This document shows positions 1 through 64,000 of a DNA stretch of 64,000 nucleotides, in pieces. A model generated the notes under the pieces. That model did not search any database. It had not been told where the DNA came from and saw only the letters and a program-made list of their open reading frames with translations. The translations under genes and the position numbers were made by a program. The first letter of the stretch is position 1; each line of letters opens with the position of its first letter. Source of the DNA: Diadema antillarum (Eukaryota). Location of the stretch: assembly GCF_040938485.1 (NCBI RefSeq), contig NW_027271431.1, positions 2,418,001 to 2,482,000 on the forward strand, in the 5' to 3' direction.

Positions 1-890
1 TCTTTCATGAGGACATGAACAAAATGCGAAGAAATTTTCTGAAGAAAAATAACCCATATTCAACCCCTTCTGCCGCATACATCATACAAGATTGTAGCCA
101 AAATAATTCATGATATCATTACAATCCTGCTGGGCACCAAGAGCGCAAAAAAAAAAAAAAAGAGAGAAAAATACCTCCAGCAAGTTGAAAAGCGCATGTA
201 TACTTGCACTGCTGTTTAGAAAAAAAAATCACAGACGCATATTATACAATCTGAATTTGTTCATCATCACTTTACACAGTATTTCACAAACGAAAATGTT
301 CATTCTTTCTGAATAGTTCAATACACATATAAGGAAGAATATAGGTATAGAAAGCATCACGAATATTACCTATAATGCATGCGTACTTTTTATAGAACGC
401 ATAGTGTACAACTTACGGTGTATTCGAAGAGATTTTCGGAAGAAAAATAAATAACGGATTAATATTTTCAACCCTTCTTTTCTCTGCTTCTTTTTCGTAT
501 CAATTCACAAAAATGGTTCTTTTTTGTTCTATCTGAATCGTATCAGTGATCTATTCTCGTGTAATAACAACGCACAGAATTGTCATGGTAGGTTTGATTG
601 GTTGGTGCGACTCTGAGCTTGCCATTGTGGGAAGTGGTTCGTGATTTATGTATGCCCCCCCCCCCCCCCACTCTGCTTGGGTGTATAAGCTCTTCATGCA
701 GTTTCAGAGCGGCATCATCCATTCTAAGCTTGCCCGACATCATAATGATGGGATTACGTTCATATGTTTAGACCATGAGAATGGTCAGTCATTTCGCATT
801 ATAATACATGGTGAAACCGTCTATGAGCTCCTTGTTTTGCATTGACTGCATAACCACACATTTCTGTTGATATTGCTATATTCTACGCAT

Positions 891-1200
891 AAAGGACGTC
901 ATCACCTTAACATACATGTGGATTTAGCGAATGTGGCAATATCAGTTAGTATAACACACAGCGAAAGTTTGAGGATAATTGGACAATCCGTTTAGAAGCT
1001 AACATTTTTTTGAAGTTTCAGTGCCACCATCGGTGGATGAGAAGACAACTTCGCTTTGTGATGCCACATGTGAACAACAATACAAAAAAAAAAAAAATGT
1101 AGAGAAAATTTAACATTTCATTTTCACGTTGCTCACAAGAGTGCACTTATCTTGCCTCTTCAATATAAGGCAGGAGGGAATAATATTACCCTTAACATAC
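891..1200. mobile_element. Degenerate arm of a TTAA-targeting (Kolobok-like) MITE
   Basis: aaaggacg...gtggatt...gaaagtttgaggataattggacaatccg...ggatgagaagac aligns by eye with the reverse complement of 59905-60097 and with the arms of 45425-45985. Confidence 0.65.
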
Positions 1201-1836
1201 GTACTTCAATTACTTGACGAGGAAATGTGTACTATTTTTTTTTCAAAAAAAATAAATTTTGTGGAATTCTCTTTTTATTTTCTTTATATCCACATAGCTC
1301 TACGCATGTGACATCGCTGTTTTGTCATTCAGCAGTGACTCAGAAACTTTAAGAATTTTTGGCTCTTTAGGGTTTGAGAGATTGGTGATTAGTAATCTTT
1401 TCGTTTTATTACCATCCCCCCGCCCCCACCCCCCGCTCGAAAGAAAAGGCCGAGGGTCAATGCATTGTTTCCCAACCCCCTTAGAAAACATGTTAACCTC
1501 TCTAAGAATGCAGAAGTTGTTCTATTAGGTCTGATTTAGTGGAGGATATAATAATGGTGTACTCTCTCCGAGTATGATCTGTTTTGGCAACCTTGTATAA
1601 GTTTAGTCAATCTCCAGAAACCACTTACTGATTAACGATTGCATCTCTTTGTCTCCTGCGTAAAAAAAAAAACGTAATTGTCTTGGAGTGAAGATGCAGT
1701 TATTAAATGCATCATGCTACAAGAAGAGACATAAATAAGAAACATGTTTATTAGTTGAGCAGGCATGAAATGGATTGATGCTTGACTTGGTCAAAAGTGT
1801 ACCTTTGGAAAGAATTCAGTAGAATTGTTCAAGCTG

Positions 1837-1963
1837 GTAAGCATATATTTTTCATATGATTTTATTGTCCTAAAATGCAAAATGATCTTGAAATGACAAA
1901 ATGGTCTTTTGATTGCAATGCAAGCATCCTTTAGAGCTTCAAGTGTTTCTTGTTTCTTTTCAG
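1837..1963 (+). other. Putative 5'-UTR intron of the lengsin-like gene
   Basis: Donor ctg|gtaagc at 1837; pyrimidine tract plus cag ending at 1963, 15 nt before the ATG. Confidence 0.55.
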
Positions 1964-1978
1964 GTACCTTGTTCCACT

Positions 1979-3316
1979 ATGGCTCTTGAAACCATTCTTC
2001 AGAAGCTTGATGAGGAAAACATTGCCTTTGTCAGATTTGAACAGACTGATGTGTATGGAGTTGCCCGTTCAAAGACAATTCCAGCACGTCATTTTGCAGA
2101 AAAGGCATCTGGAGGACTGAACTTTTATCTTGGACACTTGGGTTATGATCCTCAGGCAGGGTTTGTGCCAGACAGTGCATACACTGCTGCCGCAGGTCAC
2201 TGTGATGCGGTATGTTTTCCCGATTTCAGTACATTCCAGGTCATCCCATGGAGCAAGAGGACTGCACGCATTCTCATCGAGCCCACCTTCCATGGTAAGC
2301 TGGTGGAGGCACACCCAAGAGTGGTGGCTCGAAGGCAGCTGGACAAGCTGAGTGCCATGGGGTTTTCGCTTCTGTCAGCTCATGAGCATGAGTTCTACCT
2401 CGTTGACAAAGCAACTCGTAAAACTGTGAATGATGACGTGAACATCAGATCGACAATCCGTCTGGCTGCATATGAGGATGTCATTCACACCATAATGGAC
2501 GGGATGGTAGTAGCGGGGGTCGATGTGGAATGTGCAGAGACGGAGTACGGACCTGGTCAGACAGAAATTTCGTACAAGCCAGCGTTTGGGATCCGAGCAG
2601 CTGACAATGCACACACCTTCAAGACAGGTATCAAAGAGATGGCACTCAAGAATGGGTATATGGCAACGTTCATGTCTAAACCATTTCCAGACAAGAGCGG
2701 CAGTGCTTGTCACTTCTGTCACTCTTTGTGGGATGCTGAAGGTAAGGTACCACTTCTTTATGATGCTGGTAGTCCTACAGGATTGTCCGAGGTAGGCCAG
2801 TATTGGTTAGCCGGTTTGTTGGAACACACCCCCGCCATATGTGTGCTGATGGCACCCACCGTAAACTGCCTGAAGCGGTTTTTACCATACTCGTTTGCTC
2901 CATATAATGCCACCTGGGGGAACGATAACCGGAGTACAGCTGTGAGAATAAAGGTCAATGGAAGAAAGGGGACGTACCTGGAGAATCGTCTCGGCGCAAG
3001 TGGCTGCAACCCCTATCTATCTCTTGCTGCCACAGTTGCTGCAGGACTGGACGGCATCCAGAGGAGACTGCCCCTACCGCCATGTGTGGCTCCATCAGAC
3101 TCCGCCTACGATCCAGCCTGCGTGCCGGCTGGTACCAAACAAGTGCCTTGTAACATGAAGGAGGCCATGAGGGCGCTGCATGACGATGACATCATCCGAT
3201 CAGCACTGGGTGAGGAGTTCATTGAGTGCTTCCTGGCTGCCAAGAGGCATGAATTGTCCTTGGAGGAGAAAAATGAAGCGGGCTGGGAGCAAAAGATGTT
3301 TTTTGAATATATGTAA
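1979..3316 (+). CDS. LGSN: Lengsin-like / class I glutamine synthetase-family protein, 445 aa, single coding exon
   Basis: Open frame from ATG 1979 to TAA 3316. The TTG start at 1913 in the ORF track lies in an intron (acceptor tttctttt-cag ends at 1963; candidate donor gtaagc at 1837). Motifs FVRFEQTD.YGVARSKTIP, GFSLLSAHEHEF, ETEYGPGQTEI, FGIRAADNA, CHSLWD, WLAGLL.H, TWGNDNRS, YLENRLG and NPYLSLAATVAAGLDG match vertebrate lengsin and GSI as I recall them. Confidence 0.9.
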   Translation: MALETILQKLDEENIAFVRFEQTDVYGVARSKTIPARHFAEKASGGLNFYLGHLGYDPQAGFVPDSAYTAAAGHCDAVCFPDFSTFQVIPWSKRTARILIEPTFHGKLVEAHPRVVARRQLDKLSAMGFSLLSAHEHEFYLVDKATRKTVNDDVNIRSTIRLAAYEDVIHTIMDGMVVAGVDVECAETEYGPGQTEISYKPAFGIRAADNAHTFKTGIKEMALKNGYMATFMSKPFPDKSGSACHFCHSLWDAEGKVPLLYDAGSPTGLSEVGQYWLAGLLEHTPAICVLMAPTVNCLKRFLPYSFAPYNATWGNDNRSTAVRIKVNGRKGTYLENRLGASGCNPYLSLAATVAAGLDGIQRRLPLPPCVAPSDSAYDPACVPAGTKQVPCNMKEAMRALHDDDIIRSALGEEFIECFLAAKRHELSLEEKNEAGWEQKMFFEYM

Positions 3317-4279
3317 TTCAACTGATATTCAAGTGTAGTGAAGGCCGGTACAATTTCAGGGATACGAAGAAGTCTCCGGTCAGTCTCACTGATAAGCTGT
3401 CATTCTTTTGATGGCTACATTCCTTGCACATAAATTTGTCTGTGTCAAACGTGCAAAAGTCAATTTTCAATCAAATCAGACCAAAGATAATATTTCAGAT
3501 TAAACGCATTATTTCTGCAGAAGTCGAATGACCAAATTAAATGCAGACTTAGTCATTAGCAACTGAGTTCAATCTCAGATTAAACAGATATGATTATGCA
3601 ATGATAGACATTTTAGCAGGATAGAAATATTTGCAGTTTTTTGTGAACATTTCTGTGGGGAAAATGAGCTACAAATTGGTTTAGTCAGTAGGATCCAGAC
3701 CTTTGGGCCATTAAGGTAACCGTGCATGTGGTGACCATATTGATAATACACCTTTTGCCTTGTTTTGTTTTCATGGCCATGTGATTATCAGGTCTTGTAC
3801 TTTCTAATGTGTCAATATCAGTAATTGATACCTCTGTCCGCATGGGTGCTCTTGATACTGTACTGTGCGAAAATACACCAGATGGTGGACTGCACTTATT
3901 CAGAAGAAGAGAAGGAGGAGGAGGTCATTTGGCACACAAAGTGTGTTCATTATATATATACATACATTTGTACTGTATAAAAAAAAATCTACTACCAGTG
4001 GAACCTATACTAGATGCGAAATTTACATAATATTGTATTTTTCATTCGTGTGATATTCTATTCTATATCATTCTTTCATGCTAATCCTGTAATCCGCATT
4101 CTGTATGAGTCTATATAGCAAGAGTGGATTTTGAGGTATCATGTGAATACAGTGTGCTTGTTCACTCAAAGACAAGGTAGACACTTCCCAAACATATTTG
4201 AATTGCGTTGCATTAAAGCATTAAAATATATATACCTGATGTAGGCACCTATGGATTTGATATACCGCGTATGCAAGTA

Positions 4280-5132
4280 CAGTATATGTCAAAAAAAAAA
4301 ATTACAACCTGACCTTCCGCAATGATAACTTAAAAAATAGTGAATCAGTCCTTATACAATTTCAGGGTACGAAACTACAACTCCTTGCCCACATCTTCCA
4401 GAAAATCCCATTCGATTTGCATTCAGTGGTCAAAGAGAAATGAGGAATTTTGTAGAGCATGTGAAGAATCTCTTCCCTCCAAGTTCTGTCTATTGTGTTC
4501 ACACACAAGAGGATCCAAGTGCTATGACTTGGAAAAATCAGACTCATGACATGCTTTACAAAAATCCACATAAAGACAAATATTTGCAGAGGTTACATAA
4601 AATAAGTGTGCGTAACAACTCGTGCTTGTCACTGAGAATTTAATGCACAATCACGTTACGCGTTGCTGAACTCTTTTGCCTTTGGCATTGCCAAGGCATT
4701 GCCAACTTTTACAAACTTAATCTCCGCAATGATAACTTAAAAAATAGTGAATCAGTCCTTATACAATTTCAGGGTACGAAACTACAACTCATTGCCCACA
4801 TCTTCCAGAAAATCCCATTCGATTTGCATTCAGTGGTCAAGGAGAAATGAGGAATTTTGTAGAGCATGTTAAGAATCTCTTCCCTCCAAGTTCTGTCTAT
4901 TGTGTTCACACACAAGAGGATCCAAGTGCTATGACTTGGAAAAATCAGACTCATGACATGCTTTACAAAAATCCACATTTCTCTATGACCACTTAACCAA
5001 ATTGAATGGCGTTTTCTACAAAATAGAGCTAAGATGTAATATTTTAAACCATGAAGTAGCATTTAGACAATTTAATCATATTGGGTGTTGGAAATGCGAA
5101 AATTTGATTGTAATTTTTTGGGGGACATACTG
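4280..5132 (-). mobile_element. Tc1/mariner-type MITE copy 1, enlarged by an internal duplication and insertion
   Basis: TA at 4278-4279, then CAGTATATGTC; ends GGGGGACATACTG at 5132. The body is the reverse complement of the copies at 5135-5565 and 9693-10146. Confidence 0.8.
4316..4978 (+). repeat. 256-bp direct duplication (4316-4571 / 4723-4978) with a 154-bp copy of 6728-6881 between the copies
   Basis: Direct comparison: 3 mismatches between the duplicates; 1 mismatch between insert 4570-4723 and donor 6728-6881. Confidence 0.92.
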
Positions 5133-5134
5133 TG

Positions 5135-5565
5135 CAGTATGTCCCCCAAAAAATTAGAATCAGATTTTCGCATTGATAACACCCAATATGATAAATCTGT
5201 CTAAATGCTACTTCAGAGTCTTAGCTCTATTTTGCAGAAAACCCCATTCAATTTGGGTAAGCGGACACAGAGAAATGGGGATTTTTGTAAAGCATGTCAT
5301 GAGTCTGATTCTTCCAATTTTAGCACTTCGATGCTCTTGTGTGTGAATACAATATAGACAGAACTTGGAGGAAAGAGATTTTTGACATCCTCCACAAAAC
5401 TCCTCATTTCTCTTTGACCACTGAAGCAAATTGAATGGGTTTTTCTGTAAGATGTGGGCAATGAGTTATAATTTCATACCCTGGATTTATATTTAGATTG
5501 ATTCACTATTTCTAAAGATATCCTTGCGGAGGGTCCCGTTGTAATTTTTTTGTTGGGACATACGG
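5135..5565 (+). mobile_element. Tc1/mariner-type MITE copy 2 (431 bp), inverted relative to and abutting copy 1
   Basis: Starts CAGTATGTCCCCC, ends GGGACATACGG, followed by TA at 5566-5567. Separated from copy 1 only by TG at 5133-5134. Confidence 0.8.
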
Positions 5566-7282
5566 TATAATTTGCAAATTATATCCGTCTTGTGCTTTAA
5601 ACTGAGGACTTGCCTTAAAGGGTGTTCAGTGGTAATTCCTCGCAGTTTTCCTGTGTTAGGATTCATTTTAGTATAGAGCAGGTTGATTTTTCATGTGTTT
5701 TTCTCTTTTTTTTTTGCTTAAGAGAGAGTAAAGATAATTCACTTTTTAGTGTAACATTAATGTTGTATAAATGATTGTAGATTTGCTATAAAGATTCTTG
5801 CCACAAACCACAAAACACCGTTTGCTCGACTACACTGTTGTATTATTTACGTGTAAAGCTGCATGAACCAATACAAATTGTGGGTTTTCTCATTACAGGT
5901 AATATTTGTTCCAACAAAAGACTATTACAGAGGTGGTGACACATCCATTATTTGATACAATGTAGTAGTGCCTACATGGTGATTCAACAATGATTTTCAC
6001 TTAAATACACTGTAGGAAATTTTATGTATGTGACTTGTAACTTAATGTCATCATCACGTCTTCACAAAATACAGTTGGAGGCACAGCAGATTCACATTAT
6101 TATAGATCGTATGCATTAGTTACGACATGTACCCTAAGCAGTACTGAATACTAGTATATAGGTAGTAGTGCTGAGCTTATGGAAACTAATTGAATTAAGG
6201 TATTATTGGAAACAAAAGAGACATATGATATCCAAAGAATTTGTTTTTGTAAAGAACACAGAAAAGCAGTGAAGAAATGTGGGAGTGCTTGCTTATCATC
6301 TCATTCTTCTTTTTTTCAGTATATTTCGTCAGTGCAATATATTGCACTTATCAAGTCCTTGAATCGAACACCGGCTTTGTCGTACCCCCGTCATCGTATC
6401 TAAATAGTGACTACGCACATGTTTTCGTTTTCTGCTCATCGTAACGGAAATGGCAGGATATGGGTTTGTTTGGGTTTTTTTAAAGTGAAAGAAAACCGCA
6501 CATTTTCTTTTTAATCACCAGTCCTGAAGAAGGACTGTATAAATCCTCTGAATAAATCAGATGTCAGACTTGTCTCTTGAATGTACATGAATATTCATTG
6601 TTTTGTGATGTCAAATATTTGTAGTGCCAACCCATGTCACATTTTACCATTGGGTCAACAGATGATTATGCATATTCGGATTTGCTGGTCATTGAATGGA
6701 TTTCGAATTGGGTGTAATACAAGTAGTATAAAGACAAATATTTGCAGAGGTTACATAAAATAAGTGTGCGTAACAACTCGTGCTTGTCACTGAGAATTTA
6801 ATGCACAATCACGTTACGCGTTGCTGAACTCTTTTGCCTTTGGCATTGCCAAGGCATTGCCAACTTTAACAAACTTAATCTATGCAAGGTTCTATTTCAT
6901 GACAGTGATTCGCATTCATAATGTATTGTAAATGCTGATCATAAGTGATAACAGAAGTTACGACTTGCGAAGTAGCGATATGACGCTGTCGGTGACAACA
7001 GCTGTCATGAAATCAGTAAATCTTTACCTCTGATATTTTTACCTGTGACATTTTGTCTTGTTACCGTTGTAATGGAGCAGAAAATTGCATATTGATGATT
7101 TGCATGTGAAGCCACTGTTTCAATATTTCGTTGATAAGAAGACACTACATGTATTTTGGATAAATGCTGGGATATAGTCTATTTTTCTAAAATAAAGTAT
7201 GATTATCAGCTGCCATGGTGAATGGGATTTTACAGAGTGCCACTCTGTTTTCTTGATATATCAGTGAGGTGAGTTGGCTCAG

Positions 7283-7640
7283 GGCGGTGAGTTGGCTCAG
7301 TCGGTAGCGCGTCTGCCTCACGATCACGCGGCCCGGGTTCGAACCCGAGTCTGGACTGAGCAATGTTGTGTGTAAACATACCGTCCCCTCTAGCAAGAGG
7401 CAAAACACTCTGTCCCTCGGATAGGACATAAAATGGAGGTCCCGTGTATGAGAGAGTCACAGCTCATGCACGTAAAAGATCCCGCTTCATTCATTCATCG
7501 CAAAGAGCAGGGTGTCTAACCCGGTGAAGTGGTCCCACCCCACATCCAACTGGACCCCATGGAAGACCAGCTTATTGTAGCTGAATATGGGCTATCCAGC
7601 CATCTTCACAGATGGAAAATGAACAACATGAACAACAACA
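7283..7640 (+). mobile_element. tRNA-derived SINE with a Deu-domain (DeuSINE-like)
   Basis: A-box TGGCTCAGTCGG (7293-7304) and B-box GGTTCGAACCC (7336-7346). Central GGAT..GAC.TAAA..GAGGTCCCGT...ACGTAAAAGATCCC...AAGAGCAGGG...CCCGGTG resembles the Deu-domain consensus as I recall it. (AAC)n tail. Confidence 0.8.
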
Positions 7641-8470
7641 GTAGAATGTTAATAGAAAATGTTGAAAAAATGTTTCTTTGAATTGCATATATTTTGTCCT
7701 CTGATCATGATTAAAATTGAGTTGAATAAAACAAACGTTTAAAATGGAATTCCATGGAGGGTTTGTTATGTAGTCATATATCGCGATGTTTATTCAGGAT
7801 TCGTAATTATTTTATGTCATTAACAAAATCATAGTAATCGCAAGAAGTAGGGCCTACATTTTACTAATGTAATTCATGTCAATATAAATTTTGAAATTAC
7901 AAAAATCAATGTTATTTTCCAAGCTTCAAAATCGAAAGATTAACCACATTCGACTACAGACTAATTTTCAAGACGCCTCTGAGAAAACAAATCCACAAAA
8001 GCCAGCCACGTCGGAGCTGCATTTCTGTTTTGAATAGCACATAAGTTCTTTAATTTGAACATTCAATGGCAATACCCCCTAAAAAAGTAAGTGCTTTTTG
8101 TTTTCTTTTGTTTGTATGTTATTTTGCTTACTCGAATGCAAAGTACATGTATTGAGTGTATGTCAACGGGTGATACGAAGCTCTTAGTTGCCTACACACA
8201 ATACTCAATCAGTCAGTGTCACTTTATATTTAGCAAGGTGAATAGAGGGTCATTATAGCTGTTGTACCTTCTAATGTTCACTGCGACATACAGTACATAA
8301 TATGTATAACATTTTGTGTAATTACAAATCTTGTCCGTATGCCTTAAGCTGAATGACGAAGATAGACAACGTCCAGACAAGTTGTGTACAACAAATTTCG
8401 TTTATAAACCTTAAGATGACCAAACCACTAAAGTTCTTTGTGATATGAAAAGTTAGCCTATACCTACCAA

Positions 8471-8578
8471 AGGGACGGATCCAGAAATTCCGTAAAGGAG
8501 GGAGGGGGGCGCAAAGCAGTTTATTTACCACTTCCGGTTTTAGTCAGCTGACAAGCAAAAAAAAAAAAAAAAAAAAAA

Positions 8579-8627
<49 letters not shown>

Positions 8628-8653
8628 GGCGCCCCCTCGTGGATCCGCCACTG
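8471..8653. mobile_element. Short TIR element of the GGCGGATCC type carrying poly(A) and (TA)n
   Basis: Left end agggacggatccag, right end tggatccgccactg; internal A-run and (TA)n at 8581-8624. Confidence 0.55.
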
Positions 8654-9244
8654 CTAACAGTATCTAATTGTTACAATATGATTTAGTGCCAAATATTATT
8701 AGCTCACTTGAACCAAAAGGCTCGGCTATTCGATTGATCAGTCATTATCCGGCGTCCTTCATGCCTAAATTATACATTTTTAACCTCTTGTTTGAAAACC
8801 TCCTGACAGATTTTCACCAATGTCTGCAAGTAGCATCCCTATGAGGGTGATAGGATTTCACTAGGGCAGCGTGGTCAGAGCCGTCGAATCAAGATCTTCT
8901 TTTTTCTTTCTTTCTTTTTAGCAAATTTTCTCCAGTCAGAAGTGTATAGAGCTAAACTGATGTTATATTAATGAATAAGTAGATGGATAATTGTAGTTTA
9001 ATGTTTGTTCCTGGCAGGAACAGGGTGCTCCTCATGGAGGACGGAAATCAGGGCCAAATTCTTACATTTTCATTTTCCTCAATTGATATTATGAGAAAGA
9101 AGATTAGTTTGTGTTTAGTTTCAAATTTGTTCTTGGCAGATTTCGGTTTCCCGGGGACGAGAAATTTGTCACATTGTCTATTGAGTTAACAGTCTGCAGG
9201 AAAGCGTTAAAGATGAACGTGTGATATTCAGATGAGCGCGAGAC

Positions 9245-9445
9245 CGCCGGGTCACCATGGTTGGACAGAGTAAAGTGACGGTACGTGTAGGTGTACCAGC
9301 TCATTTTTTTTTTTTCGTCTTACAACGACAACCGAGTTTTCCAGCGTGCAATCATTCAGAGCGGTGTGTTGGGAGAAGATCTCCTTATCATGAGCGACGA
9401 CGATATCGACGATATGGCAGAAGAATTCGTCGATTCACTGCAAAT
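9245..9445 (+). pseudogene. Decayed fragment paralogous to domain 1 of the downstream cholinesterase-like gene
   Basis: VTMVGQSK...NDNRVFQRAIIQSGVLGEDLLIMSDDDIDDMAEEFVDSLQ versus ITIVGQGK...NDNQVFQRAIIQSGVLEDDLHIMSDDDAEDLADEFADSLQ (about 12393-12577). The frame is broken by a short insertion and a T-run expansion near 9304-9315. Confidence 0.85.
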
Positions 9446-9692
9446 GACTTCGAAACCAACTACGATGATGACGAAACTTCCGACAACGAATCCACCCAAG
9501 GTCTTCAGTATTCATTGGCTTGGACCTAACGGTAGAAGACACCAGCAGGCCGGGGGCGGATCCCACCCTCCCTCCCCTCTTTTTTTAAGGTTAAGTCAGG
9601 CAAGGAGCCTGCAGATCGACGATACTGCTCCCGTTTTCAAGCGATTCAAACAAAATGTGGCACACAATGTTGACGTCAGGGAAATACATGTA

Positions 9693-10146
9693 CTGTATGT
9701 CCCCCGAAAATTTACAATCGGATTTCTGCATTGATAACTTCCAATATGATCAAACTGTCTGAATGCTATTTCAGGGTCTAACAATATAACATCTTGCCTA
9801 TATTTTGCAGAAAACCCCATTTGATTTGGTTGAGTAGTCACAGAGAAATGGGAATTGTTGTGAAGCATGTCGTTGTTGTGATTCTTCCAAGTTTAGCACT
9901 TGTATTCTCTTGGAAATGCATATCAATGTGTGAATTAACACAATGGACCGAACTTGGAGGAAAGGGATTCCTGACATGCTCAACACTGATCTTCATTTCT
10001 CTTTGACCACACAAGCAAATCAGATTGTATTTTCTGTAAGATGTGGGTAATTGGTTGTAGTTTCATATCCTGAAATTGTATTTGGATTGATTCACCATTT
10101 TTAAAGTTATTACGGACGGTCCCATTGTAACTTTTGGGACATATGG
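9693..10146 (+). mobile_element. Tc1/mariner-type MITE copy 3 (454 bp), same family as 4280-5565
   Basis: TA at 9691-9692 and 10147-10148; termini CTGTATGTCCCCC and GGGACATATGG; body homologous to 5135-5565. Confidence 0.8.
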
Positions 10147-10239
10147 TATAGGCTTACAGCAAGTCAAATTTTCAACACCAGCCGAAAGTGTAATGTCACG
10201 GTACCAGAACATTATTGCCCACAATTATGGAATTCTTCT

Positions 10240-10460
10240 ACAGTTGATGAGAATGATAATAATAATGATGATAATAATAATGATAATAATAATGTTTATA
10301 ATAGCTTTTTGTACATAGCACGTTTTAGTCTTGTTAAGAATTTCGTACGGTTTATTGCCCCAGTCACTGGATACATTTTCCAACCAGCACTGACATTCCT
10401 CACGTCTCCACCCCCTGGGAAGCATTCCAACCAGTCGCTCTTAGAATAGTGTATGCCCTG
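10240..10460 (-). repeat. Possible SINE/LINE 3'-end remnant with (AAT/GAT)n tail
   Basis: (AAT/GAT)n next to ttattgccccagtcactggatac...cctgggaagcattcca, resembling a common invertebrate SINE tail from memory only. Confidence 0.3.
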
Positions 10461-11461
10461 AGCATTTCATTAAGTGGATCTTAAATATCTTACACGAAGT
10501 TAAAAGCTGAATTATCATCTCAATCAAAGCCACACCAACCCTATGAAAGGATGTACACTTCTCAGTTGTGTAGGACTAATTATACATGTAAACTTCACTG
10601 CTTCGTACTTTTTTTGCCAATTTTTGTAGTGGTGTTGGTTGCCGTTTCTTCTATCCTCCAACATGATAAGCTTTGTGATGTAATGTAAAACATTATTGTT
10701 GTATGGGAAAATGTAGATTGACCCTTTAAACTTTAAATCAAAGTGATGTTCTGAGTAAAATGTATGCGCCATTGGAAAAATTTTTAAACATTGAAATAAA
10801 ATGGCGAAAGTTGTTTGTTATGTGAAGACAGATCTTGTCGATTAAAGAGTATGTATGCGCGTAGAGCACACTACAGAGTGGACTTGGCGTAATATAAATT
10901 CATATCTTTATACAGTATCATTATTATTTTAAAAAAAATCATACAACTGCATTTTCTTCTGGTTACGACCATTGAGGCATTTTTAAAATCGCTGCAAGGT
11001 ACCTTATTCTCCTTTCTTTTGGATGATGGTTAGATGTTTAGCCAGTCGGGCGTTGTTATGATTAGTGTTATGATTAACTGAAAAAAATAAAAACTTTAAC
11101 CAGCACCAGTCAACAGAAGCGTATTTCATCAAAAAGCTGTAGGGTCTACGTCTATTTGTCGTGTACAACTGTACTGGCAAATCTCGTCTGAGATGACGCA
11201 TTTCATTGACTGACTGAGATAAAAAAAGAAAAAACGCAGTAAAATACATAACTTTATCAACACGAGTGATTTATAGATTTTTTCCACCCACAAAAAACGC
11301 AAAGAGCAAATAACTTGAGGGGAGGGAATCATCGGTGCAGGGGCGATCTTCAGCTGGAACTATTGTCCACCTCACGACCTGATACGGACTGGCATCCCTG
11401 CCAACTACGCGGGACAAAGTCCGTGCTATCTCGTGCCGTTATTCATTCTCTGCGCTCTCAC

Positions 11462-11476
11462 TGACGCGTGACGTCA
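11462..11476. promoter_or_regulatory. Palindromic CRE site TGACGTCA (11469-11476) plus an adjacent TGACG half-site
   Basis: Exact motif about 340 bp upstream of ATG 11813 in a CpG-containing patch; function untested. Confidence 0.35.
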
Positions 11477-11812
11477 GTCTAAGGCACTGCATAGAATCTA
11501 GAAATTGTTAAATATTTGTACATTCAAATCCATACTGCGAATTTGTTGTAGTGTTCAAACAATTATTTGGTATGAATCGATATTGCGCAGTCATTCTGTG
11601 ATGCTTTCGTTTGGGCACGTGCAGACTACTGCATTTCCTAAAGAAAGTGGCAAATTTATTTCATTCGTCACTTAGAAGGAGATACGGTTGTAACTTTCCA
11701 TCTTTTGACATTACACCTATATCTCAAGTACTAAAGATCCAGAGCTCCTATCATCAGAGCATAAGGGATAATCACTACTACCAGCGCAGATTGGTTTCCG
11801 CGGGATAGGAGG

Positions 11813-13921
11813 ATGGCATTTTTCTCACTTGTGGTCGTATTGTCCATTCTCGCTTATAGTTCTGCGCAGGTCGACATCCTAACCGACCTCGGAACCATTC
11901 GAGGAAGTCAAGATGATCTTAACGGTGAAACTATTAACGACTTTCGAGGAATTCCGTACGCCGAAGCGCCAGTAGGGGAAAGGCGATTTTTTTACCCAGT
12001 GCCAAAATCTTCATGGGGTGACACCGTTTTCAACGCGACCCAATATGGACCTTCGTGTCCACGGGTCTCGCCAAGCCCTGATCAGTATGCGACCATGGAT
12101 GAAGATTGTCTCTTCTTGAACATTATTGTACCAGCAAATGCTGTCACACAAAATAGCGAGCTACCTGTTTTAGTATTCATTCCTGGGCAAGGGGGTGGTG
12201 CTGACTACGTAGGAAGCGAAATGGCCGTTAGAGGATCAGTAATTGTAGTCACCATCAACTATCGCTCCGAAGTTCTTGGTTACTTCAGCACCGGCGACGA
12301 CTGCATACCAGGCAACTATGGATTATGGGATCAGCGCCTTGCCGTAGAGTGGGTGCGAGATAACATAGGTCCATTTGGCGGTAATGGCAGCAGTATCACC
12401 ATCGTTGGACAGGGTAAAGGGGCCGTAGGTGTATCAGCCCAAATTCTTTCGCCTCGTAACGATAACCAAGTTTTCCAGCGTGCAATCATTCAGAGCGGTG
12501 TGTTGGAAGACGATCTTCACATCATGAGTGACGATGACGCTGAGGATCTGGCTGACGAGTTCGCCGATTCACTGCAGTGCAACTCCAGTGCGTGGGCGAG
12601 TCGACTCGATTGCCTGCGAAGTAAATCTTGGCAAGACATTGTTTCAAATAGCCCAGTGCCAGGATTCTTGCCTCGCATCGACGGCGACTTCTTGCCGGAA
12701 CCTGTTGGCGAACTTATAGAAAGGGACGATATTTATCAGTACGATGTCATCTTCGGGTTCAACAGTGACGAAGGAGTCTTGTTATCGAATAATACAAATT
12801 TCCCTAACGTCACCAACGAAGAAGACGTGCGCCAAGTCCTGCTCGATATGTTCATTGATAAGTCCGACAATAGGGAAGATGCCACTTTGGGTTACGAGAT
12901 GATCGATCTCATGTACGTCGATCCTGTCGTCGGTCTAACAAGTGAAGGAGCCGCTGAGAGACTTTTGTTAGCCGTTTACGGAGACGATAAACTTATCTCG
13001 AGATCTGTGAAGTATCTGAGACGTCATTCAGAGAGTCAGCAAGCCAACACGTACATGTACTTCTTCGACTATGTGGATTTTGACTACGTTAGATTAATCT
13101 CTGACCTCAGAACAGGTGCTGCTTCTGGGGAAGAGTTGTTCTACCTCTGGGATTTAGTTCTCGGTGAAAATACAACCCTTGATGCGGCAGATGCGCAGAC
13201 CACCTCAATTCGAACGAACATGACTGGATATTGGACGAACTTCGTCAACACCGGGTATAGTATCTTAATGTCCAAATGATACAGTACATGGATTGCGTGA
13301 AATCGGCAATATTAGTAGAACGCATAAGTGAAGCTGCAGAAAAATCGTCTATAAGTATTTAAATTTCAATACTGCAATTTCTGGATGAGAAGGCTACAAC
13401 ATTTCGCGACGTCACGCATCTACAACGATATAAAGAAAATGTGTGTACAAAATATGTGGGAAGAATTTAACATATTTCAAATTTTCTAGCATTATGAAAA
13501 AGTGCTTCTCGTACGTATTTCAGAAAACGGTGAGACTATCACGAAGATGAAATTTGTACCTTTCATTAAAATCAAATTTTACTCTTCTTGTGAATCGTTG
13601 AAATGACAAACTGTTATAATCTCCTCATCCAGCGATAGTGACACGAAAATCTTTAAAAACACACACATAAAAAATTAAACGTATTGTCCGATCATCTCAT
13701 ACCTTAAATTTCACTGATGTATTCGATTGATATTGCTGCATTTAGCTCCATGTGTACTCAGTACATTATTTTGGTTTCATTTTCCTTTAACCATTTACAA
13801 TTACATCATATCTCATATGACAAGACTGTATAGCAAGCACATGTTAATGTGATCGTCAAATTTGAGCTTGAACAAAAATTATTTCTATAATGTTGCAGAA
13901 AGGTTAAATGTCGGTATAGTA

Positions 13922-13956
<35 letters not shown>

Positions 13957-16900
13957 CCATCAAGCACAACAGTGCATTATGTAAATACAGCACGCACGAC
14001 ATTAGAGAACCGTGGGAAACGGTAATTGTTTGGATATAAAGGTATTTACACGTTCAGTTTTTGTAATCATTATAGTCATTCATTATTTACTGTAGGTCTA
14101 CTGATATTGTCTGGCACTATAACCAGTTCTATGTTTATGAGCATCGAGTTCTGCGGACGAATACTGTGAATAATCCTCAAGTTTTCCATAGAGAGATTGA
14201 TAAGAGAGAAATATGCATGTATTCTGTGTTTTTATTTGAACAAGGAATCCTAATGAAGGCCCTGCCTCTCCGACACCATCGCCAATGTGGCCCCAGTTTG
14301 ACGCGGCGAACGAGACGTATCTCTGGATCAAAAATGCCACTGAGATTGACGAACATCTGAAGGCGGGTTTCACCAAACTTTGGCTGGAATTTATTCCCGA
14401 ACTCCTTACTCGGAACCAGCCGGAGACATGCAGCGCAGAAGCACCCGTCCCTGACATCCTGACAGGAAACGACCGAGACAATGTCGACGAGTTCATTGTT
14501 GTTAGCGTAACTGATTCTGAAGACACTACGCTGGGACAGGTTCGAGGAACCGTGCGCACAGCTGATGAAGGGGTCGGTGGACGACGCATTGCCAGCTTCT
14601 TAGGTTTGCCATACGCAGAGCCACCCATTGGTGACCTCCGCTTCAGGAATTCCAGGATCCTTGAGGACTGGGGAGAAAATACATTCCGCAATGCGACAGA
14701 GTATCCGGCAATTTGTGTACAAGGTGGTGGACTTGGCCAACCGCCACTAGCACCAGTAACCGAGAGTGAAGATTGTCTGTTCTTAAATATCTATGCACCT
14801 GTTATAGAGCCGGACTCATTACCTCTTCCAGTTATTGTTTATCTGCATTCTGGTTTGTACACATCAGGTAACGGTGTGACATACGATGGTTCAACACTCG
14901 CCTCGTATGCTAATGCAGTCATTGTTCCACTTAACTACCGTCTGGGTCCTCTTGGATGGTTGAGCACACTTGATGAGGAGTGTCCTGGTAACTTTGGACT
15001 GATAGACGTTGTCACGGCTCTGCAATGGATTCAGCAATACATCAGCAGTTTCGGAGGAGACCCCAACAGCGTGACAGTGTTTGGAATGGGTACTGGTGCA
15101 CAGCTCGGCCATCTTATATCTCTGAATGGTCTTAATGATGGACTGATGCACAAGATCATTGCACTTGGGGATTCAGTACTTTCTCCGCCTATTCTTAGGG
15201 CATCGACAAAGAATCCTCTAGAGTTAGCTGAGGAACTGGCGCAGAATGTGGAATGTCCCGTGACCACCACACGCGCCCTCGTAGAGTGTCTCAGGAGCAA
15301 ACCCGCTGAGGAAGTGCAACGAGCATCATTCGGCCAGCAAGGTCTTTTCGAATCGAATTTGTTCCCAGTTGTGGATGGGATAGTCCTGAAAAATACATCC
15401 GACAAGATTCTCCAGTCTGGTGATTTCGAAACTATTCCTCTTCTCGTCGGGGCTACAGAGATGGACAACACTATCTTTACAAGCGTTTATTCCCCCACAG
15501 GGTGCCCCAACGATGCGATAGCTACCCGTATTCTCGAAGATGTTGTTGAAAGTATCTACGACGGTCAACCAGAGGTCGTCTCTTTATTGGACATGTTTTA
15601 CCTGACGAGCGACCTGTCTCCGGCTGTGACCTACGACGAGTGCAAGATCGGTCACCAGGTCAGCGAGCTGCTAAGCGATATGTGGTTAAACGTGCCGTTT
15701 TTTGAGACTGCAAGACTCCTAAAACAGGCTGATAATAAGGATATGTATGTCTATTTCTTAGGCTTCCGACCGAGTGATCATCTCTACTCTGCCTTCTTAC
15801 CTCCGTGGGTGGAGCTTACATTCGGTGACGACGTTCCCTATGCATTCGGCTGGCCATATGATAAGACAATTACGGAGAGTGTCGGAATGTGCTTCAGCGT
15901 GGCCGATAGGGTGGTCAGCATTAATTTTATGGAAATGATATCTTCCTTTGCTCGAACAGGGTATGTATAGATACACATTTTTAAATTTCATTGATTTTGT
16001 ATATATCCCTCATATGATTGTGATACTAATTGTGATAACATCGTTGATTGTAATATGGGTTTTTCCGTTCACTTTCGTCAAAATTTCATTCTGTCTAAAG
16101 ATGTCATTTCATTTCAATGATATCGAATGATCACACAGATCAACATTCATATAGTTCATACAATTTGATTTTGTTTAGGATGCAATTTCTGACGAAGGTT
16201 AAAAAATCATTAACAATCATTCATGGCAATTTGGGTATTGTTTTCCGTTGCTGCTTATATGGTACTTTCTACCTTTCTGTTAAAATATTTAAGGCAAACA
16301 CTCTAAAAGTGCCTGAGTCGGACCTTTCCTTATATCAAATTATAAGGAACCCACTTTTCTATACAAAACTAAGGAAGTAATGCAATACACTCCTGTATCT
16401 AGTGAGGGGTTTGATAAGTCACCTGTTTATAAATCATAATTTTATGACCATCAATTGTTAATTTTTGTTCGGCCCTGTGCCACTGTCATCCGTTTGGATT
16501 TTGAATATTAGACTGCCCTTCCTGACTGTCTAAAAGGCAGGCTTTATTTAATTGAAGAAGATGCATCCCTCTGGTACATAACTGCATGCCCATGTGATCA
16601 TGAGCAGGAATCCCTAAAGTTATCTAAATGCGCAAATCAAATAAAAGATTCTATACAAAATGCTTAACACAAACACAATCAAAAAGATACATGAAAGGAG
16701 AATGCTTGTGAAAATATCATGCTAAAAGTATTTATGCTCATAGAAACGTTATAACAATATTTTGTCGTTTCAAATTGTGAATACATTTATTTCTCATTCA
16801 CTTTGCATCGTAATAGTGTTCCCCAGACAGTTCTTCCTGAAGTGAGGCAGTGGGATCCCTTCGACCCAGCCTCGTACAACGCCCTTATCTTGGACGTTTG

Positions 16901-17213
16901 CCCCTACCAGGAGCCCCTACCCAGAGGAGCAGAGAAAGACATCTTCTGGAACACCATCATCGCTGGCTTAAGCAACTTCGACGCCTACAATGATGACGAT
17001 CCTCCTATCACGACAACGGTTGAGACTTCGACGCCCAGTCCGTCCACGGTTTCCAGTTTCATTGGCTTGGACGTAACTGTGGAAGAGGCCGGCCGGATTA
17101 TCGGTGGTTTAATAATCGCTCTCGTTGTGTTAGGAGGACTGATCCTTACTGCAATCTTGATAATGTGCGTCTCCTCTTGTTGTCGATCCAATACTTCAAA
17201 CAAGCCTGTGTAA
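11813..17213 (+). CDS. Tandem double cholinesterase/carboxylesterase-fold type I membrane protein, 1184 aa, predicted catalytically dead; exons 11813-13254, 14245-15960, 16817-17213
   Basis: GT-AG junctions, both phase 2 (NTG^NPNE and RTG^VPQT); total 3555 nt = 1185 codons. Signal peptide MAFFSLVVVLSILAYSSA. Two domains with GIPYAEAP/GLPYAEPP, EDCLFLNI, INYR/LNYRLG and GNYGL.D/GNFGL.D. Ser/Thr/Pro stalk, TM IIGGLIIALVVLGGLILTAILIMCV, short tail. Confidence 0.9.
13289..13760. mobile_element. Degenerate Kolobok-like MITE in intron 1 of the cholinesterase-like gene
   Basis: tggattgcgtg..gcaatattagtagaacgcat at the left and tttcactgatgtattc..tattgctgcattt at the right match the arms of 45425-45985. 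Confidence 0.55.
13921..13956. repeat. (CA)n microsatellite
   Basis: Seen directly. Confidence 0.95.
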
Positions 17214-17316
17214 TCACGTGGTCATGACGTGACTACACCATCCCAATCGACAGGGCCATGAGATGCCAGGGACTTCGACCTTCCTCGGTATATAGAATTA
17301 ATTCAGATCTAATTAA

Positions 17317-17924
17317 AGGGGAAATCCAGTCCAAATATAAGTTAGTCTGATATGAAAGAGTGAAATATTACAAGTTCAACAGTATAATTTTGATCGAAAT
17401 CTTATGAAAGATAAGGAAGTTATGACATTTTTAAGTTTCGCTATTTTGGGGGGAAACAGTTCTTGAACAGTCATTATGAATATGCAAGTCGCAAAGTGAG
17501 CATTTCATTCCTTCACAACTTACCATATACTAGTTTGTACATAAAAATTTTTGAAATTTCCAGCTTTTCATTCAAACGCAATTATGCCCGAGGCTCAAAT
17601 CCTTGTGTATCAAACTAATTACTATTCTGAAGTTATTCAACCAGAAATAACATCATGTTTCAGACTTCAGGGACAGAAACATTTAATATTTGTCATTGTT
17701 TGTACACGATCAATGGAAAATTCTGAGGGTATGACATGGTTAGCTCACCTTTTGCATATTCATATCCACTGTACAAGAACTGTGTCGCAAAAATTAGCAA
17801 AACTTCAAAATGTCATTATAACTTCCTTATTTTTCTTCCGATTTCAGTCAATCTTTTACCGTTGAACTCATAAGATTTTACTCTTTTTAACCAGACTAAC
17901 CTATATTTGGACTGGATTTCCTCT
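17317..17924. mobile_element. Kolobok-like MITE (608 bp) with TTAA target duplication
   Basis: TTAA at 17313-17316 and 17925-17928; TIRs AGGGGAAATCCAGTCCAAATATA / TATATTTGGACTGGATTTCCTCT (1 mismatch). Confidence 0.85.
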
Positions 17925-20039
17925 TTAAGGAGTATAGTCGTAGGTCATCGCCATTGTCTCGGTGTAGCTATACCTTTCTGTTACAAAGCTGATGTTGTGA
18001 TAACTTGGGATCATATAATTCATTCTATATGCCATGAAGTAAAGTTCACGACATTTCATGATTGTCTTAGCATAATAAGTGTCTATTTTGTTAGGTCTTG
18101 GCCTTGTGGGCAGAGTATATAGCGGCACCAAAGATTACTCGTATATAGAAATTAACAAACTTCAGTCATCTCCTATGAATATCGTATTAAGGCTATAAAA
18201 ACATGCTACGGTAGGATGGAAACTATCCATGCCCGCCTGTCTGGGACTCATCATGAGTGACATTAATGCTTACATTTTGTTGTGTCTTATGTCGAACTGC
18301 CACCACTCGATTTTCACCCATCTTCCAGTCGTTCATTTATAGTGACACTATTTGTCCTCTCAAAAGTGCCTTGCTGAGATACCTATCTCGCAATGTTTTG
18401 TTGACGAAGCCGTAAGGGTTTATTCGAAAGTGTTTCTCATAAACTATACATACTATAGGCTAGCCCGACCAGACGCTGATTATACAGTGACTGGGTTGTG
18501 TATAGTTACATATAGGCCTGTATATACTGTCACTAATGAATGTATGGTATAAGGTTTAATAGAAGCATAATCAGGTACTTATTTTTGTCTTTTTTCATTA
18601 GAATGAAGTCTCCAGATATTGCTAAATTCAAGCGTAGAAAGGGAGAAAACGTCTGTAACAACATCTAGCATTAGCTGTGCAAACTTTACACAGCTGTTCT
18701 CTCCTAGAGAATCCAGTTCTTCCATAATCATTTGTCATTGTTTGTAAGTCAACTTGCTGAACATTTTCACTATCGTAACAAGTATGCAACTAAATGTTTT
18801 AAAAAAAATCTCGGAAACAGCATAAATAAGCATAATCAACAAGCTGCAATCAAACAAACAAAAATGCATATTACAGGAAAAGTAAACAGATTTAAGATAT
18901 CAAAGGTTAATAGTTTATGTCTAGGTTGTCTCCTTAAAAAATATTGCAATTCTGTTTGCAGATTATCGTACTGAAAACTCTTTTGTAACTTAAGAACGTG
19001 TGGATTTAAATGTACTTGCTGCATTTCATTGCGATCTGCTTTGTTGTAGGTTGGGAATTTTTTCGTTTGGGGTATTTATCAGTTGCGCTATGGATGATGT
19101 GTGTAAAAGAGTTGTGAAACAGCTTATAGTGTAGATAGTCCATGATAAGAGCTCTGTACCAATGTGATTATTGTATTTTATTGTATTGTTTCTTCTCCGA
19201 TAGAAGTCATGTATCTTCAGGATATAATATTGATATATAATGCAATTTTCTTTTATATAAATTGACATCATAATGTTACCCCAATAGCGCCAAAAACTGC
19301 ACATTCAATTTCTTTTTACCTCAATCTTAACGTCATTTTAAACATCCATCCAAGGCATATTTCAGGGTCTATATACGATGTGTAATATCTTCATAGGCAT
19401 TATTGTTTGTCCTCTGTGCACTGTGCTCGGTGCGAAGGTACAACACAAAGTGCGGTGATCATGCTTGATGATTACTAATGTAGCAACCATTGTGTATGAA
19501 AATTGTAGTGAAACAGTGCGTAATGATCAAATATTACGAATGATAATAGTGTTCCTAGTGTCCCTTTCTCAGTGATAACACATTGTAGTAAAACTGTTTA
19601 ATGCTTAAAAAGACGTGTATATTATGTATATACATGATGTATATATATATATGTGTGTGTGTGTGTGTTTTATATGTATATATATATATGTATATATAAT
19701 TATATATATATATATAAATACAGCGTGTATATGCATTTCGGTCTTATAGTAATAACAGAAAATGGAATGATAGCAAGTGGTAGAAAATAAAAAGTTGATT
19801 TATATTTTTTTTTTCCTCCTTCGATATGTCTCCTAAAGAGAAATAAACAATGAAAATCATTAATGGAGCTTCATTGCAGATTAGCAGATTAGCACTTTTA
19901 TCAGGATATCTCTCGCTTCCGCAACTGCACAAAAATGCTAAACGCACGCAAGCACACACTCACACCCATAACTGAATATATATATATATATATATATACA
20001 TATATAATGGGATGGTGCTGATGCTCGTACCTTACGCCT

Positions 20040-20113
20040 CCGTCATCTTGGGAAGAATTATAATCGAGACAACAGCCGGCATCCTGCAACATTTTTTGTC
20101 CTCACTTGTCTCG

Positions 20114-20170
<57 letters not shown>

Positions 20171-20690
20171 TTATATAGATATACATATATATATGCAATA
20201 TGTATATGAAGAGCTTCCAACCATAGTTTGAGGTGCTAAATCCATTGAAAATGATGGATTTAACGCCTTTTCGAAGCAGGCTCTTCATATAAATTGTGAC
20301 AATGAAAACAGTAGTTGTTGAACGATCCCAGTTGGGTATCATGGGAACGTTCGACTTTAGAAGGTCTTTCTCAGCTTTATTGTCTGTTTACATACAAACA
20401 CGGATGGAATTTTATCTTGGGAATAACAAACCATATGGTATACATGAACATAATAAATTGAGTGTAATTTCAGTATTTGCATTCAGGGCATACTTGGCAA
20501 CACATATTTTTCGCAATTACAAGACATAAAACGTGAAAAATAGTTATTGTATATGATCATACATGTATATGGATAAACAGACAAAGCTGAGGAAGACCCA
20601 TAATCAAGGTCGAAAGTTCCGATTGCTTCTCCACCTGACATCTATTGTCTTCATTGTCACATCATTCTTCCCAAGATGACAATAGCGTTT
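20040..20690. repeat. Degenerate inverted-repeat element interrupted by (TA)n
   Basis: gtgacaatgaa...gaacgttcgac...tcagcttt.ttgtctgttta (about 20297-20390) is the reverse complement of about 20572-20660; gtcatcttgggaagaat pairs with attcttcccaagatgac; (TA)n at 20116-20166. Confidence 0.55.
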
Positions 20691-20927
20691 TGAAAAAATA
20701 TCAGAATCATATACCACTTTATTTCATAATTTATATTTAAATACAGTATATAAATGATACGATATAGGTAAAGTATATATAGCATCTTCATCCCCGAGGA
20801 AGGGGGCGGGGCGAATCTTTTGATTTTGATAAATACCAATTGGAATTTAATGCATCGTGACTTTACTATAGAGTCGTGATTATATTACTGGTAATACGCG
20901 GATCAACAATGTTTAGAATAATACATG

Positions 20928-20931
<4 letters not shown>

Positions 20932-21003
<72 letters not shown>
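20932..21003. repeat. Compound (TA)n(TG)n microsatellite
   Basis: Seen directly. Confidence 0.95.
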
Positions 21004-21004
<1 letters not shown>

Positions 21005-23039
21005 TATGAACAGGCTACATTTTTAGCCCTAAAAACTCATAATGAATGTAGGAAAAGGATTTAATCTTTTGTTTTCTTGATAGAAAGGATGAGTAAAATC
21101 TACTTATGGGTTTGATTTATTATGTTGTATATTGTTAGTTTCTCTCAAAAGTTTAAAAAGGCTGGAATGCTGGAAAATGATTTCATGAAGTTCTTATAAG
21201 CCAAATAAATTTACCTGTATATGCAAAAATGCAATGATATATAATACATAGAATATAAAGACTTGAGCACCATCGAGTGCTTAAAGCATAAACAAGGGAT
21301 GAAAGAAAAAACAGGAATATGGTAGCAATGATGCACGAGATAGGACAAAACACCATGCATTGTGCTGATTATGTTCGAAGTGTTGAATACATTCAAACGA
21401 ATTCGAACAATGGAATAGCGGCATTGCGCAAGCAGTGCTGGTAGTCACATAATCGTCTCTTACTAAATTGAATAATCAATTTGCGAAGCTGGATAACTTT
21501 ATTTTTTTCAGACAAAATTTAGGTGACAAAATTTGAGAATACTGTAATTGACATATTAATTTTCAACAAATCGAAAGTGAATTTGGACAACATAATGGAT
21601 GCGGATACATTATAATGACCCAAAGCCTCCCACCAGACCGGTTTACTAACATATTCAAATTTTATGCATATATGTACCTTTTCGACGATGGTTTTTCCAG
21701 AGTTTTCCCGGCGTAGCAACAACCAATGCATGAAAAATAGATTCAAAGCATAAAAAAAAGTGTTATTGAAGTACAGGTTATACGGATCAGTGTTTAGTCA
21801 GGATGGAAGAAACGTGCAGTACACTGTATACAACTTTCACCTTCTTTTTTTTTTTTTTGAATATACAAACCGGTCTGTTGAACTTTACAAGCGCACGGTG
21901 TCAATTTGACTGGCAAACTTACGAACTGAACCGCCAAGACCCTATTTCATATTCATGGCCGGCGCCACGTTTTCCCCCAACAACACACGTTGTGCAGAAG
22001 AAGAACACATATCGCAGCATGATGTTCAAAATCGAAGAAAATGAGAATTAGTGGTAATTTTTGTGAATTTCTTTGATGCATTGCTGCATTATTAAGTCCA
22101 TGTGTATACTCTTTAAATGTCATTCCACTTTAACAATGGGATACACACATAGAAGGAGCCTACCTGTGCTATATAAAAGGGAAAAATGGAAAAGACATGT
22201 AGAGTGTTTAAATAAATATTGGATGAAAACGCGTTTATGATTAGGCCCTACAGCTAGCGATCATGGGAACAGCTATCGTGGTTTTTGATTGACCAAAATT
22301 ATTTTGAGAGCTGGGAGTAGTGGCACTTATTCGTAATCTGATCACCGTGTTTCATTACTAAATGAACACTTAACGAAGTTGGAGTATTTTTTGATACACG
22401 AATTCAAATGCCAAAATTTAAGATTTAAGAACAAAAATACAAATTCGATAAAAAAATTAACTATACAGAACGGTTGTATATGACGAAATCCCTCAAACTT
22501 GAATGAACGAAACAACCGTTTGACTCGCGAACTCAGACAACGACGATCAATACATTTTCCTATATTGATTAAGATATACATATCAATACTGGATCAAAAT
22601 TAACGGTTTATCCTACGATAATCCATTTTGGTTCATCACAAACGGTATCAACCAGGAACATTGTTCCAAACGAGTAGAAGAATTCGGATCACCCGATGTT
22701 TATGCCTCACCTCAAATACCGGTACACAATACAAAGAAAACACAAAGTTAAACAAACCAAAGAAATGAAATGTATTTTCACTTTAATCCATGTGTGGAAC
22801 ATATTAAAATGCGCATTGCCAATTCAGGTGCAATTTCACCATAGGGGAAATGAGGTATCAGTGGGAACACCAAAGTCCCATGTCACACTTTTTTTTTTCT
22901 TTTTTTTTTTTTTTTGCTATGGCACGCAGTGTCTGCATGTGTTGTTCATACAAAATACTCGTAAAAGCCTATGACACAAGCGCAAAACAGCGTCTGCTGC
23001 GTTGGTAGTTTTTGGCTTTCCATAGACAAGGTTAAAAAT

Positions 23040-23340
23040 TTTGCTTGTCACTCGCGTGCGTGCCACTCGCTGGAGAAACTCGTGTGTGCATTCATTTTCT
23101 GCCTAGTTATAGCCTGCAGTGCTGCAACACAACACGTACGCGGCGTCTTCCGCCGTTTTCGCCCATTTAACTGCACATCGCGCGCGCACCATCCATCCAT
23201 CCACACAACCATCTCAGCACAGCATCCGACTATCATATCTTGGACTTAACACTTTTAAGCGCATTTCTGGGAGACGAAATTCTGCTTTGTCAATTTCAGC
23301 TTAAAAAGTCTACTTTTGATTGCTTCCACAGCTGTCCAGA
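23040..23340 (+). promoter_or_regulatory. CpG-enriched promoter / 5'-UTR region of the UCH gene
   Basis: Local CG enrichment (cgcgtgcg, cgcggcg, cgcgcgcg) immediately upstream of ATG 23341. Confidence 0.4.
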
Positions 23341-26300
23341 ATGTCTGAGAAATCTGAAATACGTTGGGTACCTTTGGAGTCCAATCCTCAGGTAAGTGAA
23401 GAGTAACGAATCAGTGTCATCCGATCAGGGAGGAGGTGCATCTAGTACTGAGTAGTAGGTGGGGTTACGTGGGACTCCGTAACGAATGCACTCTTTGCCT
23501 TGGCCTCGCCTCGGCCTCCTTATCTAGCCAGATCGTGATGCTGGAACATTTCATGCGCTCTGCATCTAAATCACATCACCTGCTCGCACAGACGGTACGA
23601 GAACACACCTCAGGCTCCATATCCAACACGCAACAGCCCAGCCTGAAACAGCTCGTGTATCATTTAAAACCGAATAAAAGCAGCTGTTGAAGATGTAAAT
23701 TATACCGGTAGATTATTTCTACTTCTAGACCTCTCTAAATTTATATTGTATCATCATTCATTCCTAGTAAACATTACATTGAAAACTGTTGTAAACATTC
23801 GGGCCTAACCAGTTAGAGTAGTTTTTCTAGTAAATTTATTAGTAGTAAATAGGTAGGCCCTAAATGATTCAGTTTTCTTTATCAAAATGTCATCACTCAC
23901 TCAGCTGCAGTCGTGAAGATAACTTATCTTCAATATGATCTAAAGTTAGATATTCTAATTACTTTTTTTTTTTTGTAATCCATCTAATGTTACTATGGCT
24001 ATGCCCACCGATCCGAGTGTCTTCAGCGAGTGCTATTATTCAAAGACCCCGATGGCCTACAGCACGACAGTAGTAGTGCCGAATTGATTTGGAGACTCAG
24101 ATTTGTTGTTCAAATGATCAAGTCCAACCTTTTCTCTTGGGTAATTGTGGTGATCACTTCTAACAGTTAGATTTTGCAAGACTACTCAAGCATTTATATA
24201 ATAATGCAAGGAACACAATTGGTCCTTTATGAATTCATGTCAGAGAGGTAAAGATATTTAAAGATTGTTTCCAAGTCAACTGAGACTTCAGTGGTGATGC
24301 TTTTTAATCACCGCATTATATACATTATATATGCATAGACGTATAGGCCGTAAAAATGCTGATATATTTTTCGACTATTAAATGACAATTTTGATGACTT
24401 TCTAACTGTGCCAAATTTGATGAACCCTCGTCATCGTTATGACGTTATTTTTATTATTTTTTTTTTTTTTTGATTGAGCGAGGTTGAACATAATGTGGAA
24501 TAGTATTTCAGGTTAGTGGTTCATCTTGTTTTCAACATAAAATACCTGCAATATTTCATATTGAAAACAAAATGAAGAATGTGTGTGTCATTTTTTTGAA
24601 TACATGAAATGATTGAATTAATGATAAATTTTCTCTTTTCCTTCTTTTCACTTGACAGGTTATGTCCAAGGTAAGTCCTCATCTTTACTTGTTTGTCTTT
24701 GCATTTAGAAATATCAATGGTGGGTGAGGGTTTTTTTTTCTGTTTTCCCACGAAAATAAAGACAACAAGAACTGAGCCTATTACAAGAGGTGGGTTTCAA
24801 TACCACACATTTCTATATGAGGGATACAGGATCTATGACTGAAATACACAGAGCTGAACACTGTAAACAGCATGGACAGCCAACTTTGCAAGGATAAGAG
24901 AATTGTGTTTCTACTTGTATGTTCCTTGTTTAAGCGTTACTATATGATCTATCAATCACTTCAACAGTCATTCCCTTTTCCCAGTTTTTATTTTTAATTC
25001 TTTTATTGTGCATTTAAAGGGAAGGTGCAACATTTAAAATGTAACAAGTGAAACAAAAGCAACAAATCTTAGATAGAAATTGATTGGCATATTAAAAATA
25101 ATTGATGTTAAATTCAAAGCAAACTTAAATGTACGAGACAGATCATCTCAGCGCTTGATGACACATTTGTTGATAATGTTTTTCATCTGTTTTGCTATTT
25201 TGTCAAAATTGTGTCCTACCATGAATGGTTATGTGTAGTGTAATAGAATGTTTTGATTTTATCTGTTTTTATTTTCTTCCTTTCACCACATATATTTTAC
25301 TGTTGCAAACTTATATGAATCAGAGGTACTGCACGCTACTCTTCCTATTTTCTTATTTCATGCACCATTTACTTTATCCTGTACTCTTTCTCTTTTACTT
25401 ATGAGTCAGGTAAAGTAATGTACAGTGTAAAACCCTTTTGCCCAATTGACACGCACTTTTTCCACAAACTGTAGGGAAAGATTACAGGGTTATTGTAAAA
25501 GTTGAAAGTTATTGGTTATTTTGCACAACATTGATTAGTGCGAAAATGAGACCTATGAGCTAATTTTTGGCTTGTTATACATCTGTATACAATGATATTG
25601 TACATCTTTGATTGCAAGGTAGGTACATTGACGTGGTATAGTTGCTGTGTTTCTATTTGTAGTCTTCATACTTGCTAGTCCCGCAGCTTGAGTGAATTTG
25701 CTGACTTGATGCAGATCAGTTGCAACCTGTACCTTTGATGATGCCAAGCTCTTAGCTGCGTTGGCAACAGTGAGCTCTTTGAAGTGCTAGCGCATTATGA
25801 CACTCTGTGAAATTTGAAACATGCAAATTTGTTTTATAAATTCAGTTGAGTGTGCAAAAGTAGTATTCACGTGAAAATTTTTGCTTTTACAGTAGTTTCC
25901 TGTGAAGATCTGTTTGTTTTATCATTATTATTGTTATTGTTATTGTTTTTATTATTATTCTTCATTGTTCTCATCATTAATAATATGATTATTTCTTCGC
26001 ATTGTTTTTTTTTTCAGTATATGTACAAGCTTGGGATGTCTGACAAGTGGCAATTCACTGATGTCATTGGGCTGGATGATGATCTCTTGATGATGGTGCC
26101 ACAGCCTGTGGTAGCACTTGTGCTCCTCTTTCCTTACAGTGACAAGGTACGACCTTGTAATGTATACATGGATACTCAGTTACTTGCTGTTATCATATAT
26201 CATATGATTTTGTCCAATATTGCACTGTAAGATATTAAACCTATGTCATGGCACATCATGTCGTTAAGACTATCCTTGTATGTTCTCTAAGTAGATACTG

Positions 26301-26384
26301 AAGAGTGCTGTATATAGGCAGAAAGCTTGATATTAAAGGGAGCCTTTCAGAGCAACATCCTTCTCAGTCACAATTACAATGTAC

Positions 26385-26423
<39 letters not shown>

Positions 26424-29400
26424 AATCACAAACAACAGTCTTGCCAAATAGTACAGTGGACTCCTGTTACAACGAAGTCCTTAGGGACCGGCAATTTTCT
26501 TTCATTATATCGAAGTTTTGTAAACAATAAAAATACATATAGTCAGGGCTGCACACTAACCCATTTTTTCTACTGGTCCGACCTGCAGCTTGCCGACCCA
26601 TTTCTCGGACCAGTAGGTACCCAGTTTTTGTATTTTTTACTGGTCCATTCCTGAAAATACTACTGGTCTGATCGTGATTTTCACTGGTCAGGGACCGTCG
26701 GACCAGTGCCAGTGTGCAACGTTGATATAATGGATAATGTTGCAGTTTGAATTTTTACTTCGTTGTAACTGGAATTTTATTATAACTGTGTTTGTTATAA
26801 CAGGAGTGGACTGCACTCAATAAATATCAAGTATAAAAAGAGTTATGTTATTGCCCATCATTAAGAAGTATATCCATTTCCTGCTGGGCAAAGCCAGTGT
26901 ACCGTGCATTTTAAATTCCCTTTCATTCATTTCTTTATTTCCATTGCCAATGGGGGCCACTTGTTTTCCTTTGAAAATTTCATTATCATCCATTCTATCA
27001 ATAATATCAAATGGTTTTAAAAAGTTTTACCTTCCTCCAGTGTACTGTATTTCAACACCTCCATAAAAGGATTGCTAATTTGAATTTTGCATCTGGGGTA
27101 AAGCAAAACCTTGACTGCACAATTTCCAAAGATGACTAACTTTCCACAATCAAAATACAAATGTTAAAAGGTCTTAAACTACATCATTGATCTTTTTTCT
27201 TTAGTCATTGTTATCATCATATTTTTATTTGATATAGATTATGGTAATGATGATGAAGATGATGATGATGTGGATTTTTATTTCCTTACACCGTTATCAT
27301 CACTGTCCACTCCAGACCAAGGCATTTACAGAGACAGAAGAGAAAAAAATTCTGGAGGATGGGCAGACTGTGAGTGATGAACTGTACTACATGAAACAAA
27401 CAATTAGCAATGCCTGTGGGACCATTGGAGTACTACATGCTGTCCTCAACAATTCACCAACTGTGTCACTAGGTAAGTGTTCAGCATGAAAGGACATTGA
27501 CACCTGTAGAGATTTGCCTTCAAATATTTATTTCTATCTTGATGCTAACATGCTAGTCCATGTTGCTATCTGTCTATACTGTATAAGCCATTTCCATCAG
27601 TTACAGTTCATTCTTCTCTGATGAAAATCTTTCTTTTTGATCCTTCACCAGTGCTGCTTCCTGGCAGTGACATGATTTTCTTTCGAACATTGCTTCAAAA
27701 AGAACATCCACTTAAGCTCTTCTTCCTGATATACCTCTCTTACCCCTATATCCAATTCAGATTCATCTTTATTGGTCTATGATAGGACATAGAAATTTTG
27801 TTGCCATTGACATTTTTACAATGGTAGCACAAAAACAAATTGAGTCACAGTTACACATTTCCATGATTGTCACAATAGACACAATAAGATATCTTGTGTA
27901 TAAATCAACTAGAAATGTTGCTATTGTGACTAGAAGTATACCTCAGCTATATTACATTATTCAGATAATACTCCCAGTAACAATTTTCTTTTCAGCATAG
28001 CTTGTCATCAGTGACTGTTCCCAAGTGCATGTCCCTTGTAGATCTCATGCCTGCAATGCTTGTGATCTGAATTCACATCACAGAGAGTACTCTTAAGGAG
28101 TTCCTCGACGAGACCAAAGCCATGACGCCAGAGGAGCGGGGTAAGAAGCTGGAGTCCAGTGAAACCATCAGCCAGGCCCATGAAGTAAGCGCACAGGAGG
28201 GACAAACCGAGGTGAGTGGAGATTGAGATCAGTGTACATGTACAGTACTGGTTGCTTGTGTGTATATTAGTGGATCTTGGATGTTGGCGTCTTAGTATGT
28301 ATTCTTTATACCATGAAGTAAACTTATTATTTTTCAGTTTTATCAAATAATTATGAACATATGTATGTGTGTATATGACTATTATGTATTTTTTTCATCA
28401 AATAATAACATTCCATATTTTATTGTATACACAAGTAACTCTGCAATTCAGCCTCTTGGCTGCCATGGCAGTATTGTGAATAAACCAGATTGAATTGAAT
28501 TGAATAGTTTGTTCGTGTGTTTGTGTGTGCATGTATGTGGCTGTCTATCAGTCAGTCTGTCTATGTTTTTGTATTTGTTTTGTTTAGCATGTATGTGTGT
28601 GTGTGTGTAAGTATGGAGATATGTGTGTATAGATTAATTTTCATCCTTTTCACAATTTTACTGTGTTTTAAACCAAAAGAAAAGAAAAAGAAAAACAAGA
28701 AGAAAAAGAATTGCTCATGACTTCCTCTGAGCACACCGGTTTTCTGTATTTTACAGGCTCCTCAGGCGGATGAGGATGTGTGTCCACATTTCATCGCACT
28801 GGTAGAGAAGGAAGGCTGCGTGTATGAGCTAGATGGCCGCAAGAAGTTCCCCATCAATCACGGACCAGTGGAGGAAAGCTTTCTCAAGGTCAGCCTTTGG
28901 TCTGTGGATTTTCTTTCAAGGCCCTTGATAGCATTATGGCTAGAGCATAATTCCATACAATACGAAGTTTGACCTGTGCCCCATTTATACTGCAGCCCAA
29001 AATTTGGAGCCTCCTCGAACTGTTTAGAAAACCCTTTTGAAAAACAAATTTCTTGTCCATTTTTACTCCACCTAAAACAGGCCCTAACTGGCTCTGTTCT
29101 TATGGTAACCAAATTCCCCTCCAATAAGTGGTGCATGCTTTTGAATGCCATGTGTTATGTAACCACAATGTAATCGAGCACAAAAATATATGAGTTGTGC
29201 AGTGTTATTATCAATGGCGCTTTTTTGTTTGTGTTAAAGGGTAATGACCTTCGGTGATTGACTTCCAGACATCGAAAAAGCCACTTCTTGAAACTCGTAG
29301 TGTTTTATACTTCAGCCAAGGCTCTTCAAAGCTGCTACAGGAGGCTGTGAAATCACCTCCTGTAGGTTGTTTCAAACTGTGATCAGATCGGATCTCCTTT

Positions 29401-31173
29401 TCCATATTCTGTCTGTTTATATTGAGCTAAAAGGCTGTTTGAGGAGGCTTCAGAACCTGATTTTTGCTGAGTATAGATGAGTATACTGAACACGATGATG
29501 AATGCATGATCATTTGAAAATGATGAACACAATGGTAAAAGTTTTCATCAAACATGGATGTAGAACTGGAAAGTTTAAATGTTTCTCATCCTTGCACCGA
29601 GTAGTGATATTTCCCACAACCACACACACAAATTACAAAGAGGTGGCGATGTCATCACCGTATAATTCTCAAATTAGTTTATCCCCAGAATTTAGCAGCT
29701 TAAACCCATGTCCCCTCAAAAGTCATCATTACCTGGTTATTACCAAGCAGCAATAGCAAATGCAAAGAATACATCTTTTTCATACCGATTTCATACTAAA
29801 AAGAAAATGAAATCCATTGTAGATTTTCTGAACAGGCCAGTTGGAAACTTTTGAGGTGATATCATTTCCTTCAGTTTATACATCTTGGGTAAAAAATGTG
29901 AGAAACATTCAGATTTAATGACTTTCTCCTTTTCCGTGAAAACCGAGCATATGCTATGCAAACGCCTTCAAAAATCATTTTCTGTTTCATGTTTTATGAA
30001 GGTTTGCATGATGAAGTAAATGAGGAATAGAGTTTGCGATAACACCATGTGCATGTGTACATAACCTTGCAGGGACTATTGCTTTGCAGAAAAAGAGCCT
30101 AGAGAGAGGAAAGTGTGGGAGGGAAGTGACATAGGGAGAGCATAAGGAAGGCAAATAGTGACAGTTTAGGGGCAGCCGTGAACTGGAAGTTGAAATTGCA
30201 CAATTGGAGACAGGAGCATAGAGGACAGAGAGAGTTGTAAGGAAGAATCATGTAAAAGTGGTTATTTTCGCATGAGCTATTTTTCGTGCTCGGCTGGGTG
30301 AGATGAATTTTACGTGTTTTTAATTCCGCAGAACCATGACATTTATTAGTTGAACATATCACATGCAAAAATATTCTGGTGTTTTTATTTTTTGTGCTGG
30401 TTTCTGGTCGCGCGAAATATACAAAAATTTCCACTTTTACAGTAGAGTGAAAATCAGGTAAAGGATTTGGAAATCTTTGGGAGGAAAAAGATGAAACAGA
30501 CGGGAGGGGGAAAGGAAGAAGTTGAAGTTGAAGTTCTTTTCTTTCTCTTACACTATAGTCTTATCTCTCCTCGACTTACCTCTTTCCTTCCTCCTGTATA
30601 TCTTCCTTTTGATGTTTTTGATTCCACGTTCAATAGTCTGCATCACTCACCGACTTAGTTTATCTCATTTCGTGAAGCATCTGTTGAAACATCACATATA
30701 TTTCACTTCTCTCTTATCTCCACAATTCTCATGTGTCATTCTCTGAATCTATATCAAACATTTGTTTGCTTGTGTTTGTGCAGAGTACTAGATTCCCTCT
30801 ACATAACATTTTGCAGGTGGATGAGTTCGTCTGCTCTAATCTTAACCCGTTGAGGACGGAATGATTTTGCTACAACATGCATTTCCCATAGACCCCTGCC
30901 CGAGTATACTCGGGACTCGTCCTCAACGGGTTAAGTGGCTGCTGTGAGCCTGTGAAGGAAGGTCATCTCTGTAAATCCCAATCTTGTGGTTTTTCCTTGA
31001 GTGGCCTTTCCATACAAATTTAGCAACAGTGATATCATAATGTGTCTACTTTACATTTCCTTGTCCTCTTTTTTTCTCACCACCAGTCAGCTGCAAACGT
31101 GTGCAAGAAGTTCATGGCCCGTGACCCGTCTGAACTACGCTTCACTGTGCTGGCTCTGGCAAAGAATGATTAA
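23341..31173 (+). CDS. UCHL3: Ubiquitin C-terminal hydrolase, UCHL3/UCHL1 family, 231 aa; exons 23341-23391, 24659-24670, 26018-26146, 27316-27472, 28084-28211, 28757-28888, 31087-31173
   Basis: All junctions are GT-AG and phase-consistent (51+12+129+157+128+132+87 = 696 nt). [10 protein letters not shown]; [12 protein letters not shown] (oxyanion Gln, catalytic Cys); HFIAL (His); YELDGRK (Asp); C-terminal RFTVLALA. Confidence 0.95.
24659..24670 (+). CDS. UCHL3: 12-nt microexon (VMSK), exon 2 of the UCH gene
   Basis: ttttcacttgacag|GTTATGTCCAAG|gtaagt; fills the gap between ESNPQ and YMYKLG. Confidence 0.9.
26454..26813. mobile_element. Tc1/mariner (Tigger-like) MITE containing a nested element
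   Basis: TA|CAGTGGACTCCTGTTACAAC at the left; GTTATAACAGGAGTGGACTG|CA at the right. Confidence 0.7.
26544..26724. mobile_element. hAT-like MITE nested in the Tc1/mariner MITE
   Basis: Termini CAGGGCTGCACACT / AGTGTGCAACGTTG; repeated internal ACTGGTC/GACCAGT motifs; imperfect flanks atatagt / atataat. Confidence 0.55.
30249..30442. mobile_element. TA-flanked MITE with TGTAAAAGTGG / CCACTTTTACAG termini
   Basis: Inverted termini, TA at 30443-30444; related left ends near 46466 and 56167. Confidence 0.55.
30846..30930. mobile_element. 85-bp piggyBac-like MITE
   Basis: TTAA at 30842-30845 and 30931-30934; perfect 13-bp TIR CCCGTTGAGGACG; internal palindrome CCCGAGTATACTCGGG at 30899-30914. 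Confidence 0.9.
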
Positions 31174-34100
31174 ACTCCTGGCACCACCCAACCCCCCTGT
31201 TCTGCATGCTCAATTCTACCAGTCTTTACACTTTAAAAGACCCCACCCACATATGGAAGGTCGTCAGGTCATGGGGGTCAGGTGGTTTGCTGACTCTCCT
31301 AGCAGTGGACAAGTTAGCGTAAATATCTGCTGTTACAGTCAGTGTCGCAGTGTATAATTGGTCACACAAAGTATTTAAACTTAGTTTCTTAGGGCTGATG
31401 TTATGTCCTCACTCAGCTGATTATATCATTCCTGATGTGTGAGCAAACACTAAAATTGTGTAGATTACGGATACATATTGCAGCTTCAGTTATGATTAAA
31501 AATTTCTGTCAGTCTGCTCTGCACAGCACAGAAGAACTGCAATATCTCTCGTCCAGTTTACTCCGTTGAATTGTAACATTGTGGCAGATATTTCCAAACA
31601 TGAAAAAAAAAAACTAGAATAAAATTGCAGAATGGATGCATTTGTGTCTGTACATATGCATAGGTAATGCATTGAAGCTGCAATAAAACAAGAAACCTGT
31701 CAAAATTTTGGCCTGTCATTAACAAACGATCTTGAGGGAAAAAAATTTGGCATCCGAGGAAAAAAACAAAAACAAGGAAAGACAATTTTATGCAATTCTA
31801 TCTATTTGGACCGTGTTCGAATCTTGGTGCATGTGTTTGCAGGGGGTAAGAGCAGTAAGTTTCAGCAGTAGAAAATGCTGTCTATTACTCAGCAACTGTT
31901 GTCCATGTTAGTGTGTGCTTACTCTTGATTGCCTTCCTAAAGTTTATTCATGTCTTTTAAGATGGCATGTTAAACAGATGGCTCATTTCCTGTCTCTCGG
32001 AAAGACGATGCGTAGGTGCATCATTGTGTTTGGATCTGTGTGAATCGCAGCAGCTCTGTTGTTATGATCCTTGGTGGTTTAAAGAAGGACAGCAAGAGTT
32101 GATTTGTGGGAGAATTCCAACATTGTTTGTTTGTTTGTCTGTCTGTTTGTTTTTTGTTTGTTTGTTTGTTTGACGGCCAGTATGGTCTGTGATAGCTTGG
32201 CAGCAGAACATTGTGATTGACAATCTTTTTTTTTTTTTTCAGTACAGTGGAAACTGATTTTACATTTTCCCTTGGCTACTGATATTTGCTGTGGGGTAAC
32301 CCAAACAAAAGCCCAACTGCACAACTTGGCAACCATAATCGATGCTACAGTCCGATATGGTCCAAAGGAAATTGTTGGAAGGAATCAAGACATCACAATG
32401 AAGTCTATGCAAAATGTCAAGCCCATCAGTTGTGGCAAAGAACTGCTTGTAGAACAGCCATTTAGCATAGTACCCACAAAACAGCATGTTCAGGCCCTTT
32501 TTTGACATACAATTGTATTCTAAAATGACTACGCTCTATATTTTTGTTTTTGTTTTTTGTCCCATCACCATTTAGGTGCATACGAAAAACAAATATCCAT
32601 CACCCAGTGATTATTTTAGAATTTTAGAAGCTTTTTTCTTGCAGTTGTTTAGAGGAAATGGCCATCATTCCAAAAGAAGACAAAATAGATGTTGCCCATA
32701 TCTAGCTGATAGATGGTATGATGAGTTCATGATAATTTGTTTTTGTTTTTCCGTTTCAGACAAGCATATGCCTAATTATTCTCTGATATGTTGTGTCAGA
32801 TCAGAGTTATGTTGTCACTTTTTTAAGTATGTGTTGAAATATGAAATATTTTTATATTTATGTCTCATATTGGATTTGTGGACTACATGTTCATGGAAAA
32901 GGTATGTTGAATATTTTTGTTCAAAAACAATGTCTGTCTTGTCTGAATACCCTGTACTTTAATGTTTTTGTGCACAATGCTCTAAGCAGGTGGCCTAAGC
33001 AAGCGGTCTACAGCAGCAAAAAATCAAATTAGTGGCTGGTATCAATATTTTGTCTCGACAGGTGCATTTGTGTCACATATTCATGAAAATAGATGTACTG
33101 GAAAATTTAGTGGATGTTGTCAGGCATGACTGAAAAACCTTATCCTTTACCTGTAAACTGCTGCCATGCTTGCTGAGGTTGGGAAGACATCCAGAGGTTG
33201 CAGTAATATTGTCTCCCCAAACAGTAGCCATTTTGCACATAATGTAATCTTGGCATAGGGGCCCTTTCCTCCAGTAGGCAACCTGCTGTCGTGTCAAAAT
33301 CATCCTATTAAAAGTACACTCTGTTTCATTATTTGCCAGAACCTTGTCATCCTAAAGAAGAGATTTGTACGTTGCAAATTGCTATGCTATCAAGACCTTA
33401 TCATCATGAATCAAATTTACAGATATACATTTGTACATTTGGTATAAAGAATAGAAAGTATACTATACAGATGACTAATTTAACTTAGTACATTACATGA
33501 TGACCTGTTTTTTCTGTAATAAGAGATTTGAAAGGAAAAACAAAAAAGTGACCTAAACCTTGTGGATAGAGTGATATGCTGCAGGACTTGAGTTTTTATT
33601 TTCAATTTACATTATGATTTTGTATTGCAATCAATAACTAACTCTATGTAGGAGTTAGTGAAGTCATACTTGCTATATTGAGAGACTTCATGATATATCA
33701 GTTACATCTTCAAATAATCATTGTCCAAAATATCAGCAGTTAGTTAAACATTTTGAAGAAGAAAAAAAAATGTAATGCCCTATTTAATGTTCATGTGATT
33801 ATTGTCAAATCTTGTTGACATGTCAGATACGATGAGTGATATCTTTAGTGAATTTGGTAAAGCAGAAAATATGGAGCAATTGTTCTTCAGTGGTTAGGTC
33901 AACATGGAGTCACAAGTTTGATAAAGATGCAAGCAATGCACTTGTCAGAATACTGTGGTCTTTGTTCTCAGCAGCACAGTGACACAAATCTTTGTGAATG
34001 GTGAGCTGAAAAACTGGAGCTTGCTCAGTGCAGCTCATACTTCTGTCTCGAGCCCTGCGCAGTATACATGTATATCTAAGCATAGAGCAGTCGTTGCAGC

Positions 34101-37100
34101 TAGCAAAGGGTGCTAGATAAAGTGTTAGATGTGTATTACATGTACTACAAAGCAGAAAATATACTGAGTGCAAAATGAAAGGAACAATGTCAGTCACAGT
34201 AATCTTGCACTGATGTATAATCAACTGCACATATACACAGTAAGACCTGGGACTATTGCTGTTTCAAGTATACATACACTGTATTGGTCACTTGCGTGAA
34301 TCTGTGCCGATGTCATACAAACTGCCTACAATATTACATGATCATTGTCAACAATATAACAAAATATATAATGTATGTGCATACATCTGGCAAGCTTAAA
34401 GAAACTTACTATATCCCAAAACATGTGTATTGAATGTGAAGCATGTATTGATCTCGTACAGTGCAAATAGGTGTCAAGTTAAGATGGCATTAAATGCAAC
34501 TAATGGATTGTGCAAGACAGTTGCTGTCCAAAATTGTGCTTTATTCAATTGTGCAAATGAAATTCGTCCGGACGGTGACTGAAATGTACTGGAAGATTGA
34601 CAAAGTGTCGGTGTGTTTGGAGATGGATTTAATAGTACAGTAAATCTCAAATGCAGAACATACATGATACATTAATGAATTTGTGAAAATGAGAACCTCG
34701 CCAAATATTCAGCATAAACAGTAGTCTATACACTGTACAGCATGTTCAGTGCAGTAGCCAGTAGTGACTGCATACTGCACTGCAGAGTTGCAGAGCATGC
34801 AAATCAGAAACACATACATATATATATATACATACACACGCACACACATACACCCAAATGTTCACATACACAGGAGACAAGCACACAAACACACACACAC
34901 ACAGACACGTGCACACACTACATAGCTCACACAAATGTACCAATAAGTAGACTAATTGCACACATTGCAGTGTTTTGGACACATTGCTTACAGCCATTAT
35001 TCATTTGCTGCCACTGCCATATACCCCCACAGCCCCACTGCTGGTAATGCGCTTAATTGAATACCCACTTCTTTGATGTGTCCTTTCATGTGGCGCGATA
35101 ACAATCTTTGCACGGCACATATTGCATACATCAAAGCTAAGTCCCCAAACCCGATATTTAATATGCACCAATGCACACATACAATGTAGTACTGTACAAC
35201 TGCAGAGCTGCTGGCAGCGGTACAGCTTTTATTGGCTAAAGATTGGGTTTATGCACTACGCCATAATGCCAATACCATCCATTAGTGAATTGCAGATACA
35301 TGTAAAGCACAAGTACATTTGTACTTCAATTTTAGGGAAGCAGGTTTGCAATCATGATTCCACCTCTTACAAAGATAATCAGTCGCTAAAATGTTGCTTC
35401 AGTACAGATATTCACATGATACCAGTGTTCAATTTTCTGTCCCGTATCTTATCATTTATTCTCTACACACAGAGCACTACCGGTAATTGTAATGGCCACA
35501 AGTGCACTACAATTGTTAAAGTTTACAGCACAGTATCATACTGGTGAAGTTAGCTGATTGACGATGAAAATGAAATACATATGTACATGTATATTGCTAG
35601 GTACTTCTCAGTGCGAGAGAAAAACAAAAACAAAAGGTCAGCAGTCTTATACAATGTTTCTCGGTTGGCTTGGCTTTCATGGTACAAATGCACTGTATGT
35701 ATACATTAACTGGGTGTGCCAGAGATGAGCGAGGAAAAAAAAAAGACAAGACAATTAGAGCATACAAAATTGTAGACATGAAAGGTTGAGATCAAAAGTC
35801 ACTGAACTTTGGCTAGAAGTGTTATTTTTTGGATTGTTAGTATGTACTATAGTTTGCAAAGTCTAGCAGGATTGCAATTTAAGAAGATTTTTACAAAAAT
35901 TTAATCTATTTTTCATGGTGCAAATGGGGTTAACATCTATCCTCTTTTCAAATGAAGCTGTAAATTGATGACCCTCAACCATCACTATTCACTACGTATT
36001 GTGAAGTTTGCACAGGGTTAGGACTGAAATAAAGATAAACACCACACAGGTGGCCAATTTTAATCAACATCAAACAACTTTCAGCGGGCTTTCTTGTGAC
36101 TACATGTACATGTACTGTGTATTGGGCAATAGACAGGCATACAATATTGCATTCCACACAAGTATAACGCAGTCAATATTTAATTACCAGTTGCACATAG
36201 TAATGCTGTGTGAGAAGATGCAAAAGGGTAATTACATCAGCCTGTCGGCTTATGGATGGCCTCGGATGTGAAAAGAATAATTATTAGATACACAACTTGA
36301 AAACCTGCCGGTACCAATTGACACCATACAGTGATATCTGAAATCATGTCTCATAGTAGGTTATTGCTGATGTGTTTTGTTTTTGTTTTTAATAGTTTTG
36401 TTTGTTTGTTTATTTGTATGGGGGGGGGGGGGGTTGCATAACAATGACCATTACTTACACTCTACAGTGGTTTGTCATTAACCATGCAGTACTGGTGAAC
36501 ATCAGCTAGCACTTAATGAATCATGCACACAGTCAATGCTAATAGGAAGAGTAAGTGAAAGGTTTTTACCACAACATCCGAGTCATACAGTGTAATTTCC
36601 ACCAAACTGGCCCAAACTTGACCATATTAAATGGCACGAAATACAAGGGTCTCTTCATGTAAATTGTCCTATGGACAGGAAAAATGTTGATTTTCTATAT
36701 CAGGTCTTTGTTATTAATTAGTTCATTAATTTTGTAATCTAAGAACAATATAAAAAGAGGAACCCTTTTTGATTCAAACAAATAAAGGTGAGTGTTATAG
36801 GGAAGTGTGTTTTATCAAGCTGCTTGGGACCACTGAAATTACAGTACGGTACTTTGTTATGTTAGGGATAGAAACAAAAGTATGAAAAATTACCTTGTTA
36901 TATCGTATATCTCGTTATTTCTGAACTCTTTGTAACGAGGTTCAACTGTATTTCATCACAATCTTTATTCAGAGTTCCCACCGCATGTTCAAATAACACA
37001 CATTACATACTATATAATATTTGAACACTTGCATAAGATCACTGATACAATTATGGTTCACAGAAGATAAAACATACTGCATGTCATTGCATCCACTTAT

Positions 37101-37699
37101 CCTGTAAGCTTGAATTGCCATGAATGTTGTTTGTTGCCTTTACATCAGCTGTAATATTGATTAAAGGATAAGTGCACCTACACACTGTAAATACATAAGT
37201 GGATTGAGTGAATGCAGCAATATTAGTAGAACACCTCTCAATCAAAATTCTTAGGTCTCCTCTGAAGGTTTATAGCAACAATTATGTAGGACCTACCGAG
37301 TAAGTTACTTAACACATTCTCACATAATAAAACACACTTGTAACATGTTCAGGCAAAATACAAAATCAAAATACTTGTCAGCACAAATATATATGTATGA
37401 CAAGGCTATACTCCATAATACAAACAAAATTTTACTTAAATTAGTCATACATGTATTGTACTTGTATATCTTCATGAAGATAATTAGGCCAACTATGAAT
37501 AATACAACAGAATTGCTTTATCCAACAGATATGTACACTTTATATTAAAACAGGCAAGGATTTCTGCAGACTGGGCAAGAGAAAATGGCAGAAAGGATGA
37601 TGCTGCACCATTCTCTGTGATTCTTTAATCACTTTCTGCAAAAAAAAAAGGTACCAGGTACTGAACACAAGATGATAAACACAAGGATGCTCATAATGA

Positions 37700-37761
37700 T
37701 AAAAGCCATCATAATCATATTCAATGATGATAATAGAGATAATGATGATGACGACGATGAA

Positions 37762-37809
<48 letters not shown>

Positions 37810-37960
37810 TACCATTAGTATCATTATTATTATTACTACTACTACTTACCAGGTAATTTTTTTATCATTATTATTACTAATATTATTATTATTATAATTA
37901 TTATCACTTATATCATTATTATTACTAATATTATTATTATTATAATTATCATCATCTATA
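37700..37960. repeat. (AAT/ATT/GAT)n low-complexity tract
   Basis: Seen directly; pure (AAT)n at about 37762-37808. Confidence 0.9.
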
Positions 37961-50559: not shown

Positions 50560-51030
50560 TTGTGGAGTGCATAGTCGCTGTAGTTTAGACACACGTACAC
50601 TGCTACTGCACTATGATAGCACTGCCGCATGATCGTGAACGCAGTGACTGCACACCCTCCGGCCTCCTACACTTGTCTCACCGCGCTCTTCAGCCTGTAG
50701 AAAATCGATTGCTTCTCTGAAAAAGTAACGGGTATTGAAACTTCAAACGATATCGCCTGCAAAATACAGCGCTTCTTCTACCTATTTTGTAGTCGGTGGG
50801 GTAAGTGTAATCACCTTCTTTGTGGTCCTTGACCTTGTTTGGAGAATCGCATCTCTTTAGTTTTGGCTCGCACTTACCGAGGCCGATAGAGTTGTAACCG
50901 GGAGCGGCTAGCTGTAACCCGACACGAACGGAAAGGGTCGCCAATGCTGCATTTTCTAACAATACTCGTTGGTTGTTGTTTTTTTTATGTGGCTAACGCT
51001 GAACAGAATGATTTGTGAGTGAGGTCCGGA
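50560..51030. promoter_or_regulatory. Putative bidirectional promoter / first non-coding exons of the two PGAP2-like genes
   Basis: CpG-enriched patch between the divergent genes, with strong donors on both strands: minus gtgaga at 50681, plus gtaagt at 50801, minus gtaagt at 50877. Confidence 0.45.
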
Positions 51031-51655
51031 TGCATCACTCTTTAAAAATTACATTCAACATTTTATTGCCAAACACTGTAAATTTAATATTACAGTACTA
51101 AGTAAGTAATAGTGCATGTACTCAGCAACCCAAGCATTGGCTTTATTGATCTGTTAGTGCGCCTTATAGCAATTAAAAATCAAAGTTGCAAACTTCTTTA
51201 AGATAAAGGGTTGTGGAATGATTTGTTGAACAAGGAACAGCATGAACAGCTTTTAAGTAGAGAAGACATTTTGAAATCTAGCCATGGATGAACAGAGGTG
51301 GTGGTTCTTCGGATATTTATGCCTTATATGGTTGGAGTTACTGTCGGTGTGATGCAAACATCAGTTTATCAGACGTGGAAAAAGCAGTCGATCATATTTG
51401 ATATGATAGGTGCTGGTAGGGCCTCTCTTATGCTGCAATTCTTGCTGCAATCCATCAGCAGATTTTCTCTCGGCCTACACGTAATTTGTGGAGTACTTCA
51501 CAGAAAAGCTCTTTCATCAATGATTAGTACAAAATACTGGTAGTGTGGATTTACCACTAACCAGTAATTCATTTCTTAGATTTTGAGTTTATGGTACTCA
51601 ACTTCCATGCTCATAAACACACAGACATTTTTAATACACAGACACTCACACAAGA

Positions 51656-52080
51656 TTATTACCTCCGCCAAGGAGGCACTTGTTTTTGTCAACATTTGTT
51701 TGTCTGTTTGTCTGTTTTCAAGATGACTCAAAAAAAAGTTTTGAACGGATTTAAATGAAACTCATAGCGAAAATTCATAATGACACAAGGAACTGATGTT
51801 GAATGTTGGTAGTTTTTGTGAATTTTTGGAGGATTTTTTTTTCTTTTGGCAAATAAGGTCAATGAACTTGGGAGTTAAAGCTGCCCATATTTGAGGTTTG
51901 CATATGTGCCCCAAAGCATATGTTCTGTACAAGGCATCACACAGCAGAAAGCCGATGAAGTAAACACAAGGCTTCTTTATCATTGAAAAACTGGGCAATT
52001 TTCAGCATGCTTGTATGGATGGATATTAATTACCTGCTTGGCAGAGGTCTGCACTTTCTGAGTGCTTTCCTACAAAACAG
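51656..52080 (+). mobile_element. Helentron-associated non-autonomous element (HINE / DINE-1-like), copy 1
   Basis: TTATT + subTIR ACCTCCGCCAAG (51661-51672), adjacent GGAGG inverted repeat, (GTTT/GTCT)n, subTIR CTTGGCAGAGGT (52037-52048), 3' hairpin GCACT-ttctg-AGTGC. Confidence 0.8.
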
Positions 52081-52594
52081 TTACCCCCGCCAAGGGAGGA
52101 GGTTATGTTTTCGTTACTGTTGGTTTGTTTGTTCCTTAGTTTGTTGTCCGTGTGCAAAATAACTCAAAAAGTAGTTAACAGATTGGGATGAAACTTGCAG
52201 GAAAGGTTGAGAATGACACAAGTATAACAAATGATTAACTTTTGGTAGTGATCTAAGAATTTTTGGGTGAATTTATGATGGATTTTTGAATTTGATATTT
52301 TGGCAGGTAGGGTCAATGAACTTGGGAGTTCAGGCTGCGCGTATTTGAGGTTTGCATGCGCACACTAAAGTGCATGCTCTAGTTTCCGCTTGGGTGAGGC
52401 GCGCCGTGCAGCTGAGGGTTTATGAGGTAACAAAGGCTTCTATATCGGGAAATCGGGGGGACTTTCAGCACACAGTGCTATGTAAGTATGTATAGGTGGA
52501 AATCACTGATATTTCTATGGAAGAACAAGATCAGTGGTGGAAATGAGCTGCATGCTTGGCGGAGGTCTGCGCTCTCAGATCAAGTGCTGTAGTT
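52081..52594 (+). mobile_element. HINE / DINE-1-like element, copy 2, in direct tandem with copy 1
   Basis: SubTIR ACCCCCGCCAAG (52083-52094) and CTTGGCGGAGGT (52555-52566); 3' hairpin; ends tagtt; shares the internal ggtcaatgaacttgggagtt block with copy 1. Confidence 0.8.
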
Positions 52595-53388
52595 ACGGTG
52601 CATTACCATAATTTATGTCTCAAGTTGCTTGCTTGATGGTAAATGCTGTCTGATTATGTACCAATGTATCAATCCTTATGCAGGTTCAGGATGTGAGACA
52701 GGATTTGTGGGTCATGGACATAGAATAGGCCATGTTTCTTGCTATTGTATTGTTCCTTTTGTCGAAATGCCAGACAAAAAAAAAAGAGAGTATATTTGCA
52801 GGGTTTGCATGAATCATGGAGATGCTGATCTGCATATCATACACTTATCCAGTTACCATTTCTGTCTCATCAGCTACAATGTCTGACATATTTTAAAGTT
52901 AGGATGATATTTTGTGCGGATGTCACCTTATAAGAATCCTAATTACCCATCCTGTGTTACTTTACCAATGTTGGTCATTGTGTAATAGCATGGCAGTAAA
53001 ACCAATAATTGCATTCATGAAGTTTTCTAAGGTCATGTCACTAAGAGAGAGAAGAAAAAAAATTCTATGCTGTTAATATTTTATTATGTTTATAACTTGT
53101 GTTTATAAATGCAGTAACTTGATGTTAATACCAATCATTTAATCACCTTCATTCAATCTTGTTACATAACATCATATTGCTGAAGGGAAAAAAAATCAAA
53201 TATAATCTTTACTTGTAATACAGTTTCTTCCATTGAAAGAATGAATGCTTGTGTAATGAAGCATATGTTATTATAGCATTTATGATTATGTTATTTTCTA
53301 AACATTGACAGGTAATGGAACCTTCTGCTGTTGGTAACTTGACAAACCAGAGGTAACATTCACTGAAAACTTGAAGATCTAATTGTCC

Positions 53389-56300
53389 ATGATGGATATC
53401 GGGGGTCGGTTTTCGAGCAACGGGGTGGTGGTGACCTTCCGTTCTGCTTCCCTTGTGACATCAGCCATTATGCTGGTAGGGTTCCTGATGAGTGTTGTCT
53501 GTGCAGTCGTCTTTAATTTCAAGTCAACCACATCAACACACTGTGGGGTGAGTTATGCTTCAAGTATCGACTAATAGAGATCTGTAGATTCACTGATTCT
53601 TGGTATCTGAAGGCACACCTTCAATGTGACTGAAAAAGAAATAATAAGTTCAGAGCGGAAATTTTATCTTTGAATCTTCCAACTGCAAGTCATACTTAGT
53701 AAGAGTCCTACCATGTGTATTTGGATAAAATCATGTTTCGGACAGTCTGAAAATCAATCTTGATAAAAGCAAAAATAACTATGTTCATGGAACATACCCA
53801 ATACTTTTTTAAAGTATTTCAAAAGAATGGACTTGTACCTTATGTACACTGTATCTCTTTTTGCACTTGTACAATAATCTGTTCTGATAATTTTTAAAAG
53901 CATTTCATACAGCATCAATCTTTTTGGGAGAACTGCTTGAATTATACACTGTACATGTAGATATTAACGTACACAATGTATACTAGTAGTTGAAGGATGA
54001 GGAAAATCTTAGTCATTATCATTTTGCCTTTCATGGTGTTGGCATGGATAATTATTACATACATTGTGTGTGTTGTTTTTGTGTGTGTGTTTATCAGCAG
54101 TGAAACTCCCTCTATGTATCCCGTTACAGGAAAAAGACGCATCTTGTATATTATTTATCTATTCATGATTGCCAATATGAAAATTGTATGATATTGCATT
54201 TCAGGATAAGTGGGTGATATCTAACTACAGGATTATGGATGACATGTATCGAGACTTGCATTTTAGGCAATTATATGTGTTTATGTACATGTATTGAAAG
54301 ACAGATATTAATGAAAAAAAATTACCATTATTACTTGTTTTTATCCCCACTTGTTATGTAGGTGGACAACTACCTGCCTTCAATCAGTGCAGCCATTGCA
54401 AAGCCCCCGTCATCATACATCTGGCGCCTCTCAATCACCTTGTGTGCCTCCCAGCGCCTTTTCACCATTGTCTGTCACTATGCCATGTACACCTCCATAC
54501 CACTTAACCGGCGCCAGTACCACTGGCTGATCAACCTCAGCACCGCCTTTGAGCTCATTGAAAACTTGGCTCTCATCGGACTGACTTGTGTCTCATCAGT
54601 CGAAAATCATCGTAAGTTGATTTGGGGGATGAGGGTTTGAGAATGCCCTTCAGGCACATTATGTTTTGACTGTATAGCTGCGCAACTCCTTTCCTTTCCT
54701 CCACCACAAAGAAAGTCATGAAAAAAACCATTTAGAGTGTTCAGACACACAGAAAAATTATTCCAAAATGCCATGGCCATACAAAAATGGTATGGTTATA
54801 TGATGGATTTATATGTCTGAATGCTGACTAACATAACGTTGTATAACGAATCATGTAATGAAACGTAGTACAACAAAGCAAGGGTCAGAGCATTGTTTCG
54901 AACTAGAACTCGATGACAATCACCTTTCCATGTGTCTTAATGTACATGTATGCTGACCATAGAACAGTATAACTGGATGGGGCTCAACTCGAGCTCGCAT
55001 GAGGGGTGACCCGACTTGCTCGTCAAAAGTCAAAATTGTGCATGCTCCATGGGTGATTATGATGATGATGATGACGTAACCATGGTGACGATCATGTCTT
55101 TTGCAGATATCCATGAGATTTGCTTTGTGGTGTTCCAGGCCAGTTCCATGCTCTTCATGCTAGTGATGTGCATGGTTCATAACCTTGCCCTCAATCAAGG
55201 CACCGCCCCGACTAGAACGGTAAGATCTCGCCGTACAGACATAAAAGTTCGCATTCTTGATGTGTTAGTATATCATTGTATTGGTCAAAGAAAACCGTGT
55301 TGCAAAATTCAGTATCCTAATGTAAAGGTGCCATTATTTCAGCTGCTCCCTTTTTATTTGATAGAAAGTGTGTACATCCAATTCATCTGCACTTTTTGTA
55401 AATACTTTTCACAAATGTATGGAGTAACATGCATACTTATCTGCACTTTCAATTTTGATCCTCTCAGTTTAGAAAGTGATAAAGTAAGATTTTGAAGGTT
55501 TTAAGATTGATTAATTTTTGTTGTTGTTGTAGTTGGTTTTTTTTTTTTTTTGTTTCAATGTACCGTGAACTCTGAAACAAATAATCTTATGCTCTTTCCT
55601 GTCTTTTTCAATTCTTTGCTGGCACATGTTTTATCCATGGGAAGGAATACCGATCGTTTATGAGGCAGGTGTCATTTTTTGTCACCAATATTGTCGCCTT
55701 CACCTCAGCCTTGTACTTCTTCTATCGACATAACCGGTACTGTGAGCCTGGAGGTGAGACTAATCACTTGATCAAAATAATAAGAACAGCAATGATTGTT
55801 TGGAACTGATCCTACCAAATTCTGATGTCTTAGTTTATGGCAACAAACTTCATAATGTAATCCTATTTTTTATTTTCCAGCCATGTTACTGGCACATCTC
55901 CCAAGAAAGGGACTTACTGTGAAACAAGTTTCATCATCATTGCATGTTTATGAGTCGAGTAAGCGGAGCGTTGTAGAATAACAATTTTATCCGGTTTTGC
56001 TGCAGTATGTTGATGTTACATTGCCAGGAAGAAATATTGAGTGTTCTTTTCATGAATATCTTTGACACTAAATAATAGGATGGAATGTACTTCAACACTT
56101 TCATGTCTTTGCCCTGATTCACAGATATGGAACTGTTCAGAGCATGGACAGAATTTGATGCTGCAATACTGTAAAAGTGGAAATTTGCACATGGTTGAAA
56201 TTGCTGTGAATTTTGTGCAACCTGAAAGTAGCATGAAAAACCAGCATACAAATATGTTTTGCTTGCTAAAGGGATACCATTTTATCTGTGAGTTCAAGGA

Positions 56301-57051
56301 AAGCATGTTGTGGTAGTATTGTGGTAATCATGGAGCTACTAGCTCCATGTTGTAATGTTGTATGTTGTTTTCTACATGTTCACTAGTCCTGTGGCAGACA
56401 TGAATATGCCATCATAAAGTGGACCAGTTACATTTTACTGTTGTATACTGCAGCCAAAGCCTTTAACTGCCGTGCCAACAGTGAGCTGTTTGAAGTGTTC
56501 ATGTTGTCATGACTGTCTGCAAAATTGAAATTATGCAAAATTTATCTTCCCCCACCAGGCAAAAAAAAGAAGAATTACTAACACGAAATTTCTGCTCTTT
56601 TTCTGTTTTCCATACTACATTCCGTCACTTCTTAGATGAATGATAATGAATATTTTATTCTCTGTATGTACAACTTAAAGGACCTGCAGCATGGTAATAT
56701 AAAGTGAAAAATTATTATTGAATCTTTGTAATCTGAATGCTGCACATAACATTACATGGAAGGTCCAAGAATGCCTAGTGGAACACAGGAAACATCTCGT
56801 AGGACTGTGCAGACACATGGTGAAAAAAAAAAATGGCTCTGCTTTGATTTATTATATGGTCAATAGTGATGACTTTAATCATGTCTGTGGCTTGTTATGC
56901 TTTGCGCTCTTCCTTTTTTTCAGTGTACACCATCTTTGCTTTCCTGGAGTATGTGGTTGTCCTTAGCAACATCGGCTTCCACTTCTTGGTGACCAGCAAC
57001 TTTGGTGACAGAGTCATCAAATTTGGCGTCTGGGAAAGAGTGCAATTTTGA
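53389..57051 (+). CDS. PGAP2: PGAP2-like paralogue B, 252 aa; exons 53389-53547, 54362-54611, 55107-55219, 55645-55753, 56924-57051
   Basis: GT-AG, phase-consistent (159+250+113+109+128 = 759 nt). STTSTHCG^VDNYLPSISAAI, YIWR, ENLALIGLTCVSS, IHE.CF, YFFYRHNRYCEPG^VYTIFAFLEYVVVLSNIGFH. Confidence 0.93.
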
Positions 57052-59904
57052 CCGGGTAAGATTGATGCAAATGCTTGTTTTTCCTGTTATTATTATTTGT
57101 TCAGCATTTTTGTCGAATGATAATTTATTAATATTTATAATCATTTGTTGCGATTTGAAAATGTGGACAGAGCTTAGTCATTTTTCTATGAGAGTTAAAG
57201 ACAGTGGCTGTATGAAGTGAAAAATCAATGGCAAAGCAGAATACAAGAGTACTATTTGGAAGAAGTTAAATACAAGAAGAAAAAAGAAATCGAATGCCAT
57301 TTTTATCATATAAAAAACTAGGTGTTGAAAAGTGAAGGAGTTTTGACAAATAAAAATAGAAATGAAATGCAGAAAAATTTTTGTGGAATGATAGACATTT
57401 GTTGGTATTGCTTATGGGTGGGGATTAAAACACACTGTAATATAAGTGTTCCACTTGTGAAATCCTAGTAGAATGCAACATCATAGTGTACTATGGTTAT
57501 GATTTAATGGTACACATTTTGTAGCACATGAATACAATGTTTCCAAACTTCTTTTTTTTTGCATTATTGCTGCCATTATCACATGCATGGGAAGGATCAC
57601 ACCCACACACATTTTTCTTTTTTTCAACTGTAAATAAATGCAGAGTTTGAGCTGTTTTTACTCAAGATACTTTCAACTTTCAAACAGTAAAATTCCCCTG
57701 CTCTATCTCCCTTCTCATCGGTGCTCTTGTTACATACTGCAGGTAAGACTAGCCTGTCTCTTATCTCAAGATACTTCCAGAGTCAATTCTCCGGTCACCA
57801 CCATGATTGCCTTCATTCAGCACAACACAGTGTCGACACTTCATCATTACAAAACCCAGGGCAGCTGATATCACCTTGAGGTGACATATCGAGTTTGTTT
57901 GCTGATACCAAAGGATATGTGACCGTGCACCTCAAAACGAACATAAAGTCGCACACACTGCGTGAGGACTGAAAATAAGTGAAATGGGTCAACCTAGCCG
58001 AACTTGACTTTTTCATATTTTCTGAAAGAGCCAGTCTTCTTCTACATCATGGAAAAATTTGAGATCATAAAACGGGCAGGAAAGGGTGTTTTTGTAGCAG
58101 TTTATCTCGAACATTTTTGGTAGAATAGTGTGATTAGGTGTGTCTTTAGAATCCCTTTTTCATTTCTGAAAAACTTTGTCCACACTCTTCACTTTCAACT
58201 CTAATAACTTTTGAAAGGATAGTCCTACTGCTTTGAAAGTTGGCATTAATTATGGAAAGAATGTGTTAATGAGGCATGCTTAATTTCACTTTAATCTAAT
58301 AATCCCTTCATTGTTGTTACTCTGGTAGTTTACTTCCTGTTTTTTGTCCCATTCATCGCACAGCCAGCACAGTTTGGTCAAGATTAAGCGCTTGAATAGA
58401 CACTGTACTTCAGAGCCTCTTTTCTCAGTTCACACTTATCCTGAGTTTGTGCTTTCTTTCCAATATTTAGATAGGTTAGGAGAGTCCATTTGATTTGAGT
58501 TATACATCATTTTAAAGCTTAAAGTCTGCTCTTTCAGAATATGGTCTTAACTAAAAATTCATGTCTGGCGACTTTTTGTTTGTTTTGAGGTGCAGAGTCA
58601 CATATTTTGTCAACTGCTTCTCATCTATGTTTCCTCCCCCCACCCCGACCCCCAAAAAGAAAGAATGAGAGACCCTTCTAAAGGAATAGAAATATGAGAG
58701 CTGTAAGAGATGATATTTTATGCCACTCTCTTCTCCAGAAGCTGCATTCGCTCTCTTTTATGTGATGCAATATACTCATGAGTGACGTGATACAGAAGAT
58801 GTGGCTTAGTGCATGCATGCATGCAGCAATGCAAGTTTCCAGATGACCGTAGACTGTTCTGGTATTCTCCTGATCGGACATCCGGGTATTTAGTGGCGGC
58901 TGGAGTGATAATAAACCAGATCAGTGCACGATCGGCGTACTTTCATACTTGTGTACTTCAATTCAGTTCAATTTATGTAAAACCAGAAGCCAAACATATA
59001 TCTGGGATTACATTATAGATGAAATTATATACTTTTCTTCCATAATTGGCTTTGAAATTCCATGAAACTGTCAGCAGTGGTCCATGGTAACATTTCTGAT
59101 AGCCACAGGAAATATCATTGATAAATTCTGTATAGGAATGGTGGATCGCGGATTCTAAATGCCGACGCCTTGTCATGTGTATCACCACTTAACCCTGCAT
59201 GCACCTGGCTGCATGCACAGCATTTTCACAACGATTCTCACTCCAGCTCGGCACATGTACTGTACAGGCGAGCTGTTTGGTTTTCACTCCAGTTATACCG
59301 GATGTGACGTATACTTGTTCATGAGAATTATGGTTGAGGTTAATCATGTATGCCTGGTGAATTTGAATGTCAGGTAATTTAGGTGTCAGAGGTTGTAGAA
59401 GGAATAAAAAGATGTGTGCAAAAGAAAATGTACATTTCATTAAAATCTGATTTAGTGTTTATGGTTGTAGTTCCCTATATTAGACGCATTGGTGGTGGTT
59501 TGCCCTGCTGGGCATACTAACGACTTGCAAAACGGTTGTTTTGCAATGACCAAATATCTCTGGGAACACTTAGTTTGATGAGACTACTCTATGATGCAGG
59601 TGTACAGCATAGCATTTTGAATGCCCTATCCTGCCAATAAAAAGGACAATCGCTGTTATTTTCTTGCTGCATCAGTGATTTTTTTTTTCAATGATAATGA
59701 ACATGATGAGATTTTTTTTAAGATGAGCTCACAGAGCAATAGCGATAATGTGATATTGTAAAATCGCCATGCAACCATAAAACTGAGGTAGAATCATCGA
59801 CATTTCACTGAGTTGTGAATCCATTACATTGGCCCTGTGTTTTCTCAGTCTTTGCACTTGTCTGTCTGTGACACAATTCTCAGATTTCTTGAACATTTTG
59901 GATC

Positions 59905-60097
59905 CGTCTTATATCGTTCTACGCATGTGACATCACAAGCTATGGTAGTCTTCTCATCCAGCAGTAACTGAGCAGAAACTTCAAAAATTCCTAACTTTTG
60001 AACGGATGGTCCAATTTTCCTCAAACTCTCACTGATGTGTTCTAATAGTATTGCTGCATTCACTCAATCCACACGTCTATGAAGGTAGACTTGTCCT
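59905..60097. mobile_element. Right arm of a Kolobok-like MITE
   Basis: Ends ...cactcaatccacac...gacttgtcct followed by TTAA at 60098-60101; homologous to 891-1200 and 45425-45985. Confidence 0.7.
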
Positions 60098-63000
60098 TTA
60101 AGAGGTACTGAAAATTATGATACATGTTATGAATAATTTGTGTGCATGAGTTTTGATGCTAGGGGGAAGTAAATTTTGAGGAATACGAGGTCTGGGATGT
60201 TTAGGTGATGAGCTTAACAGACGTCAAGCTCATATCAAACCCTTCCATGAAAACAGGAACGGGTTCTTGAAGTCAGTTTTTACGTTCATTGCTTGCACAA
60301 ACAATTGCAACAATTAAAGCTTGCATTATCGCAATTATATCTGTAAGTCACTATCATGCACAGAATTGTCGATGATAACAATTTCTCAACAAAGATATCA
60401 TTTGAGTATTGAAATTATTAACTTTTAGGATTGATCGAACTATCTTCTTCAATCTTATGTCAGTAGTCATGATATGATAAGGTCCATTTTTAAAAGGATT
60501 TCTGTGAATGGTTGCTGCCCAGCAAAACTGCCTAAGGCTTGCAGGCTTGAAAGATCACCCAAAATTATGATGGCATCATATGAAATACCTTTTAAAACTC
60601 TTTCAAATTATGTCATGAACAAAAATTCTATTTGGGGGCAAAATTTCATACTAGAACCCTTTTGCCAGGCAGGCTAGGGAATGTAGCCCAAATCATGTTT
60701 TCCATGAGTCAGTTTCTGTAGAATATTGTTCCCATTCATTTCAGTACTTGAAGCATGTCACTTTTCAAAGAAGATACATTCATCCTTTCATCATGTAGTT
60801 CTATGAAGCTCAGAAAAATTGGGGTCAGCTAAACCAAAGATTGGGAAGAAGTTTTATAACTTTAATGTTTAGGTATGCAGAGGGCTGCACAATGTTTTTA
60901 GGGGCAGCTTATATTTCATTGCATAGATTTTAGTTCGGTATCGACAAATGCCTTTCCTAAACTACAGCTTGTCATTCTCTCTCTGTCTTGCCAAGTTGGG
61001 AGGTATGATGTCAGAAATTTTGTTTGCCCTCATTTTTTTTCTCTTGCCTCAATTCACTTGCCCCAAGCTGCAGGGAACAATAAGCCTCTGGCCCTGAAAA
61101 CGTGACATAGAATAGCCTGATAGAAAGTGATAGATGAATACTAGTACTCTTGTAAACTTTCACATTTTTATGGTTAAGAAGAGATGAGAGTGAGCACCAG
61201 AATGGTGAATTTTTGTCCACACTTATCATCTGTGTCATGAACTTTGTAATCAGATTCTTGCCCAGTCTACAATTATTTGGCTGCTACTTTGCAGAGTGCT
61301 TCAAAAATTGAATCTTTCCTATTATTTCCTGATTGAACAAGTCGGTAAAAAAAAAAATAGTTACTCAAATCGAAGTCACTTGCCCCACTCCCCCCCCCCC
61401 CAAAAAAAAAAGAAGCCTGATTTTAATAACATCAAACTCTACTTACTGCAGTCATCATAAGCTGTCCCTGCAGTGTTGATACATTTATTACTCCCCATTG
61501 CTTTGTTTTGTCAATCTGTGAAGTTTTTTTTTCTTCATATTTGAAGCAGGTTTATATGAAACAGAGTTTGTCAAGTAGGGCATGTGTTTCAATATTTTAC
61601 CAGCCCAATATCAGAACTTGAGTGTCCTTTCATACAGGCAGATTTATTGAACATTGCAGCAAGCAGTGACCAGCAGTAATTATGAGGTTCATGATATACT
61701 ACAAATTTATATCTATTGAGTGCAGTTGCATAATGGCTATTTGAGTTTATGTGTGTGTTTTGTTTTGTTGTATTTTATTTTGCCGATATCATTCAAAGAT
61801 CTTCATAATGCAGATATACATGCCTGTATCTATCCCGATAAACACTGTTTGTACCATGAATACTCTGAGTAGAGCTCAATGGTCGTCCTCTCTCACACAG
61901 CTATCATGAAGAAATTTTTATGTCATGTCAGTGGTGGTTATAGATAAAGTTCCCAAAATTTGTGTTGATTTCCATGACACAAGCCTGTATGGGTCCCATC
62001 ACAAGATGGCCTCCTTTACCTCTTACAGCTTTGGAGATCACACTCTCACCACGCACTGATTGCAAGGTATGATGGTTAAGGACAGTATCAATGTAACCAG
62101 CAGGTCAAGGGTCAAATCTGCTGCTTGTAGGTAGTTTGTTGTGGTACAAAATGCTGTTGGGTTATTCATCTCCTATGTAGAAGTCTTATTCTTGTAATTG
62201 TTGATTATTTCATTCTGAATGGGAAGCTATTTTTGTACCCAAAGCAAGAGATATATAATTATTTTCAAAGACATTGTCTTAGTTATTTTGATATATTTTC
62301 AAAAATTCATTTGTACATGTATTGTATACACCATGTATCTTAAATAGGGGGTCTAATTTTTTGCAAATCGGGACTTCTTGATAATTATGCGAGATTGTGG
62401 AGTACAGTACTGGTCAGAGAAATGTGTGCATACACGTCATATTCATCTCGGGATCAGAGTTAGTATTTTTGCATGTTTTTAAGTTTGTGAATAGCACCAA
62501 CTCGTGAAATTGGCAAAAATAAAAACCTTGCAAAATATGTGGCTTGAACAATACTTGATATGCCTGTATATGAGAAAGAAAAATTTAAGTTGATAGACTG
62601 TACCTCAGGTTGTTTTGGAATGTTCACAGACGTGGCTATGTGACATGTAAAGATGTGATTTTATGATTGATAGATCTGTCATATGATCTATTGTAATGTA
62701 TATGGGTATCAAGAGAAAACTTAGCCTTCAGAAATACATATTTTGGAACTCTAACTTGTATTTGATGGTGAGTTGACATCACCAACAGCTTTATCTGTAA
62801 CAATTCTAAGTGATGCAGTAATTGTCAAAGTAATTCAAAATATCAACAACAAACAAACCATGAACTGAACAAAATTATACAATATATGTTACTATGTTTG
62901 TGCAACGTAATATTAATTTTACTCAGTGTGTTGATTTTATTTCCTGATATTTGTGACCGTGTCCATGTATCGAAAAAAAAGTGTAGTGGTCAAAGCAAAT

Positions 63001-64000
63001 TGTACATACCGGTAATTATGCATTATCATAGAGCTTTCACCTGGTTGTCAGTGCACTTAACAATTAAGCTTCTTGTGCTGTGCCATTTATCAAATCATTC
63101 CATCCATTTCAATAATTTATCATTGCAGTACTGTTATTGCATTCATTTTTGTTGGACATTTTACTTTTTGTACTGGCCTTTGTATTACTGAGAGATCTTT
63201 AAAAAAAGAAAAAGAAAAAAAGTAAAACGAGATATTACTATTCATGTGTGATAGTTTTTTGCTGTAAATTGAAATGCACAGTGCCGACATTCAAAGTGTT
63301 GTTCTCAAAAGATTTTAAAGCCAAAACATAGTTCTCAGAAGGGCTCAAAATTGATTTTCCACCATTTAGAATTTGCTTCCAATATATCAAATGATCATTT
63401 TGTAACAAAATGACTAATTTTGTAATGAAATGGGCCATGGGACACTTGCCGCTCCACACAAATTGTTCATTTTTTAAACCATGGTTTCAATTGTACCACC
63501 TTCGTGAATTCGGGTCCAAGCGACAATCTATCATACCCTAGCAGTAATTTTCCAACAAGCTTCATGCGATTCTTCTACTGCGGAAGATCAGTGAGTACCA
63601 CTATTGCCTGGTTTGTCAATTATTGATACTCGATTGTAAAAAAACAAAACAAAACAAAACTATGCAGCATCCTCGATCAGGTACGTGCTAGACTGTCATA
63701 CTTCTGGCAAACTTTTTTGGGCTACTATTTGCATTTTCGTCACTACCCAAATGAAATTGTGTTATTCTAGTATATTTCACACATTTGTAATGCACATGTG
63801 TACTCTAGTATAGAGCAAAAATTGACAGTTTGGGCATATGAGAACTATGTTGTGGCTTTAACTCTATGTGTTAACATATAATGTATTCATTGCCATATGT
63901 TGGGTGCTTACATCATACCAATTAAATTTTGCAGTACTAGCCATTCTTTTTTTTTTCCATTTGTAAAAGGAGATTCGAGCAGTGTTAACTTTGTATTAGG

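What the first reader, a model, noticed from the sequence alone, without database searches (positions are those of the whole stretch)
1979..3316. Proto-lengsin with a catalytic core but no ammonium residues: candidate animal gamma-glutamyl-amine ligase
Seen: the residues matching GSI metal/ATP/glutamate ligands are present (HEHEF at 2381-2395, ETEYGPGQTEI, GSACH, KRF, NRS..VRI, LENR). The Glu327 flap position of GYEAP is Phe (PYSFAP, TTT at 2894-2896), and there is no D50-type DGSS motif. Known: vertebrate lengsin is a dead GSI relic lacking several of these ligands, while bacterial GlnA-like enzymes with an aromatic flap residue and no D50 (PuuA/PauA/GlnA3 type) glutamylate polyamines or monoamines. 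I also recall, unverified here, that gamma-glutamyl-monoamine conjugates including gamma-glutamyl-serotonin occur in invertebrates such as sea urchin larvae with no gene assigned. Inference: this could be the active ancestor of lengsin and the missing amine-conjugating enzyme.
Basis: partly seen in the sequence, partly recalled or inferred. Interest (0 to 1): 0.85.

Follow-up and report, generated by a model that had tools for sequence, protein, structure and literature searches.

The report
Sea urchin lengsin-like amine ligase gene
This is an intact, single-exon sea urchin gene for a glutamine-synthetase-like enzyme already annotated as "lengsin-like"; it keeps all the catalytic machinery but has lost the ammonia pocket in the way bacterial enzymes that attach glutamate to organic amines have, so it probably glutamylates an unknown amine.

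Summary
Window 1979-3316 (+) is one uninterrupted 445-aa ORF. It is a class I glutamine synthetase homologue (Pfam Gln-synt_C, 3.9e-90), 99% identical to NCBI "lengsin-like [Diadema antillarum]". All metal, glutamate and phosphate-handling residues are present.

The ammonium site is gone: D50->Y50, followed by a 12-residue inserted loop; Y179->I156; E327->F306. This is the signature of bacterial gamma-glutamyl organic-amine ligases (PuuA, IpuC, AtdA1/NpaA1). The best solved structural match is the 1-naphthylamine-glutamylating enzyme NpaA1 (TM 0.93).

A tree puts the gene in a deuterostome clade that also holds vertebrate lengsins. Those lengsins have lost E129, E212, H269, R339 and R344. So "active relative of lengsin" is supported, but "ancestor" is not: it is one of many echinoderm paralogues.

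The substrate is unknown. I found no record of free gamma-glutamyl-serotonin in sea urchins; the sources I read report it only in annelids and a cone snail. A fairly conserved Asp (D57) in the inserted loop could stand in for D50.

The scan noted a similar tandem array elsewhere in this genome. Verdict: a real, annotated gene with a plausible, untested amine-ligase function; a new member of a known kind; moderate interest.

The parts
1979..3316 (+). Complete coding sequence (445 aa plus stop) of a lengsin-like class I glutamine-synthetase-family ligase, in one exon
   Evidence: ORF list and translation; Pfam Gln-synt_C 3.9e-90; 99% identical to NCBI lengsin-like of Diadema antillarum; AlphaFold model pLDDT 97.3
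2126..2128 (+). Codon of Y50, the position of the ammonium-deprotonating D50 of GlnA
   Evidence: MAFFT, hhalign, strand 47-50 in the model; among the most variable positions in intact echinoderm paralogues (91st percentile)
2135..2170 (+). 12-residue insertion H53-P64 in the N-terminal domain, absent from GlnA; contains D57 (2147-2149)
   Evidence: hhalign gap of 12 against GlnA. PuuA has an insertion at the same place. It is placed like the extra N-terminal loop that lines the amine pocket in NpaA1. D57 kept in 81 of 117
2381..2395 (+). HEHEF: E136 and E138 = metal ligands E129 and E131
2444..2446 (+). Codon of I156 at the position of Y179 (ammonium site; equals V201 of NpaA1, which sets substrate preference)
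   Evidence: NpaA1 paper
2537..2569 (+). ETEYGPGQTEI: E189 = E212 and E196 = E220 (metal n1). E187 and Y190 fall where NpaA1 has E232 and W235, by numbering offset
   Evidence: for the GlnA mapping; the NpaA1 equivalence is inferred from residue numbers
2699..2719 (+). GSACHFC: H245 = H269 (metal n2); C247 at the H271 position
2873..2902 (+). KRFLPYSFAP: R300 = R321 (glutamate carboxylate); F306 (TTT 2894-2896) replaces flap E327
2927..2989 (+). NRS..VRI..YLENR: R318 = R339, R323 = R344, Y333 at R355, E335 = E357, R337 = R359
1341..3894 (.). Stretch covered by single collinear contigs (about 97% identical) in three public runs of a close relative
   Evidence: records 1, 9, 17 and 18; the listed joints all lie outside the gene and every listed indel lies outside the CDS; the run type is not on record

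Best explanation
The gene encodes a cytosolic, catalytically competent member of the class I glutamine synthetase superfamily. It is of the 'glutamyl organic amide synthetase' type rather than a true glutamine synthetase. Inferred mechanism, by homology: two metal ions (E136, E138, E189, E196, H245, E335) and ATP activate the gamma-carboxyl of L-glutamate (held by R300 and R337) as gamma-glutamyl phosphate (R318, R323). An organic amine, not ammonium, then attacks to give a gamma-glutamyl amide. The small acidic ammonium pocket (D50', S53', Y179, E327) is replaced. In its place are Y50, a 12-residue loop (H53-P64) presumably contributed by the neighbouring subunit, I156 and F306, with Y190 and Y304 nearby. 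That should make a larger, aromatic-rich pocket. It is one of many echinoderm paralogues whose pocket positions vary while the catalytic core stays fixed, which suggests a family with diversified amine specificities (conjugation, inactivation or assimilation of amines). Vertebrate lengsin is a catalytically dead branch of the same deuterostome family. Shown: the sequence features, the fold, the phylogenetic position and the conservation. Inferred: the activity, the oligomeric pocket geometry and the class of substrate.
For: All ten catalytic residues are kept. The model is confident (pLDDT 97.3, pTM 0.95). The best solved structural match is NpaA1, the 1-naphthylamine glutamyl ligase (TMq 0.93, rmsd 2.0-2.5). 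True GS structures score 0.84-0.89. Among reviewed proteins, IpuC scores 0.92, and GlnA4, Haloferax gamma-glutamylputrescine synthetase and gamma-glutamylanilide synthase score 0.90. D50->Y, Y179->I, E327->F and a 12-residue N-domain insertion match the features the NpaA1 study gives for amine ligases that do not use ammonium. PuuA (P, V or T by alignment, Y) and an IpuC in a complete ipu operon (C, T, W) show the same pattern at these positions. None of the nearest 50%-cluster representatives of 400-520 aa has the true-GS signature; the flap residue is F in 39, W in 26, Y in 7 and L in 7. A bacterial sister-clade member lies in an operon with an ABC importer, a second GS-like gene, an M20 peptidase and an Amidohydro_2 gene. 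Purifying selection: 71-73% identity to orthologues in other sea urchins. Against a ~97% identical relative there is no listed indel in the CDS but ten in the flanks, and 10 synonymous versus 4 non-synonymous among the first 14 CDS differences. In 44 catalytically intact echinoderm paralogues, the positions of D50, Y179, V213, N264 and G325 lie at the 89th-98th percentile of variability, while the ATP-site positions 271 and 355 are nearly fixed.
Against: There is no biochemical data for any animal member. The protein scores below the curated cut-offs of every NCBIfam equivalog (gamma-glutamylputrescine synthetase 255 vs 650; GmaS-type 255 vs 470; GlnA 245 vs 429), so no substrate can be transferred by homology. 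D57 in the inserted loop is fairly conserved and was aligned with D50 by one method, so some ammonium use cannot be excluded. H271->C and R355->Y change GSI ATP-site residues. The closest Lytechinus orthologue has Ala at E220, and about a fifth of echinoderm paralogues have lost catalytic residues, so the family is prone to becoming non-enzymatic. The margin of TM-score over true GS is small. Only a monomer was modelled, so the pocket, which forms between subunits, was not seen. Transcription is not proven, because the type of the runs is not on record.
Confidence: 0.62

Rival explanations
1. It is specifically the enzyme that conjugates biogenic monoamines (serotonin, dopamine, histamine, octopamine) to glutamate, that is, the unassigned invertebrate gamma-glutamylamine synthetase.
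For: The predicted pocket is rich in aromatic residues (Y50, Y56, F62, Y190, Y304, F306). An acidic E187 lies two residues before E189, where NpaA1 has E232, which binds the amino group of an aromatic amine. Family members exist in annelids (Owenia; Riftia), a group in which gamma-glutamyl-serotonin is reported.
Against: Nothing links this paralogue, or any animal member, to a monoamine. Free gamma-glutamyl-serotonin in sea urchins was not found in the searched literature; only transglutaminase-made protein serotonylation was. With a dozen or more paralogues per genome and variable pockets, any one gene has a low prior for a given amine. Polyamines, dietary or xenobiotic amines and small alkylamines are equally compatible.
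Confidence: 0.15
2. It is a genuine glutamine synthetase (glutamate-ammonia ligase) of the GSI type that works beside the animal GSII enzyme.
For: The best sequence match among solved structures is a true archaeal GS (212 bits). The catalytic core is complete. D57 could serve as the catalytic Asp.
Against: D50, S53, Y179 and E327 are all replaced. It is below the GlnA equivalog cut-off. It lies in a clade whose relatives all lack the GS signature. Enzymes with this pattern are reported not to convert ammonium.
Confidence: 0.08
3. It is a non-catalytic structural or binding protein, like vertebrate lengsin, that merely still looks intact.
For: Loss of catalytic residues happened repeatedly in the family: vertebrate lengsin, a Ptychodera homologue, two sea urchin subclades, and E220->A in the Lytechinus orthologue.
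Against: All ten catalytic residues are retained here, in the D. antillarum protein and in P0002. The substitution pattern is mostly synonymous. Dead members sit on long branches, while this one has a short branch (0.18).
Confidence: 0.1
4. It is bacterial contamination, or a recent horizontal transfer, rather than an animal gene.
For: The coding sequence is intronless. The gene's 2-kb block has 46% G+C against about 36% beside it. Identity to Chloroflexota proteins is 45-46%.
Against: It lies within 64 kb of animal DNA with repeats and other animal genes. Orthologues and paralogues sit on chromosome-scale contigs of several echinoderms. The eukaryote clade is well supported (99% SH-aLRT) and includes cnidarian, annelid, hemichordate and vertebrate members.
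Confidence: 0.02

Closest known systems
Vertebrate lengsin (LGSN), the lens protein with a class I glutamine synthetase domain
   Same: Same fold and the same deuterostome clade in the tree. Identity is 36-41% over the whole GS region. R355->Y is shared by some members.
   Different: Lengsins carry a long N-terminal extension (529-780 aa against 445). They have lost E129, E212, H269, R339, R344 and mostly R321 and R359, whereas this protein keeps them all.
NpaA1 / AtdA1 (gamma-glutamyl-1-naphthylamide / -anilide synthases; PDB 8wwu, 8wwv, 8x6z)
   Same: Best structural match (TMq 0.93). Conserved metal, ATP and glutamate sites. The Glu flap and D50' are lost. There is an extra N-terminal loop, and a small aliphatic residue at the Y179 position (V201 against I156).
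   Different: Only 26-27% identity. They are bacterial catabolic enzymes encoded with dioxygenase genes. The loop sequences were not compared residue by residue, because I could not obtain the NpaA1 sequence.
IpuC (glutamate-isopropylamine ligase) and PuuA (glutamate-putrescine ligase)
   Same: Same superfamily and the same pattern of replaced ammonium residues, with an aromatic flap (W and Y against F). PuuA has an insertion at the same place, with an Asp in the same MAFFT column as D57. The fold match to IpuC is TM 0.92. NCBI names a cnidarian family member 'glutamate--isopropylamine ligase-like'.
   Different: Identity is 29-31%. PuuA falls in a separate clade. They keep H271 and R355, where this protein has C and Y. 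The protein is below the NCBIfam equivalog cut-off.
Uncharacterised bacterial 'glutamine synthetase family proteins' of Anaerolineae and metagenomes (P0087, P0108, P0292 and others)
   Same: Sister clade of the eukaryotic family (98% SH-aLRT). Identity is 43-46%. Same F flap, I at position 179 and S at 264, and the same loop with a conserved Asp.
   Different: Bacterial. One lies in an operon with an ABC importer, a second GS-like gene, an M20 peptidase and an Amidohydro_2 gene. They have H at positions 271 and 355.
True glutamine synthetase GSI (E. coli / Salmonella GlnA; archaeal GS 8ool)
   Same: Same fold, metal ligands, glutamate site and phosphoryl-transfer residues.
   Different: It lacks D50, S53, Y179 and E327, and has a 12-residue insertion after position 52.

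Membership tests
Class I glutamine synthetase superfamily (Pfam Gln-synt_C / Gln-synt_N) | Significant match to the catalytic domain profile and the GS fold | tested here: met
   Gln-synt_C 302.8 bits (cut-off 24), covering 111-439. The N domain matches weakly (22.8 bits, below 33.4). The model has pLDDT 97.3 and TM 0.84-0.93 to GS-family structures.
Class I glutamine synthetase superfamily | Two-metal site and phosphoryl-transfer residues (E129, E131, E212, E220, H269, E357, R339, R344, R359) and glutamate-binding R321 | tested here: met
   All ten are present.
True glutamine synthetase (glutamate-ammonia ligase, GlnA) | Ammonium site D50', S53', Y179, E327 (flap) | tested here: not met
   Y50, an insertion where S53 would be, I156 and F306.
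True glutamine synthetase (glutamate-ammonia ligase, GlnA) | Score above the NCBIfam GlnA equivalog cut-off | tested here: not met
   244.6 bits against a cut-off of 429.15.
Glutamyl organic amide synthetases (GoaS: PuuA, IpuC, AtdA1/NpaA1, GlnA2-4; GmaS alongside) | [quoted passage not shown] | tested here: met
   F306 and Y50 with an intact core; the criterion is taken from PMC11335346.
Glutamyl organic amide synthetases (GoaS) | Additional N-terminal-domain loop or motif that lines the amine pocket of the neighbouring subunit | tested here: inconclusive
   A 12-residue insertion H53-P64 is at the right place. Its sequence was not compared with the published motif, and its position in the oligomer was not modelled.
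Glutamyl organic amide synthetases (GoaS) | ATP-dependent gamma-glutamylation of an organic amine, with no activity on ammonium | not testable with these tools
   Needs an enzyme assay.
Gamma-glutamylputrescine synthetase / GmaS-type equivalogs (NF045547, TIGR03105) | Score above the curated equivalog cut-off | tested here: not met
   254.8 against 650, and 255.4 against 469.6.
Lengsin family (animal GSI-like clade) | Groups with vertebrate lengsin to the exclusion of bacterial GS-like proteins | tested here: met
   The eukaryote clade has 99% SH-aLRT. The deuterostome clade that holds vertebrate lengsins and echinoderm paralogues has 93% (quick IQ-TREE search). The lengsin stem branch is long (1.04), so its exact place is less sure.
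Lengsin proper (vertebrate LGSN orthologue) | Long N-terminal extension and loss of catalytic residues (non-enzymatic lens protein) | tested here: not met
   445 aa with no extension and all catalytic residues kept.

The most novel reading that the evidence does not exclude
The expanded echinoderm (and annelid, mollusc, cnidarian) lengsin-like genes are the long-unassigned invertebrate gamma-glutamylamine synthetases. On this reading they are a diversified family of ATP-dependent ligases that inactivate or store biogenic and dietary amines as gamma-glutamyl amides. This gene would be one specificity variant, and vertebrate lengsin the dead remnant left after vertebrates moved to other routes of amine inactivation.
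Probability: 0.2. Interest if true: 0.75.

Novelty: new member of a known kind. Interest (0 to 1): 0.45.

Why it matters
Gamma-glutamyl conjugates of serotonin and other amines are reported in annelids and molluscs. As far as I know, and in the sources I could search, no gene has been assigned to their synthesis. Animals outside vertebrates carry many catalytically intact lengsin-like genes that nobody has assayed. This gene shows the signature now established for bacterial organic-amine glutamyl ligases, which gives a concrete and cheap candidate set for that activity. It also explains what vertebrate lengsin was before it became a lens protein. The gene itself is already annotated, and the family has been known in sea urchins since 2006, so the value lies in a testable functional prediction rather than in a new kind of element.

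Tried and rejected
1. I tried to settle the D50 question from pairwise HMMER alone. It aligned D57 with D50. I rejected this in favour of Y50, because two MAFFT runs, the hhalign profile alignment and the model's secondary structure all agree.

2. I tried to get a residue-level alignment to NpaA1 (8wwu) by searching a 67-residue piece against PDB sequences. 8wwu was not among the matches. The E187/Y190 = E232/W235 equivalence therefore rests on numbering offsets only.

3. I looked for aniline or naphthylamine GS-like genes among plasmid hits. They were not in the 60 listed, but I obtained an IpuC in a full ipu operon instead.

4. I looked for a second copy in the window. There is none.

5. I looked for the Wyatt 2006 lengsin paper. 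It is not held, so what I say about it comes from citations and memory.

6. I searched the literature for free gamma-glutamyl-serotonin in sea urchins, and for any paper linking lengsin to amine glutamylation. Nothing was found.

7. I looked for a canonical AATAAA downstream of the stop. There is none on the + strand before 6551, so the 3' end is undefined.

8. The run type (RNA or DNA) of X1-X3 is not on record, so I do not claim expression.

9. Contamination was considered and rejected (see rival explanations).

Full report
WHAT IS THERE

Window 1979-3316 (+) is a single uninterrupted ORF of 445 codons from ATG to TAA. A pyrimidine-rich tract ending in AG lies about 15 bases upstream of the ATG, so an untranslated 5' exon is possible. 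The whole coding part is in one exon.

The protein matches the glutamine synthetase catalytic domain (Pfam Gln-synt_C, 3.9e-90) and, weakly, the N-terminal beta-grasp domain. It is 99% identical (six differences) to the NCBI protein "lengsin-like [Diadema antillarum]". It is 71-73% identical to orthologues in other sea urchins. The window is therefore sea urchin DNA, and the gene is already annotated. No second copy lies in the window. The neighbours are unrelated animal genes.

CHECK OF THE OBSERVATION

I took E. coli GlnA and PuuA from the K-12 record and mapped the Salmonella/E. coli numbering onto the protein.

- Metal ligands: E129, E131, E212, E220, H269 and E357 correspond to E136, E138, E189, E196, H245 and E335.
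- Glutamate and phosphoryl-transfer arginines: R321, R339, R344 and R359 correspond to R300, R318, R323 and R337.
- All ten are present. The flap residue E327 is F306 (TTT, 2894-2896).

For D50 the methods disagreed at first. A pairwise HMMER alignment to an archaeal GS put D57 (GYDPQ) on D50. Two MAFFT alignments and an hhalign comparison of a 117-sequence family profile with GlnA instead put Y50 on D50. They place a 12-residue insertion (H53-P64) after it. The AlphaFold model (pLDDT 97.3, pTM 0.95) has a strand at 47-50 followed by a short helix and a long loop, which fits the second reading.

So there is no D50 or DGSS. However, D57 sits in the inserted loop and is kept in 81 of 117 family members. 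It could act as a displaced D50 or bind a positive group of the substrate.

The last two are family-wide and nearly invariant among echinoderm paralogues (C or N at 271; Y at 355). I read them as constrained variants, not decay.

WHAT FAMILY IT BELONGS TO

The protein is below the curated cut-off of every NCBIfam equivalog: the GmaS-type, gamma-glutamylputrescine synthetase and GlnA.

An exhaustive profile search found 9,760 relatives. Among the best representatives of 400-520 aa, none has the true-GS signature D50/Y179/E327. The flap position is F in 39, W in 26, Y in 7 and L in 7.

A maximum-likelihood tree of 90 sequences (quick search, LG+C20) shows the following.
- A well-supported eukaryotic clade (99% SH-aLRT).
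- It holds the alveolate Vitrella, a group with the cnidarian Hydractinia, a group with the annelid Owenia, and a deuterostome clade (93%).
- The deuterostome clade holds the echinoderm paralogues, a hemichordate protein and the vertebrate lengsins.
- The sister of the eukaryotic clade (98%) is a set of uncharacterised bacterial "glutamine synthetase family proteins" from Anaerolineae and metagenomes. They are 43-46% identical to the query and have the same F flap.
- PuuA lies in a different clade.

Vertebrate lengsins from two frogs, a burrowing toad, a gecko and a fish lack E129, E212, H269, R339 and R344, and mostly R321 and R359. This confirms they are catalytically dead. The query is therefore a catalytically intact relative of lengsin. 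It is not its ancestor: it is one tip of a large echinoderm expansion, with eight or more distinct paralogues from D. antillarum alone among the top hits.

WHY AN AMINE LIGASE IS THE BEST READING

The best solved structural neighbour of the model is NpaA1, the 1-naphthylamine glutamyl ligase of Pseudomonas sp. JS3066 (TM by query 0.93, rmsd 2.0-2.5). True GS structures score 0.84-0.89.

Among reviewed proteins the list is headed by mammalian lengsins. These are followed by glutamate-isopropylamine ligase IpuC (0.92), GlnA4 gamma-glutamylethanolamide synthetase (0.90), Haloferax gamma-glutamylputrescine synthetase (0.90) and gamma-glutamylanilide synthase (0.90). The margin over true GS is small, so this is supportive only.

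The NpaA1 study (PMC11335346) makes these points.
- Such "glutamyl organic amide synthetases" keep the ATP, glutamate and metal sites.
- Most carry an extra N-terminal-domain loop from the neighbouring subunit that lines a large hydrophobic amine pocket.
- The residue at the Y179 position (V201) sets substrate preference.
- None is reported to convert ammonium.

The sea urchin protein shows each sequence feature: Y50, the inserted loop H53-P64, I156 and F306. PuuA (P, V or T by alignment, Y) and an IpuC from a complete ipu operon on plasmid pTC1 (C, T, W) show the same pattern.

By numbering offset from the paper, the query's E187-T-E189-Y190 corresponds to NpaA1's E232-x-E234-W235. In NpaA1 the two Glu bind the amino group and the Trp is essential. 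This equivalence is an inference, not an alignment.

One bacterial sister-clade member lies in an operon with a Liv-type ABC importer, a second GS-like gene, an M20 peptidase and an Amidohydro_2 protein. That looks like a nitrogen-compound utilisation cluster.

IS THE GENE UNDER SELECTION AND EXPRESSED?

Contigs from three public runs of a close relative cover 1341-3894 collinearly at about 97% identity. All listed insertions and deletions there fall in the flanks (1548-1863 and 3329-3550), and none falls in the 1,338-base CDS. Of the first 14 listed CDS differences, 10 are synonymous.

Among 55 echinoderm family members in my alignment, 44 keep all ten catalytic residues. In those 44, the positions equivalent to D50, Y179, V213, N264 and G325 are at the 89th-98th percentile of variability. 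The inserted loop is more variable than the median column. This pattern is what substrate diversification on a fixed catalytic scaffold would give.

The run type (RNA or DNA) is not on record, so I do not claim transcription.

WHAT IS NOT SUPPORTED

The link to serotonin or other monoamines is conjecture. In the searchable literature, gamma-glutamyl-serotonin is reported as an earthworm metabolite and in cone snail venom. For sea urchin embryos I found only protein-bound serotonylation made by transglutaminase. No paper ties lengsin-like proteins to amine glutamylation.

It fits the hypothesis that annelids and an abalone have lengsin-like genes. It also fits that NCBI's pipeline names the Hydractinia homologue "glutamate--isopropylamine ligase-like". 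Neither is a test.

Against a confident enzymatic assignment:
- The Lytechinus variegatus orthologue has Ala at the E220 position.
- Two sea urchin subclades and the hemichordate protein have lost several ligands.
So the family repeatedly drifts into non-catalytic roles.

VERDICT

The gene and its family are already known and annotated, the ancestor wording is wrong, and the named substrate has no evidence.

The scan's notes record a similar reading for a tandem array of four lengsin-like genes elsewhere in this genome. I did not check that note, and it is not independent evidence.

I rate the finding a new member of a known kind, of moderate interest, because it offers a cheap and decisive enzyme assay for an old unassigned invertebrate activity.

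Noticed in passing
P0003 (Lytechinus variegatus orthologue), aligned to query residue 196: The closest named orthologue has Ala instead of the metal ligand E220 (GPGQIAMSY against GPGQTEISY). The Diadema proteins and P0002 keep Glu, so this orthologue may be losing activity in one lineage.
   Followed up: partly
P0081/P0083 and P0089/P0118 (Diadema and Strongylocentrotus paralogues); P0127 (Ptychodera): Two sea urchin subclades on long stem branches (0.64-0.67) and the hemichordate protein (end branch 0.77) have lost several catalytic residues. These losses look independent of vertebrate lengsin, suggesting repeated conversion of this family into pseudoenzymes.
   Followed up: partly
L006:966-11250 (metagenome contig, bacterial sister clade): A conserved operon: two ABC ATPases, two permeases, a Peripla_BP_5/6 binding protein, the GS-like gene, a second GS-like gene with Gln-synt_N_2, an M20 peptidase and an Amidohydro_2 gene. 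This recalls the amidohydrolase-GS fusion of fungal FluG and plant NodGS (the latter from memory).
   Followed up: no
P0121 (4424 aa), P0142 (2757 aa), P0128 (1356 aa): Very long predicted proteins with three to six GS-like stretches each. They are either real multi-domain proteins or gene models fused across tandem arrays.
   Followed up: no
window 868-1368 and 4208-5200: The flanks of the gene are high-copy repeats, with summed contig depth in the thousands to over 100,000 against about 30-70 over the gene. The contigs of the related species end there.
   Followed up: no
window 48316-48461: A run of 146 N (assembly gap or masked stretch); I left it alone.
   Followed up: no
window 2387: In the related species' contigs, the His between the two metal-binding Glu of HEHEF is Tyr (CAT->TAT). 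This is not a ligand position.
   Followed up: yes
window 3317-6550: There is no canonical AATAAA on the + strand downstream of the stop codon for over 3 kb, so the 3' end of the transcript is undefined.
   Followed up: partly

What the first reader, a model, noticed from the sequence alone, without database searches (positions are those of the whole stretch)
11813..17213. Membrane protein with two tandem dead cholinesterase domains: a doubled neuroligin-like adhesion molecule
Seen: signal peptide, two full alpha/beta-hydrolase domains in one frame (exon 2 runs from the end of domain 1 into domain 2 without a stop), Thr/Ser/Pro stalk, one TM, a juxtamembrane Cys cluster and a roughly 13-aa tail ending NKPV. 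The nucleophile elbows are GQGKG (GGT at 12413) and GMGTG (GGT at 15089) instead of GESAG. The His position reads AASGEEL and LTFGDDV. Structural Cys pairs (C..EDCL; C..CLRSK) are kept in both domains. Known: neuroligins, gliotactin, neurotactin and the thyroglobulin ChEL domain are catalytically dead single-domain members of this fold. Inference: a lineage-specific adhesion, receptor or ligand-binding protein; the tandem could mimic the neuroligin dimer within one chain.
Basis: partly seen in the sequence, partly recalled or inferred. Interest (0 to 1): 0.85.

Follow-up and report, generated by a model that had tools for sequence, protein, structure and literature searches.

The report
Sea-urchin membrane protein, two dead esterase domains
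This is a real three-exon sea-urchin (Diadema antillarum) gene for a membrane protein carrying two esterase-fold domains that have both lost their catalytic residues; it belongs to an old, unnamed family in which the first domain still looks active in sea stars and acorn worms, so it is not a doubled neuroligin.

Summary
Exons 11813-13254, 14245-15960 and 16817-17213 (+) splice into an 1184-aa protein: signal peptide, two COesterase domains (Pfam E 4e-105 and 7e-108), stalk, one TM, 15-aa tail ending NKPV. It is identical to NCBI's "uncharacterized protein" XP_071500051.1 of Diadema antillarum. The elbows read GQGKG and GMGTG, and the His positions are Ser and Phe.

The architecture is not lineage-specific. 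The same two-domain type I protein, with the same two introns, occurs in other urchins, sea stars and hemichordates, and a brachiopod has a three-domain relative.

- **D2:** it lacks the Ser in all 17 ambulacrarian orthologues and forms one clade (99/98).
- **D1:** it keeps the Ser, acid and His in sea stars and hemichordates and lost Ser and His only in echinoids.
- **Neuroligins:** both domains fall outside the neuroligin clade (99/99). D2 is at best its weakly supported sister (54/96). The neurexin-contact residues and the long PDZ-ending tail are absent.
- **Selection:** dN/dS against D. setosum is 0.26 (D1 0.39, D2 0.15), so the gene is maintained.
- **Fold:** AlphaFold gives pTM 0.77, which suggests fixed D1-D2 packing, but I could not inspect the geometry.

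No RNA data were obtainable, and the function is inferred. An earlier scan note on exon 2 of this same window agrees with the exon arithmetic.

The parts
11813..13254 (+). Coding exon 1: signal peptide (11813-11869) and the body of domain 1 up to ...FVNTG. It ends in phase 2, with donor GTATAG.
12407..12421 (+). Domain 1 nucleophile elbow GQGKG. Gly replaces the Ser; sea stars and hemichordates mostly have GESAG here.
13118..13138 (+). Domain 1 His position, AASGEEL (His to Ser). The acid position (FNSDEG, 12758-12775) is kept.
13255..14244 (+). Intron 1 (990 nt, GT-AG, phase 2). It contains a (CA)n microsatellite at about 13925-13957 and is 85% identical to D. setosum, against 95-96% for the flanking exons.
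14245..15960 (+). Coding exon 2 (1716 nt = 572 codons, symmetric phase 2/2). It holds the C-terminal ~55 aa of domain 1 (to 14407), the linker with invariant Cys543 (14408-14524) and the body of domain 2 up to ...FARTG.
15083..15097 (+). Domain 2 elbow GMGTG. The Ser is absent in all 17 ambulacrarian orthologues.
15815..15835 (+). Domain 2 His position, LTFGDDV (His to Phe, as in most echinoderm orthologues and in Lingula D3). The acid position reads ATEMDN (15452-15469; Asp in place of Glu).
15961..16816 (+). Intron 2 (856 nt, GT-AG, phase 2). It lies at the site homologous to intron 1 within the fold (after ..TG) and is 83% identical to D. setosum.
16817..17213 (+). Coding exon 3: the end of the domain 2 fold with invariant Cys1081 (to 16973), the Thr/Ser/Pro stalk (16974-17078), the conserved juxtamembrane IGL.(V/L)T..EA motif plus the TM helix (17079-17165), the tail CVSSCCRSNTSNKPV (17166-17210) and the stop TAA.
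9252..9539 (+). Degenerate relic of a paralogous copy. 9252-9442 is 77% identical to exon 1 12396-12576, and 9473-9539 is 78% identical to exon 3 17022-17086. It has no intact ORF and is absent from the second D. antillarum contig and from D. setosum within 3 kb upstream.

Best explanation
**Shown**
- Window 11813-17213 (+) is one intact, selectively maintained three-exon gene of the sea urchin Diadema antillarum.
- It encodes an 1184-aa type I membrane glycoprotein: signal peptide, carboxylesterase-fold domain D1, a 39-aa linker, carboxylesterase-fold domain D2, a mucin-like stalk, a TM helix and a 15-aa tail.
- It belongs to an unnamed family found in echinoids, asteroids and hemichordates, with a three-domain relative in a brachiopod.
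- In this family the membrane-proximal domain D2 had lost its nucleophile before echinoderms and hemichordates split.
- The distal domain D1 keeps the Ser, acid and His positions outside echinoids.
- In the echinoid stem D1 also lost Ser and His, both domains changed fast, and the tail shrank to about 12-15 aa ending NKPV.

**Inferred**
- The Diadema protein no longer hydrolyses esters. It works as a cell-surface binding module, either a receptor, adhesion or scaffold protein or a ligand trap. I give about 35% to a protein partner, 25% to a small-molecule or lipid ligand held in the former gorge, and the rest to unknown.
- D1 and D2 are probably packed rigidly against each other. This may be through the helices that make the dimer in cholinesterases and neuroligins, and may be stapled by the two invariant family-specific cysteines C543 and C1081.
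- With so short a tail, any signalling must go through partners in the membrane or outside. The conserved C-terminal Val may serve export or PDZ-type docking.
For: - **Gene model:** GT-AG exons, no internal stop, identical to XP_071500051.1. Exon 2 carries the end of the D1 fold and the start of D2 in one ORF, and D2 has no signal peptide of its own.
- **Fold:** PF00135 hits twice. The AF2 model has mean pLDDT 83 and pTM 0.77, and its domains superpose on neuroligin, BChE and CES structures at TM 0.80-0.88 normalised to the target.
- **Dead sites and their history:** ortholog alignments.
- **Family and clades:**. The D2 clade has 99/98 support and the echinoderm D1 clade 96/80. The echinoid stem branches are long (0.84 and 0.99).
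- **Conserved gene structure:** shown in Asterias, Saccoglossus and S. purpuratus.
- **Purifying selection:** omega is 0.255 overall, 0.39 for D1 and 0.15 for D2. Exons are 94-96% identical to D. setosum against 83-85% for introns.
- **Other conserved features:** invariant C543 and C1081, the NKPV end in three echinoid genera, and the juxtamembrane motif across the family.
Against: - No RNA evidence could be obtained: no run was listed and no junction-spanning transcript ORF was found. The single-transcript claim therefore rests on ORF continuity and on concordant predictions in more than ten species.
- Loss of activity is inferred from sequence only.
- The inter-domain geometry and the proposed C543-C1081 disulfide could not be inspected, because no coordinates were given.
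- No partner, tissue or stage is known.
- D1 of echinoderms and D1 of hemichordates were not recovered as one clade. Forcing them together is marginally rejected (p-AU 0.009 and 0.025, groups named after seeing the tree). Common origin of the whole architecture therefore rests on D2, the intron positions and the layout.
- D1 is under weaker constraint (omega 0.39).
Confidence: 0.6

Rival explanations
1. It is a true neuroligin, or a duplicated one. It would bind neurexin across a cell contact, the two domains replacing the neuroligin homodimer.
For: - Neuroligins are the best PDB sequence hits for both domains, at 5.7e-57 and 6.2e-66, and the best fold hits.
- Gly stands at the nucleophile position, as in neuroligins.
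- The layout stalk + TM is shared.
- In the best tree D2 (+ Lingula D3) is sister to the neuroligin clade with 54/96 support.
Against: - The neuroligin clade (99/99), which includes a hemichordate neuroligin-like protein, excludes both domains.
- The closest single-domain relatives of D1 are carboxylesterases and cholinesterase-like enzymes.
- Of the neuroligin-1 neurexin-site residues Q395/E397/L399/N400/D402 (PMC11811269), D1 reads R,D,Y,Q,D and D2 reads S,D,E,T,P.
- The His kept by the vertebrate, amphioxus and hemichordate neuroligins sampled is lost here.
- The tail is 15 aa and ends NKPV rather than a TTRV-type PDZ ligand.
- The PDB margin over ChE and CES is small for D1.
Confidence: 0.05
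2. It is still an enzyme. One domain would retain hydrolase or transferase activity using another nucleophile or a bound cofactor.
For: - D1 keeps the acid residue (FNSDEG) and a Gly-rich stretch (PGQGGG) where the consensus oxyanion motif HGGG sits.
- The ancestral D1 has a complete catalytic triad on sequence in sea stars and hemichordates.
- Purifying selection continues.
Against: - Both elbows have Gly at the nucleophile position, and both His positions are replaced (Ser in D1, Phe in D2), consistently in Diadema, Strongylocentrotus and Lytechinus. An unassigned echinoid-like D1 exon (P0264) and D2 exon (P0004) show the same replacements.
- No Ser, Cys or Asp sits at the elbow.
- The D2 oxyanion motif reads HSG.
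Confidence: 0.05
3. It is a gene-model artefact: two neighbouring single-domain esterase genes wrongly fused.
For: - Many two-domain 'proteins' of insects, bivalves and a catfish have D1 and D2 as within-species sisters. Some of these may be fused predictions of tandem genes.
- No RNA reads were available here.
Against: - The last ~55 residues of the D1 fold are encoded at the start of exon 2, in frame and without a stop before D2.
- D2 has no start codon with a signal peptide, and D1 has no stop before the donor site.
- There is one signal peptide and one TM in total.
- The same layout and intron sites are found in Asterias, Saccoglossus and S. purpuratus.
- D1 and D2 are anciently diverged (27% identity), not neighbouring recent copies.
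Confidence: 0.03
4. It is a decaying gene: after losing catalysis the locus is drifting towards a pseudogene and has no function.
For: - Both catalytic sites are destroyed.
- The echinoid branches are long.
- D1 omega is 0.39, higher than D2.
- A degenerate relic of a paralogue lies 2.3 kb upstream.
Against: - The 1184-codon ORF is intact in two Diadema species and on a second D. antillarum contig.
- Omega is 0.255, with 80.5 non-synonymous differences over 2724 sites against 90.5 synonymous over 828.
- Introns diverge three times faster than exons.
- The doubly dead state is shared by echinoids as distant as Diadema and Strongylocentrotus.
Confidence: 0.05

Closest known systems
Neuroligins (non-catalytic cholinesterase-like adhesion molecules)
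   Same: - COesterase fold with Gly at the nucleophile position.
- First two disulfide loops.
- O-glycosylated stalk, single TM, type I topology.
- Best PDB matches.
- D2 is the weakly supported sister of the neuroligin clade.
   Different: - Two domains in one chain.
- Outside the neuroligin clade.
- His lost.
- Neurexin-contact residues not kept.
- 15-aa tail with no TTRV-type PDZ ligand or gephyrin-binding region.
- The family's D1 keeps the catalytic triad outside echinoids.
Carboxylesterases and cholinesterase-like enzymes of deuterostomes (CES, bile-salt-activated lipase, AChE-like)
   Same: - D1 is closest to these by sequence, at 30-34% identity.
- D1 of sea-star and hemichordate orthologues mostly has GESAG (15 of 17 domain rows), an acid and the His.
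- Same fold.
   Different: - The Diadema D1 has no Ser or His.
- It is fused to a second, dead domain and a membrane anchor.
- It lies outside the echinoderm/hemichordate AChE-like clade, which has 100/99 support.
Gliotactin, neurotactin, glutactin and the thyroglobulin ChEL domain (other dead members of the fold)
   Same: A non-catalytic COesterase domain used as a binding or dimerising module on the cell surface or in the secretory pathway (PMC5943944).
   Different: - Those have a single ChE-like domain. This is my own knowledge; none was included in the trees.
- Neurotactin is type II.
- No tandem form is described in the literature I could search.
Tandem active/inactive catalytic-domain receptors (receptor tyrosine phosphatases D1/D2, JAK kinase/pseudokinase). 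This is an analogy only.
   Same: The ancestral layout pairs one apparently active domain with a permanently dead paralogous domain in one chain.
   Different: - Unrelated folds.
- Here both domains are extracellular and the dead one is membrane-proximal.
- In echinoids both are dead.
Multi-COesterase proteins of other phyla: Lingula XP (1740 aa, 3 domains), tunicates (Clavelina, Phallusia 2 domains; Styela 4), bivalves and insects
   Same: - Several COesterase domains in one predicted chain.
- Lingula and Styela end with a dead domain plus a TM. Lingula D3 falls in the ambulacrarian D2 clade and shares the His to Phe change.
   Different: - In insects, bivalves and the catfish both domains have the full triad positions and are within-species sisters, which points to independent recent duplications or fused models.
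- Tunicate domains group with bile-salt-lipase-like and amphioxus CES-like enzymes, not with this family.

Membership tests
Carboxylesterase type B / cholinesterase fold (Pfam PF00135) | Profile match above the curated threshold over most of the domain | tested here: met
   There are two hits, 353 and 362 bits against a cut-off of 27, covering profile positions 5-471 of 515 in exons 1 and 2. The rest of each domain lies in the next exon.
Carboxylesterase type B / cholinesterase fold (Pfam PF00135) | Predicted alpha/beta-hydrolase structure superposable on solved members | tested here: met
   The AF2 model has mean pLDDT 83. Foldseek gives TM 0.80-0.88 (normalised to the target) to neuroligin, BChE, CES1 and AChE chains.
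Carboxylesterase type B / cholinesterase fold (Pfam PF00135) | First two conserved disulfide loops | tested here: met
   C82/C99 and C256/C267 in D1, and C638/C658 and C818/C829 in D2, are invariant in 17 orthologues. The pairing itself is inferred.
Active carboxylesterase/cholinesterase | Ser-Glu/Asp-His triad with a GxSxG elbow | tested here: not met
   D1 has GQGKG and His replaced by Ser. D2 has GMGTG and His replaced by Phe. Only the acid is kept (Glu in D1, Asp in D2).
Neuroligin | Placement inside the neuroligin clade | tested here: not met
   The neuroligin clade (vertebrate, amphioxus, hemichordate, spider) has 99/99 support and excludes D1 and D2. D2 + Lingula D3 is its sister with only 54/96 support.
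Neuroligin | Neurexin-binding residues (neuroligin-1 Q395, E397, L399, N400, D402; PMC11811269) | tested here: not met
   D1 reads R,D,Y,Q,D and D2 reads S,D,E,T,P at the aligned positions. The invertebrate neuroligin-like proteins in the same alignment also differ here, so this test is weak.
Neuroligin | One ChE-like domain with Ser replaced by Gly and the His retained | tested here: not met
   There are two domains. Gly is present, but the His is lost in both.
Neuroligin | Long cytoplasmic tail ending in a type I PDZ ligand (HSTTRV in Nlgn2; PMC11811269) | tested here: not met
   The tail is 15 aa and ends NKPV.
Neuroligin | Dimer through a four-helix bundle of helices alpha3(7,8) and alpha10 (PMC5943944) | not testable with these tools
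   Both helices are predicted in both domains, and pTM 0.77 suggests fixed packing. No coordinates were returned. The neuroligin-1 dimer residues F458/M459/W463 are not conserved.
Unnamed tandem COesterase membrane-protein family of Ambulacraria | Signal peptide, D1, D2, TM and tail in about 1140-1240 aa | tested here: met
   17 orthologues from 10 species share this layout.
Unnamed tandem COesterase membrane-protein family of Ambulacraria | D2 orthology and a dead D2 elbow | tested here: met
   The D2 clade has 99/98 support. The elbow is G[HMYLF][GKD][STA]G in all.
Unnamed tandem COesterase membrane-protein family of Ambulacraria | Three coding exons with both introns at the homologous ..(T/N/F)G | (N/V/K)P site of each domain | tested here: met
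   Seen in Diadema, D. setosum, and Asterias, Saccoglossus and S. purpuratus.
Unnamed tandem COesterase membrane-protein family of Ambulacraria | D1 orthology across echinoderms and hemichordates | tested here: inconclusive
   The echinoderm D1 clade has 96/80 support and the hemichordate D1 clade is separate in an unresolved backbone. Forcing one clade costs 13.5-17.5 lnL, with p-AU 0.025-0.009, and the groups were named post hoc.

The most novel reading that the evidence does not exclude
This would be an ancient bilaterian family of membrane-anchored esterase-plus-pseudoesterase tandems, in three parts:

- The dead membrane-proximal domain (D2, with Lingula D3) would be the sister lineage of neuroligins, so a single early loss of the nucleophile gave rise to both.
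- The two domains of one chain would form an intramolecular version of the cholinesterase/neuroligin four-helix-bundle dimer, locked by a family-specific C543-C1081 disulfide.
- Echinoids would then have converted the whole ectodomain into a pure receptor by killing D1.
Probability: 0.15. Interest if true: 0.75.

Novelty: new variant of a known kind. Interest (0 to 1): 0.55.

Why it matters
Non-catalytic cholinesterase-fold proteins such as neuroligins, gliotactin, neurotactin and the thyroglobulin ChEL domain are the standard example of an enzyme fold turned into a binding module. As far as I know, all described ones carry a single such domain that works as a homodimer.

This family puts two long-diverged copies of the fold in one chain on a membrane anchor. 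Different lineages preserve successive stages:

- Two triad-bearing domains plus a dead one in a brachiopod.
- One triad-bearing domain plus a dead one in sea stars and acorn worms.
- Two dead domains in sea urchins.

That gives a natural series for asking what a dead partner domain does for an active one. It also lets one ask how a surface esterase becomes a receptor or adhesion protein, and whether neuroligins arose from the same early loss of the nucleophile.

Every member is labelled "uncharacterized protein" or carries a misleading automatic name such as "neuroligin-4, X-linked-like" or "liver carboxylesterase-like". The finding therefore also corrects annotation. It is not a new kind of system, and its function in the urchin remains unknown.

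Tried and rejected
- **RNA support.** A search with a junction-spanning piece (aa 400-700) for transcript-derived ORFs found only single-domain esterases.
- **Inter-domain geometry.** The model file is not exposed. Foldseek against the PDB, AFDB clusters and the ESM Atlas gave only one-domain-sized superpositions, with TM normalised to the query at most 0.46. The dimer-mimic idea could therefore be neither confirmed nor refuted.
- **Literature.** Searches for the locus names, for tandem or two cholinesterase/carboxylesterase domains, and for cholinesterase-like adhesion molecules in echinoderms found nothing relevant.
- **Recent internal duplication as the origin of the tandem.** Rejected, because D1 and D2 are 27% identical and D2 of echinoderms and hemichordates form a clade without any D1.
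- **Homology with insect, bivalve and fish two-domain predictions.** Rejected, because their domains are within-species sisters.
- **AU test of D2 + neuroligins without Lingula D3 (p 0.005).** Discarded as unfair, since adding Lingula D3 gives the ML topology itself.
- **ESM Atlas feature search.** It returned only generic COesterase clusters.

Full report
**What is in the sequence**

Three long ORFs on the + strand join through canonical GT-AG sites into exons 11813-13254, 14245-15960 and 16817-17213. Together they make 3555 nt with no internal stop, encoding 1184 aa. Both introns are phase 2 and split a Gly codon right after ...NTG / ...RTG, which is the same place in the fold of each domain.

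Exon 2 begins with the last ~55 residues of domain 1 (NPN..WPQF..YLWI..LWLEF). It continues through a 39-residue linker into domain 2 with no stop, no start-plus-signal peptide and no second hydrophobic leader. Two separate genes would therefore truncate the fold of domain 1.

The product is identical to P0001 = XP_071500051.1, "uncharacterized protein [Diadema antillarum]". The window thus comes from the long-spined sea urchin.

Pfam COesterase hits both domains at 3.9e-105 and 6.5e-108. The protein has:
- one signal peptide;
- eleven N-glycosylation sequons in the ectodomain;
- a Thr/Ser/Pro stalk;
- one TM helix;
- a 15-aa tail, CVSSCCRSNTSNKPV.

**Is it one maintained gene?**

The D. setosum orthologue (L001) and a second D. 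antillarum contig (L002, 99.3% identical and collinear over the gene, probably the other haplotype) have the same three exons and intact 1184-codon ORFs.

Between the two Diadema species the exons are 94-96% identical and the introns 83-85%. The Nei-Gojobori dN/dS values are:

| Region | dN/dS |
|---|---|
| Whole protein | 0.255 |
| D1 | 0.39 |
| D2 | 0.15 |
| TM + tail | 0.17 |

Both dead domains are under purifying selection, D2 more strongly. RNA evidence could not be had: no run was listed, and a junction-spanning protein query found no transcript-derived ORFs.

**Relatives and history**

A library-wide HMMER search with exon 2 and word-index searches found proteins of about 1140-1240 aa with two COesterase stretches in these species:
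- S. purpuratus and two Lytechinus species;
- Asterias, Acanthaster (several paralogues) and Patiria;
- the hemichordates Saccoglossus and Glandiceps.

Nearly all are annotated "uncharacterized protein". A few carry misleading automatic names such as "neuroligin-4, X-linked-like" or "liver carboxylesterase-like".

Aligning 17 of them gives the key result:
- **D2.** It lacks the Ser in every species. The elbow is G[HMYLF][GKD][STA]G. The His is mostly Phe, Ala, Tyr or Gln, and only Saccoglossus keeps it.
- **D1 outside echinoids.** In sea stars and hemichordates the elbow is mostly GESAG (GLSAG and GQSAG in two proteins), with an acid (Glu or Asp) and the His.
- **D1 in echinoids.** The elbow reads GQGKG or GQGREG and the His is Ser or Gln. 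An unassigned echinoid-like exon, P0264, shows the same.

Echinoids also share a shortened tail ending NKPV. All members share a juxtamembrane IGL.(L/V)T..EA motif.

Ten Cys are invariant: the two classical loops of each domain, plus C543 just after D1 and C1081 just after D2. These last two have no partner in their own domain. I infer an inter-domain disulfide, but did not test it.

The three-coding-exon structure, with both introns at the homologous site, is conserved in Asterias, Saccoglossus and S. purpuratus.

**Trees of single domains**

I built a quick tree of 103 rows and a careful tree of 57 rows under LG+C20+F+G4. The rows left out of the careful tree are listed. The careful tree shows:

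| Grouping | Support |
|---|---|
| Ambulacrarian D2 clade, with Lingula D3 inside | 99/98 |
| Echinoderm D1 clade | 96/80 |
| Neuroligin clade (vertebrates, amphioxus, a hemichordate, a spider) | 99/99 |
| Echinoderm/hemichordate AChE-like clade | 100/99 |

Neither the neuroligin clade nor the AChE-like clade contains D1 or D2. The backbone is unresolved.

- The D1/D2 split therefore predates the echinoderm-hemichordate divergence, so the tandem is not a recent internal duplication.
- In the best tree D2 + Lingula D3 is sister to the neuroligins, with only 54/96 support.
- Hemichordate D1 groups with a single-domain Glandiceps protein. Forcing it together with echinoderm D1 is marginally rejected (p-AU 0.009 and 0.025; groups named after seeing the tree, and a long oyster branch sits next to echinoderm D1). 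D1 orthology is thus not shown by the tree.
- The echinoid stems are long (0.84 for D1, 0.99 for D2), which fits a burst of change when D1 died.

**Other phyla**

- **Lingula.** XP (1740 aa) has two domains with the full triad positions, a third dead domain (GTGSA, His to Phe) and a C-terminal TM. The family may therefore be older than Ambulacraria.
- **Tunicates.** They have an independent tandem whose last domain is also Ser-less (GQGAG or GQGSG). Its domains group with bile-salt-lipase-like and amphioxus CES-like enzymes.
- **Insects, bivalves and the catfish.** Their two-domain predictions have the triad positions in both domains and within-species sister domains.

**Comparison with neuroligins**

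Neuroligins are the top PDB sequence hits: 5.7e-57 for D1 and 6.2e-66 for D2. Cholinesterases and carboxylesterases follow at 1e-48 and 3e-57. Fold matches do not discriminate between them.

The neuroligin-1 neurexin-site residues are Q395/E397/L399/N400/D402 and the dimer residues are F458/M459/W463 (PMC11811269). At the neurexin site D1 reads R,D,Y,Q,D and D2 reads S,D,E,T,P. The dimer helix is present but differs in sequence. The tail lacks any TTRV-like end.

The protein works like a non-catalytic ChE-fold surface molecule but fails the membership tests for neuroligin.

**Structure**

AlphaFold2 on the full chain, with a 31-sequence alignment (A1), gave mean pLDDT 83 and pTM 0.77. For two ~520-residue domains plus about 100 low-confidence residues, that pTM implies a confidently fixed D1-D2 arrangement.

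In cholinesterases and neuroligins the dimer is a parallel four-helix bundle of alpha3(7,8) and alpha10 (PMC5943944). Whether the intramolecular packing copies it could not be checked, because coordinates are not exposed. No AFDB or Atlas entry matched both domains at once.

**Most likely mechanism**

- **Shown:** a membrane-anchored, glycosylated ectodomain made of two esterase folds with no nucleophile and no His, conserved under selection.
- **Inferred:**
  - It binds rather than hydrolyses.
  - The ancestral protein was a surface carboxylesterase whose dead D2 served as a built-in partner or pedestal.
  - Echinoids turned the whole ectodomain into a receptor, adhesion protein or ligand trap.
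  - With a 15-aa tail, any output must go through associated proteins.
- **Unknown:** partner, tissue and stage.

**Novelty**

The gene is already in public annotation but uncharacterised. I found no paper describing tandem cholinesterase-like membrane proteins. It is a new variant of a known kind, the non-catalytic ChE-fold surface proteins, and not a new kind of system.

An earlier scan note on the same window (s1-211324) pointed out that exon 2 is symmetric. I confirm the arithmetic: 1716 nt with phase 2 at both ends. I add that in S. purpuratus this exon is tandemly duplicated (95% aa identity), giving a three-domain model, LOC105446116.

Noticed in passing
window 9252-9539 (+): A degenerate relic of a paralogous copy lies 2.3 kb upstream of the gene. 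A piece 77% identical to exon 1 (12396-12576) is followed about 30 nt later by a piece 78% identical to exon 3 (17022-17086), and there is no ORF. It is missing from the second D. antillarum contig (L002) and from D. setosum (L001) within their 3-kb flanks.
   Followed up: partly
L005:3255-4997 and L005:5522-7246 (S. purpuratus): Exon 2 is present twice in tandem (95% aa identity), giving the 1769-aa three-domain model LOC105446116 (D1-D2-D2'). The older model XP_797799.2 has two domains. This could be a real exon duplication or two alleles assembled in tandem.
   Followed up: partly
L003:17444-21337 (-) and L003:24128-27988 (+) (Asterias rubens): Two paralogous tandem-domain genes (1207 and 1195 aa, about 95% aa identity) lie head to head. 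Sea stars carry several paralogues of this family (Acanthaster at least 4, Patiria 3), whereas each Diadema assembly sampled showed one.
   Followed up: no
L002 versus window 10457-19313: A second D. antillarum contig carries the same gene at 99.3% identity (dS 0.012). It has an indel of about 880 bp just after the stop codon and loses similarity upstream of window 10457. It is most likely the alternative haplotype with structural differences.
   Followed up: partly
P0169 (Lingula anatina, 1740 aa): This three-domain type I membrane protein has two domains with GESAG and His, then a dead third domain (GTGSA, His to Phe) that falls in the ambulacrarian D2 clade. This hints that the family predates the deuterostome-protostome split.
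   Followed up: partly
P0177, P0179, P0181, P0007 (tunicates): This is an independent tandem COesterase architecture whose last domain also lacks the Ser (GQGAG or GQGSG) but keeps the His. The two-domain forms have no TM, while Styela (4 domains) has one. A dead terminal domain next to triad-bearing ones seems to recur.
   Followed up: no
window 12302 and 14981 (Cys164, Cys727), 15890 (Cys1030): Diadema alone has an extra Cys at the same position of both domains (D.C.PGN) and a third at aa 1030. That gives an odd number (15) of ectodomain cysteines, so at least one is free or intermolecular.
   Followed up: no
window 13925-13957: A (CA)n microsatellite lies inside intron 1.
   Followed up: no
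window 48316-48461: A run of 146 N (assembly gap or masked stretch). I left it untouched.
   Followed up: no
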